This document shows positions 1-64,000 of a DNA stretch of 64,000 nucleotides, piece by piece. The first letter of the stretch is position 1, and each line of letters opens with the position of its first letter. A program made the translations under genes and the position numbers. This DNA comes from a virus. The DNA lies in IMG/VR virus record IMGVR_UViG_3300011116_000925, positions 24,486 to 88,485 of that record, one strand, 5' to 3'. Below the pieces are notes generated by a model, which did no database searches, was not told where the DNA came from, and saw nothing but the letters and a program-made list of their open reading frames with translations.

Positions 1-244
1 GCTCCAACCTAATTAAAAATTCTTTTAACTTTCCATCATGAAGATTATTAATGACATAATCTCTCATATTAAGATTGTATCCATGTAAGAATTGTTCCAT
101 CAACCATAATGGTCCAAAAAATGACAACAATGGTAGATTCATAAAATCTAAAATACCATACAACTGGTATTTCATCATTTGCATAATTGATCCAATCATG
201 CCTAAAATATACCAGCAAATACAAAACAATAAAAATAAATTCAT
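1..244 (-). CDS. hypothetical membrane protein, runs off the window edge
   Basis: Hand-translated frame MNLFLLFCICWYILGMIG... stays open to position 1; hydrophobic N-terminus; not in ORF track. Confidence 0.5.
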   Translation of the reverse strand, partial: MNLFLLFCICWYILGMIGSIMQMMKYQLYGILDFMNLPLLSFFGPLWLMEQFLHGYNLNMRDYVINNLHDGKLKEFLIRLE

Positions 245-278
245 CAATGTATCCTAGGTAGTTGAAAGTTATAAAATA

Positions 279-1163
279 TCATTTATAACTTTCAACTAAT
301 TCACTAAGTTCTCGAATTAATTGATCCAATTGTGGAACTCTAACAATTGCCGTTGATAGATTACCATAATGAGATTCTAAACATTCCATCAACAGATTTT
401 TAATATCTGATTCTACTGGACCATGTTGTAATGTGCTCTTTGCATACAATTCTTCAAGAATTTTTTCTTTAGATTGGAAATAATTATCCAACATTTCAAA
501 TGTCCATTCACCACGGCGAATGCTTTTCAATTGTTCTCTATTGCGTTGAATATCCAGATCATGTTCTGTAAGAATTTGTTCAACTTCGTTCAGTAAACGA
601 ACGATATGATATGCAAATTTTAGATCATAACCAAATTGTTTGATACTAGCATCTCTTTTTGGATTAGTTGCATTACTCTTATTTTTAATCTTATGAAGTT
701 GAGCATAAGCATAACCCTTAAATTTATGCCAACATCCCTTATGTAGGAAAATTTTTCGCTGTTCTCTAATTCGTTCTGCAATTTGAGTGCTGTGAATCAC
801 ACAATTTCTAGGCACAAATAAACTATCCAACATATTTGGATTGTTATCCATGCAAAGTTGGAAATATTTTACAATTCCGTAAATAGAAAAATCATATTCT
901 ACATTTGAACTCGTATCAATAATATGATGTTCAGACCATACGTCAAATTTTTGAATCTGACGACCAAATCCTGCAATTTCACCAGCTAGGTGTGGGAATA
1001 CCAATTCCTTAGGAGGAATACAAATACCATATACGTCTCTGTCACTATCATCGTTATTCACACCATAGGCTTGGCTGCCCATAATTACCATCATAACGGT
1101 ATTATTAGGCAGCCACTGTGGCGGATGAATTACATTCTGTTTGGATAGATGATCTAAAATCAT
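279..1163 (-). CDS. Pol-beta superfamily nucleotidyltransferase (Nuc-transf/RlaP-like)
   Basis: GSQAYG...DSDRD motif and YDLKFAYHIVRLL; start moved to ATG 1163 just after a promoter. Confidence 0.85.
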   Translation of the reverse strand: MILDHLSKQNVIHPPQWLPNNTVMMVIMGSQAYGVNNDDSDRDVYGICIPPKELVFPHLAGEIAGFGRQIQKFDVWSEHHIIDTSSNVEYDFSIYGIVKYFQLCMDNNPNMLDSLFVPRNCVIHSTQIAERIREQRKIFLHKGCWHKFKGYAYAQLHKIKNKSNATNPKRDASIKQFGYDLKFAYHIVRLLNEVEQILTEHDLDIQRNREQLKSIRRGEWTFEMLDNYFQSKEKILEELYAKSTLQHGPVESDIKNLLMECLESHYGNLSTAIVRVPQLDQLIRELSELVESYK

Positions 1164-1169
1164 AGTATT

Positions 1170-1197
1170 AGTATAACAGTTCTGCAATCTTGGTCAA
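1170..1197 (-). promoter_or_regulatory. sigma70-like promoter, leaderless arrangement
   Basis: TTGACC-N16-TATACT-N6-ATG. Confidence 0.65.
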
Positions 1198-1219
1198 GTT
1201 ACAGATTGAAGAAAAGTTA

Positions 1220-1777
1220 TTATTCAGAAACACTATTCAAGTCTGGTGGTAATCCCAAATCATTGTTTAATTTATTATACAAAGGAGCTGGAAGAGCACC
1301 CATTTTACCATTCATTACCTGATCTACCAAAGACGCGAGTTCTGGCCATGATTCCTTAACCTTTGTCGGACTTCTGTTGACAATTCGACTGATAATCTGA
1401 TGTTGAATAACTCGAATTTCTTCATTCTTGGCACGTAATTCTTCACCATATTTCATCATTGATTCAAATTCTTCATTTGTTACTGGAACTCGTTCTCCAC
1501 CATACGATCGACTTTGAGCAATTGGAATCATTCTGAATCCAAGATCAATTGTTCCCGTTCTTCCATCTTCCGCAACAACATAAACCATAGATTGTTGACT
1601 CAGATAATTCCCAGAAGGAGTATCAAGCATAGCACGAATATCCTCAGGAACTCTCATTAGAAGCAAATCAGCAAATTTATTCGTGTGTGTTTCCTTGTAA
1701 GATTTTGCAGCTGGAACCAATTTGACTTGTAGAGCCAAATTAGCGATATCTCCGGCATCTTGTCGATTAATTTTCAT
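1220..1777 (-). CDS. Nmad5-like (nucleotide-modification-associated) protein
   Basis: C-terminal KVKESWPEL...LPA...LNNDLGLP resembles Nmad5 proteins; start at MKINRQ after AGGA. Confidence 0.5.
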   Translation of the reverse strand: MKINRQDAGDIANLALQVKLVPAAKSYKETHTNKFADLLLMRVPEDIRAMLDTPSGNYLSQQSMVYVVAEDGRTGTIDLGFRMIPIAQSRSYGGERVPVTNEEFESMMKYGEELRAKNEEIRVIQHQIISRIVNRSPTKVKESWPELASLVDQVMNGKMGALPAPLYNKLNNDLGLPPDLNSVSE

Positions 1778-1793
1778 AATATTTTTTCCTAAG

Positions 1794-2213
1794 TTATGGT
1801 GATACAATGGCAATATGACGTGGAATAACGGTATTGTTTTTTGTTTGACCAGCTGATTCAGAAGTTGTCGTCATTGGTACCGCATTGAACAATGTTTCAA
1901 GGATCTTCTTCTCTCGCTCCATTTTATGAGTCTGTAGAAAGGTCATTAGATCCATATTTGGAGCAGACGGAAGCAATCGCATTTCATTTTCAGAATTAAG
2001 ATAATAAGCATTTATGGTAATTCCTCGAAGTGAATTCACCTTATCAATATAATATTGATCTCGCCTAAACCATCTAGATGCACCATCTACCAAATCCTTG
2101 GCTCGATATTTGGCTGTAACCAGACTAATGTAGTGCGGAGTAGCAACAAATCCCTTATTACTATAATTAAATTTTCCTGTGCCATCTGCAATCAAATAAA
2201 AATTCTTACTCAT
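1794..2213 (-). CDS. hypothetical protein
   Basis: ORF in a tightly packed minus-strand run. Confidence 0.6.
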   Translation of the reverse strand: MSKNFYLIADGTGKFNYSNKGFVATPHYISLVTAKYRAKDLVDGASRWFRRDQYYIDKVNSLRGITINAYYLNSENEMRLLPSAPNMDLMTFLQTHKMEREKKILETLFNAVPMTTTSESAGQTKNNTVIPRHIAIVSP

Positions 2214-2464
2214 TCCTTCTCTCCTTCAATTTTAAGAAACAATTCAATAGCTTGATCTGGATAATAGGCGCCATGAATCATTATGGCTTCCGTTATTTCC
2301 ATATCTGTAAGATGTAGATCTCTACCTTGGGATGCCTTAAATGAATCCCGCAAATATCCACACATCACAATATCATCGTTTGATAGATTTCTATGTGATG
2401 ACATAATCAATTGCTTCCTTTTTAGTTTTAAATGGACCATATACTCTAACGAATTCATCCGCAA
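2210..2464 (-). CDS. hypothetical protein (start uncertain)
   Basis: Stop overlaps the start of the next gene. Confidence 0.45.
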   Translation of the reverse strand: MRMNSLEYMVHLKLKRKQLIMSSHRNLSNDDIVMCGYLRDSFKASQGRDLHLTDMEITEAIMIHGAYYPDQAIELFLKIEGEKE

Positions 2465-2636
2465 TACTATTGAATATCATTAGATCACCACCTTTAAGGA
2501 ATCTAAAAGGAATTGGTTCACGATCTATTGCAAAACCAAGGTAATATCTAAAAGATACATATGATGGTTTATTCTGATATTTTTCATATTCAGTTTGAAT
2601 AAACCTATGTAGTTCTAGTCCAGATTTAATTTTCAT
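2391..2636 (-). CDS. hypothetical protein
   Basis: ORF starts 3 nt after the preceding stop. Confidence 0.5.
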   Translation of the reverse strand: MKIKSGLELHRFIQTEYEKYQNKPSYVSFRYYLGFAIDREPIPFRFLKGGDLMIFNSIADEFVRVYGPFKTKKEAIDYVIT

Positions 2637-2639
2637 TAA

Positions 2640-2948
2640 TTAAATCATATCTGCATTTGTATATACAAATGCCCAAAAAAACCAACCAATATTCCCACGT
2701 GGATCTTTCAGTTGGAATTGTTTTCCACATTCACGACGAATCTTTACCTTTGATACCACTTCCATAATATCACCAGGATTAGCAACTGAAGAAGTTTGCC
2801 AACCAATTAACTTACCACTAGTATTGGTAATCATTTCTCCTGCACTATTGGTGCCACCAGTGATATATGGTTCCTGTCGCTTATCCAAGAACAACATTTG
2901 TCGCATCTTGATCTTAGCACCAGGAACCATTAGAGTTCTCTTCAACAT
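2640..2948 (-). CDS. hypothetical protein
   Basis: ORF coupled to neighbours. Confidence 0.6.
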   Translation of the reverse strand: MLKRTLMVPGAKIKMRQMLFLDKRQEPYITGGTNSAGEMITNTSGKLIGWQTSSVANPGDIMEVVSKVKIRRECGKQFQLKDPRGNIGWFFWAFVYTNADMI

Positions 2949-3319
2949 AATTCTGAATCTTCTTCTTTCAATTCTTTCAATTGGATTTCAAGTTCTTTAA
3001 TTTTTTTCTGCCGAGTCTTTCTGATTAGGGCAGTTTGTGCAGTAATGGGAGTAATGCAAGTTTTTTCAATAAATCCACCATCACCCCAAAACCAAAAATT
3101 ATCCATTGTGACAGCAACTTCAATAATGTGTTGAAGTTTGCCTTCAAATACTCCTAAAAATTTATGATTTGCTGCAATATGATTTTCAACCGTTTGATCT
3201 TCACTCCAAACAATCCACAAGCCCATTTCATTGGGCTTGTGTTTCTTCATAAGGGTCTTGTATGCTTTACCCTTTTTGAAAAGCTGAAGTTTATTCTGAA
3301 GGTTGAAAGTATTATTCAT
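2942..3319 (-). CDS. hypothetical protein
   Basis: ORF coupled to neighbours; C-terminal coiled-coil-like segment. Confidence 0.65.
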   Translation of the reverse strand: MNNTFNLQNKLQLFKKGKAYKTLMKKHKPNEMGLWIVWSEDQTVENHIAANHKFLGVFEGKLQHIIEVAVTMDNFWFWGDGGFIEKTCITPITAQTALIRKTRQKKIKELEIQLKELKEEDSELC

Positions 3320-3429
3320 TAGAATAATCGAGTGACCCTGTCCAGTGTCACCAGGGTCATCATAACAACCCCACTAACACCAAAAGTCATAACAAGATTG
3401 GTAGCAAAGTTCATAAGAACGAAACTCAT
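3319..3429 (-). CDS. 36-aa hydrophobic small protein
   Basis: MSFVLMNFATNLVMTFGVSGVVMMTLVTLDRVTRLF; AAGGAG SD; TAATG overlap with next gene. Confidence 0.6.
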   Translation of the reverse strand: MSFVLMNFATNLVMTFGVSGVVMMTLVTLDRVTRLF

Positions 3430-3441
3430 TTTTATTTCTCC

Positions 3442-4488
3442 TTACTTCATCACAGTGATTTCAGCAATACGCTTCCAACGATCCGGCTCAGTCTTGTACA
3501 CATCAGCAATCTTCTGAACCGTACGCAAAGACAATTCACGGAGCCGACCAAGATTAGCGAACATGAAATCCACAATTTGATCGACCGCGGTAGGATCAGT
3601 GAATTCGTACGAATCGAGCATACCATCCTGTACAATCTGTCGAATTCGAAGCATCTTCTCTCGAGTGCTATGAATCGTCAGATCGATATAATGACTCCGC
3701 GATTCGAGAGCCTCGAGATGGCCTCGAATCTTCTTGCTGCGAACGTGATCAAAATTCACATTCGTGATGAAAATTGCAGAGCCCTTGAACTCGAAGCGGT
3801 TAGGTACGCCCTCCTGACGGAGCAGTCGACTGTCACTATTCCAGCTGATGAACCTCTTGGCGCTGGTATCGAGTGCAGCCTTCAAAATGTTCAGCGCAAT
3901 CTCGTCGAACAGGATGCTATCACAATCGTCGAAAGCCAGGACACAACCAGGTTCACTATATTCGAACAGCTTAGCATAGAGACCCAGAGCACTCATGCTG
4001 CCCTTGACAATCTCATACTTGACCTTGGTCTGTGCAATAACATCGAACATGCCCGAACGCTGGAGCACCTGTTCGACGCCAAAGCTCTTGCCGATGCCCG
4101 GAGGACCCGAGACGATCATCGATCGAACCGAACCATTCACGGCACCCTGGGTCATTACATCCAGAATCTCGAAGCGCTCACGGACTCGTTCGATGATCTG
4201 TTCATCGGTTTCCTCGACCTTCGGTTTCACATCAGGGACTTCAGTAGTTGATACCACGGTCGTATGCAGCGAATCGAGCATGTTGACAGTAGCAGGAATA
4301 ATGTATTCCTTCTTCGCGACCTTCACTCGAATGTTCTTGTTTTCGTATTCACCAGGAAGATCATCATTGGACTTAACGGTCACAAAACCGCCCTTCGTAC
4401 CAACTTGAAAATCCTTGACCAATTCAAAGGTCATTCCCGACACATCAATGCCTCGGAACGTCCCTTTAGTGATTGTAACGTAGCTCAT
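3442..4488 (-). CDS. AAA+ ATPase
   Basis: Walker A GPPGIGKS, Walker B LAFDDCD, ESR Arg finger; GAGG SD. Confidence 0.85.
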   Translation of the reverse strand: MSYVTITKGTFRGIDVSGMTFELVKDFQVGTKGGFVTVKSNDDLPGEYENKNIRVKVAKKEYIIPATVNMLDSLHTTVVSTTEVPDVKPKVEETDEQIIERVRERFEILDVMTQGAVNGSVRSMIVSGPPGIGKSFGVEQVLQRSGMFDVIAQTKVKYEIVKGSMSALGLYAKLFEYSEPGCVLAFDDCDSILFDEIALNILKAALDTSAKRFISWNSDSRLLRQEGVPNRFEFKGSAIFITNVNFDHVRSKKIRGHLEALESRSHYIDLTIHSTREKMLRIRQIVQDGMLDSYEFTDPTAVDQIVDFMFANLGRLRELSLRTVQKIADVYKTEPDRWKRIAEITVMK

Positions 4489-4606
4489 TTAACCTCAACA
4501 ATTAGTTGTTAACTGCTTACTTAATTATAATAACAAATCTTAGGAAAAACACAAGCAAATAATAGAGTAATATTAATGCGTTATCAACCTATTTTGAGTA
4601 ATTTTA

Positions 4607-4846
4607 TTACTTAGATTTGTCAATGATTTCAAACATGGTCGGAAGCACTCCAGTCATTTCTGATGCACTCCCACTGGTAATACGTATCTCCTTGAATTCA
4701 CTACATAATACCGATGTCATATTCATGTAACTATCATAAGTTCCATGCTTACGACTAATGGTTATATAGATTCTACCATTACGATTAGCTTGCCTAAAAC
4801 GTATACCTGGATGATTTTTACGTGCCTGTCCCAAATCTAGGGTCAT
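4607..4846 (-). CDS. hypothetical protein
   Basis: ORF with ATGA overlap to upstream gene. Confidence 0.5.
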   Translation of the reverse strand: MTLDLGQARKNHPGIRFRQANRNGRIYITISRKHGTYDSYMNMTSVLCSEFKEIRITSGSASEMTGVLPTMFEIIDKSK

Positions 4847-5103
4847 TCAGTGTCCTTAATAATAGTAAGCATATCAGGGAGTGGTCCATATGGATACCCT
4901 ATACGGCTCTCTAAATCAGATTTCCGTTCTATGCGTTGAATACCCAAAAAATATCGACCAATTTGAATACCCCATAATCGAGTGATTTCTCTTGACACAT
5001 TCTCAGGTAGAGCCCGCCTTCGGATGATTGTACCAGGGGTGTACAACCAATTTTCGATTGTAATACCTACCCGATTTCTCAACTTACCCGAGTAAATTCT
5101 CAT
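4843..5103 (-). CDS. hypothetical protein
   Basis: ATG 6 nt after a promoter -10 element. Confidence 0.55.
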   Translation of the reverse strand: MRIYSGKLRNRVGITIENWLYTPGTIIRRRALPENVSREITRLWGIQIGRYFLGIQRIERKSDLESRIGYPYGPLPDMLTIIKDTE

Positions 5104-5109
5104 ATTCAA

Positions 5110-5177
5110 ATGCTAACAGAATTCATTCAATTGTCAACCATTAAAAGTATTGTTTTTATAATAAAATATGTTACTAT
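5110..5177. promoter_or_regulatory. divergent sigma70-like promoters, both leaderless
   Basis: Minus: TTGACA-N16-TAGCAT-N6-ATG(5103). Plus: TTGTTT-N16-TACTAT-N6-ATG(5184). Confidence 0.6.
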
Positions 5178-5183
5178 AACACA

Positions 5184-5492
5184 ATGTATAAGATGTACCT
5201 CGATGATCTTAGGAATCCAAAAAATAATGGATTTATAATTGTCAGAAGCTTCAATGAAGCAGTGCAATATGTACAGACCCATGGATTTCCATCATATGTA
5301 AGCTTTGATCATGATTTAGGTGATCACGCAGAAAAAACAGGATATGATTTTGCCAAATATTTGGTGGATCTTGACCTAAATGGTATTATGAAAATGCCAG
5401 ATAATTTTGATTTCAATGTACACAGTGCTAATCCGGTTGGAGCTACCAATATCAAAAACTACATGGAGAATTATCTTCGTTACCGAGATTAA
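5184..5492 (+). CDS. cyclic-phosphate-processing receiver-domain protein
   Basis: YLDDLR, SFDHDLG, TGYD and HSANPVG motifs. Confidence 0.75.
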   Translation: MYKMYLDDLRNPKNNGFIIVRSFNEAVQYVQTHGFPSYVSFDHDLGDHAEKTGYDFAKYLVDLDLNGIMKMPDNFDFNVHSANPVGATNIKNYMENYLRYRD

Positions 5493-5500
5493 ATATCTAT

Positions 5501-6091
5501 ATGGTAACATTGGTTTATATTCATGGAGCTAATGCAACTGGAAACAGTTGGAATTATTTAAGAAGTAAAATAAAAGCAACCAATGAATATATCTTAGAAT
5601 ATTCAAGTTCAGTAAGATTTGAACAAAATTTTCAGAATATGATTAAATCTACTGAAAATTTAAATAGAGTATATCTAATTGGTCATAGTCTTGGTGGCAT
5701 ATATGCATATTATCTAGCCAATAAAATGCAAGGCAGATGTTTAGGTGGAATGAGTATTTCAACACCATTTGGTGGTATAAAATCTGCTTATCTACTTGGC
5801 TTCATTTTCCCATTTTATGCATTATTCCAAGATATAAAACCAACAAGTAAAGTTATTTCTCACATTTCCAATATCAAAAATATCAAAAATTGGACACAAG
5901 TAATAACTCACAAAGATTTTAGTCCATTACTTAGAAATAATAATGACGGTGTGGTGACCGTTGCTAGTCAACATAAAATCAACTGTGAAAAAATTACAAT
6001 GAATTTTAGCCACAATGAAATCCTGCAAAGTTCATCACTTGCAGGATTGATCATTAATAAAAGTGGTTTAAATTTAAATTCACAAATTTAA
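5501..6091 (+). CDS. alpha/beta hydrolase
   Basis: IHG, GHSLGG nucleophile elbow, NDGVV, C-terminal His. Confidence 0.85.
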   Translation: MVTLVYIHGANATGNSWNYLRSKIKATNEYILEYSSSVRFEQNFQNMIKSTENLNRVYLIGHSLGGIYAYYLANKMQGRCLGGMSISTPFGGIKSAYLLGFIFPFYALFQDIKPTSKVISHISNIKNIKNWTQVITHKDFSPLLRNNNDGVVTVASQHKINCEKITMNFSHNEILQSSSLAGLIINKSGLNLNSQI

Positions 6092-6483
6092 TCAGCCTGT
6101 CGAACAAAATAGTGAATTCGTTCTGCAGCATTTCCAAAATATTCTCTGCAACAATTTACTACTTCATTGACATCATATGGTTTGCAACTAAAACAATCAA
6201 AATAATAAGAACCTAATCCAGTATTCTTGGGATCATATTCAACAAAATGAACACATATATTTGACGTTTCTATCAATTGCATAGCAGTAATGCCTAGTTT
6301 ATTACCACTTCCAAATCGAACGATTTGAGGTTCTCCATATGGTACCATATCGATACGAGTTACCAAATCTTTGATAAAGGCATAAATTAAATCAGGATCA
6401 CTAATCTTTTTAATATCTGCGCCGCCTGCATCAATTGATAGATGATATCCCCAATATGGGGAATTGTCGTCAGTTGTGTTCAT
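6088..6483 (-). CDS. speD: pyruvoyl-dependent SAM decarboxylase (SpeD) family protein
   Basis: WGYHLSID, IETSNICVHF (self-cleavage Ser), DCFSC; start at MNTT after AGGGA. Confidence 0.75.
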   Translation of the reverse strand: MNTTDDNSPYWGYHLSIDAGGADIKKISDPDLIYAFIKDLVTRIDMVPYGEPQIVRFGSGNKLGITAMQLIETSNICVHFVEYDPKNTGLGSYYFDCFSCKPYDVNEVVNCCREYFGNAAERIHYFVRQAD

Positions 6484-6553
6484 TACATAAAATCCCTTTC
6501 TAGGCTTCTTAGATCTATTTATAAGTTCTTTTGATGAAAGAATCAATTTCTTT

Positions 6554-7072
6554 CTAATCGTATATTTTAGGAAATCCTACTATCATTTTTCGTTTTTTTG
6601 TTCCCATTATTTCACGATAATAATGATATCCATCATCATCCAATTCAATTTTTTTCCCAGGCAATAATAACTTAACATAAGTATTGGATACTGGTTTAGC
6701 ACCTAATTTAATAAAATGATCTTCCATTTTATCACTAACTTCAGACCATGTTGTTTTCATAGATAAGTCTTGTTTTGATAATAAGTGGAAATCCCTAGTT
6801 CCCTGTTTTGTCTGATTTGTACCACTTGCTATTCCTTTTCTACCAAATGAATCTTTATAAATGCGGAATGCAGTAATATGATCACCACGCTTAATTATTT
6901 TCCAAATTCCAGAATCATAGATTAATTCTTTTTTATCTTTCGCACCCTTATATCCACCAACATATGAATATGATTTAGATAGCATATCCCATATTTGATC
7001 TACATATTCTTGTTTTGCATCTGGATCAATGAGATTTAATACTCTTTCCAGAAGCATAATATCAGCTTTCAT
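6554..7072 (-). CDS. hypothetical protein, possible head-packaged protein
   Basis: N-terminus MKADIMLLE resembles a cleavable head-targeting leader. Confidence 0.6.
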   Translation of the reverse strand: MKADIMLLERVLNLIDPDAKQEYVDQIWDMLSKSYSYVGGYKGAKDKKELIYDSGIWKIIKRGDHITAFRIYKDSFGRKGIASGTNQTKQGTRDFHLLSKQDLSMKTTWSEVSDKMEDHFIKLGAKPVSNTYVKLLLPGKKIELDDDGYHYYREIMGTKKRKMIVGFPKIYD

Positions 7073-7075
7073 TTT

Positions 7076-7618
7076 TCATTTCCTCACATATCCATAGCCA
7101 ACAATGAAATTAGGTGGAATTATTTTTGGATACCGAATTTCTGTTCTAGCATAATATTCAACATCTGACATTCCACCATCTATCACTAATTTTTGATATT
7201 CTTCTTTATCACTAAGCCTTTTTGCAATTTCAGTCATTGCTCCTCTCATTGGAGCCATTTTATGTAAAAAATCACTCTGTGGAATTTTAATTACAAAAGT
7301 AACACGTTCATGATTGGGTACATGTAATACTTTTGCACCAACACTTCTAAAAGTTTTTAATCGAAATTGTGTTTCTCCACCTGCTCCACTCATACTTGCA
7401 TATCCATGTGCTGTATTTGGTTCTAATGCCAATGAAACCCAACCAGCAGTATAGCCTTCTAAAGGAGCAGATAATCCATTTTTTAAAACACTATCAATAT
7501 TTCGCTCATGTGTTCCATGATAAAATATCACAGGATCAGAATCTAACCACCAACCTATTTTTGTAAATCTAGCAATTTGTAATGGCTCAGTTGATTCAAA
7601 TATCTCATAAAATCGCAT
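7076..7618 (-). CDS. ADP-ribosyltransferase-fold protein
   Basis: FYHGT, VLKNGL, VSLA...AHGYA and late EIRY...IPP pattern; MRFYEIFE leader. Confidence 0.6.
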   Translation of the reverse strand: MRFYEIFESTEPLQIARFTKIGWWLDSDPVIFYHGTHERNIDSVLKNGLSAPLEGYTAGWVSLALEPNTAHGYASMSGAGGETQFRLKTFRSVGAKVLHVPNHERVTFVIKIPQSDFLHKMAPMRGAMTEIAKRLSDKEEYQKLVIDGGMSDVEYYARTEIRYPKIIPPNFIVGYGYVRK

Positions 7619-7621
7619 TCA

Positions 7622-8584
7622 TTATTTATTTTTATTCTTAATCAATTTAAATGAACTCTGCATCTGACAGACCCATGACCATGCTAATGTTGCTGCTGCC
7701 AATGATGTAATATTATTGACATCATATGATGGAGCTACTTCAACAAAATCTGCCCCTATCCAATCTAAGAATAAATTTTCAATTAAATACTTTGCCTGCA
7801 ATGTTGTCAATCCACCTATTTCTGGTGTGCCAGTGCCTGGAGCATATGCTGGATCTAGGCAATCAATATCAAAGGTTAGATAACATTTTTTATTCCCGAC
7901 CACATTTCTAATTTGATCAACAATAGAATCAATATTTCTTTTTATAAAATCAATAGGTGTGATCACGGTTCCACCTTCGTTTGAAAAATAATCACCTGAT
8001 TTTAAATCTGCTGGACTGCGTATTCCAATTTGTACACTCTTAGATGCATCAACGAAACCTTCTTGTATCGCATTGTACATCCAAGTTCCATGTCCATAAT
8101 ATCCTGAACCATGCTTAAACCAAGTATCACAATGCGCATCAAAATGAACTACACTGATAGGAAATTCATATTCATTCCACAATGAATATCCAATTCCTCT
8201 AAGAATTCCTCGAGTAATGCTATGATCACCACCAAAAATTAATGGAATATTTTTATTAGGCACTAAAATTGTTTGAATATATGATTGAATTTTATCATGA
8301 CATTCTGATACCTCGAATGCGTTATTAATAGCGAGGTCACCCGAATCCCAAATATGATTATAATCAACCATATTATGGAATGTCGGGTGACATCCATCAG
8401 TAAGCATAAGGCTTGCTTCACGAATGGCTGCCGGACCTTGCCTTGCTCCTGATCTAAATGTTGTCGCTGCATCATATGGAATTCCCAATACCTGGATAGA
8501 ATTCCTTTGTTCAATATTTCCTGATTTTAGAAAAGTTCGTATACCATGCATTGGCATGATATCTAGATCTTTATGAATCAACAT
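7622..8584 (-). CDS. speB: agmatinase (ureohydrolase family)
   Basis: GGDHS, DAHCD and TFDIDCLDPAYAPGTGTP motifs. Confidence 0.88.
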   Translation of the reverse strand: MLIHKDLDIMPMHGIRTFLKSGNIEQRNSIQVLGIPYDAATTFRSGARQGPAAIREASLMLTDGCHPTFHNMVDYNHIWDSGDLAINNAFEVSECHDKIQSYIQTILVPNKNIPLIFGGDHSITRGILRGIGYSLWNEYEFPISVVHFDAHCDTWFKHGSGYYGHGTWMYNAIQEGFVDASKSVQIGIRSPADLKSGDYFSNEGGTVITPIDFIKRNIDSIVDQIRNVVGNKKCYLTFDIDCLDPAYAPGTGTPEIGGLTTLQAKYLIENLFLDWIGADFVEVAPSYDVNNITSLAAATLAWSWVCQMQSSFKLIKNKNK

Positions 8585-8826
8585 ACTACGGTCTTTACCA
8601 TAGTAATATATTTTCCTAATATTAATTTTAAATTATTATTATGTTGAATAAATTCAACATAATATTTGGTACTACAATTAGCACTGCAAAATGGATATAA
8701 TATTTCATCTTTAACAAAATAATAAGTTGGTTCATTTGCCACATGAGCTGTTAACATTCCATCATCATTAGATGACCAATTTCGATGTAATAAACAATTT
8801 AATCCACAGGTAGTACAATTATACAC
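8578..8826 (-). CDS. small Cys-rich (Zn-binding) protein
   Basis: CxxC...FCSANC. Confidence 0.5.
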   Translation of the reverse strand: MYNCTTCGLNCLLHRNWSSNDDGMLTAHVANEPTYYFVKDEILYPFCSANCSTKYYVEFIQHNNNLKLILGKYITMVKTVVC

Positions 8827-9091
8827 GACAGCTCATCAAAGTTTGTACATATCCACGTAGAGCATGAATAGTAAGATAATCAATATTGGTCATTTCTTTT
8901 TCTTGCCCTTTATATTTTTCTAAAAGTTGTGATAACATCATTCCAAAATATAAGGCATCATCACCTCGGAAAAATATTCCTGGCCAATCATTATTGATTA
9001 TTAAGGCTCCACTCTCAATCCTATCACCATGTTCCTTGATATGAAATGGATCTGGTATTTTACTTAAATCTGCTGTAATTTCTTGCATCAA
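8819..9091 (-). CDS. hypothetical protein
   Basis: Coupled ORF with DWPGIFFRGD. Confidence 0.65.
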   Translation of the reverse strand: MMQEITADLSKIPDPFHIKEHGDRIESGALIINNDWPGIFFRGDDALYFGMMLSQLLEKYKGQEKEMTNIDYLTIHALRGYVQTLMSCRV

Positions 9092-9393
9092 TGACTCAAC
9101 ACATTTACCAATAAATTAATAATTTCAGAATCTGATTTTGATGATACAAAACCTAATGATTTCTTTTTATTTAAGAATGATTTCAATTTGCGTGAAACTC
9201 CTTCTTCATTATATTTAGCTTCAACCATGTCTCGACGTATGATATATCGGCCTTCGCTATGTAACCAACAATATATCCCAAGATTAAAATCAACTAATTC
9301 ACCAAGATAATAAACATATGTGCTATTTTCAACAGGAATTGGATAATCAACCATCAAACTCATTGATCGCTCTTTACAATCAATATTGTTCAT
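9088..9393 (-). CDS. hypothetical protein
   Basis: Coupled ORF. Confidence 0.55.
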   Translation of the reverse strand: MNNIDCKERSMSLMVDYPIPVENSTYVYYLGELVDFNLGIYCWLHSEGRYIIRRDMVEAKYNEEGVSRKLKSFLNKKKSLGFVSSKSDSEIINLLVNVLSH

Positions 9394-9395
9394 AT

Positions 9396-10025
9396 TTAAT
9401 ATCCTTCGTCTTCAGTATGATCTAAGTTTATTGATGGTTCTTTTTTAATGATTTCGGCAACCACCATATTGTCCATTTTATAACCCTTAAGAGAATATTT
9501 AAACCATCTCTTAACGAAATCTGAATTTGTCTTGCCTTCTAGTACCAATTTCTTTTCAATGATCTGTTGATGAGTATTTGGTCCAAAATAAAATGTAGAT
9601 CCATCATATCCAACCTTACATACACCGAAATCAAATGTATTAAAAATTTCATCATAGGATTTTAAAAATTCTCGAATAATTATCTGTATTTTACCTGATC
9701 CAGATTGAAATGTCAATGCATTGTCAGTTTGAATTATCATATGCATGCCATATTTGTTTTCTAATCTAAATTTAAAATATTTTAAGGCTTCTTCGGATTC
9801 AACCCAAAAATCAAAATCATTGATAGAATCATAACTTTTATCTAAATACAAAGATAAAGCTCCACCACCACAAAAGAATATTCCATGTTTTCTTAGATTT
9901 GGTAAATCAGATATTAAATCTCCTGGAAATCTATTAGAAGGTTTTATTGATGACCCAAATGATACTTCTTCAATGGATAAAGTATTTGTAGCTCTAGGTA
10001 TACCAAACCAACTCATTATGTCCAC
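9396..10025 (-). CDS. nucleotidyltransferase, CCA/poly(A)-polymerase head-like
   Basis: GGGAL...NDFDFW and FDFGVCKVGYDG. Confidence 0.6.
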   Translation of the reverse strand: MDIMSWFGIPRATNTLSIEEVSFGSSIKPSNRFPGDLISDLPNLRKHGIFFCGGGALSLYLDKSYDSINDFDFWVESEEALKYFKFRLENKYGMHMIIQTDNALTFQSGSGKIQIIIREFLKSYDEIFNTFDFGVCKVGYDGSTFYFGPNTHQQIIEKKLVLEGKTNSDFVKRWFKYSLKGYKMDNMVVAEIIKKEPSINLDHTEDEGY

Positions 10026-10843
10026 AATCCTTCTCTAATTTTGACTAATCTAATCAACATTTCTTCATCTTCCTTCATATGTTGATTATCAAGATCATTC
10101 ACCTTTTGTAGAATATTTTTTTGTTCTTGTTGTTCTTCATCTGTAAGTTGCATACTGTTTATCCAGAAACCATCCTTCTTTAAATGTTTCATTTTTTCAC
10201 AATATGCAGACCACCCTGATTCATCCATTGAATCTTGACGCAATGGTCGTATCTGTGTCCACCATAGATATAATTCTTCGATTTCTTTTGCTCTAATTGC
10301 TTGATCAGTTAGGGTTCCATATATAGAATCAGATGGTTTATAGCCCATGCTTTCATCATTCGTGAGTCCCTTTTCCCATCGAAGATGATCTAATCCAGCA
10401 TCTCGATTTCTATAATTTTTAATTCTAAATAATCCATTGCTAAAGAATGGGAGGGAATATTTCTTCTTAGCTGATTCATCAAATACCATTGTCTTCCATG
10501 ACAATTCAATTTCAACATAATCTTTCAACAAGCTAAAACATGAATGTAGTATCCTATCACTAGTATCATAATATCCAGGTTTTAAACCAGTATCTACCAT
10601 ATGATATCTGTCAAATAAACGATGTCTAATATAGTTTTTGCAATCCATATAACCATTACGAATTGGATATGTGATATCATTAATTTTATCCCAAATTTCT
10701 TCTGTGACAAAATATGCCCATGGCCTAGATGTTTTCAATTTATTTTCCCAATTATCCCATTCTTCTAATGACAGATATTCTGGTTTTTCAACCTTCATTC
10801 TAGCACGTAAATAATCTTGAATATTCATTCTATATAAACCCAC
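10016..10843 (-). CDS. hypothetical Trp-rich phage protein
   Basis: Long ORF ending in GLWT. Confidence 0.7.
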   Translation of the reverse strand: MGLYRMNIQDYLRARMKVEKPEYLSLEEWDNWENKLKTSRPWAYFVTEEIWDKINDITYPIRNGYMDCKNYIRHRLFDRYHMVDTGLKPGYYDTSDRILHSCFSLLKDYVEIELSWKTMVFDESAKKKYSLPFFSNGLFRIKNYRNRDAGLDHLRWEKGLTNDESMGYKPSDSIYGTLTDQAIRAKEIEELYLWWTQIRPLRQDSMDESGWSAYCEKMKHLKKDGFWINSMQLTDEEQQEQKNILQKVNDLDNQHMKEDEEMLIRLVKIREGLWT

Positions 10844-11184
10844 ATGTTCTTTTTGTATTTTCTTAGATAACCTAGAAATAAATGATTTCCATTATCAATC
10901 TTAACTCGCTTAATATAATCCTTAGGAGGCATTTGATCTGCATAAGGATCAACAATTATATGATTAGATTGCTTTACAATAATCATTCCCATAGAACAAC
11001 TATTTAAAATTGCCACTCGATCACCAACCTTTGGTCGAGTCGTTTGATGTATCCATCCAGTTGATATAAAATCAAATCCAATATTAGAATTAGTCCACTC
11101 GGGAAAATCTTCTAATTTCTTTTCTAAATATATTCTTCCATAGATAATATTCTTTAATATCGTTAAAATGGAATTAAACATCAA
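10825..11184 (-). CDS. hypothetical protein
   Basis: ORF in gene run. Confidence 0.55.
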   Translation of the reverse strand: MMFNSILTILKNIIYGRIYLEKKLEDFPEWTNSNIGFDFISTGWIHQTTRPKVGDRVAILNSCSMGMIIVKQSNHIIVDPYADQMPPKDYIKRVKIDNGNHLFLGYLRKYKKNMWVYIE

Positions 11185-11195
11185 TTACAACACTA

Positions 11196-11432
11196 TTAGG
11201 TAGCCTTCTTACGTCTAACAAGAAATTCTGGCATTCTTGGCCACCCATCTGCATAGAAAAATTTAGGATCAAATTTTGGAATATTATCCTTTTTCTTTTT
11301 AGAAGGTTCATTTTTGGTTTTTATTTTTTTGATTTCAGATACTTCAGCGGCGCCCAATTCTTTTGCCACTATTGCTGGATCAACTTTTTTAGTAGTTGAT
11401 TCCTTAATTTTAACCTTAGATTTATTGCCCAT
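11196..11432 (-). CDS. small Lys-rich hypothetical protein
   Basis: ORF in gene run. Confidence 0.55.
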   Translation of the reverse strand: MGNKSKVKIKESTTKKVDPAIVAKELGAAEVSEIKKIKTKNEPSKKKKDNIPKFDPKFFYADGWPRMPEFLVRRKKAT

Positions 11433-11434
11433 AA

Positions 11435-11632
11435 TTAATTCCGAATTGATATATGTTTTAGATTTCGAGCTTTAGATCTTAGATTAAGGTGTGGTTGCCC
11501 AGTTCTTCGATTAATATTTGCTGCAATTCCATTAAATTGAGTACCTAATCGAGATAATTGCCTCACTGCTCTTTTGGCCAATTCTAATGCTCGTTCCTTA
11601 GTATTTCGTTTGGTTGTTTGTTTCTTATACAT
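11435..11632 (-). CDS. small basic hypothetical protein
   Basis: Preceded by TTGACC-N17-TAAACT-N6-ATG. Confidence 0.55.
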   Translation of the reverse strand: MYKKQTTKRNTKERALELAKRAVRQLSRLGTQFNGIAANINRRTGQPHLNLRSKARNLKHISIRN

Positions 11633-11679
11633 TATTAGAGTTTATATGATTGATCAATCTAGGTCAATCAATAAATTGG

Positions 11680-12138
11680 TCATAACCTAAAATCTTCCTG
11701 TCCGGCAATCTTTAGTTTTATAACATTGTTAATTTGGAAACCCTTAATATCAAGGGTTTTAATAATACCCTGCCATTTATTTCTCATTAATGCTACTTCA
11801 TTAATCAATTCTTGGTATATGACAACTTCATCGTCACCATCTGCATATTTCTCAGCATCTCTACTAGTCAATAACCGATTATATCCCTCTAAATATTTTC
11901 TAAATATTCCAATTTTCTTTTTATTCATTATAATGTTTAAATGTTCAAGAATGGCTTCAATTTCCTGAAGCTGTGAAAATCTTTGTTCTACGATACCAGG
12001 AAGATCACGGCTCAATTTTTCAACTGAGCCGGATATCCTAACCTCTAGTTTGGCTTGTAAATATTCTGATTCATACCAATCTAATGCATTTGGAATTTCA
12101 GATAAATTAGATTTGACTTTATTAAACCAAATTGCCAT
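11680..12138 (-). CDS. uvsY: UvsY-like recombination mediator
   Basis: SRDAEKYADGD...GFQINNVIKLKIAG; next to uvsX. Confidence 0.75.
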   Translation of the reverse strand: MAIWFNKVKSNLSEIPNALDWYESEYLQAKLEVRISGSVEKLSRDLPGIVEQRFSQLQEIEAILEHLNIIMNKKKIGIFRKYLEGYNRLLTSRDAEKYADGDDEVVIYQELINEVALMRNKWQGIIKTLDIKGFQINNVIKLKIAGQEDFRL

Positions 12139-12368
12139 TATTCCTCAATTTCTTCCTCTTCATCATCAACTTCTAACGCTCTAGCTATTGATACGCTTAA
12201 GACTGAATCATTTCTAGCCAATTCCATTAGATCTTCATCACTCATATTATTACCCAGCAACCATTCTATATAGGCATCAGCGACTAGATTCTTTTCTTTA
12301 GGTTGAATACTAATAGCAAAAATATCCCATAATTCTAATGCAATATCTGCATCTAATATCACATGCAT
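12138..12368 (-). CDS. small acidic hypothetical protein
   Basis: Coupled between uvsX and uvsY. Confidence 0.65.
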   Translation of the reverse strand: MHVILDADIALELWDIFAISIQPKEKNLVADAYIEWLLGNNMSDEDLMELARNDSVLSVSIARALEVDDEEEEIEE

Positions 12369-13429
12369 TATTCTTCCTCACTAACTTCTGATATAATTTC
12401 TAAAATTTGGCCCGATATAAATTCCCAATCTAACATGATCTTCATTAATATATCATCGGAATATGCCTTTTTGAATCCAATAAATTCTTCACCATTACTA
12501 AATTTAATCTTATAGCGATTTCCTTCACGAATGAAAACATTTTTAGATTCCAACATTTCCCACATTCCACTAAATGGATTCATCCCTTCATCCCAAGGAA
12601 TCTTAATCTGAACACTTTCAAATGGTTTATTATATCTAGTTTTCATAACCTTACATGCTGCTCTGATACCTCGAACATCAGTAACTTTATTTCCATCAGA
12701 ATCTTCCTTAAGCTTCAATTTTCTCATTGCTACTACAATTGAACTAGCATAAATGAACCCCTGGCCGCCACTGATCTTGTCATCAGGATCAAACATGTCT
12801 TGGCTCGCATATGTATGATTTGTGGCAACTAATCCTACGTTGAAATTGCCAAACATGTTAACACAATTTCGTATTAATGCTGTCAGTGCCTTAGGTTTTC
12901 GACCCATATCACCTTTAAGTTCACCACGGTCGAATTGATCAATATCTGTTTGTGTCAATAACATACCTAAACTATCAACAATGAATAATACCTTTGGTCT
13001 CTTGTCTTCGGGAGTTGCTCTATATTCCTTCATAAAATCTGAAATCAACTTTGCAACCTCATCAATCATACTTACACTAGCTTTGATGAGTTTATCTTCA
13101 TTGGTATCAACACCTAAGGCCTGTAGCCAATTTTCATCCAATGCATTTTCTGAATCAATGATTATAGGAAGCCATCCCTTAAGTTGAGCTTCTCTAGCTA
13201 AATTTCCAGAACAAATGAAACTCTTTCCACTACCACTTTCTCCCGCAAACATGGTAACTTTTCCCATTGGAACGCCCTTAAAAAAATCACCACTTATTCT
13301 ATAATTTAATACATAATTTCCTGTACTGATCCAATCGGTTGGATCATTAAATCCTAATGCCATATTAGGCACTGCTTTAGTCAAACTTTTTCTAAATTTT
13401 GAAATGTCGAACGCTTTGGTCATGATCAT
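12368..13429 (-). CDS. uvsX: RecA/UvsX recombinase
   Basis: WISTG, GESGSGKS, IVDSLG, TNHTY, ISGGQG. Confidence 0.92.
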   Translation of the reverse strand: MIMTKAFDISKFRKSLTKAVPNMALGFNDPTDWISTGNYVLNYRISGDFFKGVPMGKVTMFAGESGSGKSFICSGNLAREAQLKGWLPIIIDSENALDENWLQALGVDTNEDKLIKASVSMIDEVAKLISDFMKEYRATPEDKRPKVLFIVDSLGMLLTQTDIDQFDRGELKGDMGRKPKALTALIRNCVNMFGNFNVGLVATNHTYASQDMFDPDDKISGGQGFIYASSIVVAMRKLKLKEDSDGNKVTDVRGIRAACKVMKTRYNKPFESVQIKIPWDEGMNPFSGMWEMLESKNVFIREGNRYKIKFSNGEEFIGFKKAYSDDILMKIMLDWEFISGQILEIISEVSEEE

Positions 13430-13455
13430 TCTTCCTTATTAATATAAATTAGTAG

Positions 13456-13488
13456 TAATAGTGAATTGATGACATCAATTCACTATTA
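13456..13488. repeat. perfect 16-bp inverted repeat (terminator or processing hairpin)
   Basis: TAATAGTGAATTGATG-A-CATCAATTCACTATTA between gp32 and uvsX. Confidence 0.7.
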
Positions 13489-13495
13489 TTCATTT

Positions 13496-14494
13496 TTAAG
13501 ATTTTGGTTGACGATCTCGAATCATCTTTAATATATCTTCAGCTCGTGCGCCGCCAGGTTTCTTTGTTTCGATAACCTGAGATATGGGAGTCGTCTGTTC
13601 TGCAGAATTTTTATTTTCCACAATACGAACTTCTGGTTTAACAACATTTGAAGTTACGTTTGTTGTAATTAAATCTGCATCATCAGTTTCTGCAGTAGAA
13701 TTAGTCTTTCGATCATATGATTTATAAAACATCCCAAATTTATCTGAATCAAAATTATCACCATTTACACTTGATTCAAACATTTCTTTAATAAGCTTTA
13801 ATTCATCAGTTGTTGGTTTCTTTGGAAGAAAATCCTTAAGATTAAAGAGTCCAAATTTTTCAATAGCTTCTAATTCTTGATCATTAAGAGGACGTTCTCG
13901 ACGTGCCCAGGTGCTTGTACCATAATCAGCATATTGTCCTTTAGAACCTTTGATAATTCTAAAATCCAATCCACGTTTAATATCAGTTGGAAGTTCTTCC
14001 ATCTCAGGATCCATCAATGCTCCCTTAATAACATTGAAAATCTGAGGATTAATAACCAACCTACGAATTGGATTTTCGGGAATAACTTCTTCTTTCATAG
14101 GACTATCTACTATAAAGCCTTGAAAAATATAACTACGCTTTTTCCAATACTTTCTTCCCATATCTTCAAGACTCTTATCCTTGAACCAATTTCGTACTTC
14201 AGCTAAGATAGGACAAGTTTCTCTCCACATCTCCATACAAGGAACTTGAACAGTAATAGACTTACTGTCGTCTTGACCCTTAATACCACGAAAAGGTAAT
14301 TTAATCATATTTCTTTCAACCCAGAAAAATGAATTTGTGGTATCTTTGTCTGCCAAAAATCTAACGGTTGCGGTGCTGTTATCTGGAATATTCCAATGTG
14401 CATATACACTGGTATCTGTGGAAGCACCTGTTCCACTTTTTCCTTTTTCAGATTCTGCCTTAAGCTTTGCTCTAATTTCTAATAATGTTGCCAT
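13496..14494 (-). CDS. gp32-like single-stranded DNA-binding protein
   Basis: VRFL, CPIL...W, YWKKRSY, GLDFRIIK...YADY; adjacent to uvsX. Confidence 0.85.
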   Translation of the reverse strand: MATLLEIRAKLKAESEKGKSGTGASTDTSVYAHWNIPDNSTATVRFLADKDTTNSFFWVERNMIKLPFRGIKGQDDSKSITVQVPCMEMWRETCPILAEVRNWFKDKSLEDMGRKYWKKRSYIFQGFIVDSPMKEEVIPENPIRRLVINPQIFNVIKGALMDPEMEELPTDIKRGLDFRIIKGSKGQYADYGTSTWARRERPLNDQELEAIEKFGLFNLKDFLPKKPTTDELKLIKEMFESSVNGDNFDSDKFGMFYKSYDRKTNSTAETDDADLITTNVTSNVVKPEVRIVENKNSAEQTTPISQVIETKKPGGARAEDILKMIRDRQPKS

Positions 14495-14536
14495 AATGTT
14501 TCTCCTATAAATTTTGCCATAATGCTTGCCATAATG
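14488..14536 (-). repeat. three copies of CATTATGGCAA in the gp32 leader, the last containing the start codon
   Basis: TTGCCATAATG on + at 14488, 14514 and 14526. Confidence 0.85.
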
Positions 14537-14544
14537 TATCTAAT

Positions 14545-14577
14545 AAAAAATGCATTACAAGTTACTATAATGCATTT
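14545..14577 (-). terminator. possible intrinsic terminator
   Basis: AAATGCATTATA...TGTAATGCATTT followed by a T run. Confidence 0.5.
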
Positions 14578-14622
14578 CTATTTATGTCGTCTATATTATA
14601 ATATTAAAATCTGTAAGATTGA

Positions 14623-17600
14623 TTATGGTTTTACTCCAGTCTGTAAAGCTTTGGCAGCAGCCATCAATCTTGTTTTGTCTACGAAGTTTTTAGTTGCATC
14701 CATCTTATTGGTCAATACCTTAGACAAATCCTCAAGACTCATATTATTAATGTCTGATAAACTTGGTCCACCCATTGAGGAAGTACCCATTGAAGACATT
14801 GATGGCATCGAATCTGATGATGAATATCCTGTTGCATTGTTTCCACCATATCCATCTCGACCCATCAATACGGCCATTTTGTAAATCAATTGATTTACAG
14901 TTTTCTTATCTTCTTTCATTGCACTAGGTGCAACTCGACGAACAACTGGTCTCAATGGTTTCTGATTCATAGTCATTGGTCTAATTGCAGGACCTGTTGT
15001 TCTTGGAACATTAGATGTCTGTTGTGTGGTCGCAGTAGGTGGTTGTGGTTGACCACGTTGAGGAGGCATTGTAGGTGCAAGTTGTGGTTGAGCTGACGCC
15101 TGTTGTTGACTAGGCATAGATGTGTCTCCAACACCAGGTGACATAGAATTCATCATATTCAACGCTGAATTAAAATCATTTGTCATTTTATCAACTGGAT
15201 ATCCCATTCTAGATCCCCAATTTCTTAGAGCAGTGATTGCTTCTGGACTATCAATTTTTATATTGGCCTTTCCCAGAGCTTTCATAAAATCAACATAAAT
15301 TTTATTTGCGTGTTGATTTGTTTCTTTTTCTCCAGCAATCTGTGCCTGTTTTCCACGAGCCATTGGACCAAGAGCATTCCATGCTTTTCCCCTAGCCCAA
15401 GTACCTAAGTTTTTACCTACACCAACAGGTGCTTCACTTAGATTTTTTTTTTGCTTTTTTCGAGATTCAGACATTCCTTTACTTGAAGCGGACATCGCTA
15501 ATTGTACCTGTTTCAATGCATTAGTTAGATGTATTGATAAATTCTTAGGCAAACTTGGAATTGTTTCCCTAATTTTATTATAAACATCTGTTAATATATC
15601 CGAATCAGACATTCCTTCATGAATTGCATTTGGTTCAATTTGTTGATTAGAAGTTGTTGAACCTGCTAGTTCTAATGCTTTGTGAATTTCCTGTAGTGCC
15701 TTCATTAAATATTGAGATATATGTCTTGGTAAACTTGGAATTGTTTCCCTAATCTTGTTATACACATCATTCAATATTTCAGAATCAGACATGCCCTCAG
15801 ACATTGTTGCTTTTTCCGTTGGACCCGAAGATGCTTTAACCACATTAATTGCCTGTAACATTGCTTGCATTGCCTGATTCATGTGTTCAGATGCAACCTT
15901 TGGCATACTAGGAATAGCTTCTCTAATTACATTATAAATTTCACCTAAGATAGTAAGATCTGGTCTTCCTTCATTAATTTGTTTAGATTCAGTAACTTTA
16001 GATAAAGACTTCAATTCTTTTTTAAGTTTGGCTAGATCTTGTTTCCAATAACGATCATACATATCAGTACCACTGGCTCCGCCATACCAACCTTGATCAG
16101 ATTCAAGCTTCTTAATCTTTCGTTCCAGTGATGCTTTCTTATCAGTATTTTCTAAGGCCTTTTCTTTGCTAGGTTTATTCACGATACGACCATGAGCTGT
16201 CATTTCCTTACCACGAGGAATACCTTTAAATTTAGTAGAATTTTTCTTGATAGCTTCATCTACTGTTTGAACTTCTTTTTCTTTTCGTTTGTCAATCTTC
16301 TTTCCTGTTTTATCATTTTTCTTTTCTTTTGATAATCTTCTCTTTGTTTCCTCAGTTTCTTTTTTTGTTGACGCTGCTGATTTTCTTGCCTCGTTAACAT
16401 GTTCTTTATTTTCCCTATAATCTTTATCGCCCTTATGACCTACAAGCTTGTAAGTTTCATCATGTCCTGCTTTATATGCTTCTATTTCAGATTTATCAGT
16501 TAAACTAACTCGTCTTCCATCTATGATTTTATGTGGGTTTTCTCTACGACCATACCATGCATCTGCACCACCTCTATCAAATGGTCCACCATGTGTTCTA
16601 TCATATTTAGAATTTTGTCCATCATCTTCATTTTCTTCTTGAGTCTGTTCTTTTCCAGGCATTATTTTTTCAAGTTCATTTTGAGCCATGCTTCCAATTT
16701 TTGCTCCAGTCATTGCACCAGCTGGAGTTTTTGTTAATGCTCCGCCTGCAACTGCTCCTAATGCTGCTCCTGTAAATCCTTCTGTAATTCTAATTCCGTC
16801 TTTTCTTAATGCTTTGCGAGTAGTATTTTCAAGTATTCTAATTAAATTGTGAGTTTTCAACCATTCAATAATTACCGGCCTTGCATCGTCTTCTGCATTT
16901 CGCTCCGCTAGATCACTCAACATGAATGATAGTTTTTCATCTTCTATTAAACCAATTAAACTACCAATAGCATTAATGCCATCTTCACCAAGATTAATCT
17001 TCGTTTGCATCAATTCATTGAATTTCTTTTTTTGATCCATACTAGTTGGACTAACATTAACTCCCTCGGTAATTAATCGAGCCCAATCCTTAAAGCTTTC
17101 CATATATTTTGTAGGTGAATTATTTTCTTCTATATCTCCCTTGAATGCGCCTAAGGTATCAGCATTTACAAATGCCTGAACCAATGCTAATGCTCTTTTA
17201 TATTCAGGACTTGCCTTTTCTTTTGCAAATGCCATTCTATTATGATGATCATCTAACATATCACTCATACGACTCATAAAATTAGATATTTCTTCATTTT
17301 TACCGGAAAATTCAGATGCCACATCACTTGCTTTACGAGCAAGTTTACTTGCTCCTTCTGGAGTTCCAATGTCAGTTGACATAGATACTACCAATTTAGG
17401 ATCAAGTTTTTTAGAAACCATAACTTGTTTTAGGTAATTCATAACGGCAACCATATTACCAAATACACCTCCTTCTTGATCACGTTCTTTTTCCTGCAGT
17501 AAGGCACCAATCAATGGCAATGTATCTGACAAACTTTCGTCAAACGACTTAACCGTAAATGTATTCTTTAACATTTGTATCCTATCATCATTAAGTTGTA

Positions 17601-18468
17601 ATTCTGGAGTTGATTGCATACTAGCAGACATCTGTCCATATGTCTTTGAGTTGCTCAATTGTTGCAAAATATTCTTAGCATCAATGATATTTTTAGAAAC
17701 CACATCTAAAATTGTTGCCGTGCTTTCATTTACCAATCCATTATTCTTAGCATATCTTTGGAATTTCTGTAATTTAGATATCCTACCAGCCCATTCTAAA
17801 ATTCTTTGGCCAACAACATCGTGCATCGTACCACTATTAACCATATGCCGCGCCATTGCACGGCCAGCCCATAGATTATTAACTGGTAATCTAAATCTTT
17901 CACCTTGACCATTTTCAAGATAAATTGATTTTATTGCTCTAGTTCTACTTCCCTTGATATTTTCATCAATTGGTTTCATATGTTTTACAATAAGTTTAAT
18001 ATTATCCAACTTTTGGTAGCTACTTCGAGATGAACCAAACATAGGGTTCAATGCCTCACTAATTCCATTCATCGCAAGTTCCTTTTCTTTTGATAATTCC
18101 AAATTATCTTGTTTGCTGTCATCAATCGCCTTAGTGAAATCATCTCCAGTAACCCTATTAATCGTAAATCTCACATCTGGTCTCATATCAGCAACACGTT
18201 TCAATCGCATTATAAATTTTTTATAGATCCCTCGAGATCTATCATCCATATTATCTTCCATATTCGGAGTTACCAATACAAGTAGATTATTAGGATTCAG
18301 GATACTTATTGACATTTTACCATATGAAAAATATGGAAAACTAATTACTTTTGCAGTTTCTCGGTCTGTTGTTGGCTGCCCATTTTCATCAGTCATAGTC
18401 ACACTAGTAGGATCTATGGAATTAACTACTTCATAGATATCTTTTATGATTCCAGTATCAGCTTGCAT
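14623..18468 (-). CDS. 1281-aa probable internal head protein with internal repeats
   Basis: TAAATA-N4-ATG start; many hydrophobic-x-E sites; three roughly 58-aa repeats; glycine-zipper segment; follows terminase. Confidence 0.6.
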   Translation of the reverse strand: MQADTGIIKDIYEVVNSIDPTSVTMTDENGQPTTDRETAKVISFPYFSYGKMSISILNPNNLLVLVTPNMEDNMDDRSRGIYKKFIMRLKRVADMRPDVRFTINRVTGDDFTKAIDDSKQDNLELSKEKELAMNGISEALNPMFGSSRSSYQKLDNIKLIVKHMKPIDENIKGSRTRAIKSIYLENGQGERFRLPVNNLWAGRAMARHMVNSGTMHDVVGQRILEWAGRISKLQKFQRYAKNNGLVNESTATILDVVSKNIIDAKNILQQLSNSKTYGQMSASMQSTPELQLNDDRIQMLKNTFTVKSFDESLSDTLPLIGALLQEKERDQEGGVFGNMVAVMNYLKQVMVSKKLDPKLVVSMSTDIGTPEGASKLARKASDVASEFSGKNEEISNFMSRMSDMLDDHHNRMAFAKEKASPEYKRALALVQAFVNADTLGAFKGDIEENNSPTKYMESFKDWARLITEGVNVSPTSMDQKKKFNELMQTKINLGEDGINAIGSLIGLIEDEKLSFMLSDLAERNAEDDARPVIIEWLKTHNLIRILENTTRKALRKDGIRITEGFTGAALGAVAGGALTKTPAGAMTGAKIGSMAQNELEKIMPGKEQTQEENEDDGQNSKYDRTHGGPFDRGGADAWYGRRENPHKIIDGRRVSLTDKSEIEAYKAGHDETYKLVGHKGDKDYRENKEHVNEARKSAASTKKETEETKRRLSKEKKNDKTGKKIDKRKEKEVQTVDEAIKKNSTKFKGIPRGKEMTAHGRIVNKPSKEKALENTDKKASLERKIKKLESDQGWYGGASGTDMYDRYWKQDLAKLKKELKSLSKVTESKQINEGRPDLTILGEIYNVIREAIPSMPKVASEHMNQAMQAMLQAINVVKASSGPTEKATMSEGMSDSEILNDVYNKIRETIPSLPRHISQYLMKALQEIHKALELAGSTTSNQQIEPNAIHEGMSDSDILTDVYNKIRETIPSLPKNLSIHLTNALKQVQLAMSASSKGMSESRKKQKKNLSEAPVGVGKNLGTWARGKAWNALGPMARGKQAQIAGEKETNQHANKIYVDFMKALGKANIKIDSPEAITALRNWGSRMGYPVDKMTNDFNSALNMMNSMSPGVGDTSMPSQQQASAQPQLAPTMPPQRGQPQPPTATTQQTSNVPRTTGPAIRPMTMNQKPLRPVVRRVAPSAMKEDKKTVNQLIYKMAVLMGRDGYGGNNATGYSSSDSMPSMSSMGTSSMGGPSLSDINNMSLEDLSKVLTNKMDATKNFVDKTRLMAAAKALQTGVKP

Positions 18469-18493
18469 CTTATATTTAGTCTATTTAAATATT

Positions 18494-20065
18494 CTATCTG
18501 AGTACATAGAAAGGTAATGGAACCTGTTTTTCTATTTCAAATTTCTCTGAAAATTGATTATAAATGCGTTCATCATAACTACTGATATATTGTCCCATTC
18601 TAATATTCAACAAGGTGGCAAGAACCAAATCATCATGTTCACCAATCTTTGCTTTATATGATCCACCTATTGCAATAAATGTTTTAAATTCACTTATCAG
18701 AGCTTTGCTATTAATTTTAATTCTATCAGATTCAATTAATGTTTTAATTTTACTACAGGCTGAAATTTTAGATTTTTGCGTGGTCGTAAATCCTTTTCTA
18801 TGTCTTCGAGTATTTCCCATTTTGGCTGGTTCAGTTAAAAATGTGCCTGGTATATTCTCTTCACCCATTTCTTCAATAACGATTAATGCTGCTTCACCTA
18901 TTGTATTATTTTCAATACTCCAATATATTGGTGCATCATCACCCGCACAATCACGAATAAACAAATTTATTTCTTTGAGTATCTTGATTTGATTTGTAAT
19001 AACCGTTCTATTATGTTGCCATTCTGCCACTTGTTCTAATGATGGCAATTCAAATACTTGAATCGCAGCGGAATCTCCACCTGTGCCTAAACTAGGATCC
19101 AAACTAGTTAGGTATGTATTTCCAGAAGAAGGTAATTTAAACCATCGAACCTGTCCTTGTTTTTGTATAGGTTCTTTTCCTTGCATGTTTGCTAATTTTA
19201 TTGGATTAATCAAGAGTTCATCATCTTGAATAAATTCTAAAGCATGTTCTCGTCTAAATTTTTCATCACCAATTCTACTTCTTTCTTCATTAGCCCATGC
19301 TTCATCTCTGTCAGGATGTGATTTCCAATCACATTTAAATGCTCTAAATCCATTAACTCCCAATTCTTTTTTATTTCCATATTCATCATATGTTCTATTT
19401 GCTTCTTTCCAAATTACAGCAAATGTATCTTCATCACTATTAGGAGTTGATGTAATAATAGCTTTTCCACCTGTACTAAGAGTTGGACTGATACTGGTCC
19501 AAAATTCAGCAGCGATACTTGGTCTGACATAGGAAAATTCATCACAATAGAGTAAACTAATAGCAAGACCTCGTCCAGTTGTTTCTGTTGTGGTCGTACT
19601 TATTATTCTACTTCCATTTATGAATGTAATACTTCCTTTATTATAATCTAATGCTGCATCTCGAATATGATTTGGCACGTTTTCATATGCAAATCGCACT
19701 CGATTCATAATTTCTTGAGAACCACTATATTTGTGGGCAGCGATCAAGATCGTACTATCCGGAATGAACATAGCATACCATAACAAATATGCGGCAGCAC
19801 AGGTCGTTTTTCCTAATTGCCTTCCAAGTAGGTTTATGCTAAATCTGTAATTATGATAGGTATGAACCAAATCCAATTGATATTGGTATGGTTCCAATAA
19901 TAATCTACCCTTTACAGGATGTTGAATATATACGAAATTCTTCATAAAATATACTGGTCCATCTACTGGATCAGCACATTTCATTAATTCCTCTTCTTCT
20001 TGTTCTGTATATCGTACTTGTGTTGATATGGTTTTAATAAACGTATTTTTGTTATAAGTTGACAT
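18494..20065 (-). CDS. terminase large subunit (T4 gp17-like)
   Basis: RQLGKTT, LLYCDEF, ITSTPN, LDPSLG, HDDLV. Confidence 0.95.
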   Translation of the reverse strand: MSTYNKNTFIKTISTQVRYTEQEEEELMKCADPVDGPVYFMKNFVYIQHPVKGRLLLEPYQYQLDLVHTYHNYRFSINLLGRQLGKTTCAAAYLLWYAMFIPDSTILIAAHKYSGSQEIMNRVRFAYENVPNHIRDAALDYNKGSITFINGSRIISTTTTETTGRGLAISLLYCDEFSYVRPSIAAEFWTSISPTLSTGGKAIITSTPNSDEDTFAVIWKEANRTYDEYGNKKELGVNGFRAFKCDWKSHPDRDEAWANEERSRIGDEKFRREHALEFIQDDELLINPIKLANMQGKEPIQKQGQVRWFKLPSSGNTYLTSLDPSLGTGGDSAAIQVFELPSLEQVAEWQHNRTVITNQIKILKEINLFIRDCAGDDAPIYWSIENNTIGEAALIVIEEMGEENIPGTFLTEPAKMGNTRRHRKGFTTTQKSKISACSKIKTLIESDRIKINSKALISEFKTFIAIGGSYKAKIGEHDDLVLATLLNIRMGQYISSYDERIYNQFSEKFEIEKQVPLPFYVLR

Positions 20066-20147
20066 GTATGTAATATACTTATATTATTAAATTAATAAGA
20101 TTAGTATAAATTCTTGACTTTACAGATAGATATGTTAAATATAATAT

Positions 20148-20678
20148 ATGAGTGACACACTTCTCCTGAACAAGGACTTTCGTCCTTTAAGCGTATTCCC
20201 TCTGAGTGTACTCAATTGGAAGACCGCAATCAAATTGATGTTTTTGGATCGAATCAATGTAATCCATTCACATGAAAATTGGAATGTTCATAGTCCTAGT
20301 ATGACCTTGCCAGTTCCAAGTGTGGCTGTCACAAAAGAATTCTTCACCATTAAACATGGAATCAAACTTACTAGGAAGAACATTTACATCAGAGATAACT
20401 GGCAATGCCAATATTGTTCTGATGTGTTTGATGACAAGGATCTAAGTATTGATCATGTGCTACCACGTAGCAAGGGTGGCAAAAACGAATGGACTAATCT
20501 TGTGACCAGTTGCAATACCTGTAATTGGGACAAGGGAAGTAAAATCATTAAACCAATTCGAATGCCATATAAACCTGATTATTTTAGTATGGTCAGTAAT
20601 TTGGATCTAAATAATGTTACAATTAAAGATCCCAGATGGCTAGATTATCTTAAGGCAGGAATGGGAAAGGCAGCTTAA
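20148..20678 (+). CDS. HNH endonuclease
   Basis: RDNWQCQYC...IDHVLPRSKGG...NLVTSCNTCN. Confidence 0.9.
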   Translation: MSDTLLLNKDFRPLSVFPLSVLNWKTAIKLMFLDRINVIHSHENWNVHSPSMTLPVPSVAVTKEFFTIKHGIKLTRKNIYIRDNWQCQYCSDVFDDKDLSIDHVLPRSKGGKNEWTNLVTSCNTCNWDKGSKIIKPIRMPYKPDYFSMVSNLDLNNVTIKDPRWLDYLKAGMGKAA

Positions 20679-20690
20679 AGCTGCCTTTTT
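20666..20690. terminator. bidirectional intrinsic terminator
   Basis: AAAGGCAGCT-TAA-AGCTGCCTTTTT between convergent genes. Confidence 0.75.
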
Positions 20691-20696
20691 CATGTC

Positions 20697-21656
20697 TTAG
20701 TCGCCTCGCATATTTGCAAGTTCGTGATCTTCTTGACCTCGTACCGCATGAAATGGTCTAAAATATTCCTTTAGGTCTGCTGGATCTAAGAAATATTCGT
20801 GGTCATCAAACATATCACCATAAATGCCACTATCGGCGTAATCCCTAATTCCTTGAGCAAAACTCTTAATTTTAATTATACCACTATCTGAAGCCATCAT
20901 TATATTTGGCTTTCTAACGTCCATCAAATAGCTATATGAACCACCTTTAAACCAAGCCTTACCTTTGAAATACATTTTCAAAGTTTTAATGATATCATTA
21001 TTAAATTCTGCTATATCTTCATCTGTATGAACTGGCTTTCGCATCACTTCATTGAATTGATCCATTTCGAATATTTCAATATAATCATTTTTATAATTAT
21101 TATATTTTGTTTCTAATTTGTTTGTATCAATACTTTCCTTGATGTTTGATTTTTTACGTTTTGACAATTCTTTTCTAACATTTCGAAGATAAGAAGCAAA
21201 AGCTTCTCCTAAATCTGTATCGTCTTTATATTTGTTCCAAACCTTTTGCAATTTTTCTGTAGTCATCAATGCAATTTTAGATTTCTCTGCACTTTCACCT
21301 AAGCGATTATCACCACCATCTTTTCCTCTAGAATTTAATCTCTGTAAATTTCTTTTAAGAGCAAATTCTGAATTTGTTTGTTGTGAGGCTGTCATTTCAT
21401 CTGGTTCATTTGCATAATCTTCACCAAATTCTACTTCATGTTTTATTTCTGGTTCAGCAACTGCGACCACTTCTGTTCCAGTATCCAATTTATTTGATGC
21501 CATAGAATCAATTTCTGGTCCTTGATTAGGGACACCACTTAAACGCAATAATGCCATGACTTCATCTGAATATGGAGTATTGAGATTGATATTACTGGTA
21601 GATCCATCAGAATTAGTTTTACTAATTGACAATGAATATGTTTTTTTGTCTTCCAT
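20697..21656 (-). CDS. hypothetical protein, probable head component
   Basis: Structural region; several x-x-E putative protease sites. Confidence 0.55.
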   Translation of the reverse strand: MEDKKTYSLSISKTNSDGSTSNINLNTPYSDEVMALLRLSGVPNQGPEIDSMASNKLDTGTEVVAVAEPEIKHEVEFGEDYANEPDEMTASQQTNSEFALKRNLQRLNSRGKDGGDNRLGESAEKSKIALMTTEKLQKVWNKYKDDTDLGEAFASYLRNVRKELSKRKKSNIKESIDTNKLETKYNNYKNDYIEIFEMDQFNEVMRKPVHTDEDIAEFNNDIIKTLKMYFKGKAWFKGGSYSYLMDVRKPNIMMASDSGIIKIKSFAQGIRDYADSGIYGDMFDDHEYFLDPADLKEYFRPFHAVRGQEDHELANMRGD

Positions 21657-21665
21657 AATTATTCC

Positions 21666-22334
21666 TTATCTAACCTTCAATCCTTTAGGATTTCTTGGAT
21701 CTGGTAATTTATTTTGTATGCTGCCAATTGGACTTGCTGTTCCACCTTTATCTAATTCTTTAATTGGCATTTCTGGTTTAATGTCACCAGCAGCATACTT
21801 ATTCATATTTCGATTCTTAATTCCTTCTTTAACCTTAGCAACTAATTTTTTATTATATTCATCTCCATAATAATCAATTGTGGTTATTTTTGGTGCATCT
21901 TTATATTCACTATCCATCAATCGGCTCTTGGCCATTTTTTCTTCAGGAGTTAATTTTTTTGAAGATTCTAAATCTTCACGATTTCTAACTAAATTATCTT
22001 GATCTAATTCACCTGGATGATCTGGACCAATTACTCTTACTTCATTCATTGGAATTCGTAACGAATCACTTACAAATTGTTCTAATATTTGATGTGTTAC
22101 TGGATAACTGCAAACTCCATCCATAATCCATAATTCAGTATTTGTTAAATTAGTAAAATCCATAGGCTTTGCTTGAATAATAGTTTTCTTTGGTTCGGTG
22201 AGTGATTTCAATCCAAATTTTACCATACTTTTTTCAAGCAATGATATCATGTCTGATGTAGGTTCTATGGCTAATTTGAGTCTGAATTTATATTCTTTCT
22301 CGCTTTCCATCAAGTATTTTGTGAAATTTTTCAT
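21666..22334 (-). CDS. hypothetical virion-associated protein
   Basis: MKNFTKYLME leader resembles T4 internal-protein targeting sequences. Confidence 0.6.
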   Translation of the reverse strand: MKNFTKYLMESEKEYKFRLKLAIEPTSDMISLLEKSMVKFGLKSLTEPKKTIIQAKPMDFTNLTNTELWIMDGVCSYPVTHQILEQFVSDSLRIPMNEVRVIGPDHPGELDQDNLVRNREDLESSKKLTPEEKMAKSRLMDSEYKDAPKITTIDYYGDEYNKKLVAKVKEGIKNRNMNKYAAGDIKPEMPIKELDKGGTASPIGSIQNKLPDPRNPKGLKVR

Positions 22335-22353
22335 ATATTTTCAATCCTATATC

Positions 22354-22839
22354 TTATTTAGTAAATCTTGATTCCTTATTAGCCTTTAATAAAGCATTAC
22401 GATCTAATATCCGTGCCTGTCCAGGAATAGAAGTATCAACTGTATTAATTAATTGTTCTTGAATATCAATTCTCTTCTTTTTAATCTGTAGATCAATGAT
22501 TCTTAATTTTTTATCATTCTTATGGATTTGTAGATCAATAGCATTTCTCAACATTTGTGTCGCCACTTCAAATATTTTACCACTAAATCTAGCTTCTAGA
22601 TTATTTCCTAGTTCCATTAAATCATGATAACTTTGTTTCGCAGTTTCAATTAATTCATTAATATCGCTATCATCAGTTAATCCGTTGATTTGTCTTAATG
22701 CAGCATCTATTTTATCTCGAACTTCGTCTGGCATATCTGTCATAGACATTATATCTAACATAGTTTTTTCAGTCGATTTTGATATTGAATTAGATTCCAT
22801 TGGATCTAGATCAAATACTTCTTCTAAATGTCGAGTCAT
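22354..22839 (-). CDS. possible terminase small subunit
   Basis: Helical; IFEVATQML...IDLQIKK resembles gp16-like proteins; near terminase. Confidence 0.4.
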   Translation of the reverse strand: MTRHLEEVFDLDPMESNSISKSTEKTMLDIMSMTDMPDEVRDKIDAALRQINGLTDDSDINELIETAKQSYHDLMELGNNLEARFSGKIFEVATQMLRNAIDLQIHKNDKKLRIIDLQIKKKRIDIQEQLINTVDTSIPGQARILDRNALLKANKESRFTK

Positions 22840-22846
22840 AATTTAC

Positions 22847-23278
22847 TTATTTCTTAGTATTTTTAAAAAGATCATGTTCAGTCAATATTCTAAATGTGAT
22901 ATTATTTTGTTTGCACCAACTTTGAGCAGCTTTCCATTTTGCTTCATTTATTATGGCATGCATTTTATTAATATTACTTCTGCCTGCATTCTCTAGAGTA
23001 GTTTGTGAACTTGGTTTTATTTCAATCAATTCACAGATCTGTTCCTGATTTTTATTTTTATATATAATTAAAAAATCAGGAACATAAGTTGTCTTTTTAT
23101 TTGTAGTCGGATTTATATATGGAATTCGTAGTGGTTCACTTGCCCATTTAATCACACTATTATTTTCATCAAGAAATTTCATAAAATGACCTTCCCAACT
23201 ACTTCTAAACCTAGGTTTGTTATTTCCAATATATTTGTGTTGGTTTTTAATTTTATAAAAACCCTGAGCCCATTTCAT
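22847..23278 (-). CDS. head completion nuclease (T4 gp4-like)
   Basis: RSSWE, WASE, YVPDF, IEIKP, NEAKWKAA, LTE. Confidence 0.85.
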   Translation of the reverse strand: MKWAQGFYKIKNQHKYIGNNKPRFRSSWEGHFMKFLDENNSVIKWASEPLRIPYINPTTNKKTTYVPDFLIIYKNKNQEQICELIEIKPSSQTTLENAGRSNINKMHAIINEAKWKAAQSWCKQNNITFRILTEHDLFKNTKK

Positions 23279-23658
23279 TATTCAACCAACATATGTTCTA
23301 CCAATGTATTTGTGGTCGTAGAAATTCTAAAACCAATATAACTATTTTTTGTTCTAGATCTGTTTAATAACTGTGCTGTTTGATAATTCAATTGCAGTCC
23401 ATTGGGAGTATATAAACTTTTTGCCAATTGAAAACTGTTTATTCCAGCGACCTTAGCTTCTGCCAATATACTGAATGTTAGAGTATATGTACTCACATCA
23501 TCTAAACGTAATGATTTAAATAACCCATAGACCATACCAAATTCATTTGTATCAAAACTAAATGTTTGATTATAAAATCCATTATAAAAACTCAGAGTTA
23601 TGTTTGGATTAGTAGGTGGTAAATTTGTTACTGGATAATTTACGGTTGTCGAAGACAT
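23278..23658 (-). CDS. hypothetical structural-region protein
   Basis: TAAATA-N4-ATG start. Confidence 0.6.
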   Translation of the reverse strand: MSSTTVNYPVTNLPPTNPNITLSFYNGFYNQTFSFDTNEFGMVYGLFKSLRLDDVSTYTLTFSILAEAKVAGINSFQLAKSLYTPNGLQLNYQTAQLLNRSRTKNSYIGFRISTTTNTLVEHMLVE

Positions 23659-23672
23659 ATAATATTTATTTG

Positions 23673-24773
23673 TTATTCACTTGCTGGTGAAGAAGGTGGA
23701 CTAGACGGTGAATTTCCACCACCAGATCCAGAACCAGATCCACCACTGAAAAATGCGCTTCCAATACCTACTGCTGCAATTCCTGCTCCTATTATAGGCA
23801 ACGAAGATGCGGCGCCACCTAATGGATTGGTAATTTGTTGATTAAATTGTGGACCTGTAAACAATCCACCTGTATTAGCATTGAAAATATTATTATTGTT
23901 GGGTACTTTATTAGTCAATGGGCTTGGCGTTTTATCATAAATTAAATCAGCAAATCCAGGTGGAGTTCCCTTTTGAATATAACCAGTAGCATAGAGAACT
24001 CCACTGTAGCCAAATGTAATACTAATATCTCTAGGATCAGCACTGGCTGCTTCCATTTCACCACTTTGCATAGACATAATCCAAGGATTCATAATACTAT
24101 GCATGGTAAACATACCCTTACTAAAATTGTAAAAATCAATTGCTAAAAAGAAATCTTTAAGAGTTCGTGTTTGAAATCCCCAATTATTATAATTTCGCAC
24201 ATCTTTAATTACATCTGGTGCGTATCCAGTTTTTCTCGGCACATTCGGATCACCATAAAAATACTTATAGTAGTTATTCCATAAATTAATTACGGTATTA
24301 TTACTATCATCATGAAATACTATTGTTACAGGATCATATTTAATTCCAGTGAACACTGGAACCTTTTTATTGTATTGATTTTTTTCATCAGAAATCAAAG
24401 TAAATTTCGGAAGATCAACATGCTTTGCTAATGTACCAAGCTGTCTAACTCGTATACCTTCAGAAGGGTCCCCAAATAAATTATTCAATAATCTATTTGG
24501 TGTATTCATAACATCAGTGATGGTGTTCAATACGCCCTGTATTTGACCTAATATATTATTTCCAAATCCATTGTTAGAACTATTTTGTTTTAATTCATTT
24601 ATATTCTTCATTACACTTGGATTAGGTCGAACCAAGACTGAATATAAATGCTTATGCTTTGGGACTAGTTGATAATAATTGTCAACGAATACTCTAGCAG
24701 CATGTTGATAATCCCGGAGACCGACATTCGGATCTATTGTGCCGGCCCCCCAAAAAGTATCTCCAAAAGCCAT
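23673..24773 (-). CDS. tail tube-like / baseplate tube initiator (gp48/gp54-like)
   Basis: VDLPKF...YDPVTIVFHDD tube-fold pattern; follows the tube gene. Confidence 0.6.
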   Translation of the reverse strand: MAFGDTFWGAGTIDPNVGLRDYQHAARVFVDNYYQLVPKHKHLYSVLVRPNPSVMKNINELKQNSSNNGFGNNILGQIQGVLNTITDVMNTPNRLLNNLFGDPSEGIRVRQLGTLAKHVDLPKFTLISDEKNQYNKKVPVFTGIKYDPVTIVFHDDSNNTVINLWNNYYKYFYGDPNVPRKTGYAPDVIKDVRNYNNWGFQTRTLKDFFLAIDFYNFSKGMFTMHSIMNPWIMSMQSGEMEAASADPRDISITFGYSGVLYATGYIQKGTPPGFADLIYDKTPSPLTNKVPNNNNIFNANTGGLFTGPQFNQQITNPLGGAASSLPIIGAGIAAVGIGSAFFSGGSGSGSGGGNSPSSPPSSPASE

Positions 24774-24779
24774 AAATTA

Positions 24780-25397
24780 TTAACCTGTTGATCCAGTTCC
24801 TACCGTACGAGTTACCGCAGTACCAATTCCAGTTCCTACTGGAGTCTGTAGAGCATTATCAAATTGCACTGTTAATGAAATTGTTGCTGGTTCATTGCTT
24901 CCATAATTTAATTCATTATAATTAGCTTCAGTAACATAACATCCATACAATTCCCATGTTTCTAAGGTATTTACGGTATCTGCACCGTTACCACCATCAA
25001 GAATTTCAATATGAGACTGAAATTTATAATCAATACCACTTGCGGCACTAGCCTGTTCTGCAAAATCAAATTGTTTCTGTAATTGTTCACCAACTAAACG
25101 AGCAACATTATTTGTTACTTCATCCTTAACCTGAATGGTTATTGGATTCCAGGTATGTTTTCCAGCAATATTAATTTTACTGTTATAAACATCTAAAACA
25201 ATGTTTTCAAACGTAACCTGTGGACGGGTAACATCCATAATCTGTTTTGTTAATTCAGTACTTGGTTGTGTTACACCAAAACCAATAAAAGTTACTCTGA
25301 ATCGATATTTTAACTTCGGCATCAAGAGACCTTGAGCACTAGCACTCTGATCACTGCTCAATGGGACTGACATTTTTGTCAAACTTGCAACTGCCAT
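24780..25397 (-). CDS. tail tube protein (gp19-like)
   Basis: PKLKYRFRV, GKHTWNPITI, WELYGCY; directly after the sheath. Confidence 0.85.
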   Translation of the reverse strand: MAVASLTKMSVPLSSDQSASAQGLLMPKLKYRFRVTFIGFGVTQPSTELTKQIMDVTRPQVTFENIVLDVYNSKINIAGKHTWNPITIQVKDEVTNNVARLVGEQLQKQFDFAEQASAASGIDYKFQSHIEILDGGNGADTVNTLETWELYGCYVTEANYNELNYGSNEPATISLTVQFDNALQTPVGTGIGTAVTRTVGTGSTG

Positions 25398-25487
25398 TTA
25401 TTTCTCCTCAATAAAGTTCATATAATTATTTATTGAAATAGATATTAAATCATTAAGTATATTGTTAATTCAATACCATAAGACATG

Positions 25488-25513
25488 GAAAAAGGTCCTG
25501 TAGGACCTTTTTC
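25488..25513 (-). terminator. intrinsic terminator after the sheath gene
   Basis: GAAAAAGGTCCT..AGGACCTTTTTC hairpin. Confidence 0.75.
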
Positions 25514-25523
25514 ATTTATCAAA

Positions 25524-28500
25524 TTATACCGCTTGAGCGCCATGTATTGTTCCAGTTGCCTTTAAGCGTATTGGAATGTAGATAAATTCGACTGCTCTAA
25601 CTGGTTCAATGGCTATATCTACCCAAAGTTCATTTCTATCAATTCTTGTTGGTGTATTATTACTCTCATCACAGACAACCAAGAAATCATATAATCCTCG
25701 TCGTGTTGTTAGATCATTCATCATTCGATCAATGACACCTTTGATTTCACTTCTAGTGATTTTATCATTAGGTTCAAATATAAACGGACGACTTATAATA
25801 TCTAGCTGCCTACGAAGATAAACAACCAACCTAGCTACGTTTACTCGATCTTCAGAAGTTTGTATTGCACTTAGTGTCTTCTGACCCATTGCAACTAAAC
25901 CACTTCCTGGAATAAACAACAATGGATTAATTTTAGAAGTATATAATGAATCTTCCTGTCCAGCAGTTAATCCAACTGGCTTAAATTCTCCATCTGTACT
26001 ACTAACATATCCAACATTAACTAAGTTAGACAATATTCCTCGACGTAATCCTGCTGGCGCAAACCACTGTTCACCAACAGCATCATTATATGCAAATGTT
26101 CTCAACATTGCATGGCTTGCTGGTACCGCTACATTTGCTCCACTCAAACTAGTTGCATATCCATTAGGATAATATATAGAACTATATGTATAGGATATCG
26201 TCAATCCATCTTCACCAGTTTCTGCAGCATTATTAGAATTATTGACCCAATTTAGAATATTAGTGGTGCTATTATCCAATCTCATTGGAGTTTCACCAAT
26301 GATAAATGCTGTTTCTTTACGATCTATATTTAGATTTACTAGGTCCGGCATCAATTCAGGATATCCAGGAGCAGCAATTAAATTAAAGAACTTACTAGGA
26401 TCTCTAATTTCATAACTTGCATTTACTGCCGCTGCCAAAGCCTGTACAACACTGGCTCTCTGTGCCTTTCTAGCTCCATATAATGATCCATTGGCTTTCG
26501 TTCCACTATGTAATACCCAACGATCCTGCCATTCTGGAAGATCATCACTCATTCTGGTATTTCCATCAGGATAATCATTTGGATTCAACAATGATGGTTT
26601 ATATTGTCTAACTACCATTCCACTAATACGAGTATTAAACAATAACATACCTCGTGGATACAATGTTGGATCTGGAGCATCCGGATCTAAATAATCAGAT
26701 ACCAATAAATCTGCTGGCAACACACTACCAGTTGTTTCACCAGTAGAATTTACTCTGGCATCATGAAATAGTATTCCTTGCATGGATGTTTGATCAGTAT
26801 CATCTAATAAATTCCAATTTAGGCCATCATAACGATAAATTCTAGGATAATTATCCAAATCTGATGTATCCAACCATAAATCATTTGATACTAAACTTGT
26901 GTTATCGCTCTGTGTGGATGGTTTACTTGCTGCAACAATCACACCACCTGGATCTGTTGTAGCATTTGCAGATATATTCTTATATCCTACCCATGTCGTT
27001 CCATTATGTTGCATTATATCAATTGAACTGATATTTGTATCATACCATAATGTATTTGCATCTGGATTGCTCGTAGGAGTTGCTGCACTTGCTTCATATG
27101 AAAGCAATGACCAATTACTATAAGTTCCCGCATCAATTCCTGCTGCTGCCAATGGATTTCCAGTTCCTTCTGCCAACACAATTTCATCACCAATTGAATT
27201 TCTTATTTCAATTGCACCTGATGTCAATACAATTGCTGTGACATGTGAAACATTGGCAGCACTGACTGCTGTCACGAAATCTGCTGCTGTGTTTCCTCCA
27301 ATAGTCACTGTTGATCCATTTAATGTAAATGTATGTCCAGATGTTACTGAAGGACTAGTATCAGTTCCAGTAACTGCATTAGGAACATTTCCTTCCCAAT
27401 ATTTTATTTTGAAACTTCCCGTTGAATCATTTGAAACGTCATAATCAACATAAATTACACCAGTAACTATATTACTAGCGTCTCCAGATCCTTCATATGC
27501 GGTAATTGCCGCTGCATTATTTGCATACAACGGAGCCTGCATTGTCACCCACGAACCAGCCACGCTATCATATTTCTTAACCACAAATTTTCCACCTAGA
27601 TTTGGTGATGTAGTTTTAATCCACAAGCTACCATCTGGTCTTGGACTTGAATCTGTAGAAAAATATTGTGGAATCTGTGTATGAGTTGCATAAGTTAAAA
27701 TTGGCTTACGATAAGTTTTAGCAGTAATATGAAGTTGAGTTAACAAACCTCCGTTACTTCCACCACCTATTACAACATCAAGGCTTTCACTATAAATTTC
27801 TAATTTATTGTTTACAACTGCCGCAGTAATACCTGCTGTACTTAAAGTAGAATTAAGATTAATTACTGAAACTAATCCTGAGCTCAATGACGTTCCTGTC
27901 GTTGTAATTGTTGTTCCATTGATAACCAGATCAACTGCACTCGTTATGGTTGATACCGTAGCAGTGCTTTTGACTGTAGCCCATTTTGATCTCCAGTCAT
28001 TGCTTCCAACTTGATACCAAGCGTTATCAGATGCTTTGTAAAATACTTTATTATCAGTTGAAGTTGTATTAATTGCATAACTTCCAATAGTTCCATAACT
28101 TCCAATAGGAGTTCCAGTGTCAATATAACTGGAATCTGTAATTAATAACGGTACCTTATTTTTAAATACTTGATTTGCGGCATCCCATTCAAAAATTCCA
28201 AACAAACTGTTTGATAAATCAAACCAATAAGTCCCATTTACTGGAATTCCCACTGGAGCAGATGCTGATCCAGCTAATTGTGCTAAATCTATATCTGCTC
28301 GCTGAATATATGCACTGTTACTCAATCCTAAGTAACTATATGCTGCAAATAATCCATATTCACTAACTTCACTGCCTTGAACCACGGTATTAAAACCATC
28401 TACTTGAAAAGTTGGAATTCCAAATGTTTCAGTAAGTTCTCTCTGGCTACCAATTTTATAAAGCTTAGTTGCATTCGCTGGTAATGTACCTTGTGCAAGG

Positions 28501-28631
28501 CTACTACCACTTGCCGCAGTTTTATTTGCAGATGTTGCAACTAGAATATAAGGTATCGTGCCTGGTTCTCCAGGTACGTAGACAGAATCGTCTATAACTG
28601 TAATTTGTGTTCCTGGACTCAATAATGCCAT
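25524..28631 (-). CDS. tail sheath protein (gp18-like) with large insertions
   Basis: MALLSPG, WFAPAGLRRG, RVNVARL, FEPND, CDESNN; AGGAG SD supports start 28631. Confidence 0.92.
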   Translation of the reverse strand: MALLSPGTQITVIDDSVYVPGEPGTIPYILVATSANKTAASGSSLAQGTLPANATKLYKIGSQRELTETFGIPTFQVDGFNTVVQGSEVSEYGLFAAYSYLGLSNSAYIQRADIDLAQLAGSASAPVGIPVNGTYWFDLSNSLFGIFEWDAANQVFKNKVPLLITDSSYIDTGTPIGSYGTIGSYAINTTSTDNKVFYKASDNAWYQVGSNDWRSKWATVKSTATVSTITSAVDLVINGTTITTTGTSLSSGLVSVINLNSTLSTAGITAAVVNNKLEIYSESLDVVIGGGSNGGLLTQLHITAKTYRKPILTYATHTQIPQYFSTDSSPRPDGSLWIKTTSPNLGGKFVVKKYDSVAGSWVTMQAPLYANNAAAITAYEGSGDASNIVTGVIYVDYDVSNDSTGSFKIKYWEGNVPNAVTGTDTSPSVTSGHTFTLNGSTVTIGGNTAADFVTAVSAANVSHVTAIVLTSGAIEIRNSIGDEIVLAEGTGNPLAAAGIDAGTYSNWSLLSYEASAATPTSNPDANTLWYDTNISSIDIMQHNGTTWVGYKNISANATTDPGGVIVAASKPSTQSDNTSLVSNDLWLDTSDLDNYPRIYRYDGLNWNLLDDTDQTSMQGILFHDARVNSTGETTGSVLPADLLVSDYLDPDAPDPTLYPRGMLLFNTRISGMVVRQYKPSLLNPNDYPDGNTRMSDDLPEWQDRWVLHSGTKANGSLYGARKAQRASVVQALAAAVNASYEIRDPSKFFNLIAAPGYPELMPDLVNLNIDRKETAFIIGETPMRLDNSTTNILNWVNNSNNAAETGEDGLTISYTYSSIYYPNGYATSLSGANVAVPASHAMLRTFAYNDAVGEQWFAPAGLRRGILSNLVNVGYVSSTDGEFKPVGLTAGQEDSLYTSKINPLLFIPGSGLVAMGQKTLSAIQTSEDRVNVARLVVYLRRQLDIISRPFIFEPNDKITRSEIKGVIDRMMNDLTTRRGLYDFLVVCDESNNTPTRIDRNELWVDIAIEPVRAVEFIYIPIRLKATGTIHGAQAV

Positions 28632-28735
28632 CGTATTAAAACTCCTAATAGTATATTGATATTTAGCTAAACCCATCAATTTAACTCTTCTTAAGTTATT
28701 TTCTATGACCTTTAAAAAAGATATTAAATAAGAGT

Positions 28736-29071
28736 ATGAGACCTAAATGTTTAATCTGTAATAATCCCAAGGCAATAAATTATAGAAAAAACAATAAAAC
28801 CTATTACAGAAAAACATGTAATAGATGTATGGTCAATTCAGACAAAAAGAAACCTCTTCATTGGGAACGAAGCGGTTATAAGAAAAAATTAATATGTGAT
28901 AGATGTGGATATAGAGCTAAAAATTTAATTCAACTTGATGTCTTTCATATTGATGGCGATTTACGCAATTGTAAGATAGGAAATCTTAAAACAATTTGTG
29001 CAAATTGTCAACGAGTATTTGGAACCATAGAACATTCATGGAAAACTGGTGATTTAATTCCTGATATGTGA
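28736..29071 (+). CDS. Zn-binding HNH-like protein
   Basis: Four CxxC motifs; HIDGD...NLKTICANC. Confidence 0.65.
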   Translation: MRPKCLICNNPKAINYRKNNKTYYRKTCNRCMVNSDKKKPLHWERSGYKKKLICDRCGYRAKNLIQLDVFHIDGDLRNCKIGNLKTICANCQRVFGTIEHSWKTGDLIPDM

Positions 29072-29689
29072 TAACATGATTTGATCGATAGATGAATGCA
29101 AATCTGATATGGTTTTGTTATTTTCAATGTGATATTTGTGTGGATGAATTATCCATTCATATTCACTAGCATGTACTTCTGGATAATATAATGTCATATG
29201 CCGTCGTAAATCCTTTATATCATCATATTCCAAAGTTGCCCATTCTGGATCTGGACCGCGACGAACACGTATTGTGGCTCCTCCTAATTTTTCGATCATA
29301 TTGATCTCATTTTGAAATCTACAATCACTCATGACAAATTTACCATGAATCTCACCTAATAGATCATATTCTAAACTCGCAATCCAGATATCATCATGAA
29401 ATCCTCGACGAGCTACTTCTGTCCCCCATTTTTGTAACGCGATTCGTGGTGAAAATCCTGGCATATTCAATCTTTTTGCCCACCAGGTATCTTCTTGTTC
29501 TCTCCAATCTCGGCTTTCTTTAGAATCACCTTCTAATAATTTTCTAGGCCAATGAAAAATATGAGATACTGCATCTTTTAATGGATCTGCAAAACTCACT
29601 TGTTTATAATTATAATTATCAACTAGATATTTGGCCACGGTGTCTTTACCACTGCCAATATATCCAACAATACCAAATATTTGAAGCAT
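29054..29689 (-). CDS. deoxynucleoside monophosphate kinase (T4 gp1-like)
   Basis: GSGKDT, FADPLK, PRIALQKWGTE, SDCRF, HASE. Confidence 0.88.
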   Translation of the reverse strand: MLQIFGIVGYIGSGKDTVAKYLVDNYNYKQVSFADPLKDAVSHIFHWPRKLLEGDSKESRDWREQEDTWWAKRLNMPGFSPRIALQKWGTEVARRGFHDDIWIASLEYDLLGEIHGKFVMSDCRFQNEINMIEKLGGATIRVRRGPDPEWATLEYDDIKDLRRHMTLYYPEVHASEYEWIIHPHKYHIENNKTISDLHSSIDQIMLSHIRN

Positions 29690-29730
29690 ACTGGTATTAT
29701 ACTGATTAGACTTCAGTCTTGTCTATATTT

Positions 29731-30210
29731 TTATGGATGTAATAGTAATTTTGAAAACAAATTTTTGAATTGAGGATTGTTTGCATCACCTAAATACCAT
29801 GCAACCGTAAGCTCTGGTCTCACACATGCTACCTGTTTTGCATTGATATACTTTCCATCAAATCCAGGAATCTTACAGAATTTAAAGAATTCAAATTCAT
29901 CAGCATTCATAATAAACGGATAAGATGGATCAATAATTTCATCATACAGAAAATCTAAATCTTTGGCTAAATTTGCAAAAATTTTGATCTGTTTAATATC
30001 TGCATGTTCAGCAGCAAGTGTAATTGTGGTGTTAAAATTAGATGCGCCTTGGGAATTTCCTAGACTAAGATATTTCTTAACCAATGGATGTTTGGCATAT
30101 TTGGTACCCATTTGGAATCCAGCATGATGCGCTTGGGCCATTCCTTTTCCTGAATTCATACTTTGTAAATCAGTTCTAACCAAAATATAGGCCACAATAT
30201 TTTCAACCAA
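29731..30210 (-). CDS. PTH2-like peptidyl-tRNA hydrolase-fold protein
   Basis: YILVRTDL..MNSGKGMAQAHHA matches the PTH2 N-terminal motif; C-terminal half divergent. Confidence 0.55.
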   Translation of the reverse strand: MVENIVAYILVRTDLQSMNSGKGMAQAHHAGFQMGTKYAKHPLVKKYLSLGNSQGASNFNTTITLAAEHADIKQIKIFANLAKDLDFLYDEIIDPSYPFIMNADEFEFFKFCKIPGFDGKYINAKQVACVRPELTVAWYLGDANNPQFKNLFSKLLLHP

Positions 30211-30262
30211 ATTGTATCTCCTCTATATGGATAGTAACATAATTTAGAATTAATACAACAAA

Positions 30263-30703
30263 TTATTTAGGCAATGGAGTCATAATTCGTCTACGGACAT
30301 CATCCAATTTTCGTTCAGCTTCTTTGACATCTCTTTCATATAGATTTAATTGATCTAACATTGAATCTGGAATCGTAGTATTTTGATTTCTTAAAATTTC
30401 AATTTGATGTTGAATTTTGTTCCATTTATCAGCTTGTTCATTTCTAACATGTTGATAAAAAGACAATTCTATATAATTAATATGATTCATAGTCTTTAGA
30501 ACTTCACTATAGAATGCTAATCTGGGAAGATTCAAATTATCCCATTGTGATATCACGGTAAAAATACTGGCTACCGCTGCCGCAATACTTCCTATCATAA
30601 TTATTTTGCTTTTAAAATACTCAAAAGCTCTAACTAATGGAGTCTTAATTATTTCATCTGTAGGATTTTCTGATTTCTTTCTATGTCTAGTTGTTGGCAT
30701 CAA
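30263..30703 (-). CDS. hypothetical protein with one TM segment and a coiled coil
   Basis: IIMIGSIAAAVASIFTVI. Confidence 0.6.
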   Translation of the reverse strand: MMPTTRHRKKSENPTDEIIKTPLVRAFEYFKSKIIMIGSIAAAVASIFTVISQWDNLNLPRLAFYSEVLKTMNHINYIELSFYQHVRNEQADKWNKIQHQIEILRNQNTTIPDSMLDQLNLYERDVKEAERKLDDVRRRIMTPLPK

Positions 30704-30704
30704 A

Positions 30705-31454
30705 TTAACCTATCACGAAGGTTAGTGGTTTTGAACCTTCCGCATATTTGTGTAGTTCATCTTCCATACGTTCAATCAATGCCTGGCCTTCAGCCTTTAA
30801 AGCCGTTCCATTTAATGTGGTACCACCTTGTGGTCCAGGAGTGCTTCCAAATTTTTCTCTAGCTTCTCCTATCATTATCTTTGCAATTCCTAATGAATAA
30901 TCCTTGATCCAAGGAGATGCATATATATCCTGTAATATGGTTTCATCTGGGCGATAATTATCTAACCATAATAATACATTTTCAAGTGCATGTATATTTC
31001 TATTGATTACTAGTTTTTTAGTCTGTGAATCATATGTGAATACAATATTTCCACCAAACATTCTGCCAACCAACTTTGTATATTGAACAAACATATCATA
31101 TGTAGCTAATCCACCTATTCTACCACCCTGTAACAAATACAAATTACTATAAGCAGATGAAAATGGATCAAAATTAGTTGACCCTTGACCAGAGGCCATT
31201 CCTCCCCATGATCGTCTATAAATCGCTCTAACATTCATAATGAGTGGATCAAGAACATATAGGTTTTGATTTGGTTGTAAATCTAAAAACCCATAACTTT
31301 CTTCCATACTATTTGAACTGAGCTGACGATATTTACTTATAGCTTTACCTAAGGCAACTTCATAATGAATTGGATCTAATTCCACCTCCACCATTCCACC
31401 ACCTAGCATTGCTTTTACATAATCATAGACATCTTTTTTTAAATCTATAGCCAT
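30705..31454 (-). CDS. neck protein (gp13-like)
   Basis: LGGGMVEVEL, WIKDY, GGTTLNG; TAAATA-N4-ATG start. Confidence 0.8.
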   Translation of the reverse strand: MAIDLKKDVYDYVKAMLGGGMVEVELDPIHYEVALGKAISKYRQLSSNSMEESYGFLDLQPNQNLYVLDPLIMNVRAIYRRSWGGMASGQGSTNFDPFSSAYSNLYLLQGGRIGGLATYDMFVQYTKLVGRMFGGNIVFTYDSQTKKLVINRNIHALENVLLWLDNYRPDETILQDIYASPWIKDYSLGIAKIMIGEAREKFGSTPGPQGGTTLNGTALKAEGQALIERMEDELHKYAEGSKPLTFVIG

Positions 31455-31461
31455 ATCATAT

Positions 31462-31782
31462 TTAGTATGGTCGTAAATTTTCTCTATCACTATATTTGAT
31501 GTCTATGAATAACGAATCAATTTCATATATCATACCATTGACTCGTTTCTTAAACGAGATATAATTATATTCATCATTCAACTGAAATCCACCAATAGGT
31601 GGTATCCATACTCTAGATTTAGTTGATTCATTATTTGATTCCATGGGAATTTCATTTTCAAACCAACCAGTTCTCCAAACACCTTGATAATTTATCAAGT
31701 AAGTTTTGGTATTAAAATCTATAAGTTTCGCAAATTCTTCATAATGATCTGGTAATTTAATTTCTTTTAAATTTACCTCCAT
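31462..31782 (-). CDS. hypothetical protein, paralog family A
   Basis: TYLI...WRTGWF shared with neighbours. Confidence 0.55.
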   Translation of the reverse strand: MEVNLKEIKLPDHYEEFAKLIDFNTKTYLINYQGVWRTGWFENEIPMESNNESTKSRVWIPPIGGFQLNDEYNYISFKKRVNGMIYEIDSLFIDIKYSDRENLRPY

Positions 31783-32123
31783 CTACGTGAACCCATACCA
31801 CTATCATAATCAGAATATCCAGATTTGATAGCAGAAAATAGATCATCTAGCTCGTAAATGTCTAAAATTTTGGATAAATCTGAATCAGATCTGAGTTTCG
31901 TAGATACATAGGTGATTGGAGTGATCATTTGAAAAAATCCCTCATAGAAATCCATCTTAAATTGAACCACTGCAGGTCCATCCTTAGTTCTAAGGAAATA
32001 GACTTTTTTCATATCAACCATTTTAAGCAATTCTAATAGAGTATCAGGCTTTTTAAGTTTATGGAGTGTTAGGAAATCTCCAGAATTTGACGGTTCGTTA
32101 TCATCTTCATCAATATGTGACAT
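31773..32123 (-). CDS. hypothetical protein, paralog family A
   Basis: YFLRT...FKMDF...SDL...IK. Confidence 0.6.
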   Translation of the reverse strand: MSHIDEDDNEPSNSGDFLTLHKLKKPDTLLELLKMVDMKKVYFLRTKDGPAVVQFKMDFYEGFFQMITPITYVSTKLRSDSDLSKILDIYELDDLFSAIKSGYSDYDSGMGSRRWR

Positions 32124-32404
32124 TACAAATCCTCCGATTTCTTAATTGAATACAACGTGTCATCAATAATAAAGGCACAAGAAATAGATTTCAAATCAGA
32201 TTCATATCTAATTCTCCAAAGGTCTCCATTGCTTTCCATAAAACCAAATAGACCACTAGAAAAATCCATCTTAAATTTTCCAACTCTCCATCGGTCACCT
32301 GTTCGAAGAAGATATGTTGTTCCTACTTCAAATCCTCGAAAACAGTCAAGCAAAGTTTCTCCGAGTACCACTGGTTTAAATCTAAAAAGATCACTATTAT
32401 TCAT
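32123..32404 (-). CDS. hypothetical protein, paralog family A
   Basis: YLLRT...FKMDF...SDL...IK. Confidence 0.6.
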   Translation of the reverse strand: MNNSDLFRFKPVVLGETLLDCFRGFEVGTTYLLRTGDRWRVGKFKMDFSSGLFGFMESNGDLWRIRYESDLKSISCAFIIDDTLYSIKKSEDL

Positions 32405-33507
32405 TATTTAAATGCCTTCAGAATTAGGGTTTCTAGTGTCAGACGACCTCGACATTTTTGTTCAGTTGCCTTGATTGCCTTAATTTCTTTTTCTGCCTGT
32501 GTAAACTTATTATGAGTTCTAATAACTTTAAGTTGCTGATCAGGCTTTCGAAGTGTTTTCCTAAAACTAACATTAGGATCAAAATCCTGAATTTTAGTTC
32601 CCTTAATTGTCAATACTCCACCGACCTTAGCCATATAGACTTCGATCTTTCGATATTTGACATTATATACGAGAACAGATGTTGAACCCACAATTTCAAC
32701 TGGATTAATACCAACCACATTGAGTTTATCATCTCGGCTCAGATATTTTACCTTTCGAACCAATTCAGATGCAGTCTTAACCTTCTTCTTTCGTGCAGGA
32801 CGACCAGCCTTAGTATTGGCCTTAAGATTATCGAGCTCACTTAACAAAGAAACATACCATTCCTTTGCCAATCTAATTCTCTTTCTATTCCAGTTTGAAT
32901 AAGATTCTGTGACTTGATCATCCTTTCCAATCAATTCCAATTCATCTAGATGTCTCTTGTAATAATTCTTAACTACGTTAGTATGAATAGCCGATTGACG
33001 AAGAAGCTGTCCAGGATTATCCCATTTCTCTACATCAATCATATCATCCAAAGTTGCAATAAGATTATCGGTGGCTGTTTTCATTCTTTCACCAGGACTG
33101 ATCTTCTTTTCTGATTTCAAAATTTCTACAGAAGTTGGATCATTCAAATAACTGGTCGTAATATCATCCCAACGAACCTTATATCTTTCAATTGTGTCCT
33201 TGCTTAGATTTGCGCCCCCCATCCAAATCCAGGCAATTTTTCCAACATTCAAAAATGCCGTATCCTTGATGCCAGAATATCCTTCATGTGGCAAATTAAA
33301 CATTTTTGCGGCATCCAAAGCAAATCTCTTTAGATCCTTAGTATCAAATACTGCATTTGCCCAATTCAAAGCCTCACCAAATTTTGATTCGTAATCTGTT
33401 CGAGTACAATCAATTTCTGCCAATAGTGGTTCATTCCCATATGCTTTGATAATATCAGCAGCATATCGAATCTTTCGACCAGTATTTGATTTCTTTCCGC
33501 GAGCCAT
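32404..33507 (-). CDS. basic hypothetical protein
   Basis: 367-aa ORF with C-terminal KTLRKP...GR. Confidence 0.7.
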   Translation of the reverse strand: MARGKKSNTGRKIRYAADIIKAYGNEPLLAEIDCTRTDYESKFGEALNWANAVFDTKDLKRFALDAAKMFNLPHEGYSGIKDTAFLNVGKIAWIWMGGANLSKDTIERYKVRWDDITTSYLNDPTSVEILKSEKKISPGERMKTATDNLIATLDDMIDVEKWDNPGQLLRQSAIHTNVVKNYYKRHLDELELIGKDDQVTESYSNWNRKRIRLAKEWYVSLLSELDNLKANTKAGRPARKKKVKTASELVRKVKYLSRDDKLNVVGINPVEIVGSTSVLVYNVKYRKIEVYMAKVGGVLTIKGTKIQDFDPNVSFRKTLRKPDQQLKVIRTHNKFTQAEKEIKAIKATEQKCRGRLTLETLILKAFK

Positions 33508-33816
33508 TTAATATTCCTTTATAATTCCATGACCATGATATTGCGTGGTTCGTTGCACGCCACATGACGTATAATAATTAGCTACCACATCATTCCATCT
33601 GAGTACAAAAAAAGTATATGCTGTTTCATTTAAAAAATCAACACGAAATTTATCAGTAGGTTTTGGATGTCTCCATTTCACACTATATTCAGATAAATCA
33701 TAGGTATCAATTAACCATTTATTCATTCTACGCATTATTTGATTGGCTCCATTTTTATCTTGCCAACATGCATAGAAATAATATGAATAGGTATATTTTG
33801 GAATATTAAATTTCAT
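33508..33816 (-). CDS. hypothetical protein, family B (FxLxW)
   Basis: FLNETAYTFFVLRWND. Confidence 0.55.
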   Translation of the reverse strand: MKFNIPKYTYSYYFYACWQDKNGANQIMRRMNKWLIDTYDLSEYSVKWRHPKPTDKFRVDFLNETAYTFFVLRWNDVVANYYTSCGVQRTTQYHGHGIIKEY

Positions 33817-34082
33817 TTTATGCTTGTGAATTTATCATGCCATGCCAATAGAAACATAGATAGGTATTCTTGTGATTTGAACCTAAAGCAATCTACAATA
33901 TACCACTCAGAATTTATTTTTGTTTCAGTTGCAATAGAATGAATTCGAGTCTTAAATCCATAATTGCCAAATTGTTTCAAACACCAATTTTCTGCAGCAA
34001 TTAATGTATATGTGAAATTTGTATTACCATATGAAAAATATCCAAATGGGACCTTAAGGTTATATCCAAATCGATATTTCAT
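33813..34082 (-). CDS. hypothetical protein, family B (FxLxW)
   Basis: WC...FG...FKSQEYLSMFLLAWHD. Confidence 0.6.
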   Translation of the reverse strand: MKYRFGYNLKVPFGYFSYGNTNFTYTLIAAENWCLKQFGNYGFKTRIHSIATETKINSEWYIVDCFRFKSQEYLSMFLLAWHDKFTSIK

Positions 34083-34321
34083 TCTGAAAATGCTCGCAGT
34101 TTTTCATTCCAAGCCAAAATGAACATTCCCATATCTCGTTCATGCCTAAATGTAAAAATTGCATTTAAGAAAAAATCTGGATGTCCGTATGAAAAATTCT
34201 TAATGCCAAAATTTCTGCCACACCATTTGTTTGCATCAATACACATCTTTCTAAATTCTGATTGTAAAGAATGTTTGGCATAACTCAATGAAAATTGAAT
34301 CATATTTTGGTACAGCTTCAT
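34079..34321 (-). CDS. hypothetical protein, family B (FxLxW)
   Basis: WC...FG...FRHERDMGMFILAWNE; the track's TTG start coincides with a -35 box, so ATG 34321 is preferred. Confidence 0.55.
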   Translation of the reverse strand: MKLYQNMIQFSLSYAKHSLQSEFRKMCIDANKWCGRNFGIKNFSYGHPDFFLNAIFTFRHERDMGMFILAWNEKLRAFSE

Positions 34322-34377
34322 ATATACCAATAATAACACAATATTATTATTGGTCAATCACTACTTTGGATAAATTA

Positions 34378-35064
34378 CTATAATTTGGGCAATTTATCAG
34401 ATGTTGGCCAATCATAGTTCTTTTGGAACCTACGTATTGTTGACTTGAAATCATTTCTAAGAGTGTATCCAGATTGATTCATTTGGGTTTCATAATAATG
34501 ATACAATTTTTCAACCATACTTATATCAGACACCGTAACTAATCTTGGCCTAACTATTGATGGAGACTTCTTTCTAGTAACCACATATCCCAAATTCCAA
34601 GCAATTTGAATCTTTTCTTTTTGAGTTTTGATTTTTGATTTATTATAATACCATCCATCAGAAGTTGACATTAACGGCGTCCCAGTTGCATTATACATAT
34701 GAACATTAACATAATGATTGCGCTTCACTGGATTATATTCATCAATTGAATAAACTGAATCACCTGAACCAAATGATTCTTGTAACGATTTAAATAATTT
34801 TAAAGTTTTAATTTTATCATCAGTGATCATAATCCATGATGAACCATGGTTTGATATTATCAATAATTCAGCAAATAAATTCATTTGTGATATGATTTGG
34901 GATACTAAATTTTTATGTATTCGCCTAGCAACTTTACCTAAAGAAAAATTTGTTAAGATATGTGCATCTCGTTCATCTTGTGATAAATTGCTTCGATGAA
35001 GACCAATCTTAGCCTTTTTATATGCCAATAATTGTTCTAAATCTTCCTTATTAATATTAATCAT
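34378..35064 (-). CDS. hypothetical protein
   Basis: 228-aa ORF after TTGCTA-N16-TATATT. Confidence 0.6.
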   Translation of the reverse strand: MININKEDLEQLLAYKKAKIGLHRSNLSQDERDAHILTNFSLGKVARRIHKNLVSQIISQMNLFAELLIISNHGSSWIMITDDKIKTLKLFKSLQESFGSGDSVYSIDEYNPVKRNHYVNVHMYNATGTPLMSTSDGWYYNKSKIKTQKEKIQIAWNLGYVVTRKKSPSIVRPRLVTVSDISMVEKLYHYYETQMNQSGYTLRNDFKSTIRRFQKNYDWPTSDKLPKL

Positions 35065-35109
35065 TGTTATTAATATACAACATTGAGTAATGATAGCAAT
35101 AAATAAAGT

Positions 35110-36453
35110 ATGCCCAAAATAAGTCTATGGCAAAAAAATAAAAACTTAGATTACCAATTTTTTGATAGAAATATTCGTGAAATGTTTCATATTGGTGGGA
35201 CAGATTTCTATATCCATAAATATCTGGGTCCTGGTACGAACTCCACATCAAATGATCCGAGCCAACCCAACTATAATTCAAATGGTGCTCTAAATATTCA
35301 AGATTTATTATTTCTAGAAAACAGAGATCGTAAATATGATCCTGATATTTTTGAATTACGTGGATCATATACAATCACAGATATAGATTTCAATTTAACA
35401 CAATTTGGAATTATGTTATCCAATGATGCAATTGTAATAACATTTCATATCAATGAAACCATTGAACGTCTTGGTAGAAAAATACTTAGTGGAGATGTTT
35501 TAGAAGTGCCACATCTTAAAGATGATTGGAGTCTTGATCTAACACAATCTGAAAGCCTTCGTAAATTTTATGTTGTGGATGACGTCGCTCCTGCATCTGA
35601 AGGATATAGCCCAACATGGTGGCCTCATTTGTATAGAGTAAAAGCAAAACCTATAACTGATAGTCAGGAATATAAAGATATTCTACAACAACCAACTGGA
35701 GGATTAAATCCTAATGGTACTGATACAACATTAGCAGATTTAATTGGGACACATAATACAAATACTAATATCAATAATGCCATAATAGCTAAAGCTGAAG
35801 CAGATGCTCCATTGAGTGGTTATCAAACACAACAATTTTTTGTGATCCCAACAACAACAGATGGCGTGGTTAGTACAAATGCTTCCTTTTTATTATCAGG
35901 AAGTATTGGAAATATTATTAAGGTAGATTCTACTGAGAATATTACTAGAGGTATGTTAGTAAAATCTGCTGGTATGCTTCCTATGACTTTGGAAGTTGAT
36001 GAAATTATTGATGGCCAAACTATAAAGCTGAATGATGTTGTTACAAATTATCCTTTGAATAATAGTTTCATACGATTTGTAACAAGTACCTTGGGATGGT
36101 CAAGTGATGTATTAACTGCAAAAACAAATGGATGGACTGCTGGATATTTGACTGGAGATGGTATTCCTCCAAATGGCTACGTGGCAACCCATGGTACATC
36201 ATTTTCGGATTCACCTACAGAAGGAGAATTTTTCCTTAGAACTGATTACTATCCTAATCGACTATTTCGATTCGATGGTGCCACTTGGAGAGCAATTGAA
36301 AGCAATGTTAAAATGACCATGACCAATAATAACATTAGAAATACACAGAAATCTGGATTTATAAACAATCAGAAAACAAACACATTTGATGGTCAAGTTG
36401 TGAATGAACGACAGAGTTTGAGCCAGGTTCTTAAACCTAAAGCTGATTTTTAA
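35110..36453 (+). CDS. neck / head-closure protein (gp14-like) with C-terminal extension
   Basis: IQDLLFLENRDRKYD, LTQFGI, GDVLEVPHL; TAAATA-N4-ATG. Confidence 0.7.
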   Translation: MPKISLWQKNKNLDYQFFDRNIREMFHIGGTDFYIHKYLGPGTNSTSNDPSQPNYNSNGALNIQDLLFLENRDRKYDPDIFELRGSYTITDIDFNLTQFGIMLSNDAIVITFHINETIERLGRKILSGDVLEVPHLKDDWSLDLTQSESLRKFYVVDDVAPASEGYSPTWWPHLYRVKAKPITDSQEYKDILQQPTGGLNPNGTDTTLADLIGTHNTNTNINNAIIAKAEADAPLSGYQTQQFFVIPTTTDGVVSTNASFLLSGSIGNIIKVDSTENITRGMLVKSAGMLPMTLEVDEIIDGQTIKLNDVVTNYPLNNSFIRFVTSTLGWSSDVLTAKTNGWTAGYLTGDGIPPNGYVATHGTSFSDSPTEGEFFLRTDYYPNRLFRFDGATWRAIESNVKMTMTNNNIRNTQKSGFINNQKTNTFDGQVVNERQSLSQVLKPKADF

Positions 36454-36479
36454 TTTTTAAGATTATTTGGAGAAATTTA

Positions 36480-37841
36480 ATTCAATATTTTTATGACGGC
36501 CAAGTTCGCAGATACATAGCTCAATTTATTAGATTGTTAAGCAATGTAGGATATAAATCTGGAATCGATATCAATGGAAATGATGTCATAGTAGGTGTTC
36601 CTATAAAATATGCAGAAACTAGTAAACAAGCAAGTCTAATTCTAGTTAACAACAGTCAGAATGCTGTTCTTACTGCTCCTGCCATTGCCTGTTACATCAC
36701 AGAAATGACATACAATCGAGAACGTATGCAAGAACCAAATCATATTGATAAAATTCATGTTAGGGAACGGCAATTCGATAATGAAACAAATTCATATACG
36801 ACGAATCAAGGACAGGGATACACGGTTGAGAGACATATGCCTGTTCCGTTTGATTTAATTGTCAATGCAGATTTATGGACAACCAGTACTGATCAAAAAT
36901 TGCAAATCTTAGAACAATTATTAGTGTGGTTTAATCCAAGTTTTGAGATACAAACTAATAATAATTTTATAGATTGGACTAGTTTAAGCTTAGTTGAACT
37001 AACAAATTTAACCTTTAGTAATAGAAGTATTCCAATTAATGATGATACATATGATGTAGCCACAATGACATTTACTATACCAATCTGGTTGAGTCCACCT
37101 GTGAAACTAAAGAAACTAGGGGTGATACAAACAATTTTTGCTAACATTTATGATGACTCTGGAATGATGAATGATGATATCATTAGTGGTGTATTAATGA
37201 GCAGACAATATATTACACCAACAAATTTTGGATTATTAATTTTAGATGGAAAAGCTAAACTTACTGCTCCTAGTGATGTTGTTACAAATTCAAATGACTC
37301 ATTAACAATTCCCACTAAATTGGGTACCGTATTAGATTGGCATAGACTCGTAAATCTATATGGTGAAATCAAAGATGGTATTAGTCTTCTACGACTAACT
37401 ACTGATGAAGGAAATGATATCATTGGCACTGTTTCGATAGATCCAGATAATGTTGATATACTAAATTTTGTAATTGATCCAGACACCATTCCAACTAATA
37501 CACTAACAGCAATTAATGCAATAATAAATCCATTAACCAAAGGACCTAATTCTGGTTTACCAACCGCAACAATTGGCCAACGATATCTTCTTGTTGATGA
37601 TATTGGTAATGATAATAATCAATATCCAGCATCTTCTTGGGGAAATATTATTGCAAAAACAAATGATATTATAGAATATGATGGATCTAATTGGATTGTA
37701 AGCTTTAATGCAGAAACTACCAATTCAATCGCATATGTTACTAATGCATTTACTAACATACAATATAAATGGTCCGGAACACAATGGGTGAAATCATATG
37801 AGGGATCATGGGCTCCTGGTCTGTGGACATTGGTTCTATAA
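36480..37841 (+). CDS. tail terminator / sheath stabiliser (gp15-like), probable ATT start
   Basis: VPIKYA, PVPFDL, QILEQLLVWFNP, FTIPIWLSPP; frame extends upstream as (I)QYFYDGQVRRYIAQF behind a GGAGA SD. Confidence 0.75.
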   Translation: MQYFYDGQVRRYIAQFIRLLSNVGYKSGIDINGNDVIVGVPIKYAETSKQASLILVNNSQNAVLTAPAIACYITEMTYNRERMQEPNHIDKIHVRERQFDNETNSYTTNQGQGYTVERHMPVPFDLIVNADLWTTSTDQKLQILEQLLVWFNPSFEIQTNNNFIDWTSLSLVELTNLTFSNRSIPINDDTYDVATMTFTIPIWLSPPVKLKKLGVIQTIFANIYDDSGMMNDDIISGVLMSRQYITPTNFGLLILDGKAKLTAPSDVVTNSNDSLTIPTKLGTVLDWHRLVNLYGEIKDGISLLRLTTDEGNDIIGTVSIDPDNVDILNFVIDPDTIPTNTLTAINAIINPLTKGPNSGLPTATIGQRYLLVDDIGNDNNQYPASSWGNIIAKTNDIIEYDGSNWIVSFNAETTNSIAYVTNAFTNIQYKWSGTQWVKSYEGSWAPGLWTLVL

Positions 37842-37876
37842 CTTAATTTAGATGAATTATTATCATAATTATATGT

Positions 37877-38338
37877 ATGACAAGTTATGCAAGTGGTGGA
37901 ATTTTCTATAATATCAATACTAATAAATTTTTATTTTTACTTAGAGGAGATAGTAGTTTCAAGAATAAATGGGGTATAGTTGGTGGTAAACGAGATAATT
38001 ATGAATCAGATATAGATACCATATTGCGTGAAACTAGAGAAGAAATTGGATTTCTACCTTATATCAGAAGTATAGAAGAAATTGATCAATTTATTAGTGA
38101 TGACAAAAAATTTCAATATTCTACATATTTTATTGTCGTTAATGATGAATTTAAACCAATATTAAACAGAGAACATTATGGATACGCTTGGGTTCGACTA
38201 AATTGTTGGCCCAAACCATTACATCCTGGATTACACAAAACTTTGTCAAAAGAAATTGTACAAATGATAATTTCTAAAAAAATTACAGAATATTTTATAT
38301 TCAATTCTACATCAACAAATGCCAAGGATCAGGACTAA
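37877..38338 (+). CDS. Nudix hydrolase
   Basis: GGK...E.......RETREEIG Nudix box. Confidence 0.88.
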   Translation: MTSYASGGIFYNINTNKFLFLLRGDSSFKNKWGIVGGKRDNYESDIDTILRETREEIGFLPYIRSIEEIDQFISDDKKFQYSTYFIVVNDEFKPILNREHYGYAWVRLNCWPKPLHPGLHKTLSKEIVQMIISKKITEYFIFNSTSTNAKDQD

Positions 38339-38888
38339 ATCTTAAACTAAGTGCCCATCTATCTTCTGAAGAATAATTCTCAACCTTATGTGGTACTTTG
38401 ACATTCAAAATCGTAGGTTTGTCTAATACGAAACTATCTAGGTATGTAAGATATCGTTGATCATATCCTGTATAAGATCCTCCACCATTAAATAATTCAT
38501 CTTCTTTTCCAGATACCTTAGATTCAAAAAAGAATGTTTTACTTTGTTCGCAATTTTTCATTGGCCAATTTAACGCCAAATCCTCTAATGTATGATCAGT
38601 ATGAGCCATATTTCTTTTATGAATTGGAACTTTATCAAATGGTAGCGCACATATTACGGCGGCATATGTTAAATCTAGATTAAATTTTTTAAATACGTCA
38701 GTTAAAATATTAGAATGCAATACATGTTCGTGATTTATTCTAGAAAAAAATCTATAAATCTTTCCATTTCTATCTCTAACAACAGGCGAATATGATTTCA
38801 CATAATCAAATAATTTAATTGCAATTGCTCCGTCGGGATCTAAATCAAATTTCTTAAATAATGGAATTTTATTTTGTTGGAGTGACAC
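38307..38888 (-). CDS. 2OG-Fe(II) oxygenase / cupin-like protein
   Basis: HTD, LNWP, PTILNVKVPHKVEN...RWALSLRF double-stranded beta-helix pattern. Confidence 0.55.
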   Translation of the reverse strand: MSLQQNKIPLFKKFDLDPDGAIAIKLFDYVKSYSPVVRDRNGKIYRFFSRINHEHVLHSNILTDVFKKFNLDLTYAAVICALPFDKVPIHKRNMAHTDHTLEDLALNWPMKNCEQSKTFFFESKVSGKEDELFNGGGSYTGYDQRYLTYLDSFVLDKPTILNVKVPHKVENYSSEDRWALSLRFSPDPWHLLM

Positions 38889-39471
38889 GAGTTACTTTCA
38901 TTTCATATGGATATATCGTTTTTAAAACATATTTGGTATACAGTGGATTTTTAGAATTTTCATTTTTAGGAACAATTTCCATTGTTTCTATTGTTGCTGT
39001 CTTTCCAAGTATTTCTAGGGTTGGTTTTAACCAAGGAGTCCAAGTCATTGACGTTGGTGCAGAACTAAAAATATAATCAACATAAAAAAATTCATTAAAT
39101 CCCATCATTGATACATCAATTACTGCTTGGCTTATAGGTAAATTTTTTGCTCTTGGCTTTTTGATATTTTTATTTGAAAATGTTGCCAACCATGAAATTG
39201 CATTCAATTCCTTATCCCACCATTTTTGAAAATGTGTGAATGCCAATAATTCATTTGCTTCATTGTATGATCCATAAAAAAAATTAATATCATTATCTGC
39301 AAGTCTTAATTTAGTATAATAATCCCATTGACCAGTATCGACTGTTTCTGTTGGAGGAATTGGATATCCATTGGGAATTGATACCAATGGATATCCATGA
39401 TAAGTTGTTGTGCTATCACGAACCAATTTCATACTGTCGAAATCATCAGATGTCAGTCTACATATTGTCAT
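38869..39471 (-). CDS. hypothetical protein, possible GNAT fold
   Basis: ICRLTSDDF...FFYGSYNEANELLAF pattern; weak. Confidence 0.4.
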   Translation of the reverse strand: MTICRLTSDDFDSMKLVRDSTTTYHGYPLVSIPNGYPIPPTETVDTGQWDYYTKLRLADNDINFFYGSYNEANELLAFTHFQKWWDKELNAISWLATFSNKNIKKPRAKNLPISQAVIDVSMMGFNEFFYVDYIFSSAPTSMTWTPWLKPTLEILGKTATIETMEIVPKNENSKNPLYTKYVLKTIYPYEMKVTRVTPTK

Positions 39472-40220
39472 TTTCGTATTAACGTAATAAACGCTCCCTT
39501 CAAATCATTTATCCACCACGGAAATATCTTATAACCAGTTCCTAATTTCCATTTATATGGAAATTTGTGATGTTCTGCATGTCGCCATTCTCCAATAAAC
39601 CCCATTAACATATAATTATACAAGTCAACTGGAAGATTATTTTCGTGTGATTTGAAATTAAAAATCTTTCCTGCCAATACTACTAATCCTACTGGAATCA
39701 AAAATCCATACAATGCAATGGTTGGAAATAATATTATCATTAATGTTATTATTGATAAATTAAACAACCAATAATACTTATGTAATATTTGTTGAATTGT
39801 TGATAATGGTATTTTTACTAATAATTTTCGTTCAGATATTGAATATGGTATTATATTTTGATAATTTCCAAAAAACACATCTGACCAACTATGAACCTGA
39901 TGTGGATCCATATAAGAATCCGAAAATTTATGGTGTCGATTATGTACTATTTTCCATTGTAACGAACTTCCATACAACGACATTGTTCCTTCGATTAATA
40001 GCCAAATAATCCAAAAATTTGATATTTGATAAGAATTATGAGCAAAATAAAAATGAAATCCTGCAGAATTAATCATTAGTCTACGAAAATATTCAACCAT
40101 AGATAGAATTAACCAGGACGGATGAATTATTCCTAATGCAATTAAACTGATTCCTATAAATGTAAATAATATTCCAGACCATAAAACAAATAAATGATCT
40201 TGATCTTTATATTGCCACAT
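39468..40220 (-). CDS. membrane fatty-acid-desaturase family protein (divergent)
   Basis: His boxes HFYFAH, HNRHH, HAEHH; TM segments. Confidence 0.8.
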   Translation of the reverse strand: MWQYKDQDHLFVLWSGILFTFIGISLIALGIIHPSWLILSMVEYFRRLMINSAGFHFYFAHNSYQISNFWIIWLLIEGTMSLYGSSLQWKIVHNRHHKFSDSYMDPHQVHSWSDVFFGNYQNIIPYSISERKLLVKIPLSTIQQILHKYYWLFNLSIITLMIILFPTIALYGFLIPVGLVVLAGKIFNFKSHENNLPVDLYNYMLMGFIGEWRHAEHHKFPYKWKLGTGYKIFPWWINDLKGAFITLIRK

Positions 40221-40809
40221 TTATTGGTTCCTTAATATGTACAGCATGAATTCTTGTTTTTGTTGTTATCGAAATTTCCTTTCCTGGTGGAATAACGAAC
40301 AATTTATAATTTTTATTATATAATCCTAATGTTGAAATTTCAACATCACCACATCCAATAAAAAAATATTGGTTCATAGTATGAGCTTCTAAATTAATTG
40401 TCTTTCCTGCATCTTCATAATAATTGGTTCGTTCCCAATATAATGCTTTTTTGGTCCATGGCAATAAACATAGATATTCAGTATCTTCTAAATATACGAA
40501 TGTATAAAATCCTTCTTGAAGTTTTCTAACAGTGGGATATTTTTCTGTCGTAACCAATATATTATCATTATCAGGTGTTATTAAATTATAAGAACCGTTG
40601 ACCAGCAATCCTATAGAATTTCTAGTCTGATTGACATTATTTCTGTTATTTCTATGACCTGGTAAAAGTCCATCATCATTTTTACCAACGGTATCAACAC
40701 CTCTACGAATTATTTGATTACTATGACTATCTCTAATGGTTCCCGCTTTACAATTCCAAATATAAATCATAAATGGCCCAAGTCGAATTCGCGTGTGTTC
40801 ACTGCTCAT
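40207..40809 (-). CDS. cupin-like hypothetical protein, paralog of 41664..42275
   Basis: NSIGLLVNG, EDTEYLCLLP, NQYFFIGCGDV. Confidence 0.6.
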   Translation of the reverse strand: MSSEHTRIRLGPFMIYIWNCKAGTIRDSHSNQIIRRGVDTVGKNDDGLLPGHRNNRNNVNQTRNSIGLLVNGSYNLITPDNDNILVTTEKYPTVRKLQEGFYTFVYLEDTEYLCLLPWTKKALYWERTNYYEDAGKTINLEAHTMNQYFFIGCGDVEISTLGLYNKNYKLFVIPPGKEISITTKTRIHAVHIKEPINVAI

Positions 40810-41677
40810 TTTTTGCTAATCCTAATAAAAACATTAATTTTAAAAAATATGTTCCTGGATCATATCCTTTACCATTAAATTTATATGACCATTTTTTTGG
40901 AAATTTATGATGATTATTATGTGGGCCTTCCCAGAGAAATATTCCGATAATGGTACTGTTGCATGATTTATCAAAAGTTTTATGTGGTCTAATTTTAAAA
41001 GAACTATTCTCTCGATGTGAATACCATAATGAAAATGGTCCTATCCATAACCTAACGGCTGATGGAATTAACCAACAGAATAAAAATATTTCAGTACTGA
41101 TACTTAAACATAAAATAGGAGGAATAACCACTAATAACCAAAAATACTTATGTAATGTATTATGCCAAAAATATTTCATCATATGTCGAATACGAAATAA
41201 TATTCGAGGATTGTTTTTTAATGTGTCAACATATCCCGAAACATCTGCGTATCCATGACCTGCAGAAAATGTACGCCAGCCAGATAATGAAGGAGCATGT
41301 GGATCTCCCTTCTGATCAGAATATTTATGGTGAATTAAATGTACAAATGAAAATCCACTTGGACTTCCTGCCATGGTCCATATTCCACATATTCCATAAA
41401 ATATTTTTAATGGCAATGTTGCTACATAACTTCTGTGTGTCCATAATCTATGGTATCCACAACTTATTCCCATACCTACAGTTATCTGTGATACCATAAA
41501 AGCTATTATCCACCAATACCATGAATATCCAAATAAAATTGCAAATATTATTGCACCTAGTGATATAAATTGCATCATAGAATATGGTACTGGATTAGAT
41601 GCACTAAATATTCTATCTATACGACCAATATTAATGGTTGAACCATATATATTTCCAAAAATATCATTGAGTTGCAT
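40799..41677 (-). CDS. membrane fatty-acid desaturase (delta-9-like family)
   Basis: GYHRLWTH, HLIHHKYSD..GDPH, EGPHNNHH. Confidence 0.88.
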   Translation of the reverse strand: MQLNDIFGNIYGSTINIGRIDRIFSASNPVPYSMMQFISLGAIIFAILFGYSWYWWIIAFMVSQITVGMGISCGYHRLWTHRSYVATLPLKIFYGICGIWTMAGSPSGFSFVHLIHHKYSDQKGDPHAPSLSGWRTFSAGHGYADVSGYVDTLKNNPRILFRIRHMMKYFWHNTLHKYFWLLVVIPPILCLSISTEIFLFCWLIPSAVRLWIGPFSLWYSHRENSSFKIRPHKTFDKSCNSTIIGIFLWEGPHNNHHKFPKKWSYKFNGKGYDPGTYFLKLMFLLGLAKNEQ

Positions 41678-42275
41678 TAAAATCTTCTTGATTTAACCAT
41701 ATTCGTAATACCAAACTATCAGTTATTGCTTTAATATGTCTAGCTCCCGTACCAAATGGTATGGTCATAAACTTATGTCCTATATGTCTCTTTCCATTAA
41801 TTTGTACTTCTCCATGAGCTAGATATATGTATTGATTCAATTTTTCTGTTCCAGGTATCTCAACATAATCCAATGTTCCTGGAATCAAATGAGTCAATTT
41901 CCTTGGCCAAAATCTTGGTCTTCTGTCTCGTGGCAAAATACAATGATATTCAGAATTATCTTCCATAGAATGTAATGAAAAATGATTTACTTCTGTACCT
42001 AATGCGACACTATCTCCACCATCCCCTCTCATTTTTAATGTTGGTTCGTGTCCATCTTTATGAAAATAAAATTGTCCATGGACAAATACAGCAATAGAAT
42101 TTAATGTAACTAATTTATCAACTGGATATGGAAGATTTTCAGCAGTTGCTCTGATAGAAGCCGGCGCCTCCAAATTTCTGTCCATTTCTTTCTTATTAAA
42201 TTCTTTAGTTTCTCCCTTATCTAATACGAATCTCCAAACAAGAAAATGATCAAATGCTGTTTTAAAAATTTTCAT
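41664..42275 (-). CDS. cupin-like hypothetical protein, paralog of 40207..40809
   Basis: NSIAVFVHG, EDNSEYHCILP, NQYIYLAHGEV. Confidence 0.6.
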   Translation of the reverse strand: MKIFKTAFDHFLVWRFVLDKGETKEFNKKEMDRNLEAPASIRATAENLPYPVDKLVTLNSIAVFVHGQFYFHKDGHEPTLKMRGDGGDSVALGTEVNHFSLHSMEDNSEYHCILPRDRRPRFWPRKLTHLIPGTLDYVEIPGTEKLNQYIYLAHGEVQINGKRHIGHKFMTIPFGTGARHIKAITDSLVLRIWLNQEDFNATQ

Positions 42276-42637
42276 ATTATTTCACTTTCCTGAGATTTAA
42301 CCGGATCAGCAAAACCTCTAGTAATCGAAGATGCTATTGGATCTAATATTTCTGTGGTCATAGGAATATATCCAGTTAATCCTATACATTTCTTAACGGC
42401 AAGTTTTACATCTGGATGTTTAGATTGAACTTGCGTAACGAATGATGCGACGGGACAATGTCTTTCAATCTCTTCTCTTATCGTAAATTCATCTTCTCTA
42501 ACTGGAAGATAAAAATGAAGGACAAGATCTAAACATCCAACACAACTAAACCTAATTGTTGCCATGCCATCATCTTTTATATCTTCTACACTATATGTAA
42601 TAATATTGGGTATTTTATTAATTAATTCTTGGTCCAT
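42272..42637 (-). CDS. hypothetical protein, possible fibre assembly chaperone
   Basis: Position directly after the adhesin-like gene. Confidence 0.45.
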   Translation of the reverse strand: MDQELINKIPNIITYSVEDIKDDGMATIRFSCVGCLDLVLHFYLPVREDEFTIREEIERHCPVASFVTQVQSKHPDVKLAVKKCIGLTGYIPMTTEILDPIASSITRGFADPVKSQESEII

Positions 42638-43307
42638 TTCTCGTTCCTGCTGTTGACCATGTTATATAACTATCTCCATCTGAACAATTACCTGCCGCCC
42701 CACCTGCGCCTCCTGATGTAAAACCAGTCTGTCCATTACATAATCCATAATTATTCACAGGGCCGGCTGATCCCGCCGTTCCTGTACCATCTGTTCCGGC
42801 TGATCCCGCCGTTCCTGTGGCTTGATAATAACCTTCAGTACAACCTATAACTTGACCTTTTCCATTTAAGATATTTAAGGGAGCATAATAACCACCTTGA
42901 CCACCATTTCCTCCCTTACCACCACCAATAGTTCCATTATTAATTATCGTCACAGCATATCTTGCATAAAAAGTGGTCCCAACCGCTCCACCCGGACTTC
43001 CACCTCCCAATCCAGTTCCACCTGCACCACCAGTTCCTCCTTTTCCATATATTGTCTTAGAAGCATTTACCGTTACTAATAATGTTGATCCATTTGGAAA
43101 TGTTCCACCTGCTTGGAATGCTGGTGTTCCAGAACTAGTCGAAGTTATTGCAGCATCAACCGTAATATTAGCTATTAATGGAGTTATGGTATTCCATCCA
43201 GCGGTAACTGCTGCTGAATATATATTATAATTTGATGTTGGTGATGAAATTGTGATTGTAAAATTAAATGTTGGCCGTATTAATCGTAATATATGTCTAG
43301 GGATCAC
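42618..43307 (-). CDS. glycine-rich tail-fibre tip adhesin (T-even gp38-like)
   Basis: IYGKGGTGGAGG, IINNGTIGGGKGG and GGAGGAAG glycine-rich motifs; follows the fibre gene. Confidence 0.65.
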   Translation of the reverse strand: MIPRHILRLIRPTFNFTITISSPTSNYNIYSAAVTAGWNTITPLIANITVDAAITSTSSGTPAFQAGGTFPNGSTLLVTVNASKTIYGKGGTGGAGGTGLGGGSPGGAVGTTFYARYAVTIINNGTIGGGKGGNGGQGGYYAPLNILNGKGQVIGCTEGYYQATGTAGSAGTDGTGTAGSAGPVNNYGLCNGQTGFTSGGAGGAAGNCSDGDSYITWSTAGTRNGPRIN

Positions 43308-45031
43308 GTTGTTAGATCTCCACCAACGGAATATGTATTAGATGACAAATAAAGTATTCCGGCCTGTGCATATTGTCCAGATAATTTTAATCCATTTCTA
43401 TTTCTTAATGTTGTACTAGAAGCAGTAATCGTTACTTGTCCTGCTCCTAATTGAATTATTGCACATGAAAATCCAGTTGTTAATCCAGTAGGAACAGTTA
43501 AAGTACTCGCACTGGCATTGTTCATGGTTACGATTTTACCATTGTCTGAAGATAATAAGGTATAACTGGTTCCAGTTTGATTATTTAATGAACTAGAACT
43601 ACTCAAGTATGCATTTGCTGAAATACTCGTTGCAGTCGCATCACCTAATGCTGGAGCCGTTCCAAAACTTGTCAATGATGATGCTGTTATTCCAGATGCT
43701 AAAGTTGCACCAGTTAAAGTTCCTGCGGGAGCCACTACTGCCGCAGTCGTTATACCAGTAACCAATCCTTTGTTGGTAAATGTAATAACTGGTATTGCAG
43801 TAGATGATCCTGTGGTTGCCCCAGTTGCCACTGTTGCCAGAGTCGTTGCCACAGAACCAACAGAAGTTGTTATATCTCCAGTTAGAGCTGGCATTCTACC
43901 TGCAGGTATGGTACCCGTTGTTAATCCAGACGCATCAGTAATGATTGATCCAGTGTAACCAGTAACACCAATACTTCCTGTATATCCAGTTGTTCCAAGT
44001 GAACCAGTGTATCCGGTTATTCCTTGACTACCTGTGTAACCAATGATTCCTTGACTACCAGTATAACCAATACTTCCTAATGACCCAGTATATCCTGTCG
44101 AACCTATGCTTCCTGTATATCCAAGTGATCCAGTATATCCAATCGTTCCAAGTGACCCAGTATATCCAACCGCTCCATCGGCTCCAGGAGCTCCCGAAGA
44201 TCCTTGACTACCAGTATATCCTATGCCAATACTTCCTGTATATCCAGTTGTTCCAAGTGAACCAGTGTATCCGGTTATTCCTTGACTACCAGTATATCCT
44301 ATGCCTATTGATCCAGTATAACCCAATGAACCTATTGATCCATCATAACCAGTATCACCTCTACTACCAGTATATCCTATTGAACCAGTATATCCAGTTG
44401 TTCCAAGTGAACCAGTGTATCCGGTTATTCCTTGACTACCAGTATATCCTATTGAACCAGTGTATCCAATACTTCCAGTATAACCAAGATCTCCAACATC
44501 ACCTTGACTTCCAGTGTAGCCAATGACACCAATACTTCCTGTATATCCAGTTGTTCCAAGTGAACCAGTGTATCCGGTTATTCCTTGACTACCTGTGTAA
44601 CCAATACTACCAGTATATCCAAGACCACCGATACTTCCTGTATATCCAGCAACTACGGCAGCCCAATATAAATTACCACTTCCATCATTTGTTAGAACTG
44701 TTCCTGGTGATCCGGCTGCATCTGGAAGAACGAATGTCAAATTTGAGGCCATCGTTGATGGACCTTCTAATGATACATAATATGAATTGTCACCAGCAAA
44801 ATATTTTGTTGGTGCTCCAGATTTTAAATTTATTTCACCATCAATCTCTAATAACTGACTAACCTTTACATCACCATCTATGTCTAATTCAACAGATGGA
44901 GTAGAAGTTTGAATACCAATTCTACCATTGGTAACATCTACATATAAAAGTTGAGTCTCAATGCTTAAATCAACACCTAATCTAGCTAGATTAGCTGAAA
45001 GCATAGGACCCGTAATACGACCTAAAGCCAT
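43304..45031 (-). CDS. tail fibre protein with collagen-like GYTGS repeats
   Basis: MALGRITGP N-terminus, (GYTGSxG)n tract, TGTSYTL C-terminal domain. Confidence 0.8.
   Translation of the reverse strand: MALGRITGPMLSANLARLGVDLSIETQLLYVDVTNGRIGIQTSTPSVELDIDGDVKVSQLLEIDGEINLKSGAPTKYFAGDNSYYVSLEGPSTMASNLTFVLPDAAGSPGTVLTNDGSGNLYWAAVVAGYTGSIGGLGYTGSIGYTGSQGITGYTGSLGTTGYTGSIGVIGYTGSQGDVGDLGYTGSIGYTGSIGYTGSQGITGYTGSLGTTGYTGSIGYTGSRGDTGYDGSIGSLGYTGSIGIGYTGSQGITGYTGSLGTTGYTGSIGIGYTGSQGSSGAPGADGAVGYTGSLGTIGYTGSLGYTGSIGSTGYTGSLGSIGYTGSQGIIGYTGSQGITGYTGSLGTTGYTGSIGVTGYTGSIITDASGLTTGTIPAGRMPALTGDITTSVGSVATTLATVATGATTGSSTAIPVITFTNKGLVTGITTAAVVAPAGTLTGATLASGITASSLTSFGTAPALGDATATSISANAYLSSSSSLNNQTGTSYTLLSSDNGKIVTMNNASASTLTVPTGLTTGFSCAIIQLGAGQVTITASSTTLRNRNGLKLSGQYAQAGILYLSSNTYSVGGDLTT
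43941..44648 (-). repeat. GYTGS coding repeat tract with about 50-nt near-exact direct repeats
   Basis: tatccagttgttccaagtgaaccagtgtatccggttattccttgactacc at about 43983, 44240, 44391 and 44544. Confidence 0.9.
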
Positions 45032-45104
45032 TACGATCCTTATCATTCACCCGATACTATGGTGGGTGAGCCTCCGTCTGGTCACATCAATTAATGTGAT
45101 AACG

Positions 45105-45112
45105 TATTTATA
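45105..45112 (-). promoter_or_regulatory. T4-type late promoter for the fibre operon
   Basis: TATAAATA. Confidence 0.6.
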
Positions 45113-45113
45113 A

Positions 45114-45848
45114 TCATTTACATGATAATAAACTGATAAGATCTGGTCGATTATTATGACATGCTATTACATCTGGTCCGTCAAAATTTTCATCAAATAA
45201 ATTATATTCTTTGAATTCAACACCTCCTGGCCTTAATTTGCCAATAATAAATCCCAATGGCCGCAACATTTCATAATAATCTATAAGTAAAAAACGTTCT
45301 AATATACATGTACGATCATATTCAAATTGAATCACAGAAATTTTATTTTCTAATAATGTATTCTTGAACCCTTTGATAACCTTATGTCCTATGCCCTCGA
45401 CATCAATTTTTAAATAATCAATATGTTCTATTTTATTTTCTAAAACATATATATCACCCGTTCGAGCAAAACCTAAGATAGATTCATGATTATCTATTCG
45501 TAAATTAGATAATCCAGTAGATATTCTATCATTATAATTTGCATATTTTATAGAAATTATTTCTTCCTTATCACTGAGTCCATATCCATTAGGATATACC
45601 ATAGTATCATATTTTACATTATGATAATATTTTTGGAATGTTGATCCTATAATTTCAAATGCATGAATTTCTGCGCCTGGGCAATTACGACGAATCATTT
45701 TCGTCCATTCACCAACATTACAACCTACATCAAACACAACTGTTGGTGAATTACATTTCAACTGATTCCATAACCATGTTTCTCCATGAATATTGAATTC
45801 ATTATTTTGACCACCATTAAGATAATCAGAATCCCAATTTAATTTCAT
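45114..45848 (-). CDS. FkbM-family methyltransferase
   Basis: VFDVGCNVG, HAFE, YLKIDVEG, IQFEY. Confidence 0.88.
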   Translation of the reverse strand: MKLNWDSDYLNGGQNNEFNIHGETWLWNQLKCNSPTVVFDVGCNVGEWTKMIRRNCPGAEIHAFEIIGSTFQKYYHNVKYDTMVYPNGYGLSDKEEIISIKYANYNDRISTGLSNLRIDNHESILGFARTGDIYVLENKIEHIDYLKIDVEGIGHKVIKGFKNTLLENKISVIQFEYDRTCILERFLLIDYYEMLRPLGFIIGKLRPGGVEFKEYNLFDENFDGPDVIACHNNRPDLISLLSCK

Positions 45849-48562
45849 TATATTTTATATTTTGTGGTACCTATATGCGAACATTGAATAGATGTATCTG
45901 CAAAAATTTTAATACCTTTATTTTTTGCCTTTCTACAGAAATCAACATCTTCACTTATCGTATATTGAAAATCCAATGTATTATGATATTCAAATTGTGG
46001 ATATCCAATTAATTGTAATACTGAGCTTTTAATTAATACACAACCAAATCCACATCCATCAATTTCTATAATTCTTGGATCTCGAATTTCAGATATATCT
46101 AAATTGCTTTGACCACCCCGATTATTGTTTTTATATAATTCTGGAATTTTAACATGTTCCTTACGTTGCAAATAAACACCAGATATAATATCAAAATCTT
46201 CATTTAACATTTTTACTAAAGTATTTGATGGAAGAACTATATCTGAATCAACACTAAACAAATAATCAAAATTATTTTCTTGAGTATAATGTGCTATTAA
46301 ATTTCTAATTTGATCAATTCTATAACCATAAAAATATTGGAATTCTAATTTATAACCATCTGGAATAATTAGATCAAAAATACTTTTAAATGTTTCAACT
46401 TCTACATTTTTTGCTGTTGGTATCGCTAATAATATCTTCTTGTTTTTTGTAATATGTGTTTCTTTAGCTAAATCATATGACGGTTTATATATATCTTCTG
46501 TAGTGATTAGATTCAATCTATTTGAAATTTCATTGGCCGTTTTGGTTTGTTCCTGTTGATTTATTTTAAAATCATTATTTGGATTTATATCATTATAACA
46601 ATAATGGATTTCTTGAATAGCTCTTATCTTTGATGGATCTGCCTTTTCAATAATATTATAAAATACTGCATTATCACCTCCAGCTTTATACCAATTTCCT
46701 GTTGAATCTTGAAAATCTTCATCTTTTATATCATCTAATAAATTAGATTTAAAGGTACGAAGATGTGTATATGGTATCCCCCAATTGAATCTATATTTTC
46801 TATATGTTTTATTTTCTCTAACATTCCTAGGATAAATCTGTGCTATCAATGGAATGTTATCAACCATACTCCAACAGCTACCATAAGTAAATTCAACTGT
46901 TCCGTCATACAATTCATTGTACCATTTAAATATATCATTTTTTGCAACTAATTTATCATCACCATCAATTACAAATATTATAGATGATGTTTCTTTTTTA
47001 AATTGACGTATTGTATTAATAGTATTAAATACAGCACCTTTATTACCATCATTATTAATGATATGAAATTTATTTCTTAAATTTCCATCCAGTGAATTAA
47101 GAAATTCTATTAATAATACTAAACTATTATCCGTACTTGCATCATTAATCAAATAATGATCAAAATTCATATATGATTGTGAAGCTACGCTTTTAACGCA
47201 ATCTACAATATAAGATTCAGCATTATAAAATGGACTTATAATCATAATATGTTGTTCCTCAGACATAGGCATTAATTGCATCTCTTCGGGATTTATATTT
47301 TTTCGTTTGAAAATTCTATGAATTTTAGAATTAATCATAGATACTTCTTTAAATTCAGAAGAATTTAAATTTAAATTTAACAAAGAATAAAAATGTTGTT
47401 TCCATTGCAAAGCTATGGTATTCCAACCAGAAATATCTTTAAAAATATTACAATAATTTTGTTTTTGTTGTAAAAGATATTTGTCTGAATGCGCTCTAAA
47501 TACTAAATCTACAAATTTATCAATTTGATTTGAAGTATCAATATTTGGATATAAACTATTTGGTTCTATTGGATAATCCATAAGATAAGAGCTTAATTCT
47601 GTGGCTATTTCTTCTAATGCACCAAACCTCGAAGTAATCAATGGAGTATTATAATTCAATGCCTCTAAACTACTAATTCCAAATGTTTCTGGAAATACAG
47701 GTGGATATATCATGAAACTTGCCCTTGCACAGATTCCCGCAATATCTTTTTGACTTATTATACCAGTAAATTCCACATCTAGTTTATTATTATATAAATT
47801 GACAAGATCGTTCCAGATTTTTTCTTGATCATCAGGCGGCATATCTTTTCTAAATCTATAATAACCTCCAATTATTTTTAATTTAGCGTTTGGAATTTTG
47901 TTTTTTATCTTTGGCCAAATTCCCTTAATTAATGGTAACATTCCTTTTGTCACACTAGCATTATAGATGAATAAATCTGGATCCTTACTTCCAATATTAA
48001 CCTCATCAATCCATCGATGTACACCATTCCTTGTTTGCCATATTTTTCGCTTTAATACCTCGAACATTCGTCGAGAACCACCATGATTACAATTTAAGAT
48101 ATAACTCGTATGAAAATCACTCAATGTAAATATTTCATCAATATCTCCATTGACAACAAGGTCTTCTAACAAATGATCTCCGACACAAAAAGTATCGTGC
48201 ATCCATACTATTTTATATTTGGCATTTTTTTTAATTTTTTCAAAATTGTATAATAAATTTGAAAATCCAGAGTAATGTTCTGCCCTAATAAATGGTACAA
48301 CAGTTCTGCTTGAAATAACGATATCAAAATTACAGTCATGATTTTTTATTCTATTCAAACCAAGATATTTGACACCATCATATATCCCTTCTTTTGAATT
48401 ATCATATATACAATTATTAAAAACAGTTACATCAAATCCTAATTTTACGAGTTCAGAACTCATCAAAATTATAGCACTCTCACTTCCACCTAATCCAGAT
48501 TTTTCAAGCGTGCTACCATCAAATGGTAAACCTATCACGTCTATAATAGCAATACTAATCAT
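45848..48562 (-). CDS. three-domain glycosyltransferase (GT4-like + GT2 + GT-A-like)
   Basis: GLGGSE...ETFGISSLEAL; PFYNAE...INDASTD...DGDD; VDSDI...GFGCVLI...EDVDFC. Confidence 0.88.
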   Translation of the reverse strand: MISIAIIDVIGLPFDGSTLEKSGLGGSESAIILMSSELVKLGFDVTVFNNCIYDNSKEGIYDGVKYLGLNRIKNHDCNFDIVISSRTVVPFIRAEHYSGFSNLLYNFEKIKKNAKYKIVWMHDTFCVGDHLLEDLVVNGDIDEIFTLSDFHTSYILNCNHGGSRRMFEVLKRKIWQTRNGVHRWIDEVNIGSKDPDLFIYNASVTKGMLPLIKGIWPKIKNKIPNAKLKIIGGYYRFRKDMPPDDQEKIWNDLVNLYNNKLDVEFTGIISQKDIAGICARASFMIYPPVFPETFGISSLEALNYNTPLITSRFGALEEIATELSSYLMDYPIEPNSLYPNIDTSNQIDKFVDLVFRAHSDKYLLQQKQNYCNIFKDISGWNTIALQWKQHFYSLLNLNLNSSEFKEVSMINSKIHRIFKRKNINPEEMQLMPMSEEQHIMIISPFYNAESYIVDCVKSVASQSYMNFDHYLINDASTDNSLVLLIEFLNSLDGNLRNKFHIINNDGNKGAVFNTINTIRQFKKETSSIIFVIDGDDKLVAKNDIFKWYNELYDGTVEFTYGSCWSMVDNIPLIAQIYPRNVRENKTYRKYRFNWGIPYTHLRTFKSNLLDDIKDEDFQDSTGNWYKAGGDNAVFYNIIEKADPSKIRAIQEIHYCYNDINPNNDFKINQQEQTKTANEISNRLNLITTEDIYKPSYDLAKETHITKNKKILLAIPTAKNVEVETFKSIFDLIIPDGYKLEFQYFYGYRIDQIRNLIAHYTQENNFDYLFSVDSDIVLPSNTLVKMLNEDFDIISGVYLQRKEHVKIPELYKNNNRGGQSNLDISEIRDPRIIEIDGCGFGCVLIKSSVLQLIGYPQFEYHNTLDFQYTISEDVDFCRKAKNKGIKIFADTSIQCSHIGTTKYKI

Positions 48563-48598
48563 TATATCATTATATATTATAGATATATTGGTTGTATA

Positions 48599-49090
48599 TT
48601 AAATTTTGTCAAATCCCTGTAATATTACTACTGATAATCCAAACGGTGGAGGACTACCAAAGTTAATATGATCTAAGGTTCCACTGCCACCACCTGAACT
48701 ATTAACCAATGAATAATTTGTTGATCCTGATTGAAATACACCCTGAACAAATACCAATATATTATCATCAGATATTGGAACTGTAGATAAGGCACCAAAT
48801 TTAGTTTCTATTCCATCTCCAGTAAAGGTATCTTTCACTATGGTTTGATTTTGTTGATATGATATACTTCGCCAATCTACACCATCATAATATTCTATGA
48901 AACTAGTTGTAGTATTAAATCTGATGTCACCGATACCTGGATTGATTTGATTACCAGTGGATCCTTTAGGTAATCTCAAGCTACCAGTTATGGTATCATT
49001 ATTAATAAGAATATTTTGTGAACTATCACCCACAGTAAAAGAATATGTACCTTTAACAAAAAAAGAATTCCCGGTCTTTATTGACCTCAT
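48599..49090 (-). CDS. virion structural protein
   Basis: GDIRFNTT...EYYDG..W and FTGDG motifs typical of fibre/baseplate proteins. Confidence 0.6.
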   Translation of the reverse strand: MRSIKTGNSFFVKGTYSFTVGDSSQNILINNDTITGSLRLPKGSTGNQINPGIGDIRFNTTTSFIEYYDGVDWRSISYQQNQTIVKDTFTGDGIETKFGALSTVPISDDNILVFVQGVFQSGSTNYSLVNSSGGGSGTLDHINFGSPPPFGLSVVILQGFDKI

Positions 49091-49091
49091 T

Positions 49092-49400
49092 TTATACTCC
49101 CATATATGTTAAGGTTGCTGTAATTGCAAGATCAGTATCACTAAGCGCTCGTACTGAATCATCATTTGATAATAATAACCTAGTTGTATCAAAGATATAT
49201 GTATCACGAGCAGGAATGGTTAACAATTTAATTATGGTAGAAGTGTCATCAACTGAACCTCCATCAGGAACAACATAAACCGTTAATGTTACAGGACTAT
49301 TGATAGTATTGCAAAATATAATACTGGTTACTATTGTATTATTAGAACTTGTATATATCGTAGTCGTTGAATTTTCGATTTGAGTTTGTGCTATTGACAT
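49092..49400 (-). CDS. small beta-rich structural protein
   Basis: TTIYT...SIIFCN pattern; structural context. Confidence 0.55.
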   Translation of the reverse strand: MSIAQTQIENSTTTIYTSSNNTIVTSIIFCNTINSPVTLTVYVVPDGGSVDDTSTIIKLLTIPARDTYIFDTTRLLLSNDDSVRALSDTDLAITATLTYMGV

Positions 49401-49412
49401 AATTATTTCCTA

Positions 49413-50279
49413 TTATAATATCAGACTGAATAATAATGCTCTAGTTTTTGAAACAAGTTCATCATTTGTTGTTAAATTATTTACATATAACCCAGTATGT
49501 CCAGATCCTGGATCTGATGCATAAAATTGATTAGATCCACCAACTGGTGTTGGTATTGATCCTTGATTCACCATTCTTATGGCATTTGATAAAATTATTT
49601 GACCTATACCATTACCCGAAATAGTTAAATTACCATCACTAGTTAATGATGATATATTATCAACACGAAATCCTTCACTTTGTAATTTAGCAAAAAGAAC
49701 ATCATCAAGATTAAAATCTATATAACTTCCTGATACACCAGTATCAGTAATAACTACTGAACTATCATTTTGATAAATTGCATTCGTAACAATATTATTA
49801 TCAACATATGTTTTTACAGCATGTTGAGTTGCAAGAGATTGAGAACTATCTCCTGACAAGGTCGTATCATTATCAATAGAAGTTATGGTTTCACCATCAG
49901 ATAATGATATAGAAGCAGATCTAAAATCTCCCAATGTATTATCACTATCACTGAATACTTTCCATTGATCAGTTGATTCATCCCAAAGTATAGCAGCTGG
50001 AGTTAATGATCCCCTATCAATCACTAATCCTGATATTCCTAATGTAACTCCGGCTCCAGATTCATCTTTATTTAGAGTTATGATATTATCAGTTATAGAT
50101 AAATCTGTAGATGTCACTGTGGTTGATGATCCCTGTACTACAAGATTCCCTACAACAGTTACCGTTCCATTTGATCTAGTATTCAATACTATATTACCAT
50201 CAACAGATGATAATATATCTATATTACCATTACTATCTATTTTATAATCACCGGAAAATCTTATTGTGCGTGTGGACAT
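49413..50279 (-). CDS. virion structural (fibre-like) protein
   Basis: GNLVVQG...DNIITLN...IDRG, LATQHAVKTYVD. Confidence 0.6.
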   Translation of the reverse strand: MSTRTIRFSGDYKIDSNGNIDILSSVDGNIVLNTRSNGTVTVVGNLVVQGSSTTVTSTDLSITDNIITLNKDESGAGVTLGISGLVIDRGSLTPAAILWDESTDQWKVFSDSDNTLGDFRSASISLSDGETITSIDNDTTLSGDSSQSLATQHAVKTYVDNNIVTNAIYQNDSSVVITDTGVSGSYIDFNLDDVLFAKLQSEGFRVDNISSLTSDGNLTISGNGIGQIILSNAIRMVNQGSIPTPVGGSNQFYASDPGSGHTGLYVNNLTTNDELVSKTRALLFSLIL

Positions 50280-50300
50280 GTTTATACCTTATTTATTGAA

Positions 50301-50327
50301 GAAGGGAGGTTATAAAAACCTCCCTTC
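50301..50327 (-). terminator. intrinsic terminator-like hairpin
   Basis: GAAGGGAGGTT...AACCTCCCTTC. Confidence 0.65.
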
Positions 50328-50351
50328 AATTTAACTTATTCTAATAAATTT

Positions 50352-51476
50352 TTATCCATTCAATATTGTTACTGATGATCCTTCAACTGCTGAACCAAAT
50401 GTCCATGGAACACTTATTCCAGTTGATCCTGTAGTGAATTGTGTTCCAGTTCTACTACCTTTGACAATAACTGCTTTATGTGCAGTTAATTTAGTAACAT
50501 AATATGTTCCACCATCACTATCAGTTGCAGTTAATGTCATTTGTCCAGCAGATGGTGCTGCGGCTACTAATTTACATACTCCTGTACCATCAGATGTTAT
50601 AACTCTATATGTTTTAGAATTTTCCTGTTTGATGATATCCGCAGGATGAGCACTTCCACCAGTAATATAAGCACTCGCTTTAATAGCTGGTAAATTGCTA
50701 TTTGTTAGCGTTGCAGTTGCGGCTGCTCCTGTACTTCCTGAAAATGTTAATGCTGCATCTGATGCTTGATAATATCCTGCACCACTTGTTACTACGCTTA
50801 CACTTAACAATTTCATTGTTGCAGTTAATGTTGCACCAGTTCCACCAGATGGTGATACCGTTGTTGCTCCACCAGCACTTGGAAATGTCGTATAATCTCC
50901 GGCGACGGTAGGTGTTGATGTTAATGTATTAACTCCCCAAAGAATATTAAATGTAGGTGTACCTACTCCAGATCCTGTGGTTGAATTTGCTGTTACTGGA
51001 TTTGCGGGTTTTGCGGCAATTCTACTTCCAGCTGTGGTCACACTTACCGTGGTAATTTGATCTGATCCATTAACTGCGGTAACGGTCAATACTGTATTGG
51101 TTCCACCAGCATTTGTAAATGTAAAGGTATCATTAATTGCCCAACCAGAAGTTCCACCAGCTTGAACTGTTGCACTTACTGCCTTAATAGCAGATACTTC
51201 AAATTGTGCTGCGGTTACTGCGGTTCCAGTTGTTAATGTTAGGACATCATGATAATTATATCCTGATCCAGCAGCAACCACGGCAGCACTGGATGATTTA
51301 TAATGAGCTAATACGGTAGCTATTACTCCACCAGGAAGCGGAGAGCCTACTGTAACCGTTGGTATCGTGGTCCAGCCAGATCCAGCTGTAATTGATCCAT
51401 AGCTAGCAACACCTTCACCACCAACTTGAACCGTATTTGTATTTCCAAAATATTTCTTTTGTAGAGGACGTCCCAT
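50352..51476 (-). CDS. Thr/Gly/Ala-rich virion structural protein
   Basis: MGRPL start, GSGY repeats, AAGGAG SD, upstream TAAATA. Confidence 0.65.
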   Translation of the reverse strand: MGRPLQKKYFGNTNTVQVGGEGVASYGSITAGSGWTTIPTVTVGSPLPGGVIATVLAHYKSSSAAVVAAGSGYNYHDVLTLTTGTAVTAAQFEVSAIKAVSATVQAGGTSGWAINDTFTFTNAGGTNTVLTVTAVNGSDQITTVSVTTAGSRIAAKPANPVTANSTTGSGVGTPTFNILWGVNTLTSTPTVAGDYTTFPSAGGATTVSPSGGTGATLTATMKLLSVSVVTSGAGYYQASDAALTFSGSTGAAATATLTNSNLPAIKASAYITGGSAHPADIIKQENSKTYRVITSDGTGVCKLVAAAPSAGQMTLTATDSDGGTYYVTKLTAHKAVIVKGSRTGTQFTTGSTGISVPWTFGSAVEGSSVTILNG

Positions 51477-51580
51477 TTATTTTTCTCCTTGTTATAGGCG
51501 TTCTATGCCCTACGCTGTGGGTCAGCATAAAAACGATTATGTATAATCGGATATTATATTTATTGATTTTCAACCATATA

Positions 51581-51611
51581 TGATTATAGGGACCTAAGGT
51601 CCCTATAATCA
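51581..51611 (-). terminator. hairpin terminator after the Nampt gene
   Basis: TGATTATAGGGACC-TAA-GGTCCCTATAATCA. Confidence 0.75.
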
Positions 51612-51612
51612 C

Positions 51613-53007
51613 TTATTCAAACTTGCCAGCTGCTCGTTTTCTAATAGATTCAAAATTATCATCAATTAATAATTCACCATTTTTAAACACAACTCGTAAT
51701 TCGTTTTGCCACGAATTCCCACTCTCTGGTTTGCATGTTGCTATTCCTTTTTCATAAACAACAGCAAAACGACCCTTCTTACTAATTTTACCATGGTCTG
51801 TAACGGGATCTTTATATACGTCATACCACTTACCATCTCTATTAATGGCAGAACATTTCATTGCCCATTTTAATGTATCTCTATTCAATCCTTGAAGTAA
51901 CATACCTCCCATACCAAATGCAACATTTTCCGAACTCCATCCATTTCTAGTAATAAATTCGAGGATTTGTTCGATACTTGATAAATTAATTCCGTCACCT
52001 TGAATAACTCGAATATATGGTGGAAGTACCTTATAACCTAATTTATTCACAGAATATCCAAATGACACTCCTAACCTATTCAAGCATTCTAATACTACTT
52101 CATGTGGTGTCCCACTATCTGGTCTAACGACCACGGTTGCACCACATTCAATAACCATTGATCTAAGTTGATCGCCCCAGATATTACTTATAGCATTATA
52201 AATGTCATAACTATCACTAACTACTGCTAATAAACCACCAGGCTTAGAAAATTTTTGAACCATATTTGCATATGCATCTACTTCACCTTCCCTACCCCAA
52301 CTGGTTATTGTGCTATGTTCGGCAGCTGGAATGCTGAAACCAACGGCAGTTTCAGTATTATAAAATTCAATTGCTGCAACCAATGCTCCCATGGTATCAG
52401 TACCTAAGAAATTAATTAAATGAGCTAGTCCACCTAATTCACCACTTTCCTTGCTGCTGACTCCTCGATATCCAAAATCATGTAATTTAAATCCAATTTG
52501 GGATTCTGGATCTTCACATGTTTTAATCAAATAATCCATTATGATTTGTTTGGCATGATAACTAATTGTTGCTACCGTTGATGGATACCAAACTGCTCGA
52601 AGCAATGATGTTTCCAAAAAACTTGTTAACCAAAAACATTTTGGATCAGTATTTTCAATTGTCAAGACAGGAATATGTGTAGGCACTACCATACCTTCTG
52701 GTAATGCTCTAATAATTACTGGTAACTTTCCATTATGTTTATTAACGATATAATCCCATCCAATTCTATTAAATGGTAGACCGTGCGCAATAGTAATCTT
52801 TTCTGCAAAATCCACATCTTCAGATGTGATTGGAATTGTTAAATATTTCTTAATAAATGCCTGTAAGCCAAACATTACTAATTTATTAAACTGTCCACCT
52901 CTACTTTCAATATAACTATATACAGTTTCTGTGTTGGGTGGATATTGTAAGAAATGGCTGTGTTTATAAGAATCGGTATTTAGAATTATTGAGTCTCTAA
53001 CTTTCAT
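51613..53007 (-). CDS. nadV: nicotinamide phosphoribosyltransferase (Nampt)
   Basis: TDSYKHSH, LHDFGYRG, SIPAAEHS, VSDSYD, RPDSG, IQGDG, KSKKG-like motif. Confidence 0.95.
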   Translation of the reverse strand: MKVRDSIILNTDSYKHSHFLQYPPNTETVYSYIESRGGQFNKLVMFGLQAFIKKYLTIPITSEDVDFAEKITIAHGLPFNRIGWDYIVNKHNGKLPVIIRALPEGMVVPTHIPVLTIENTDPKCFWLTSFLETSLLRAVWYPSTVATISYHAKQIIMDYLIKTCEDPESQIGFKLHDFGYRGVSSKESGELGGLAHLINFLGTDTMGALVAAIEFYNTETAVGFSIPAAEHSTITSWGREGEVDAYANMVQKFSKPGGLLAVVSDSYDIYNAISNIWGDQLRSMVIECGATVVVRPDSGTPHEVVLECLNRLGVSFGYSVNKLGYKVLPPYIRVIQGDGINLSSIEQILEFITRNGWSSENVAFGMGGMLLQGLNRDTLKWAMKCSAINRDGKWYDVYKDPVTDHGKISKKGRFAVVYEKGIATCKPESGNSWQNELRVVFKNGELLIDDNFESIRKRAAGKFE

Positions 53008-53056
53008 AGTAAATCTCCTTTACTGTTGCTATGATTCAAAACGTCTATCGTTCTGA
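53008..53056 (-). promoter_or_regulatory. two-hairpin RNA leader motif, copy 1
   Basis: TCAGAAC-GATAGAC-GTTTTGA then AGTAAA-GGAGA-TTTACT. Confidence 0.7.
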
Positions 53057-53057
53057 T

Positions 53058-54074
53058 TTAGATTCTGGCTAAAAGATTGTGAATAATGTCATAATGGTCT
53101 TCAAACATCATTGCACGTTTTATTGATGCAATAGGAAACCAGACAGCCTTCTTTGCATCATCACTGCCTTTGACTTTAGGCAATTCTAAATCATCCTTAA
53201 GTTTAAATAAGAATGCATGAGTAATAGTTCGTCCTCGTGAACTACGATGTGGGTCATCAAATACATCACGTTCAACCATACTTCCACGTAATACAGGTTC
53301 TGGAACTTTGATTTTTGTTTCTTCACGAAGTTCTCGAATTACTGCATCAATAATCTTTTCTTGAGGATTTAAAAATCCTCCAGGCATAGCCCATAATCCT
53401 TTTCCTGGATATCCTCTTCTTTCAACTAAAAGAACATTACCACCTTGTACCACAACAGCATCAACTGTTGAAAAAATAGGAGTATATGGTGCATTTTTCC
53501 AGGCCAATTTATATTTGGCAACAAATTCAAATTCTTGCGCAATCTGTTGATAATGTTTAGAATTACGATGTAATTCCAAATGAGAAATCATTTGTTCCGT
53601 CAAATATTGATGATAATTAGTTTTCAATAATCCCCAATATCCTTCTCGAATATCAGTCGCATTAATAGGTGGAATATTAGGGAAACCAATATTATCCCAT
53701 TGTGGAAATAACTTTAAATAGAAACTAGAGCCATCCTTCTGATGGCCCAAAAGAGCCACCCTATCATTCATCATTATATGTTTAGATACTAATTCTTGAA
53801 CTTGTGAAATCCAAGCGGAATCATTATAAGTTCTATCTTCAAGTGGTTCAAATATAATTCGATCATCATATTCTGATGAATCATAATGCATCTTGATCAT
53901 TTTAGCACGATCAAGCCAATGCCATGGATTTCGAATATTAGGAGGCTGATTAGCACTTCCAACCAATATTAACACTTTTTTTGCTTTTGTGAGGCCATTA
54001 TCAATGATGCTTTTATGTCCTAGGTGAAATGGCTGAAATCTACCTATAAAGACCGCTAAATCGTACATTGGCAT
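53058..54074 (-). CDS. bifunctional NMN adenylyltransferase / ADP-ribose Nudix hydrolase (NadM-Nudix)
   Basis: GRFQPFHLGH, NATDIR, PGGF...RELREET, GSDDA. Confidence 0.93.
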   Translation of the reverse strand: MPMYDLAVFIGRFQPFHLGHKSIIDNGLTKAKKVLILVGSANQPPNIRNPWHWLDRAKMIKMHYDSSEYDDRIIFEPLEDRTYNDSAWISQVQELVSKHIMMNDRVALLGHQKDGSSFYLKLFPQWDNIGFPNIPPINATDIREGYWGLLKTNYHQYLTEQMISHLELHRNSKHYQQIAQEFEFVAKYKLAWKNAPYTPIFSTVDAVVVQGGNVLLVERRGYPGKGLWAMPGGFLNPQEKIIDAVIRELREETKIKVPEPVLRGSMVERDVFDDPHRSSRGRTITHAFLFKLKDDLELPKVKGSDDAKKAVWFPIASIKRAMMFEDHYDIIHNLLARI

Positions 54075-54114
54075 AACTCCTATACCGTTAATTCAATGAA
54101 GTCTATCTTCATTG
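54070..54114 (-). promoter_or_regulatory. two-hairpin RNA leader motif, copy 2
   Basis: CAATGAA-GATAGAC-TTCATTG then GGTATA-GGAGT-TATGCC; TATAAATA just upstream. Confidence 0.7.
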
Positions 54115-54159
54115 TCATATATTTATATGCTTCTAACTTTAAGAAAACAATATTAAAAT

Positions 54160-55599
54160 CTAAATTTCAAAAATTAAATTACCGCAGTCCCAATATCTCC
54201 TATATCCTGAATTAAACATATTTTTGGATTCACTCAATTTAGAATCATATGATTTTAACCATTTTGATAATTGTTTCTTTTGCGCTTTATATCGTGAAAT
54301 AACCTTGGTACCATCTGTCCAAAAATATCCAGGTTTGCTATTACCAATCAATTTAAATCCAGATGCCAAATATCCATTGCCAATACTTTTGGATCTATCA
54401 CAATAAGTAATAAATAATCCAGAATGATATTTTTTAGTATGTGATATGAGTTTGCTTAATCCACCCACGACAGTATATCCGATCTTAGTTGATATACGAA
54501 GAATTTCCAAATTATTATTTTTCTTAAATCTATTTTTACCAAATCCTATCATCATTACAAGTTCTTGATCTAAAAATAACCCATATGCGATTGTTGATCT
54601 TATATAACCCTGTATATGATTATCTATTAAAAATTTCCTAGTTTCTTTATTTGTTAAAGATCGAACCTGACATTTTCGTGCATAAATTTTATTGGTTAAT
54701 CCAAGTTTTGATTTAATAAGATCCTTAATTATTTCTGCCTTATTGATCCATTCAAAATCTGTAATATGTAATAATTGAATTCCATATTTCTCACATTCTA
54801 TGGTTTTATCCAAATGTTTGTTCTTATAATCTGATTCAAGTTCAGATGACGGAGCGGAATGCCAATATAATCCATTAATTTCTATCGCTAACTTAGATGA
54901 TGGAATATAGATATCAATTTCTTTATTTTTTAATATTTTCCAATTAGATTCTTCTATTGAAACTCCTAATGATTTAATATAAGTTCCAATGTCTTTTTCA
55001 ATAATACTATAATTAGATGTTTGTCTTATTTCAAATCCATATAATTTTAAATAATCAATAACAGTTCCATAATAAGTGTTTAATTCTTTTGCAATGTCAA
55101 CAGTTGTTCTTTTCTTAACTTCATATTCTTCAGTTAACCAAATTTTATCATTCAATTTATTAAAAACATTTAATGGAATCTTAGGTTTTGTCCATGAATG
55201 ATGAATTTCTGGACGTTGACTATTGTATCCCACACCATATTTCAAAACCATTGAATTTAATCTTTTTTCATTGATCTTAGAATTCTGATCATCTGAATAA
55301 TTTAATTTGGTTTTAGAAACATTGAACTTAATATTATTTTTTGTACATTGACACACATTTGCTGGACCACACATTGTCCATCCAGAATTAAATCTAGATA
55401 TCTTTTTAATATTACCAAATTCACAAAGATTTGATTCTTGATATATTGCACTGTAAATTTTATCCTTAAATTCTGTTGTCTCAATTAAAGAATTTTTATC
55501 AATCCATTTTACCAAAACATCATTCTTTTTAATAATTCTAATATAATGTTTAGGATTCTTTTTTATAATATCTAAAATATCAAGTCGTTGTTGTTGCAT
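54160..55599 (-). mobile_element. free-standing Hef-like homing endonuclease gene
   Basis: EIDIYIP..LAIEINGLYWHS, IYARKC, WDCG; very AT-rich; directly downstream of the capsid gene. Confidence 0.7.
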
Positions 55600-55648
55600 A
55601 TTATTATTTATAGAACATTCTAATCATGATGTCAATTTAGTCAAAACG

Positions 55649-55669
55649 ATAGGGGCTCAAGGCCCCTAT
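55649..55669 (-). terminator. terminator after the capsid gene
   Basis: ATAGGGGC...GCCCCTAT hairpin followed by TTTT. Confidence 0.75.
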
Positions 55670-55698
55670 GTTTTATCAAAATTACAACTAATTTTAGT

Positions 55699-56874
55699 TT
55701 AGCTGAATTTTAAATTCGTGGTGTTGATTCCGATTGTTGAAACGTAATCAGCGGCATTACCTAGTGATGATGCTGTATTTGTTAATTCTTTATACCCATA
55801 ACGAGTTAAGAAACCAACAGTTGGCTCAAAAGTAGTTGGATCAAGCACAACTCCACTGCTCATCAGTGGAATATATGGACAATAGAACGCTGCTGCATCT
55901 GTTTCACTTGAACCCTTATATCCTAACAATACAACTGTGTTACTTGGTGCATATGCATCAACGTAAACCTTCATACTGCTATTCAATGTTCCAACAAACT
56001 TAGTGTTAGTTGGGGCTTCGAATGTTCCTTCAGTTGTTCTTGCGAATGCAGAAGTTGTTGCACTCTGAAGAATTGTTAAGGTGTTGCTACTTACAACGGC
56101 CCAATTTGCTGCGCCACGACGTGTGCGTTGTGCAACCAAGTTAGCCTGTTGATTGATAAGAACAGCTAATGCAGCATGTTCGTCACCGACGAAAGTTGCT
56201 GTACCACTTACTGCTGCTTGATCATAAGTTGCTGCGGTGTTACCTGGCAATGCACGTAGGCTTGTCAAGATTTCCTGATCTATTTCAGCAGTAATTTCTT
56301 GAGCAAGTGCTGCCATAACTTCAGCTTCAACGTCAATACCATGAATAGCATTTGCATCTTGTGCTGCTTCAAAGGTCCAACGTGCGCTTAGTTTACGAGA
56401 CTTAGCCTCAACAACTTCACGCAATACTTGAATGCTTAGACGGTTACCAGCAACGCCTTCAAGAGCTGCTACGCTAGATGCTTTAGGAGTTGCCAATACG
56501 GCATTACCTGAATAACTAGCTGCAATTTTGAATGGGCTCAATGCTTCTTCACCTGCCATTACACCGGCACCAGTGCTCGTGTCACTGTATCGTACACGTA
56601 GAGTGTGAATCTGACCAACTGGTCCTGTCATTGGCTGCACACCAACGATTTCGTTGGCGATAACAGTTGGCATAACACGACGAATAATTGGAAGAATTAC
56701 TCTATTTAGAGTTGCAATATTACCAACGCTGGTTGCACCAGCTGTTGCTTGTTCCATAAGATGTCGACGGGTATTATCTAGGACCGTGCTCATTGCGTCC
56801 CTTCTAATTCCTGTTAACCCTTCGGTTAGAGCTGCTTTAGTATCTCTCCAGCCCTCATTAAGAATGTCTACCAT
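55699..56874 (-). CDS. major capsid protein (gp23-like)
   Basis: GVQPMTGPVGQI, SRKLSARWT, EITAEID, FYCPYIPL, TRYG. Confidence 0.95.
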   Translation of the reverse strand: MVDILNEGWRDTKAALTEGLTGIRRDAMSTVLDNTRRHLMEQATAGATSVGNIATLNRVILPIIRRVMPTVIANEIVGVQPMTGPVGQIHTLRVRYSDTSTGAGVMAGEEALSPFKIAASYSGNAVLATPKASSVAALEGVAGNRLSIQVLREVVEAKSRKLSARWTFEAAQDANAIHGIDVEAEVMAALAQEITAEIDQEILTSLRALPGNTAATYDQAAVSGTATFVGDEHAALAVLINQQANLVAQRTRRGAANWAVVSSNTLTILQSATTSAFARTTEGTFEAPTNTKFVGTLNSSMKVYVDAYAPSNTVVLLGYKGSSETDAAAFYCPYIPLMSSGVVLDPTTFEPTVGFLTRYGYKELTNTASSLGNAADYVSTIGINTTNLKFS

Positions 56875-56896
56875 TTTCTCTCCTATTTACTTTAAA

Positions 56897-58000
56897 TTAA
56901 TTTTGAATACCGGCTAGTTTTCGTAGCTCGTCCAGTCTCACTACACCACTTTCATTAGTTGATTTTACAATTCTATTTCCAGTTGCTTCGCGAGTTTCTC
57001 TCTTGCCTTCGTTAAGTACAGACTTTTTATTTTGAACTGCTTCATTCAAAACTGCTGGTAAATACTTGTCAAATGCATTTTTTAACTGTGCAGTTTGCAC
57101 ACCCTCAAGTAAATCTAACATTACTGTTTTCTTTGACTTTTCTAGGTTTGCCGTAAGTTCAGCAATAGTCTTAGAACGATCTCTTGCATCTCGAACCTTT
57201 GCAATTTCTGCATTCTTTGATTCTATTAGCTTCGTCTTAGATTCAAGTGAAGATCGAGCTTCACTTAAAGCTTTATCCTTTTGCTTCATTACAGTGATTA
57301 AGCGAGCAATTTCTCCCTTTTCATTGTGTAAGCTACTTTGATATTCATGAACGAATGCCTCGAACAAACGTCTGCCGAAGTTATTCTGTCGAGCAGCTTC
57401 GATATCTTCCTTGAACTGACCCATATGAGCCTGTAGGTTCTTACGAACTGTCTCTGCTACTAGCGCAGAACTCTTCTTAATAAAGGCTGATTTAGTTTCT
57501 TCAAACTTTTGATTAGCCTCTTTGATCAAACGAACTTTAGTTTCAACAACTGCTCGTTTATCCTGGGTAAATTCTGAAATCTCTTCACCCAAAGTTTTAA
57601 TAACAAATTTCTCCAACTTTCCAAAGTTTTGACCTACCTTGGCACGATCACCATGTAGTTCTTTAATTTCTTTCTTAAGTTGTTCAAGAATAAAGGAATT
57701 AACCTTCTTAACATTGTTTCTCATTGATCGTTTTAGGGCAACTCGATCCTCTGCTAATTTCTTCTTGTCAATGGCAAACTCTGAAATTTCCTTTGTGAGC
57801 CATTCTTTTGTCATGGTGTCAAGTGCTTCTACGATATTTGTCTTATCATGTTCGTATTTTCTAGCATACTCTTCACGTAGATCATTTGTTATGTTAACTT
57901 TTGCTGATGAGAGTTGTGAATCCCATGCCTCTTGGATAGATTTACGAGTATCTTCATTAATGATACCATTATCCACCAAATTCTTAATTGCGTCTAACAT
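56897..58000 (-). CDS. prohead scaffold (gp22-like)
   Basis: Coiled-coil protein between protease and capsid genes. Confidence 0.75.
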   Translation of the reverse strand: MLDAIKNLVDNGIINEDTRKSIQEAWDSQLSSAKVNITNDLREEYARKYEHDKTNIVEALDTMTKEWLTKEISEFAIDKKKLAEDRVALKRSMRNNVKKVNSFILEQLKKEIKELHGDRAKVGQNFGKLEKFVIKTLGEEISEFTQDKRAVVETKVRLIKEANQKFEETKSAFIKKSSALVAETVRKNLQAHMGQFKEDIEAARQNNFGRRLFEAFVHEYQSSLHNEKGEIARLITVMKQKDKALSEARSSLESKTKLIESKNAEIAKVRDARDRSKTIAELTANLEKSKKTVMLDLLEGVQTAQLKNAFDKYLPAVLNEAVQNKKSVLNEGKRETREATGNRIVKSTNESGVVRLDELRKLAGIQN

Positions 58001-58012
58001 AAATTCAAACTC

Positions 58013-58639
58013 CTATTGTATCTTTAATTCTTGAATCAATCTTACAATTGATTTTTCGATATATTTTTGGGCAGCCTTATTATGGCCAACCTCACTTGCT
58101 GCTTCCAAAACTCGATATCCATGATGCATATTTAGAAGTCCTTCATATACAGGAGTAGGATAAGCATTTGGAGCACTAGGTTGTGCCACAACATCAATGG
58201 TTATAATTTCAAAATCACTAACGGTTCCACTAGATTCATTAACATTGCCACTTCCGCGACTGCTAACTCCTAATTTAACTCCACTAGTTAACATTGTTTC
58301 AATTAATTTGCCCATTGGGGTAGGTAGAACTTTAAGTTTACCATACCCCTTTGCGCCTTCCATCCACATTTCTGATACCATGTGACTAACACGATCTAAA
58401 TTGATCTTTAAATCATTGGGATGATCTACTTCGCCTAGAACAGAATAGCCACCTTTAATCTGTTCATTAATATGACGAACTGCGTTAGCGATTTGTCCAA
58501 CAGGATATGTTCTTTTGTTAGCATTCTCTACTCCACCTTCAATGCAGATTCCCTTCAAGAACAAATCCTTACCGTCTTTGTTCTCCAATTGAAGACCCGC
58601 TTGATCAAATGTTAGATTTTCTCTTAGTAGAATTGCCAT
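58013..58639 (-). CDS. prohead protease (gp21-like)
   Basis: NANKRTY, GEVDHP, GVSSRGSG, DVVAQPS. Confidence 0.93.
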   Translation of the reverse strand: MAILLRENLTFDQAGLQLENKDGKDLFLKGICIEGGVENANKRTYPVGQIANAVRHINEQIKGGYSVLGEVDHPNDLKINLDRVSHMVSEMWMEGAKGYGKLKVLPTPMGKLIETMLTSGVKLGVSSRGSGNVNESSGTVSDFEIITIDVVAQPSAPNAYPTPVYEGLLNMHHGYRVLEAASEVGHNKAAQKYIEKSIVRLIQELKIQ

Positions 58640-58656
58640 TTTTAACAAATCCTATC

Positions 58657-59574
58657 TTATTTGCTCAATAATGGAGACTTTGAATTTACGCCTGATTGTT
58701 CTTTAGTTTGTGCTTTAGGACCTGTTTCCATTTTCACATTCTTATTACCTACAGAATTTGCGTATTTTTCTTGACCCATTTTCTTACTTGGAGCAGCTAC
58801 TTTGCCACCCTTTTCATCACCACCCTCATCAAATTTAACGGCTTTGCCGCCAAAATCTGCAAGTTTTCCAATTACTGGGCTCTTTTTAGCAGAACTATCT
58901 GAACCATCTGTACTATTTACAGATACTTTTGACATTTCCACACCTTCAGCCATTGCCATTGGATCATGTTCATCATCGTCATGACCCATATCCATGTTCA
59001 TATCATCATGTTCAGTGTCATCACCACCAATATTCATTGAATCATCATCGTGATCCATATCCATTTCACCATGCTCTGAATCCATGCTATCTGTGTCAGT
59101 TTCATCTTGCATCAAATCATCAAATTCCTTTTTCAAGTCATCTAATGCTGCTTCTAAATCTGCAACACGATCTTCAACATCATCATCGCCAGACATACCA
59201 TCGTCAGAATCATCCATATCCATATCACCAGAATCATCTAAATCAGCATCATCTGAACCATCCATGTCATCGTCTGATCCTAGGTCTTCACCTGAATCAT
59301 CATCCATGTCTTCTTCATTTCCAGCTTCCATATCACCTTCAAGTTCATCAGTTGAATCTTCTACGGTACTGTTTTCTTCTGCTTCGACTTCATCCATGAA
59401 GCCTTCGACTTCATTTCCGTCTACATCTCTCATATCACCAATCTCTGATTCAAGAAGATCAGCATAGATTGAACGGCTCTCAGATACTATGATTTCATGA
59501 AATAGCTCGCGGGCTTTGCCAGCTTCATCATTAATAACATGTTCGAGAACTTGTTCCCATTTAGCATTAACCAT
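58657..59574 (-). CDS. highly acidic prohead core-like protein
   Basis: Asp/Met-rich tract; between portal and protease; AAGGAG SD. Confidence 0.6.
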   Translation of the reverse strand: MVNAKWEQVLEHVINDEAGKARELFHEIIVSESRSIYADLLESEIGDMRDVDGNEVEGFMDEVEAEENSTVEDSTDELEGDMEAGNEEDMDDDSGEDLGSDDDMDGSDDADLDDSGDMDMDDSDDGMSGDDDVEDRVADLEAALDDLKKEFDDLMQDETDTDSMDSEHGEMDMDHDDDSMNIGGDDTEHDDMNMDMGHDDDEHDPMAMAEGVEMSKVSVNSTDGSDSSAKKSPVIGKLADFGGKAVKFDEGGDEKGGKVAAPSKKMGQEKYANSVGNKNVKMETGPKAQTKEQSGVNSKSPLLSK

Positions 59575-59698
59575 TTAATTCTTCTCCTTATTGTAATTGA
59601 TCAATTTCAATAAATTATGTAAAGTATTTACATATTAGTGAAGAATAAGTGCTAAATGGGTATATTTTTGAGAGTTTTGATTTAATTTAGAAGAAAAA

Positions 59699-59929
59699 TT
59701 ACCCTATAGGCTGTTCTTCTGTTGGTGCCTTATAAATTTTTTGAACATCTTCAATTTCTTGAGCCTTTTCAAATGTATGAATATCATTCATTTGACGTAA
59801 AAGATGAATTTGCCTTAAAGTTAAACGTGTTTTGCGTGTGTCTTTTTTCTTTACGACAGAATTATCATCATCTGCTTCATATCGACTGAACGGCACATCA
59901 TTTTGATCAAATAATTCCATAAGATGCAT
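59699..59929 (-). CDS. small head-region hypothetical protein
   Basis: DTRKTRLTL; TAAATA-N4-ATG. Confidence 0.65.
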   Translation of the reverse strand: MHLMELFDQNDVPFSRYEADDDNSVVKKKDTRKTRLTLRQIHLLRQMNDIHTFEKAQEIEDVQKIYKAPTEEQPIG

Positions 59930-59936
59930 AAATTAT

Positions 59937-61673
59937 TTAGCCAGTTGGCCCTCCTGGAGGAGCACCTGCTCCACCTGGGGCCCCCTGTCCTCCTGGAGGA
60001 GCATTTGGAATATTTCCTGCCATGTCAGTAGTCATACCTGGTTGTTCTCCCATATCCATCTCAGGATTCATCTGACTATTCATATCACCTTCTAATCCAC
60101 CAGCAGTTACACCAACATTTCTAAGATCAGCTCCTATTGCACCGGCATTCTCAAGTTTATCAGTATCATTTTCTTCTAACCACAATTCTTCATTGCGTCT
60201 GATTTCTTCAGGTGTTAATCCTAAGAATCGTTCCATTGCAAATCGTTTACTAATATGTGGCATTTGTGCAACTGATCCATATACACTTGCCTGTGCAGTA
60301 TCCAATTCAATTTGACGATATTTCGCAAAATTCATTGGTTCATTAAATGATATTTCAAATAAACTACTATCAATATTGATACCAATACTCTTTAAGTAAA
60401 GTTTAAATTCTCTATCAAATACTGGACTTACCAAATTTTGTAAACGTTCACAATATTTGTTAAATCGTAATTCTTGAATTAAGGCCGTACCAACTTTTCC
60501 ATCATTCTGAACATTGCCACTATCATCAGGACCAGTTGGCATATAACTACTAGGAATACGCAGAGCTCTAAATAATTTATTGGTGAAGAATTTCAAATCA
60601 TCAATTTCACCAAGATTTGATCCGCCTGGTAAAGTTTCTACTTTGCTTCCTCGTCCATCAGAAGTTTGAGGGAAAAAATAGTCCTCGTTAATTGATAATG
60701 GATTATATCCTGCATCAATAACATTTGAACCGCCTCCACTTAATGATGGTAATCGTCGTTGCCATATTTCATTTTTAACTCTTTCAACAAAACTCATTGC
60801 CAAATTAGTAGGCATATTACCAACATCAATATAAAATACGCGACGCTCAGGAGCACGTTGTACTCGATATATGATTACAGCATCTTCTAACAATTCTTTC
60901 TGTTTATAAACTTTAAAAATATATTCTAATATACTATTTCCAAATGGCCAATTTGCATCTAATCCTTCACTAAGACTTAAATGTATGACATGTTCTGCTT
61001 TAAGAGAGAATTGATTAGCCAATTGAGAAAATCTGCCACCCTGAGATGATCCAACTGCGGTACCACCACGAGATGATGCAAATGATGAACCCGCTAATGA
61101 ACCAGGACCTGAAACAGAATATCCAGAATTATTTGATGTCATTTGAGTTGCCTGTAAACTAGGCTTACTAATATTCAAATCACGTATAATATAAGTTTCT
61201 GGTTCTTTACCTTCGGCTTCATTTACAATTATTTTATCAACTTTAGTAGAATCAATCCAATACCATTCCAATGTTTCTGGATCACGTATAAAAAATTGAT
61301 CTCCATATTTTAAGATACTTCTAAAAATCCTAAAGGCTCTTTTTCTAAATTCATTGATTACACACCATTTCTGAAGACTGCTTTCAAGAATTTTTATTTC
61401 TACATCAGTTGCCTTTTCTTTATAATCAATTTGAAATGGTAAATTATTCTTACCTTGATTTTGTGTACAAAATTCACTTAAAATATCTAATGCAGCATTA
61501 ACTTCAGAATCAGAATCCATAGTTTCGTATTGAAAATATCTTTCAATACGATTTGGGTGGCCACTATAAACCTCTGGTAGATAACTACCATAATTTCTGT
61601 GAGCCATTCCGGGAGATGAACTTAATGGTGAATTAGAACCAGGACTTTGTGAGAAAAACTTTTTCCATGACAT
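59937..61673 (-). CDS. portal protein (gp20-like)
   Basis: LLEDAVIIYRVQRAPERRVFYIDVGN, EDYFFP, TLPGG. Confidence 0.95.
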   Translation of the reverse strand: MSWKKFFSQSPGSNSPLSSSPGMAHRNYGSYLPEVYSGHPNRIERYFQYETMDSDSEVNAALDILSEFCTQNQGKNNLPFQIDYKEKATDVEIKILESSLQKWCVINEFRKRAFRIFRSILKYGDQFFIRDPETLEWYWIDSTKVDKIIVNEAEGKEPETYIIRDLNISKPSLQATQMTSNNSGYSVSGPGSLAGSSFASSRGGTAVGSSQGGRFSQLANQFSLKAEHVIHLSLSEGLDANWPFGNSILEYIFKVYKQKELLEDAVIIYRVQRAPERRVFYIDVGNMPTNLAMSFVERVKNEIWQRRLPSLSGGGSNVIDAGYNPLSINEDYFFPQTSDGRGSKVETLPGGSNLGEIDDLKFFTNKLFRALRIPSSYMPTGPDDSGNVQNDGKVGTALIQELRFNKYCERLQNLVSPVFDREFKLYLKSIGINIDSSLFEISFNEPMNFAKYRQIELDTAQASVYGSVAQMPHISKRFAMERFLGLTPEEIRRNEELWLEENDTDKLENAGAIGADLRNVGVTAGGLEGDMNSQMNPEMDMGEQPGMTTDMAGNIPNAPPGGQGAPGGAGAPPGGPTG

Positions 61674-61723
61674 GTTATATTATTTACCTTAAAATTATTG
61701 TGATCTGATATCTAAAACCAAAA

Positions 61724-64000
61724 TTAAGTTCTCTGAGTTTCAAATATATCTAACATATCCTTCAGAGTTCTATTTCCTTCATCGCTGTAGTTTAAATTCA
61801 TTTTAAACAATGCAACTAGTTCTGCAATTGATTCCTTCAAATCTTTAGTTAAATCTCTAGTCTCAATTGTTACAGCAAATTGTTCCTTTTCTGGACGACT
61901 AAAATCTGCCAATGTTTGATTTCTTGTTGATTTTTCAACTCTATCCGTAATAGGATCCAATCTACCAGATTCCTGTTTTGCCAATTCTGCTATTATTGCT
62001 GATTTTAATGATCCTAATTCTGATCTTATGGTATCTGGTAAAGATGTCAATCTATCAATACTATCTCGATCAAATGCTGAAGTCCCAACATTTTTCGTAT
62101 TGGTAATAGAATCCATCCATTTATCAATAGTTCTTTCAAAATTCAATCCAGGATTAGAATGTTGTTGTGCCTTCATAGAAGACATTTCATCTATTGAATT
62201 CATCAAACTTGCAATCATATCATTTATATTCACTATCATTCGTTCATTTAATACGAATTCATTAGCATGTAATTGGAACAATCCTCCTCGACCAGAAGAA
62301 CCACCTTCTTTTCTTTGTGGTACATATTTGCCTGGATCAGCCATAAAATCTCTCATTTCTGTACGAAATTCAATAGACTTCTTAATTTCTTGATTAAGTA
62401 CATCCCTGAGATCGTCTGGTTTCATACCAGTTATTCCCTTAGGATCTGGTGTTTGATTTCTATAAATATCTTCTATTGCTTTTTGGTCATCAATTCTTTT
62501 TTGTATTTCTGCTTTCTTCTTATCAACATCATTAAACCATTTACTCTTATCTTGATCATTCATATTTGGTGGAGCTTGAATTCCTTCGCGTTCTAATCTA
62601 CGACGTTGTCCAACACCAGTTTCAATAGGACCAATCTTATCAGGTATTAAAGATTCCTTAATCTTTTTCAATATGTCAGATGTGATCTTATCAATCATTA
62701 TCATAAATTGTTCTTTCATAGGACCAGCATTCTGTTCTATTAATGACGTTATCTTAGGAATTATTTTGTCAATTAAATTATCCATCAAAGTTGATATTCC
62801 TGCTGATAATGGATTGATTATTTTATTCTCAACAGTTTTCATGATTCCATCTTGATCAACACCTTGGATGAATGATGTAATCCAATCCTTAATGCTCTTA
62901 AATGTATTCATGATAAACTTATCAATATTTTCTGCATTATCTGACAAATATTTTAATCCACTAATAATTCCATCAGATAGATAAGTCATTGCATGATCAA
63001 ATATTTTGAACAATCCAGTAAATACTTCAGAATTTAAAAATGCATCTTCGACTTTTTTAAATGCATTTCGCAATTTCTCACTAATTTTTGATAATGATGC
63101 AGTTTCTCCTGCTTCCTTTTGCATCTGTTCAGTAAATCTTTTTCTGACTGCTGCTTCCAATTCCAATCCAGATATAGTTAATCCCTTTTTCTTTTCTTCT
63201 TCTATAATCGTTCCTTCTAATGTTCTTAATCTTGCTGCTGATGCTAAAGTAATTTTTGCAAAATCAGCAAATGCTGGATTTGTGCTTGCCAATACTTCAA
63301 GTTGTTTCTGTCTTGATGAATCCATCTTTGCTGCATATGCCAAATCTAATGAAACTTTAGATGCATCTACTTTCTGATTCATTTTGATCTGATCTGATAG
63401 TTTCATTAATTCCATTGCAGTTTGTGGAGCCGCAATTCTTAATTGATTTAAATCTTCCCCTGTTCCTAATGTAAATGCTTGATCAAATGCTCTTTGAAAC
63501 CCAGGACCTAATGATGCAGCGGCTGCTGCTGCGGTAGTAAAACTTTCTCTTGCATTATCATTACCTTGGTCTTCAAGATTTAACAATTTCAATTGAACCT
63601 TAGCTTGTTCAACTTGTTCTCGTACTGATTGACTCAAATCTTTCCTATTTTTACCAGTTAATCTTGATAATCCATCTAATTCTTTAGCATATTTTACACT
63701 TGATGTAATCAATGATGAATCAGTTTTAGCCAATTGTGTTCCGATGGTAGAATTGGTTTTATTAATAGCCATATAATCCAATAATACATCATTAATTTCA
63801 CCAAAAGTATATCCCATTGCAGAAAGTTGAAAATTATTGAAAGACCTAACACCTTTACTTAATAATCCAAAGTTTTTAGATACAGAACCTATGTTTGGAC
63901 CAATTGTTGAAAACAATTCACTATTTTGCTTAAAAATGGCAGTAAATTCACTCATTGTCATTGCACTCGCTGCGTCTGATCTATTAATGTCAAGGAATGA
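61724..64000 (-). CDS. tape-measure-like helical tail protein, 5' end outside the window
   Basis: Frame open to 64000; YAKELDGLSRLTGKNR and LHANEFVL motifs. Confidence 0.55.
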   Translation of the reverse strand, partial: SFLDINRSDAASAMTMSEFTAIFKQNSELFSTIGPNIGSVSKNFGLLSKGVRSFNNFQLSAMGYTFGEINDVLLDYMAINKTNSTIGTQLAKTDSSLITSSVKYAKELDGLSRLTGKNRKDLSQSVREQVEQAKVQLKLLNLEDQGNDNARESFTTAAAAAASLGPGFQRAFDQAFTLGTGEDLNQLRIAAPQTAMELMKLSDQIKMNQKVDASKVSLDLAYAAKMDSSRQKQLEVLASTNPAFADFAKITLASAARLRTLEGTIIEEEKKKGLTISGLELEAAVRKRFTEQMQKEAGETASLSKISEKLRNAFKKVEDAFLNSEVFTGLFKIFDHAMTYLSDGIISGLKYLSDNAENIDKFIMNTFKSIKDWITSFIQGVDQDGIMKTVENKIINPLSAGISTLMDNLIDKIIPKITSLIEQNAGPMKEQFMIMIDKITSDILKKIKESLIPDKIGPIETGVGQRRRLEREGIQAPPNMNDQDKSKWFNDVDKKKAEIQKRIDDQKAIEDIYRNQTPDPKGITGMKPDDLRDVLNQEIKKSIEFRTEMRDFMADPGKYVPQRKEGGSSGRGGLFQLHANEFVLNERMIVNINDMIASLMNSIDEMSSMKAQQHSNPGLNFERTIDKWMDSITNTKNVGTSAFDRDSIDRLTSLPDTIRSELGSLKSAIIAELAKQESGRLDPITDRVEKSTRNQTLADFSRPEKEQFAVTIETRDLTKDLKESIAELVALFKMNLNYSDEGNRTLKDMLDIFETQRT

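Follow-up and report, generated by a model that had tools for sequence, protein, structure and literature searches.

A two-hairpin leader RNA precedes the NAD+ salvage genes natV and nadV in phages and Proteobacteria

The two NAD+ salvage genes in a 64,000-nucleotide stretch of phage DNA (the window) are each preceded by the same small two-hairpin RNA, and comparison of leader sequences from phages and bacteria indicates that this leader is a widespread, uncatalogued 5' RNA of natV and nadV. It is probably a cis-acting element that controls translation on the mRNA, a role that we infer because the second hairpin (P2) carries the Shine-Dalgarno sequence beside the AUG. The source is an uncultured T4-like phage, for which no near-identical DNA was found in the phage collection by megablast. 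Its natV gene encodes a bifunctional NMN adenylyltransferase/Nudix protein (domain matches NUDIX, 1.2e-21, and CTP_transf_like, 2.3e-09; phrog_395, 4.6e-86), and its nadV gene a nicotinamide phosphoribosyltransferase (NAPRTase, 1.9e-57, and NAMPT_N, 3e-28; phrog_448, 7.2e-161). In the available portion of a preprint on the system, NadV and NatV constitute NARP2, a phage route that rebuilds NAD+ against NAD-depleting immunity (10.1101/2024.02.11.579819). The relevant features are listed below by position in the window.

51613-53007, minus strand: nadV, nicotinamide phosphoribosyltransferase (NAMPT)
53005-53007, minus strand: nadV start codon AUG
53008-53024, minus strand: nadV P2, AGUAAA/UUUACU, 6 pairs, loop GGAGA, directly abutting the AUG
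53015-53027, minus strand: AACAGUAAAGGAG, 13-mer of the nadV leader
53025-53035, minus strand: nadV linker, AUCAUAGCAAC
53036-53056, minus strand: nadV first hairpin (P1), arms UCAGAAC/GUUUUGA, 7 pairs (one G-U) plus a G-C closing pair, pentaloop AUAGA
53043-53049, minus strand: nadV P1 loop GAUAGAC
53058-53060, minus strand: natV stop codon TAA, one base before nadV P1
53058-54074, minus strand: natV, bifunctional NMN adenylyltransferase/Nudix (NadM-Nudix), with the start of the open reading frame list at 54074
54066-54068, minus strand: second in-frame AUG of natV, one base past P2
54070-54086, minus strand: natV P2, GGUAUA/UAUGCC, 6 pairs, loop GGAGU, carrying the Shine-Dalgarno sequence and the first in-frame AUG
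54072-54074, minus strand: first in-frame AUG of natV, within the 3' arm of P2
54077-54089, minus strand: AACGGUAUAGGAG, 13-mer of the natV leader
54087-54093, minus strand: natV linker AAUUAAC, single-stranded and G-free
54094-54114, minus strand: natV P1, arms CAAUGAA/UUCAUUG, 7 pairs plus a G-C closing pair, pentaloop AUAGA; minimum free energy (MFE) structure and model match
54101-54107, minus strand: natV P1 loop GAUAGAC
54120-54127, minus strand: TATAAATA, a box resembling a T4-type late promoter, ahead of natV P1

A first-pass annotation of this DNA had described one two-hairpin motif ahead of both NAD genes, with the 3' sides of P1 ending in UUGAAU and a second 6-bp hairpin that carries the Shine-Dalgarno sequence and adjoins (nadV) or covers (natV) the start. 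The endings and the second hairpin were found as described on the minus strand, and the shared motif was confirmed by the fold, by its conserved words and by an independent covariance model. The annotation had also drawn P1 as differing stems around an identical GAUAGAC loop. Both the identity and the difference hold, but the true loop is the pentaloop AUAGA, so that P1 has 8 pairs, all perfect and with no internal loop in either copy. With ViennaRNA, both leaders fold into two hairpins at -11.0 and -13.6 kcal/mol (z -2.98 and -3.06 versus shuffles). P2 is weak in this AT-rich phage, at about -3 kcal/mol; the -28 to +3 region of nadV has an MFE of -3.2 kcal/mol versus a window mean of -0.96 (sd 1.28). 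The idea that P2 is unique to the NAD genes was rejected for the window, as a hairpin at the Shine-Dalgarno sequence also turned up, under lax criteria, in 10 of 33 other genes, and nadV is one of three passing genes with at least 6 pairs; P2 is still conserved and covarying in the family. Neither P1 is followed by a U tract on the gene strand, as an intrinsic terminator would be, and natV P1 is terminator-like on the plus strand only (54094-54114), where no gene lies.

GATAGAC occurs twice in the 64 kb, both times in these leaders and on the gene strand, against 5.5 occurrences expected; the word itself is thus not enriched in the window, and its context is what counts. The 13-mer ahead of the Shine-Dalgarno sequence likewise has two exact matches in the window, both in the NAD leaders. 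The covariance model, R3, was built from 98 matches in other genomes only. Run on the window with filters off, it returned two sites at 32.4 bits (E 1.1e-4) and 24.1 bits (E 7.7e-3), the next best of the 22 listed matches scoring 15.0 bits, and the outcome was the same on the whole 88.5-kb record. Chance, or a functionless local duplication of one leader, might be suspected from there being only two copies in the window with a nearly identical 13-mer. However, a model built without the window genome finds both copies, and the same architecture with unrelated stems stands in bacteria, in 57 of 86 phage nadV leaders (47 G-closed, 10 C-closed) and in 34 of 69 phage natV leaders, these being regular-expression counts over loci that are often close relatives, so that the events are not independent. 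We therefore give chance or duplication practically no weight. The window copies share with the family a closed pentaloop, a Shine-Dalgarno P2, the distance from loop to AUG, a gene-strand position and an independent model score. They represent the plain form of the leader: each gene has a single P1, the stems are perfect, and ahead of the first gene lies a box resembling a late promoter.

Across the family, P1 has 6–8 pairs of free sequence (at most 0.34 bit for each stem column in 83 leaders), sometimes with one internal mismatch, and is closed by a G-C or, less often, a C-G pair. Its pentaloop follows the consensus A-N-A-G-A, with A1, G4 and A5 invariant in all 83 leaders and A3 present in 81 of them. 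The linker between the hairpins is unpaired and poor in G (8% vs 24% overall), and its sequence shows no conservation among family leaders. P2 is 5–7 bp long and terminates 0–3 nt ahead of the AUG; in it, the spacer pairs with the 5' half of the Shine-Dalgarno sequence. Given where P2 terminates in the family, the true start of natV in the window is likely the second in-frame AUG (54066-54068). Counted from coordinates, the distance from loop end to AUG is then 32 nt for natV and 35 nt for nadV, compared with 28–42 nt (median 32) among family leaders. The element is small, at about 55 nt, and only three or four of its bases are essential.

The first-pass annotation had argued for covariation within one genome, which amounts to a comparison of two sequences; the covariation is nevertheless strong across 83 leaders. 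Among the 71 phage leaders, paired cells make up 79.0%, versus 29–46% with slid partners, and the covariation score is 0.540 versus 0.183 for shuffled alignments, with none of 500 shuffles reaching the observed value. For P1 in the 83 phage and bacterial leaders, 82.0% of cells are paired versus 25–42% when slid (score 0.827 vs 0.180), and both sides change in all 8 pairs. For P2 in the 71 phage leaders, 84% are paired and five of six pairs have changed on both sides; G-U cells outnumber A-C cells in P2 (77 vs 10), indicating that P2 pairs on the sense RNA. The corresponding counts for P1 (41 G-U vs 34 A-C) do not indicate the strand of pairing. The 98 model matches come from 91 loci, and every one is on the gene strand. 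Single-sequence MFE folding closes the pentaloop in 80 of 83 leaders and places a local hairpin at the ribosome site in 81. Dropped before alignment (A5) were five leaders with doubtful loops or starts (L022, L030, L048, L084 and L105), the long Psychrobacter leaders and near-duplicates above 88% similarity.

The transcript start bears on what P1 might do without a ligand. The box TATAAATA has 5 copies in the window versus 14.2 expected, 4 of them on the gene strand, and in 7 of the 9 family leaders that have it, exactly 12 nt separate its end from the 7-nt loop; -10-like boxes in first-gene leaders lie mostly 16–18 nt before the loop. Under the T4 late-promoter rule, which was used to place the start site from the box, the natV-nadV transcript would begin at about the first base of P1. 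Such positions would suit an element in which P1 caps the 5' end, insulates the linker as a ribosome standby site or stabilises the mRNA, with the conserved loop either folding stably or contacting a universal factor (ribosome, S1). The G-poor linker between two hairpins fits this proposal as well, and an element of this kind would work in any host. However, the nadV leader is operon-internal, P1 beginning one base past the natV stop, and hence is not a 5' cap; no promoter was found for the nadV copy in the window, nor a promoter-like box within 60 nt in 32 of 38 nadV leaders. The proposal also leaves unexplained the three loop bases invariant in 83 of 83 leaders and the near-restriction to NAD-salvage genes in genomes of 0.2–7.8 Mb. 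We consider it unlikely.

That restriction was apparent wherever whole genomes were searched. The annotation had expected the motif in the NAD-gene leaders of related phages and not spread over unrelated genes; model searches found it in the former, and whole-genome matches fall almost only on natV and nadV. Three large phage genomes gave 5 matches below E 0.01, every one of them a natV or nadV leader. The same is true of 16 of 20 matches in 15 whole bacterial genomes, the other four comprising one SPFH gene, two operons of a small membrane protein and a Na:solute symporter, and one false match. Dozens of IMG/VR phage contigs have the leader ahead of natV and nadV, as do four cultured phages with hosts among Phaeobacter, Ruegeria, Xanthomonas and Synechococcus, and it is found on chromosomes of Epsilon-, Gamma-, Beta- and Alphaproteobacteria. 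Cultured carriers include the phages DSS3P8, MD18, LucasX and BUCT-ZZ01 and the bacteria Neptuniibacter, Caulobacter zeae, Marinobacter xestospongiae, Ralstonia flaminis and Psychrobacter. Its carriers range over jumbo phages, T4-like phages, cyanophages, roseophages and free-living Proteobacteria.

The leader does not mark every natV, a candidate rule that we rejected on the basis of RsoM2USA, which has natV and nadV and lacks a canonical P1, of the 34 of 69 phage natV leaders given above, and of one order in which 6 of 12 NatV-positive genomes have no leader within 1.5 kb. By regular-expression counts, again over loci that are often close relatives, Psychrobacter has natV without a leader while nadV and two transporter operons carry it. 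The idea that the motif is confined to genomes with NatV was examined with model R2, which matched 4 genomes (E up to 0.05) in a sample of 151 from one order. Two of these lack NatV; one match there is a REP-like hairpin that is repeated and lies next to a transposase-like fragment, and the other is weak with no gene downstream. R2 recovered only 2 of 6 leader-bearing NatV genomes, so that absence of the leader elsewhere is weakly supported.

An inverted repeat near NAD genes might also be a DNA operator, with P1 a palindromic site for a transcription factor, for instance NrtR, a Nudix-wHTH protein that represses nadV and nadM operons and responds to ADP-ribose. P1 is a 21-bp inverted repeat, the length reported for NrtR sites (PMC2330246, in the part available), nrtR adjoins some leader-bearing loci (it is divergent beside natV in 8 gammaproteobacterial ones), and the G-U and A-C counts of P1 favour neither strand. 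However, the pattern of conservation is the inverse of an operator, with free arms and an invariant, asymmetric centre, and the core reported in the same portion of that source, GT-N7-AC, lies close to P1 in just 8 of the 83 leaders and is absent from both window copies. The orientation is constant, the distance is fixed to the AUG and not to the promoter, and the nadV copy has no promoter. Many bacterial leader loci have no nrtR within 3 kb, and the NrtR wHTH domain (PF21906) was found in none of five phage records (3 complete; that of the window 24% complete), although a host might supply NrtR. One leader, L107, has a separate perfect palindrome between its -35 and -10 boxes, as read by eye. 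A DNA operator is thus very improbable.

Confinement to one pathway, extending to putative uptake operons (the two Psychrobacter Na:solute symporter operons), is often seen in riboswitch regulons, and a universal small molecule could explain function across unrelated hosts. Two classes of NAD+ riboswitches exist. The leader might accordingly alter access to the ribosome site on binding an NAD-pathway metabolite (ADP-ribose, NAD+, NMN, nicotinamide or PRPP). However, conservation is limited to the pentaloop and its closing pair, and an unconserved linker and a stem commonly lacking an internal loop leave no obvious pocket. By eye, neither an alternative pairing joining P1 to P2 nor a conserved complement of the P1 loop (pseudoknot or kissing) was seen among the leaders inspected. 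Where the closing pair is flipped, it is flipped in both leaders of a genome, which is unexpected for a common ligand. The annotation could assign the motif to no RNA family, and indeed there is no Rfam match, NAD+-I and NAD+-II included: the element was not in the catalogue (Rfam 15) when positions 50000-57000 of the window and 8 variant loci were searched at E up to 10, and no family was found at gathering score on the leaders of 18 loci. A snoZ30 match (18.9 bits, 53066-53116) was dismissed as noise, having an E of 6.2 and lying inside the coding end of natV, and a freshwater-2 RNA beside nadV is unlinked to the leader, being absent from 18 of 18 other loci. Nor was a description of the element found among the papers listed on nadV, nadM or NAMPT RNA motifs or riboswitches. 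Overall, a riboswitch is unlikely, a standing like that of the ligand-free proposal.

We put the odds at about even that the leader is a translational operator in which P1 is read by a protein. P2 would damp translation initiation, and P1, at the upstream edge of the 30S footprint, would serve as a dock for a trans-acting macromolecule that locks or relieves the P2 block. In this way natV and nadV, and in some genomes a few further genes, would be set jointly after transcription. The coordinating role proposed by the first-pass annotation is partly supported by the finding of a conserved, NAD-gene-specific RNA. The reader would be encoded by the cassette or be universal, because the leader moves with the cassette between unrelated phage hosts and four bacterial classes. 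Since natV always accompanies the leader over this range, NatV (NadM-Nudix) is the favoured candidate for the protein that reads P1, though a tentative one; it would repress by feedback in the manner of NadR and NrtR, but at the level of RNA. In all 5 contigs where a leader-bearing nadV had no adjacent natV, natV was present; natV and nadV co-occur everywhere examined, so that co-occurrence cannot separate them as readers. A domain search of the NatV product recognised no RNA-binding domain and no HTH domain.

Within one genome, loop classes agree: by regular-expression counts over loci that are often close relatives, both leaders are G-closed in 25 cases and C-closed in 7, with no mixed case. 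A third loop type, GGYRGUC, comes with a companion NatV that is 34% identical and a NadV that is 71% identical. The agreement of loop classes and the divergence of NatV with GGYRGUC are hints of a macromolecular reader travelling with the cassette. The agreement may reflect few evolutionary events, since close relatives are included and natV, nadV and leaders are co-inherited. We also note that several operons sharing one leader look more like the regulon of a pathway regulator or a riboswitch than like classical autoregulation.

A rationale for controlling natV and nadV is provided by the excess NAD+, PRPP cost and toxicity reported for the NARP2 operon in E. coli (10.1101/2024.02.11.579819, in the part available). 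One specific and rather improbable scenario is that the leader and NatV form an ADP-ribose-sensing ribonucleoprotein switch by which NARP2 is translated only on demand. The Nudix (ADP-ribose pyrophosphatase) domain of NatV would grip A-N-A-G-A in or near its nucleotide pocket, and NatV bound to the loop would silence the natV and nadV mRNA. ADP-ribose freed by a host NADase defence (Thoeris, DSR or SIR2-type) would then displace the RNA. If true, phages and bacteria would both carry a switch that parallels NrtR at the RNA level and has evolved from the same fold. No UTR, hairpin, riboswitch or leader is mentioned in the available portion of the NARP2 preprint (10.1101/2024.02.11.579819). As a portable RNA dedicated to controlling both genes, the leader would be the first regulator known for this counter-defence, and it would also be a new bacterial regulator of nicotinamide salvage beside NrtR, NadR and NiaR.

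Several known systems resemble the NAD leader in part. The NAD+-I (nadA motif) and NAD+-II (pnuC motif) riboswitches, both in Rfam, are likewise leader RNAs of NAD genes, and in NAD+-II the Shine-Dalgarno region is also involved; the NAD leader is far simpler, with conservation confined to one pentaloop. The PyrR binding loop (RF00515) has a terminal AGAGA between C and G and is bound by a protein of the phosphoribosyltransferase fold. The C-closed leader class, CAGAGAG, looks similar to the PyrR consensus, but the Rfam searches gave no RF00515 match in the window region, on the C-closed leaders or in the 18 loci, and PyrR acts by transcription attenuation. Also similar are the autogenous translational operators of E. 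coli thrS (ThrRS), T4 gene 43 and gene 32, and the MS2 coat protein hairpin. These too are small hairpins with an invariant loop and a free stem, located at or just upstream of the ribosome-binding site, and they act on translation of the gene for their own reader, as the natV leader would if read by NatV; they differ in that their reader is known, whereas the NAD leader can be shared by several operons and its loop is unlike all of theirs. For the sensor, the parallel is with NadR and NrtR: according to the available part of PMC2330246, sensing is done in NadR by its NMN adenylyltransferase and in NrtR by its Nudix fold, and nadM-nadV and prs-nadV operons are under NrtR control. These regulators use an HTH on DNA palindromes with conserved arms, whereas in the NAD leader the arms are free and the distance to the AUG is fixed.

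The natV and nadV genes of the window each follow a leader that the first-pass annotation had read as a two-hairpin RNA motif, and this reading matches the sequence in its stems, loop, foot, linker and second hairpin. In both copies, the upstream hairpin (P1) has a 7-bp stem around GAUAGAC with UUGAAU at its 3' foot, the two stems being unrelated to each other in sequence. A short linker is followed by AAC-R-GUA-W-AGGAG and the Shine-Dalgarno hairpin (P2), which has 6 bp, lies directly against the AUG and includes GGAG in the loop. ViennaRNA folded each leader into exactly these hairpins (z ~ -3), and GATAGAC occurs in the 64 kb only in these leaders. A covariance model trained solely on matches from other genomes (R3), run with filters off, scored the window sites at 32.4 and 24.1 bits and everything else at 15.0 bits or less; searching the full 88.5-kb record had the same outcome. 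E-values of the leader models are rough because their calibration was short.

Every gene surrounding natV and nadV lies on the minus strand. The window also encodes a gp23-type capsid protein, and the record that contains it is rated 24% complete. The relevant features are:

53058-54074, minus strand: natV, fusion of a NadM-type NMN adenylyltransferase with a Nudix domain
51613-53007, minus strand: nadV, nicotinamide phosphoribosyltransferase
54120-54127, minus strand: TATAAATA before the natV leader copy, just before the gene start
55605-55612, minus strand: TATAAATA before an HNH-endonuclease-like gene, just before the gene start
6516-6523, minus strand: TATAAATA, just before a gene start
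45105-45112, minus strand: TATAAATA
62461-62468, plus strand: TATAAATA

The box TATAAATA, which is the T4 late-promoter word, is rarer in the window than expected, with 5 copies against 14.2. Four of these are on the gene strand, and all three examined (6516, 54120 and 55605) directly precede gene starts. Assuming the T4 late-promoter rule, the natV transcript would begin close to the first base of P1. For the nadV leader copy, which begins one base downstream of the natV stop codon, no separate promoter-like site was found. The homing/HNH-endonuclease-like gene (479 aa; phrog_3339, 5e-98; 54160-55599, minus strand), which has its own late-promoter-like box, separates natV from the gp23-like capsid gene (55699-56874). 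Rfam freshwater-2 RNA (RF02980; gathering score 49.9) matches with 52.0 bits at 51474-51548 (minus strand). This match is flanked on one side by the nadV stop codon and on the other by the start of an ORF of 374 aa (50352-51476) without a Pfam or PHROG match. Because this RNA was not found in 18 related NAD loci, it seems unrelated to the NAD leader.

Relatives of NadV and NatV were collected from IMG/VR (86 loci, 50-62% protein identity), and a plain word scan found the same loop in a hairpin before their NAD genes, on quite different stems. Pairing in the two-hairpin structure reaches 79.0% over 71 distinct phage leaders, versus 29-46% with partners slid, and the covariation score was equalled in 0 of 500 shuffles. 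For 83 phage and bacterial leaders together, P1 is 82.0% paired versus 25-42% slid, and 8 of 8 pairs have changed on both sides. The outer G and C of GAUAGAC form a base pair (G-C in 68, C-G in 10 and A-U in 2), and the true loop is therefore A-N-A-G-A. Its A1, G4 and A5 are invariant in all 83 leaders and A3 is found in 81, while stem columns hold at most 0.34 bit. The loop ends 28-42 nt before the AUG (median 32), and the linker has a G content of 8% versus 24% overall. In P2, the 5' half of the Shine-Dalgarno sequence is paired with the spacer and the hairpin ends at the AUG; its pair cells contain 77 G-U versus 10 A-C, indicating that the folding strand is the sense RNA.

Another covariance model of the leader, R1, gave 98 matches in 91 loci, every one on the NAD-gene strand. 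In a regular-expression count, with gene starts and loop classes assigned by script, 57 of 86 phage nadV leaders have the loop (47 G-closed, 10 C-closed), 4 are odd variants and 25 lack it; most of these 25 genes directly follow natV in an operon. The 69 phage natV leaders divide into 26 G-closed, 8 C-closed, 13 with a different hairpin (loop GGYRGUC), 6 odd, 14 with none and 2 with too little upstream sequence; the loci behind these phage counts are often close relatives and so should not be taken as independent occurrences. All 5 matches below E 0.01 in three large phage genomes (300-519 kb) were natV or nadV leaders, and no match was obtained in two other phage genomes whose nadV leaders lack a G-closed loop (one C-closed, one without P1). 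A few phage leaders stand before small proteins (phrog_12218, phrog_33851 and one family without a match). Among 11 cultured phages, the leader stands before both natV and nadV in four (Phaeobacter phage MD18, Roseobacter phage DSS3P8, Xanthomonas phage LucasX and Synechococcus phage BUCT-ZZ01), and it is absent in seven (RsoM2USA, RSP15, Vibrio R11Z, Mesorhizobium Cp1R7A-A1, DLP_6, Bajun and phiRSL1).

The GGYRGUC-type natV leaders (loci L016, L024-L026, L028, L032, L033, L043, L046, L050, L055, L067 and L071) have 6-9 pairs around the loop and then the usual Shine-Dalgarno hairpin. NatV of this clade is 323-325 aa long and about 34% identical to other NatV, and nadV lies downstream in the same operon without its own P1. 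In two other phage contigs, a group I intron lies near the NAD genes (L014, 455-649, 55.9 bits), and the NAD genes are flanked by a cluster of tRNA genes, at least 12 in number (L038).

The leader is also bacterial. Among 31 full-length nadM-Nudix loci from GTDB genomes, 12 of 30 natV genes and 14 of 24 nadV genes follow a copy, the hosts being Epsilon-, Gamma-, Beta- and Alphaproteobacteria. Their loops read GAUAGAC, GAAAGAC or GACAGAC, and P2 is GC-rich and plainly covarying. In genome searches, at most 150 (or 37) candidates were scored per genome. Among the candidates scored, a further leader model, R2, gave 20 matches in 15 of these GTDB genomes searched whole, 16 of them natV or nadV leaders; one other precedes an SPFH/Band-7 gene, two precede Psychrobacter symporter operons, and one, fitting P2 alone, was rejected as false. 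In an order-wide run, R2 missed 4 of 6 known leaders. Repeated hairpins in one genome (G100; L193, L195), whose GGGG/CCCC stems bear GAUAGAC or GACAGAC loops, were likewise rejected: they are REP-like, mimic P1 and give false model matches. They adjoin a short ORF that by appearance resembles the N-terminus of a REP-associated (RAYT-type) transposase.

Several bacterial arrangements were distinctive. In an uncultured member of the Pseudomonadales (G015; L106/L187), natV, nadV, nrtR, Tpt1/KptA (RNA 2'-phosphotransferase), NADAR, DUF4291 and SPFH/Band-7 genes form an island in which the SPFH/Band-7 gene bears its own leader copy. Psychrobacter nadV leaders (L101-L104, L122) have an extra GC-rich hairpin between P1 and P2, and natV in these genomes lacks a leader and has a long extension at its N-terminus. 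Psychrobacter sp. HD31 (G013; L185, L189) has two paralogous operons, each with a full leader (loops GAUAGAC and GAAAGAC). Each operon encodes a membrane protein of two helices (95-108 aa, with a weak match to DUF997) and then a sodium:solute symporter, and may be an uptake system for an NAD precursor. Because the regulon thus includes putative uptake genes, a riboswitch is possible, but both stems in the window are perfect helices, no switching helix is seen by eye, and conservation does not extend beyond one pentaloop. A standby or stability element without a ligand would fit the G-poor linker and the promoter placing, but would account for neither the invariant loop nor the restriction to NAD genes.

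That P1 might instead be an operator for NrtR was a serious candidate, as nrtR (Nudix plus NrtR wHTH) adjoins natV in eight gammaproteobacterial loci (L100, L106, L107, L108, L197, L198, L199 and L201). Passages of PMC2330246 describe NrtR sites as palindromes of 21 bp whose arms are conserved and whose core is GT-N7-AC. In P1, however, the arms are free and the centre fixed, and just 8 of 83 leaders contain that core. Moreover, leader orientation and AUG distance are fixed, and five phage records contained no NrtR wHTH domain. In L107, the natV promoter contains, between its -35 and -10 boxes and apart from P1, a perfect 15-bp palindrome (noted by eye) that is likely an NrtR site. Where gammaproteobacteria have both, control seems to come in two separate layers, the RNA leader and NrtR.

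We infer that P1 may be read by a macromolecule, a few invariant bases on a free stem being the usual signature of such hairpins. P2 would damp translation initiation, weakly in the window (about -3 kcal/mol) and more strongly in GC-rich bacteria, and P1 would sit at the upstream edge of the region covered by the 30S subunit. Since the element occurs in four bacterial classes and in phages that infect cyanobacteria, roseobacters or Xanthomonas, its reader should be universal or cassette-borne. Closing-pair orientation is common to both leaders of a genome (25 and 7 concordant, 0 mixed). Where NatV is of the 34%-identical type, the natV hairpin loop differs and nadV, still 71% identical, lacks a P1. 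Finally, natV is present in 5 of 5 contigs where it is not adjacent. These observations lean towards a cassette protein as reader, and weakly towards NatV, although inheritance of the cassette as a unit from a common ancestor could also account for them all. A reason for feedback is offered by passages of a preprint on NARP2, the NadV plus NatV pathway that rebuilds NAD+, in which the pathway is costly and the operon toxic in E. coli (10.1101/2024.02.11.579819).

Searches of Rfam 15 gave no match at E up to 10 for the window leaders or 8 C-closed-loop loci, and none at the gathering score in 18 further loci. Literature searches turned up no account of the leader, nor is it described in the available passages of the NARP2 preprint. 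We place the leader among the leader RNA operators, as a new family of that known kind.
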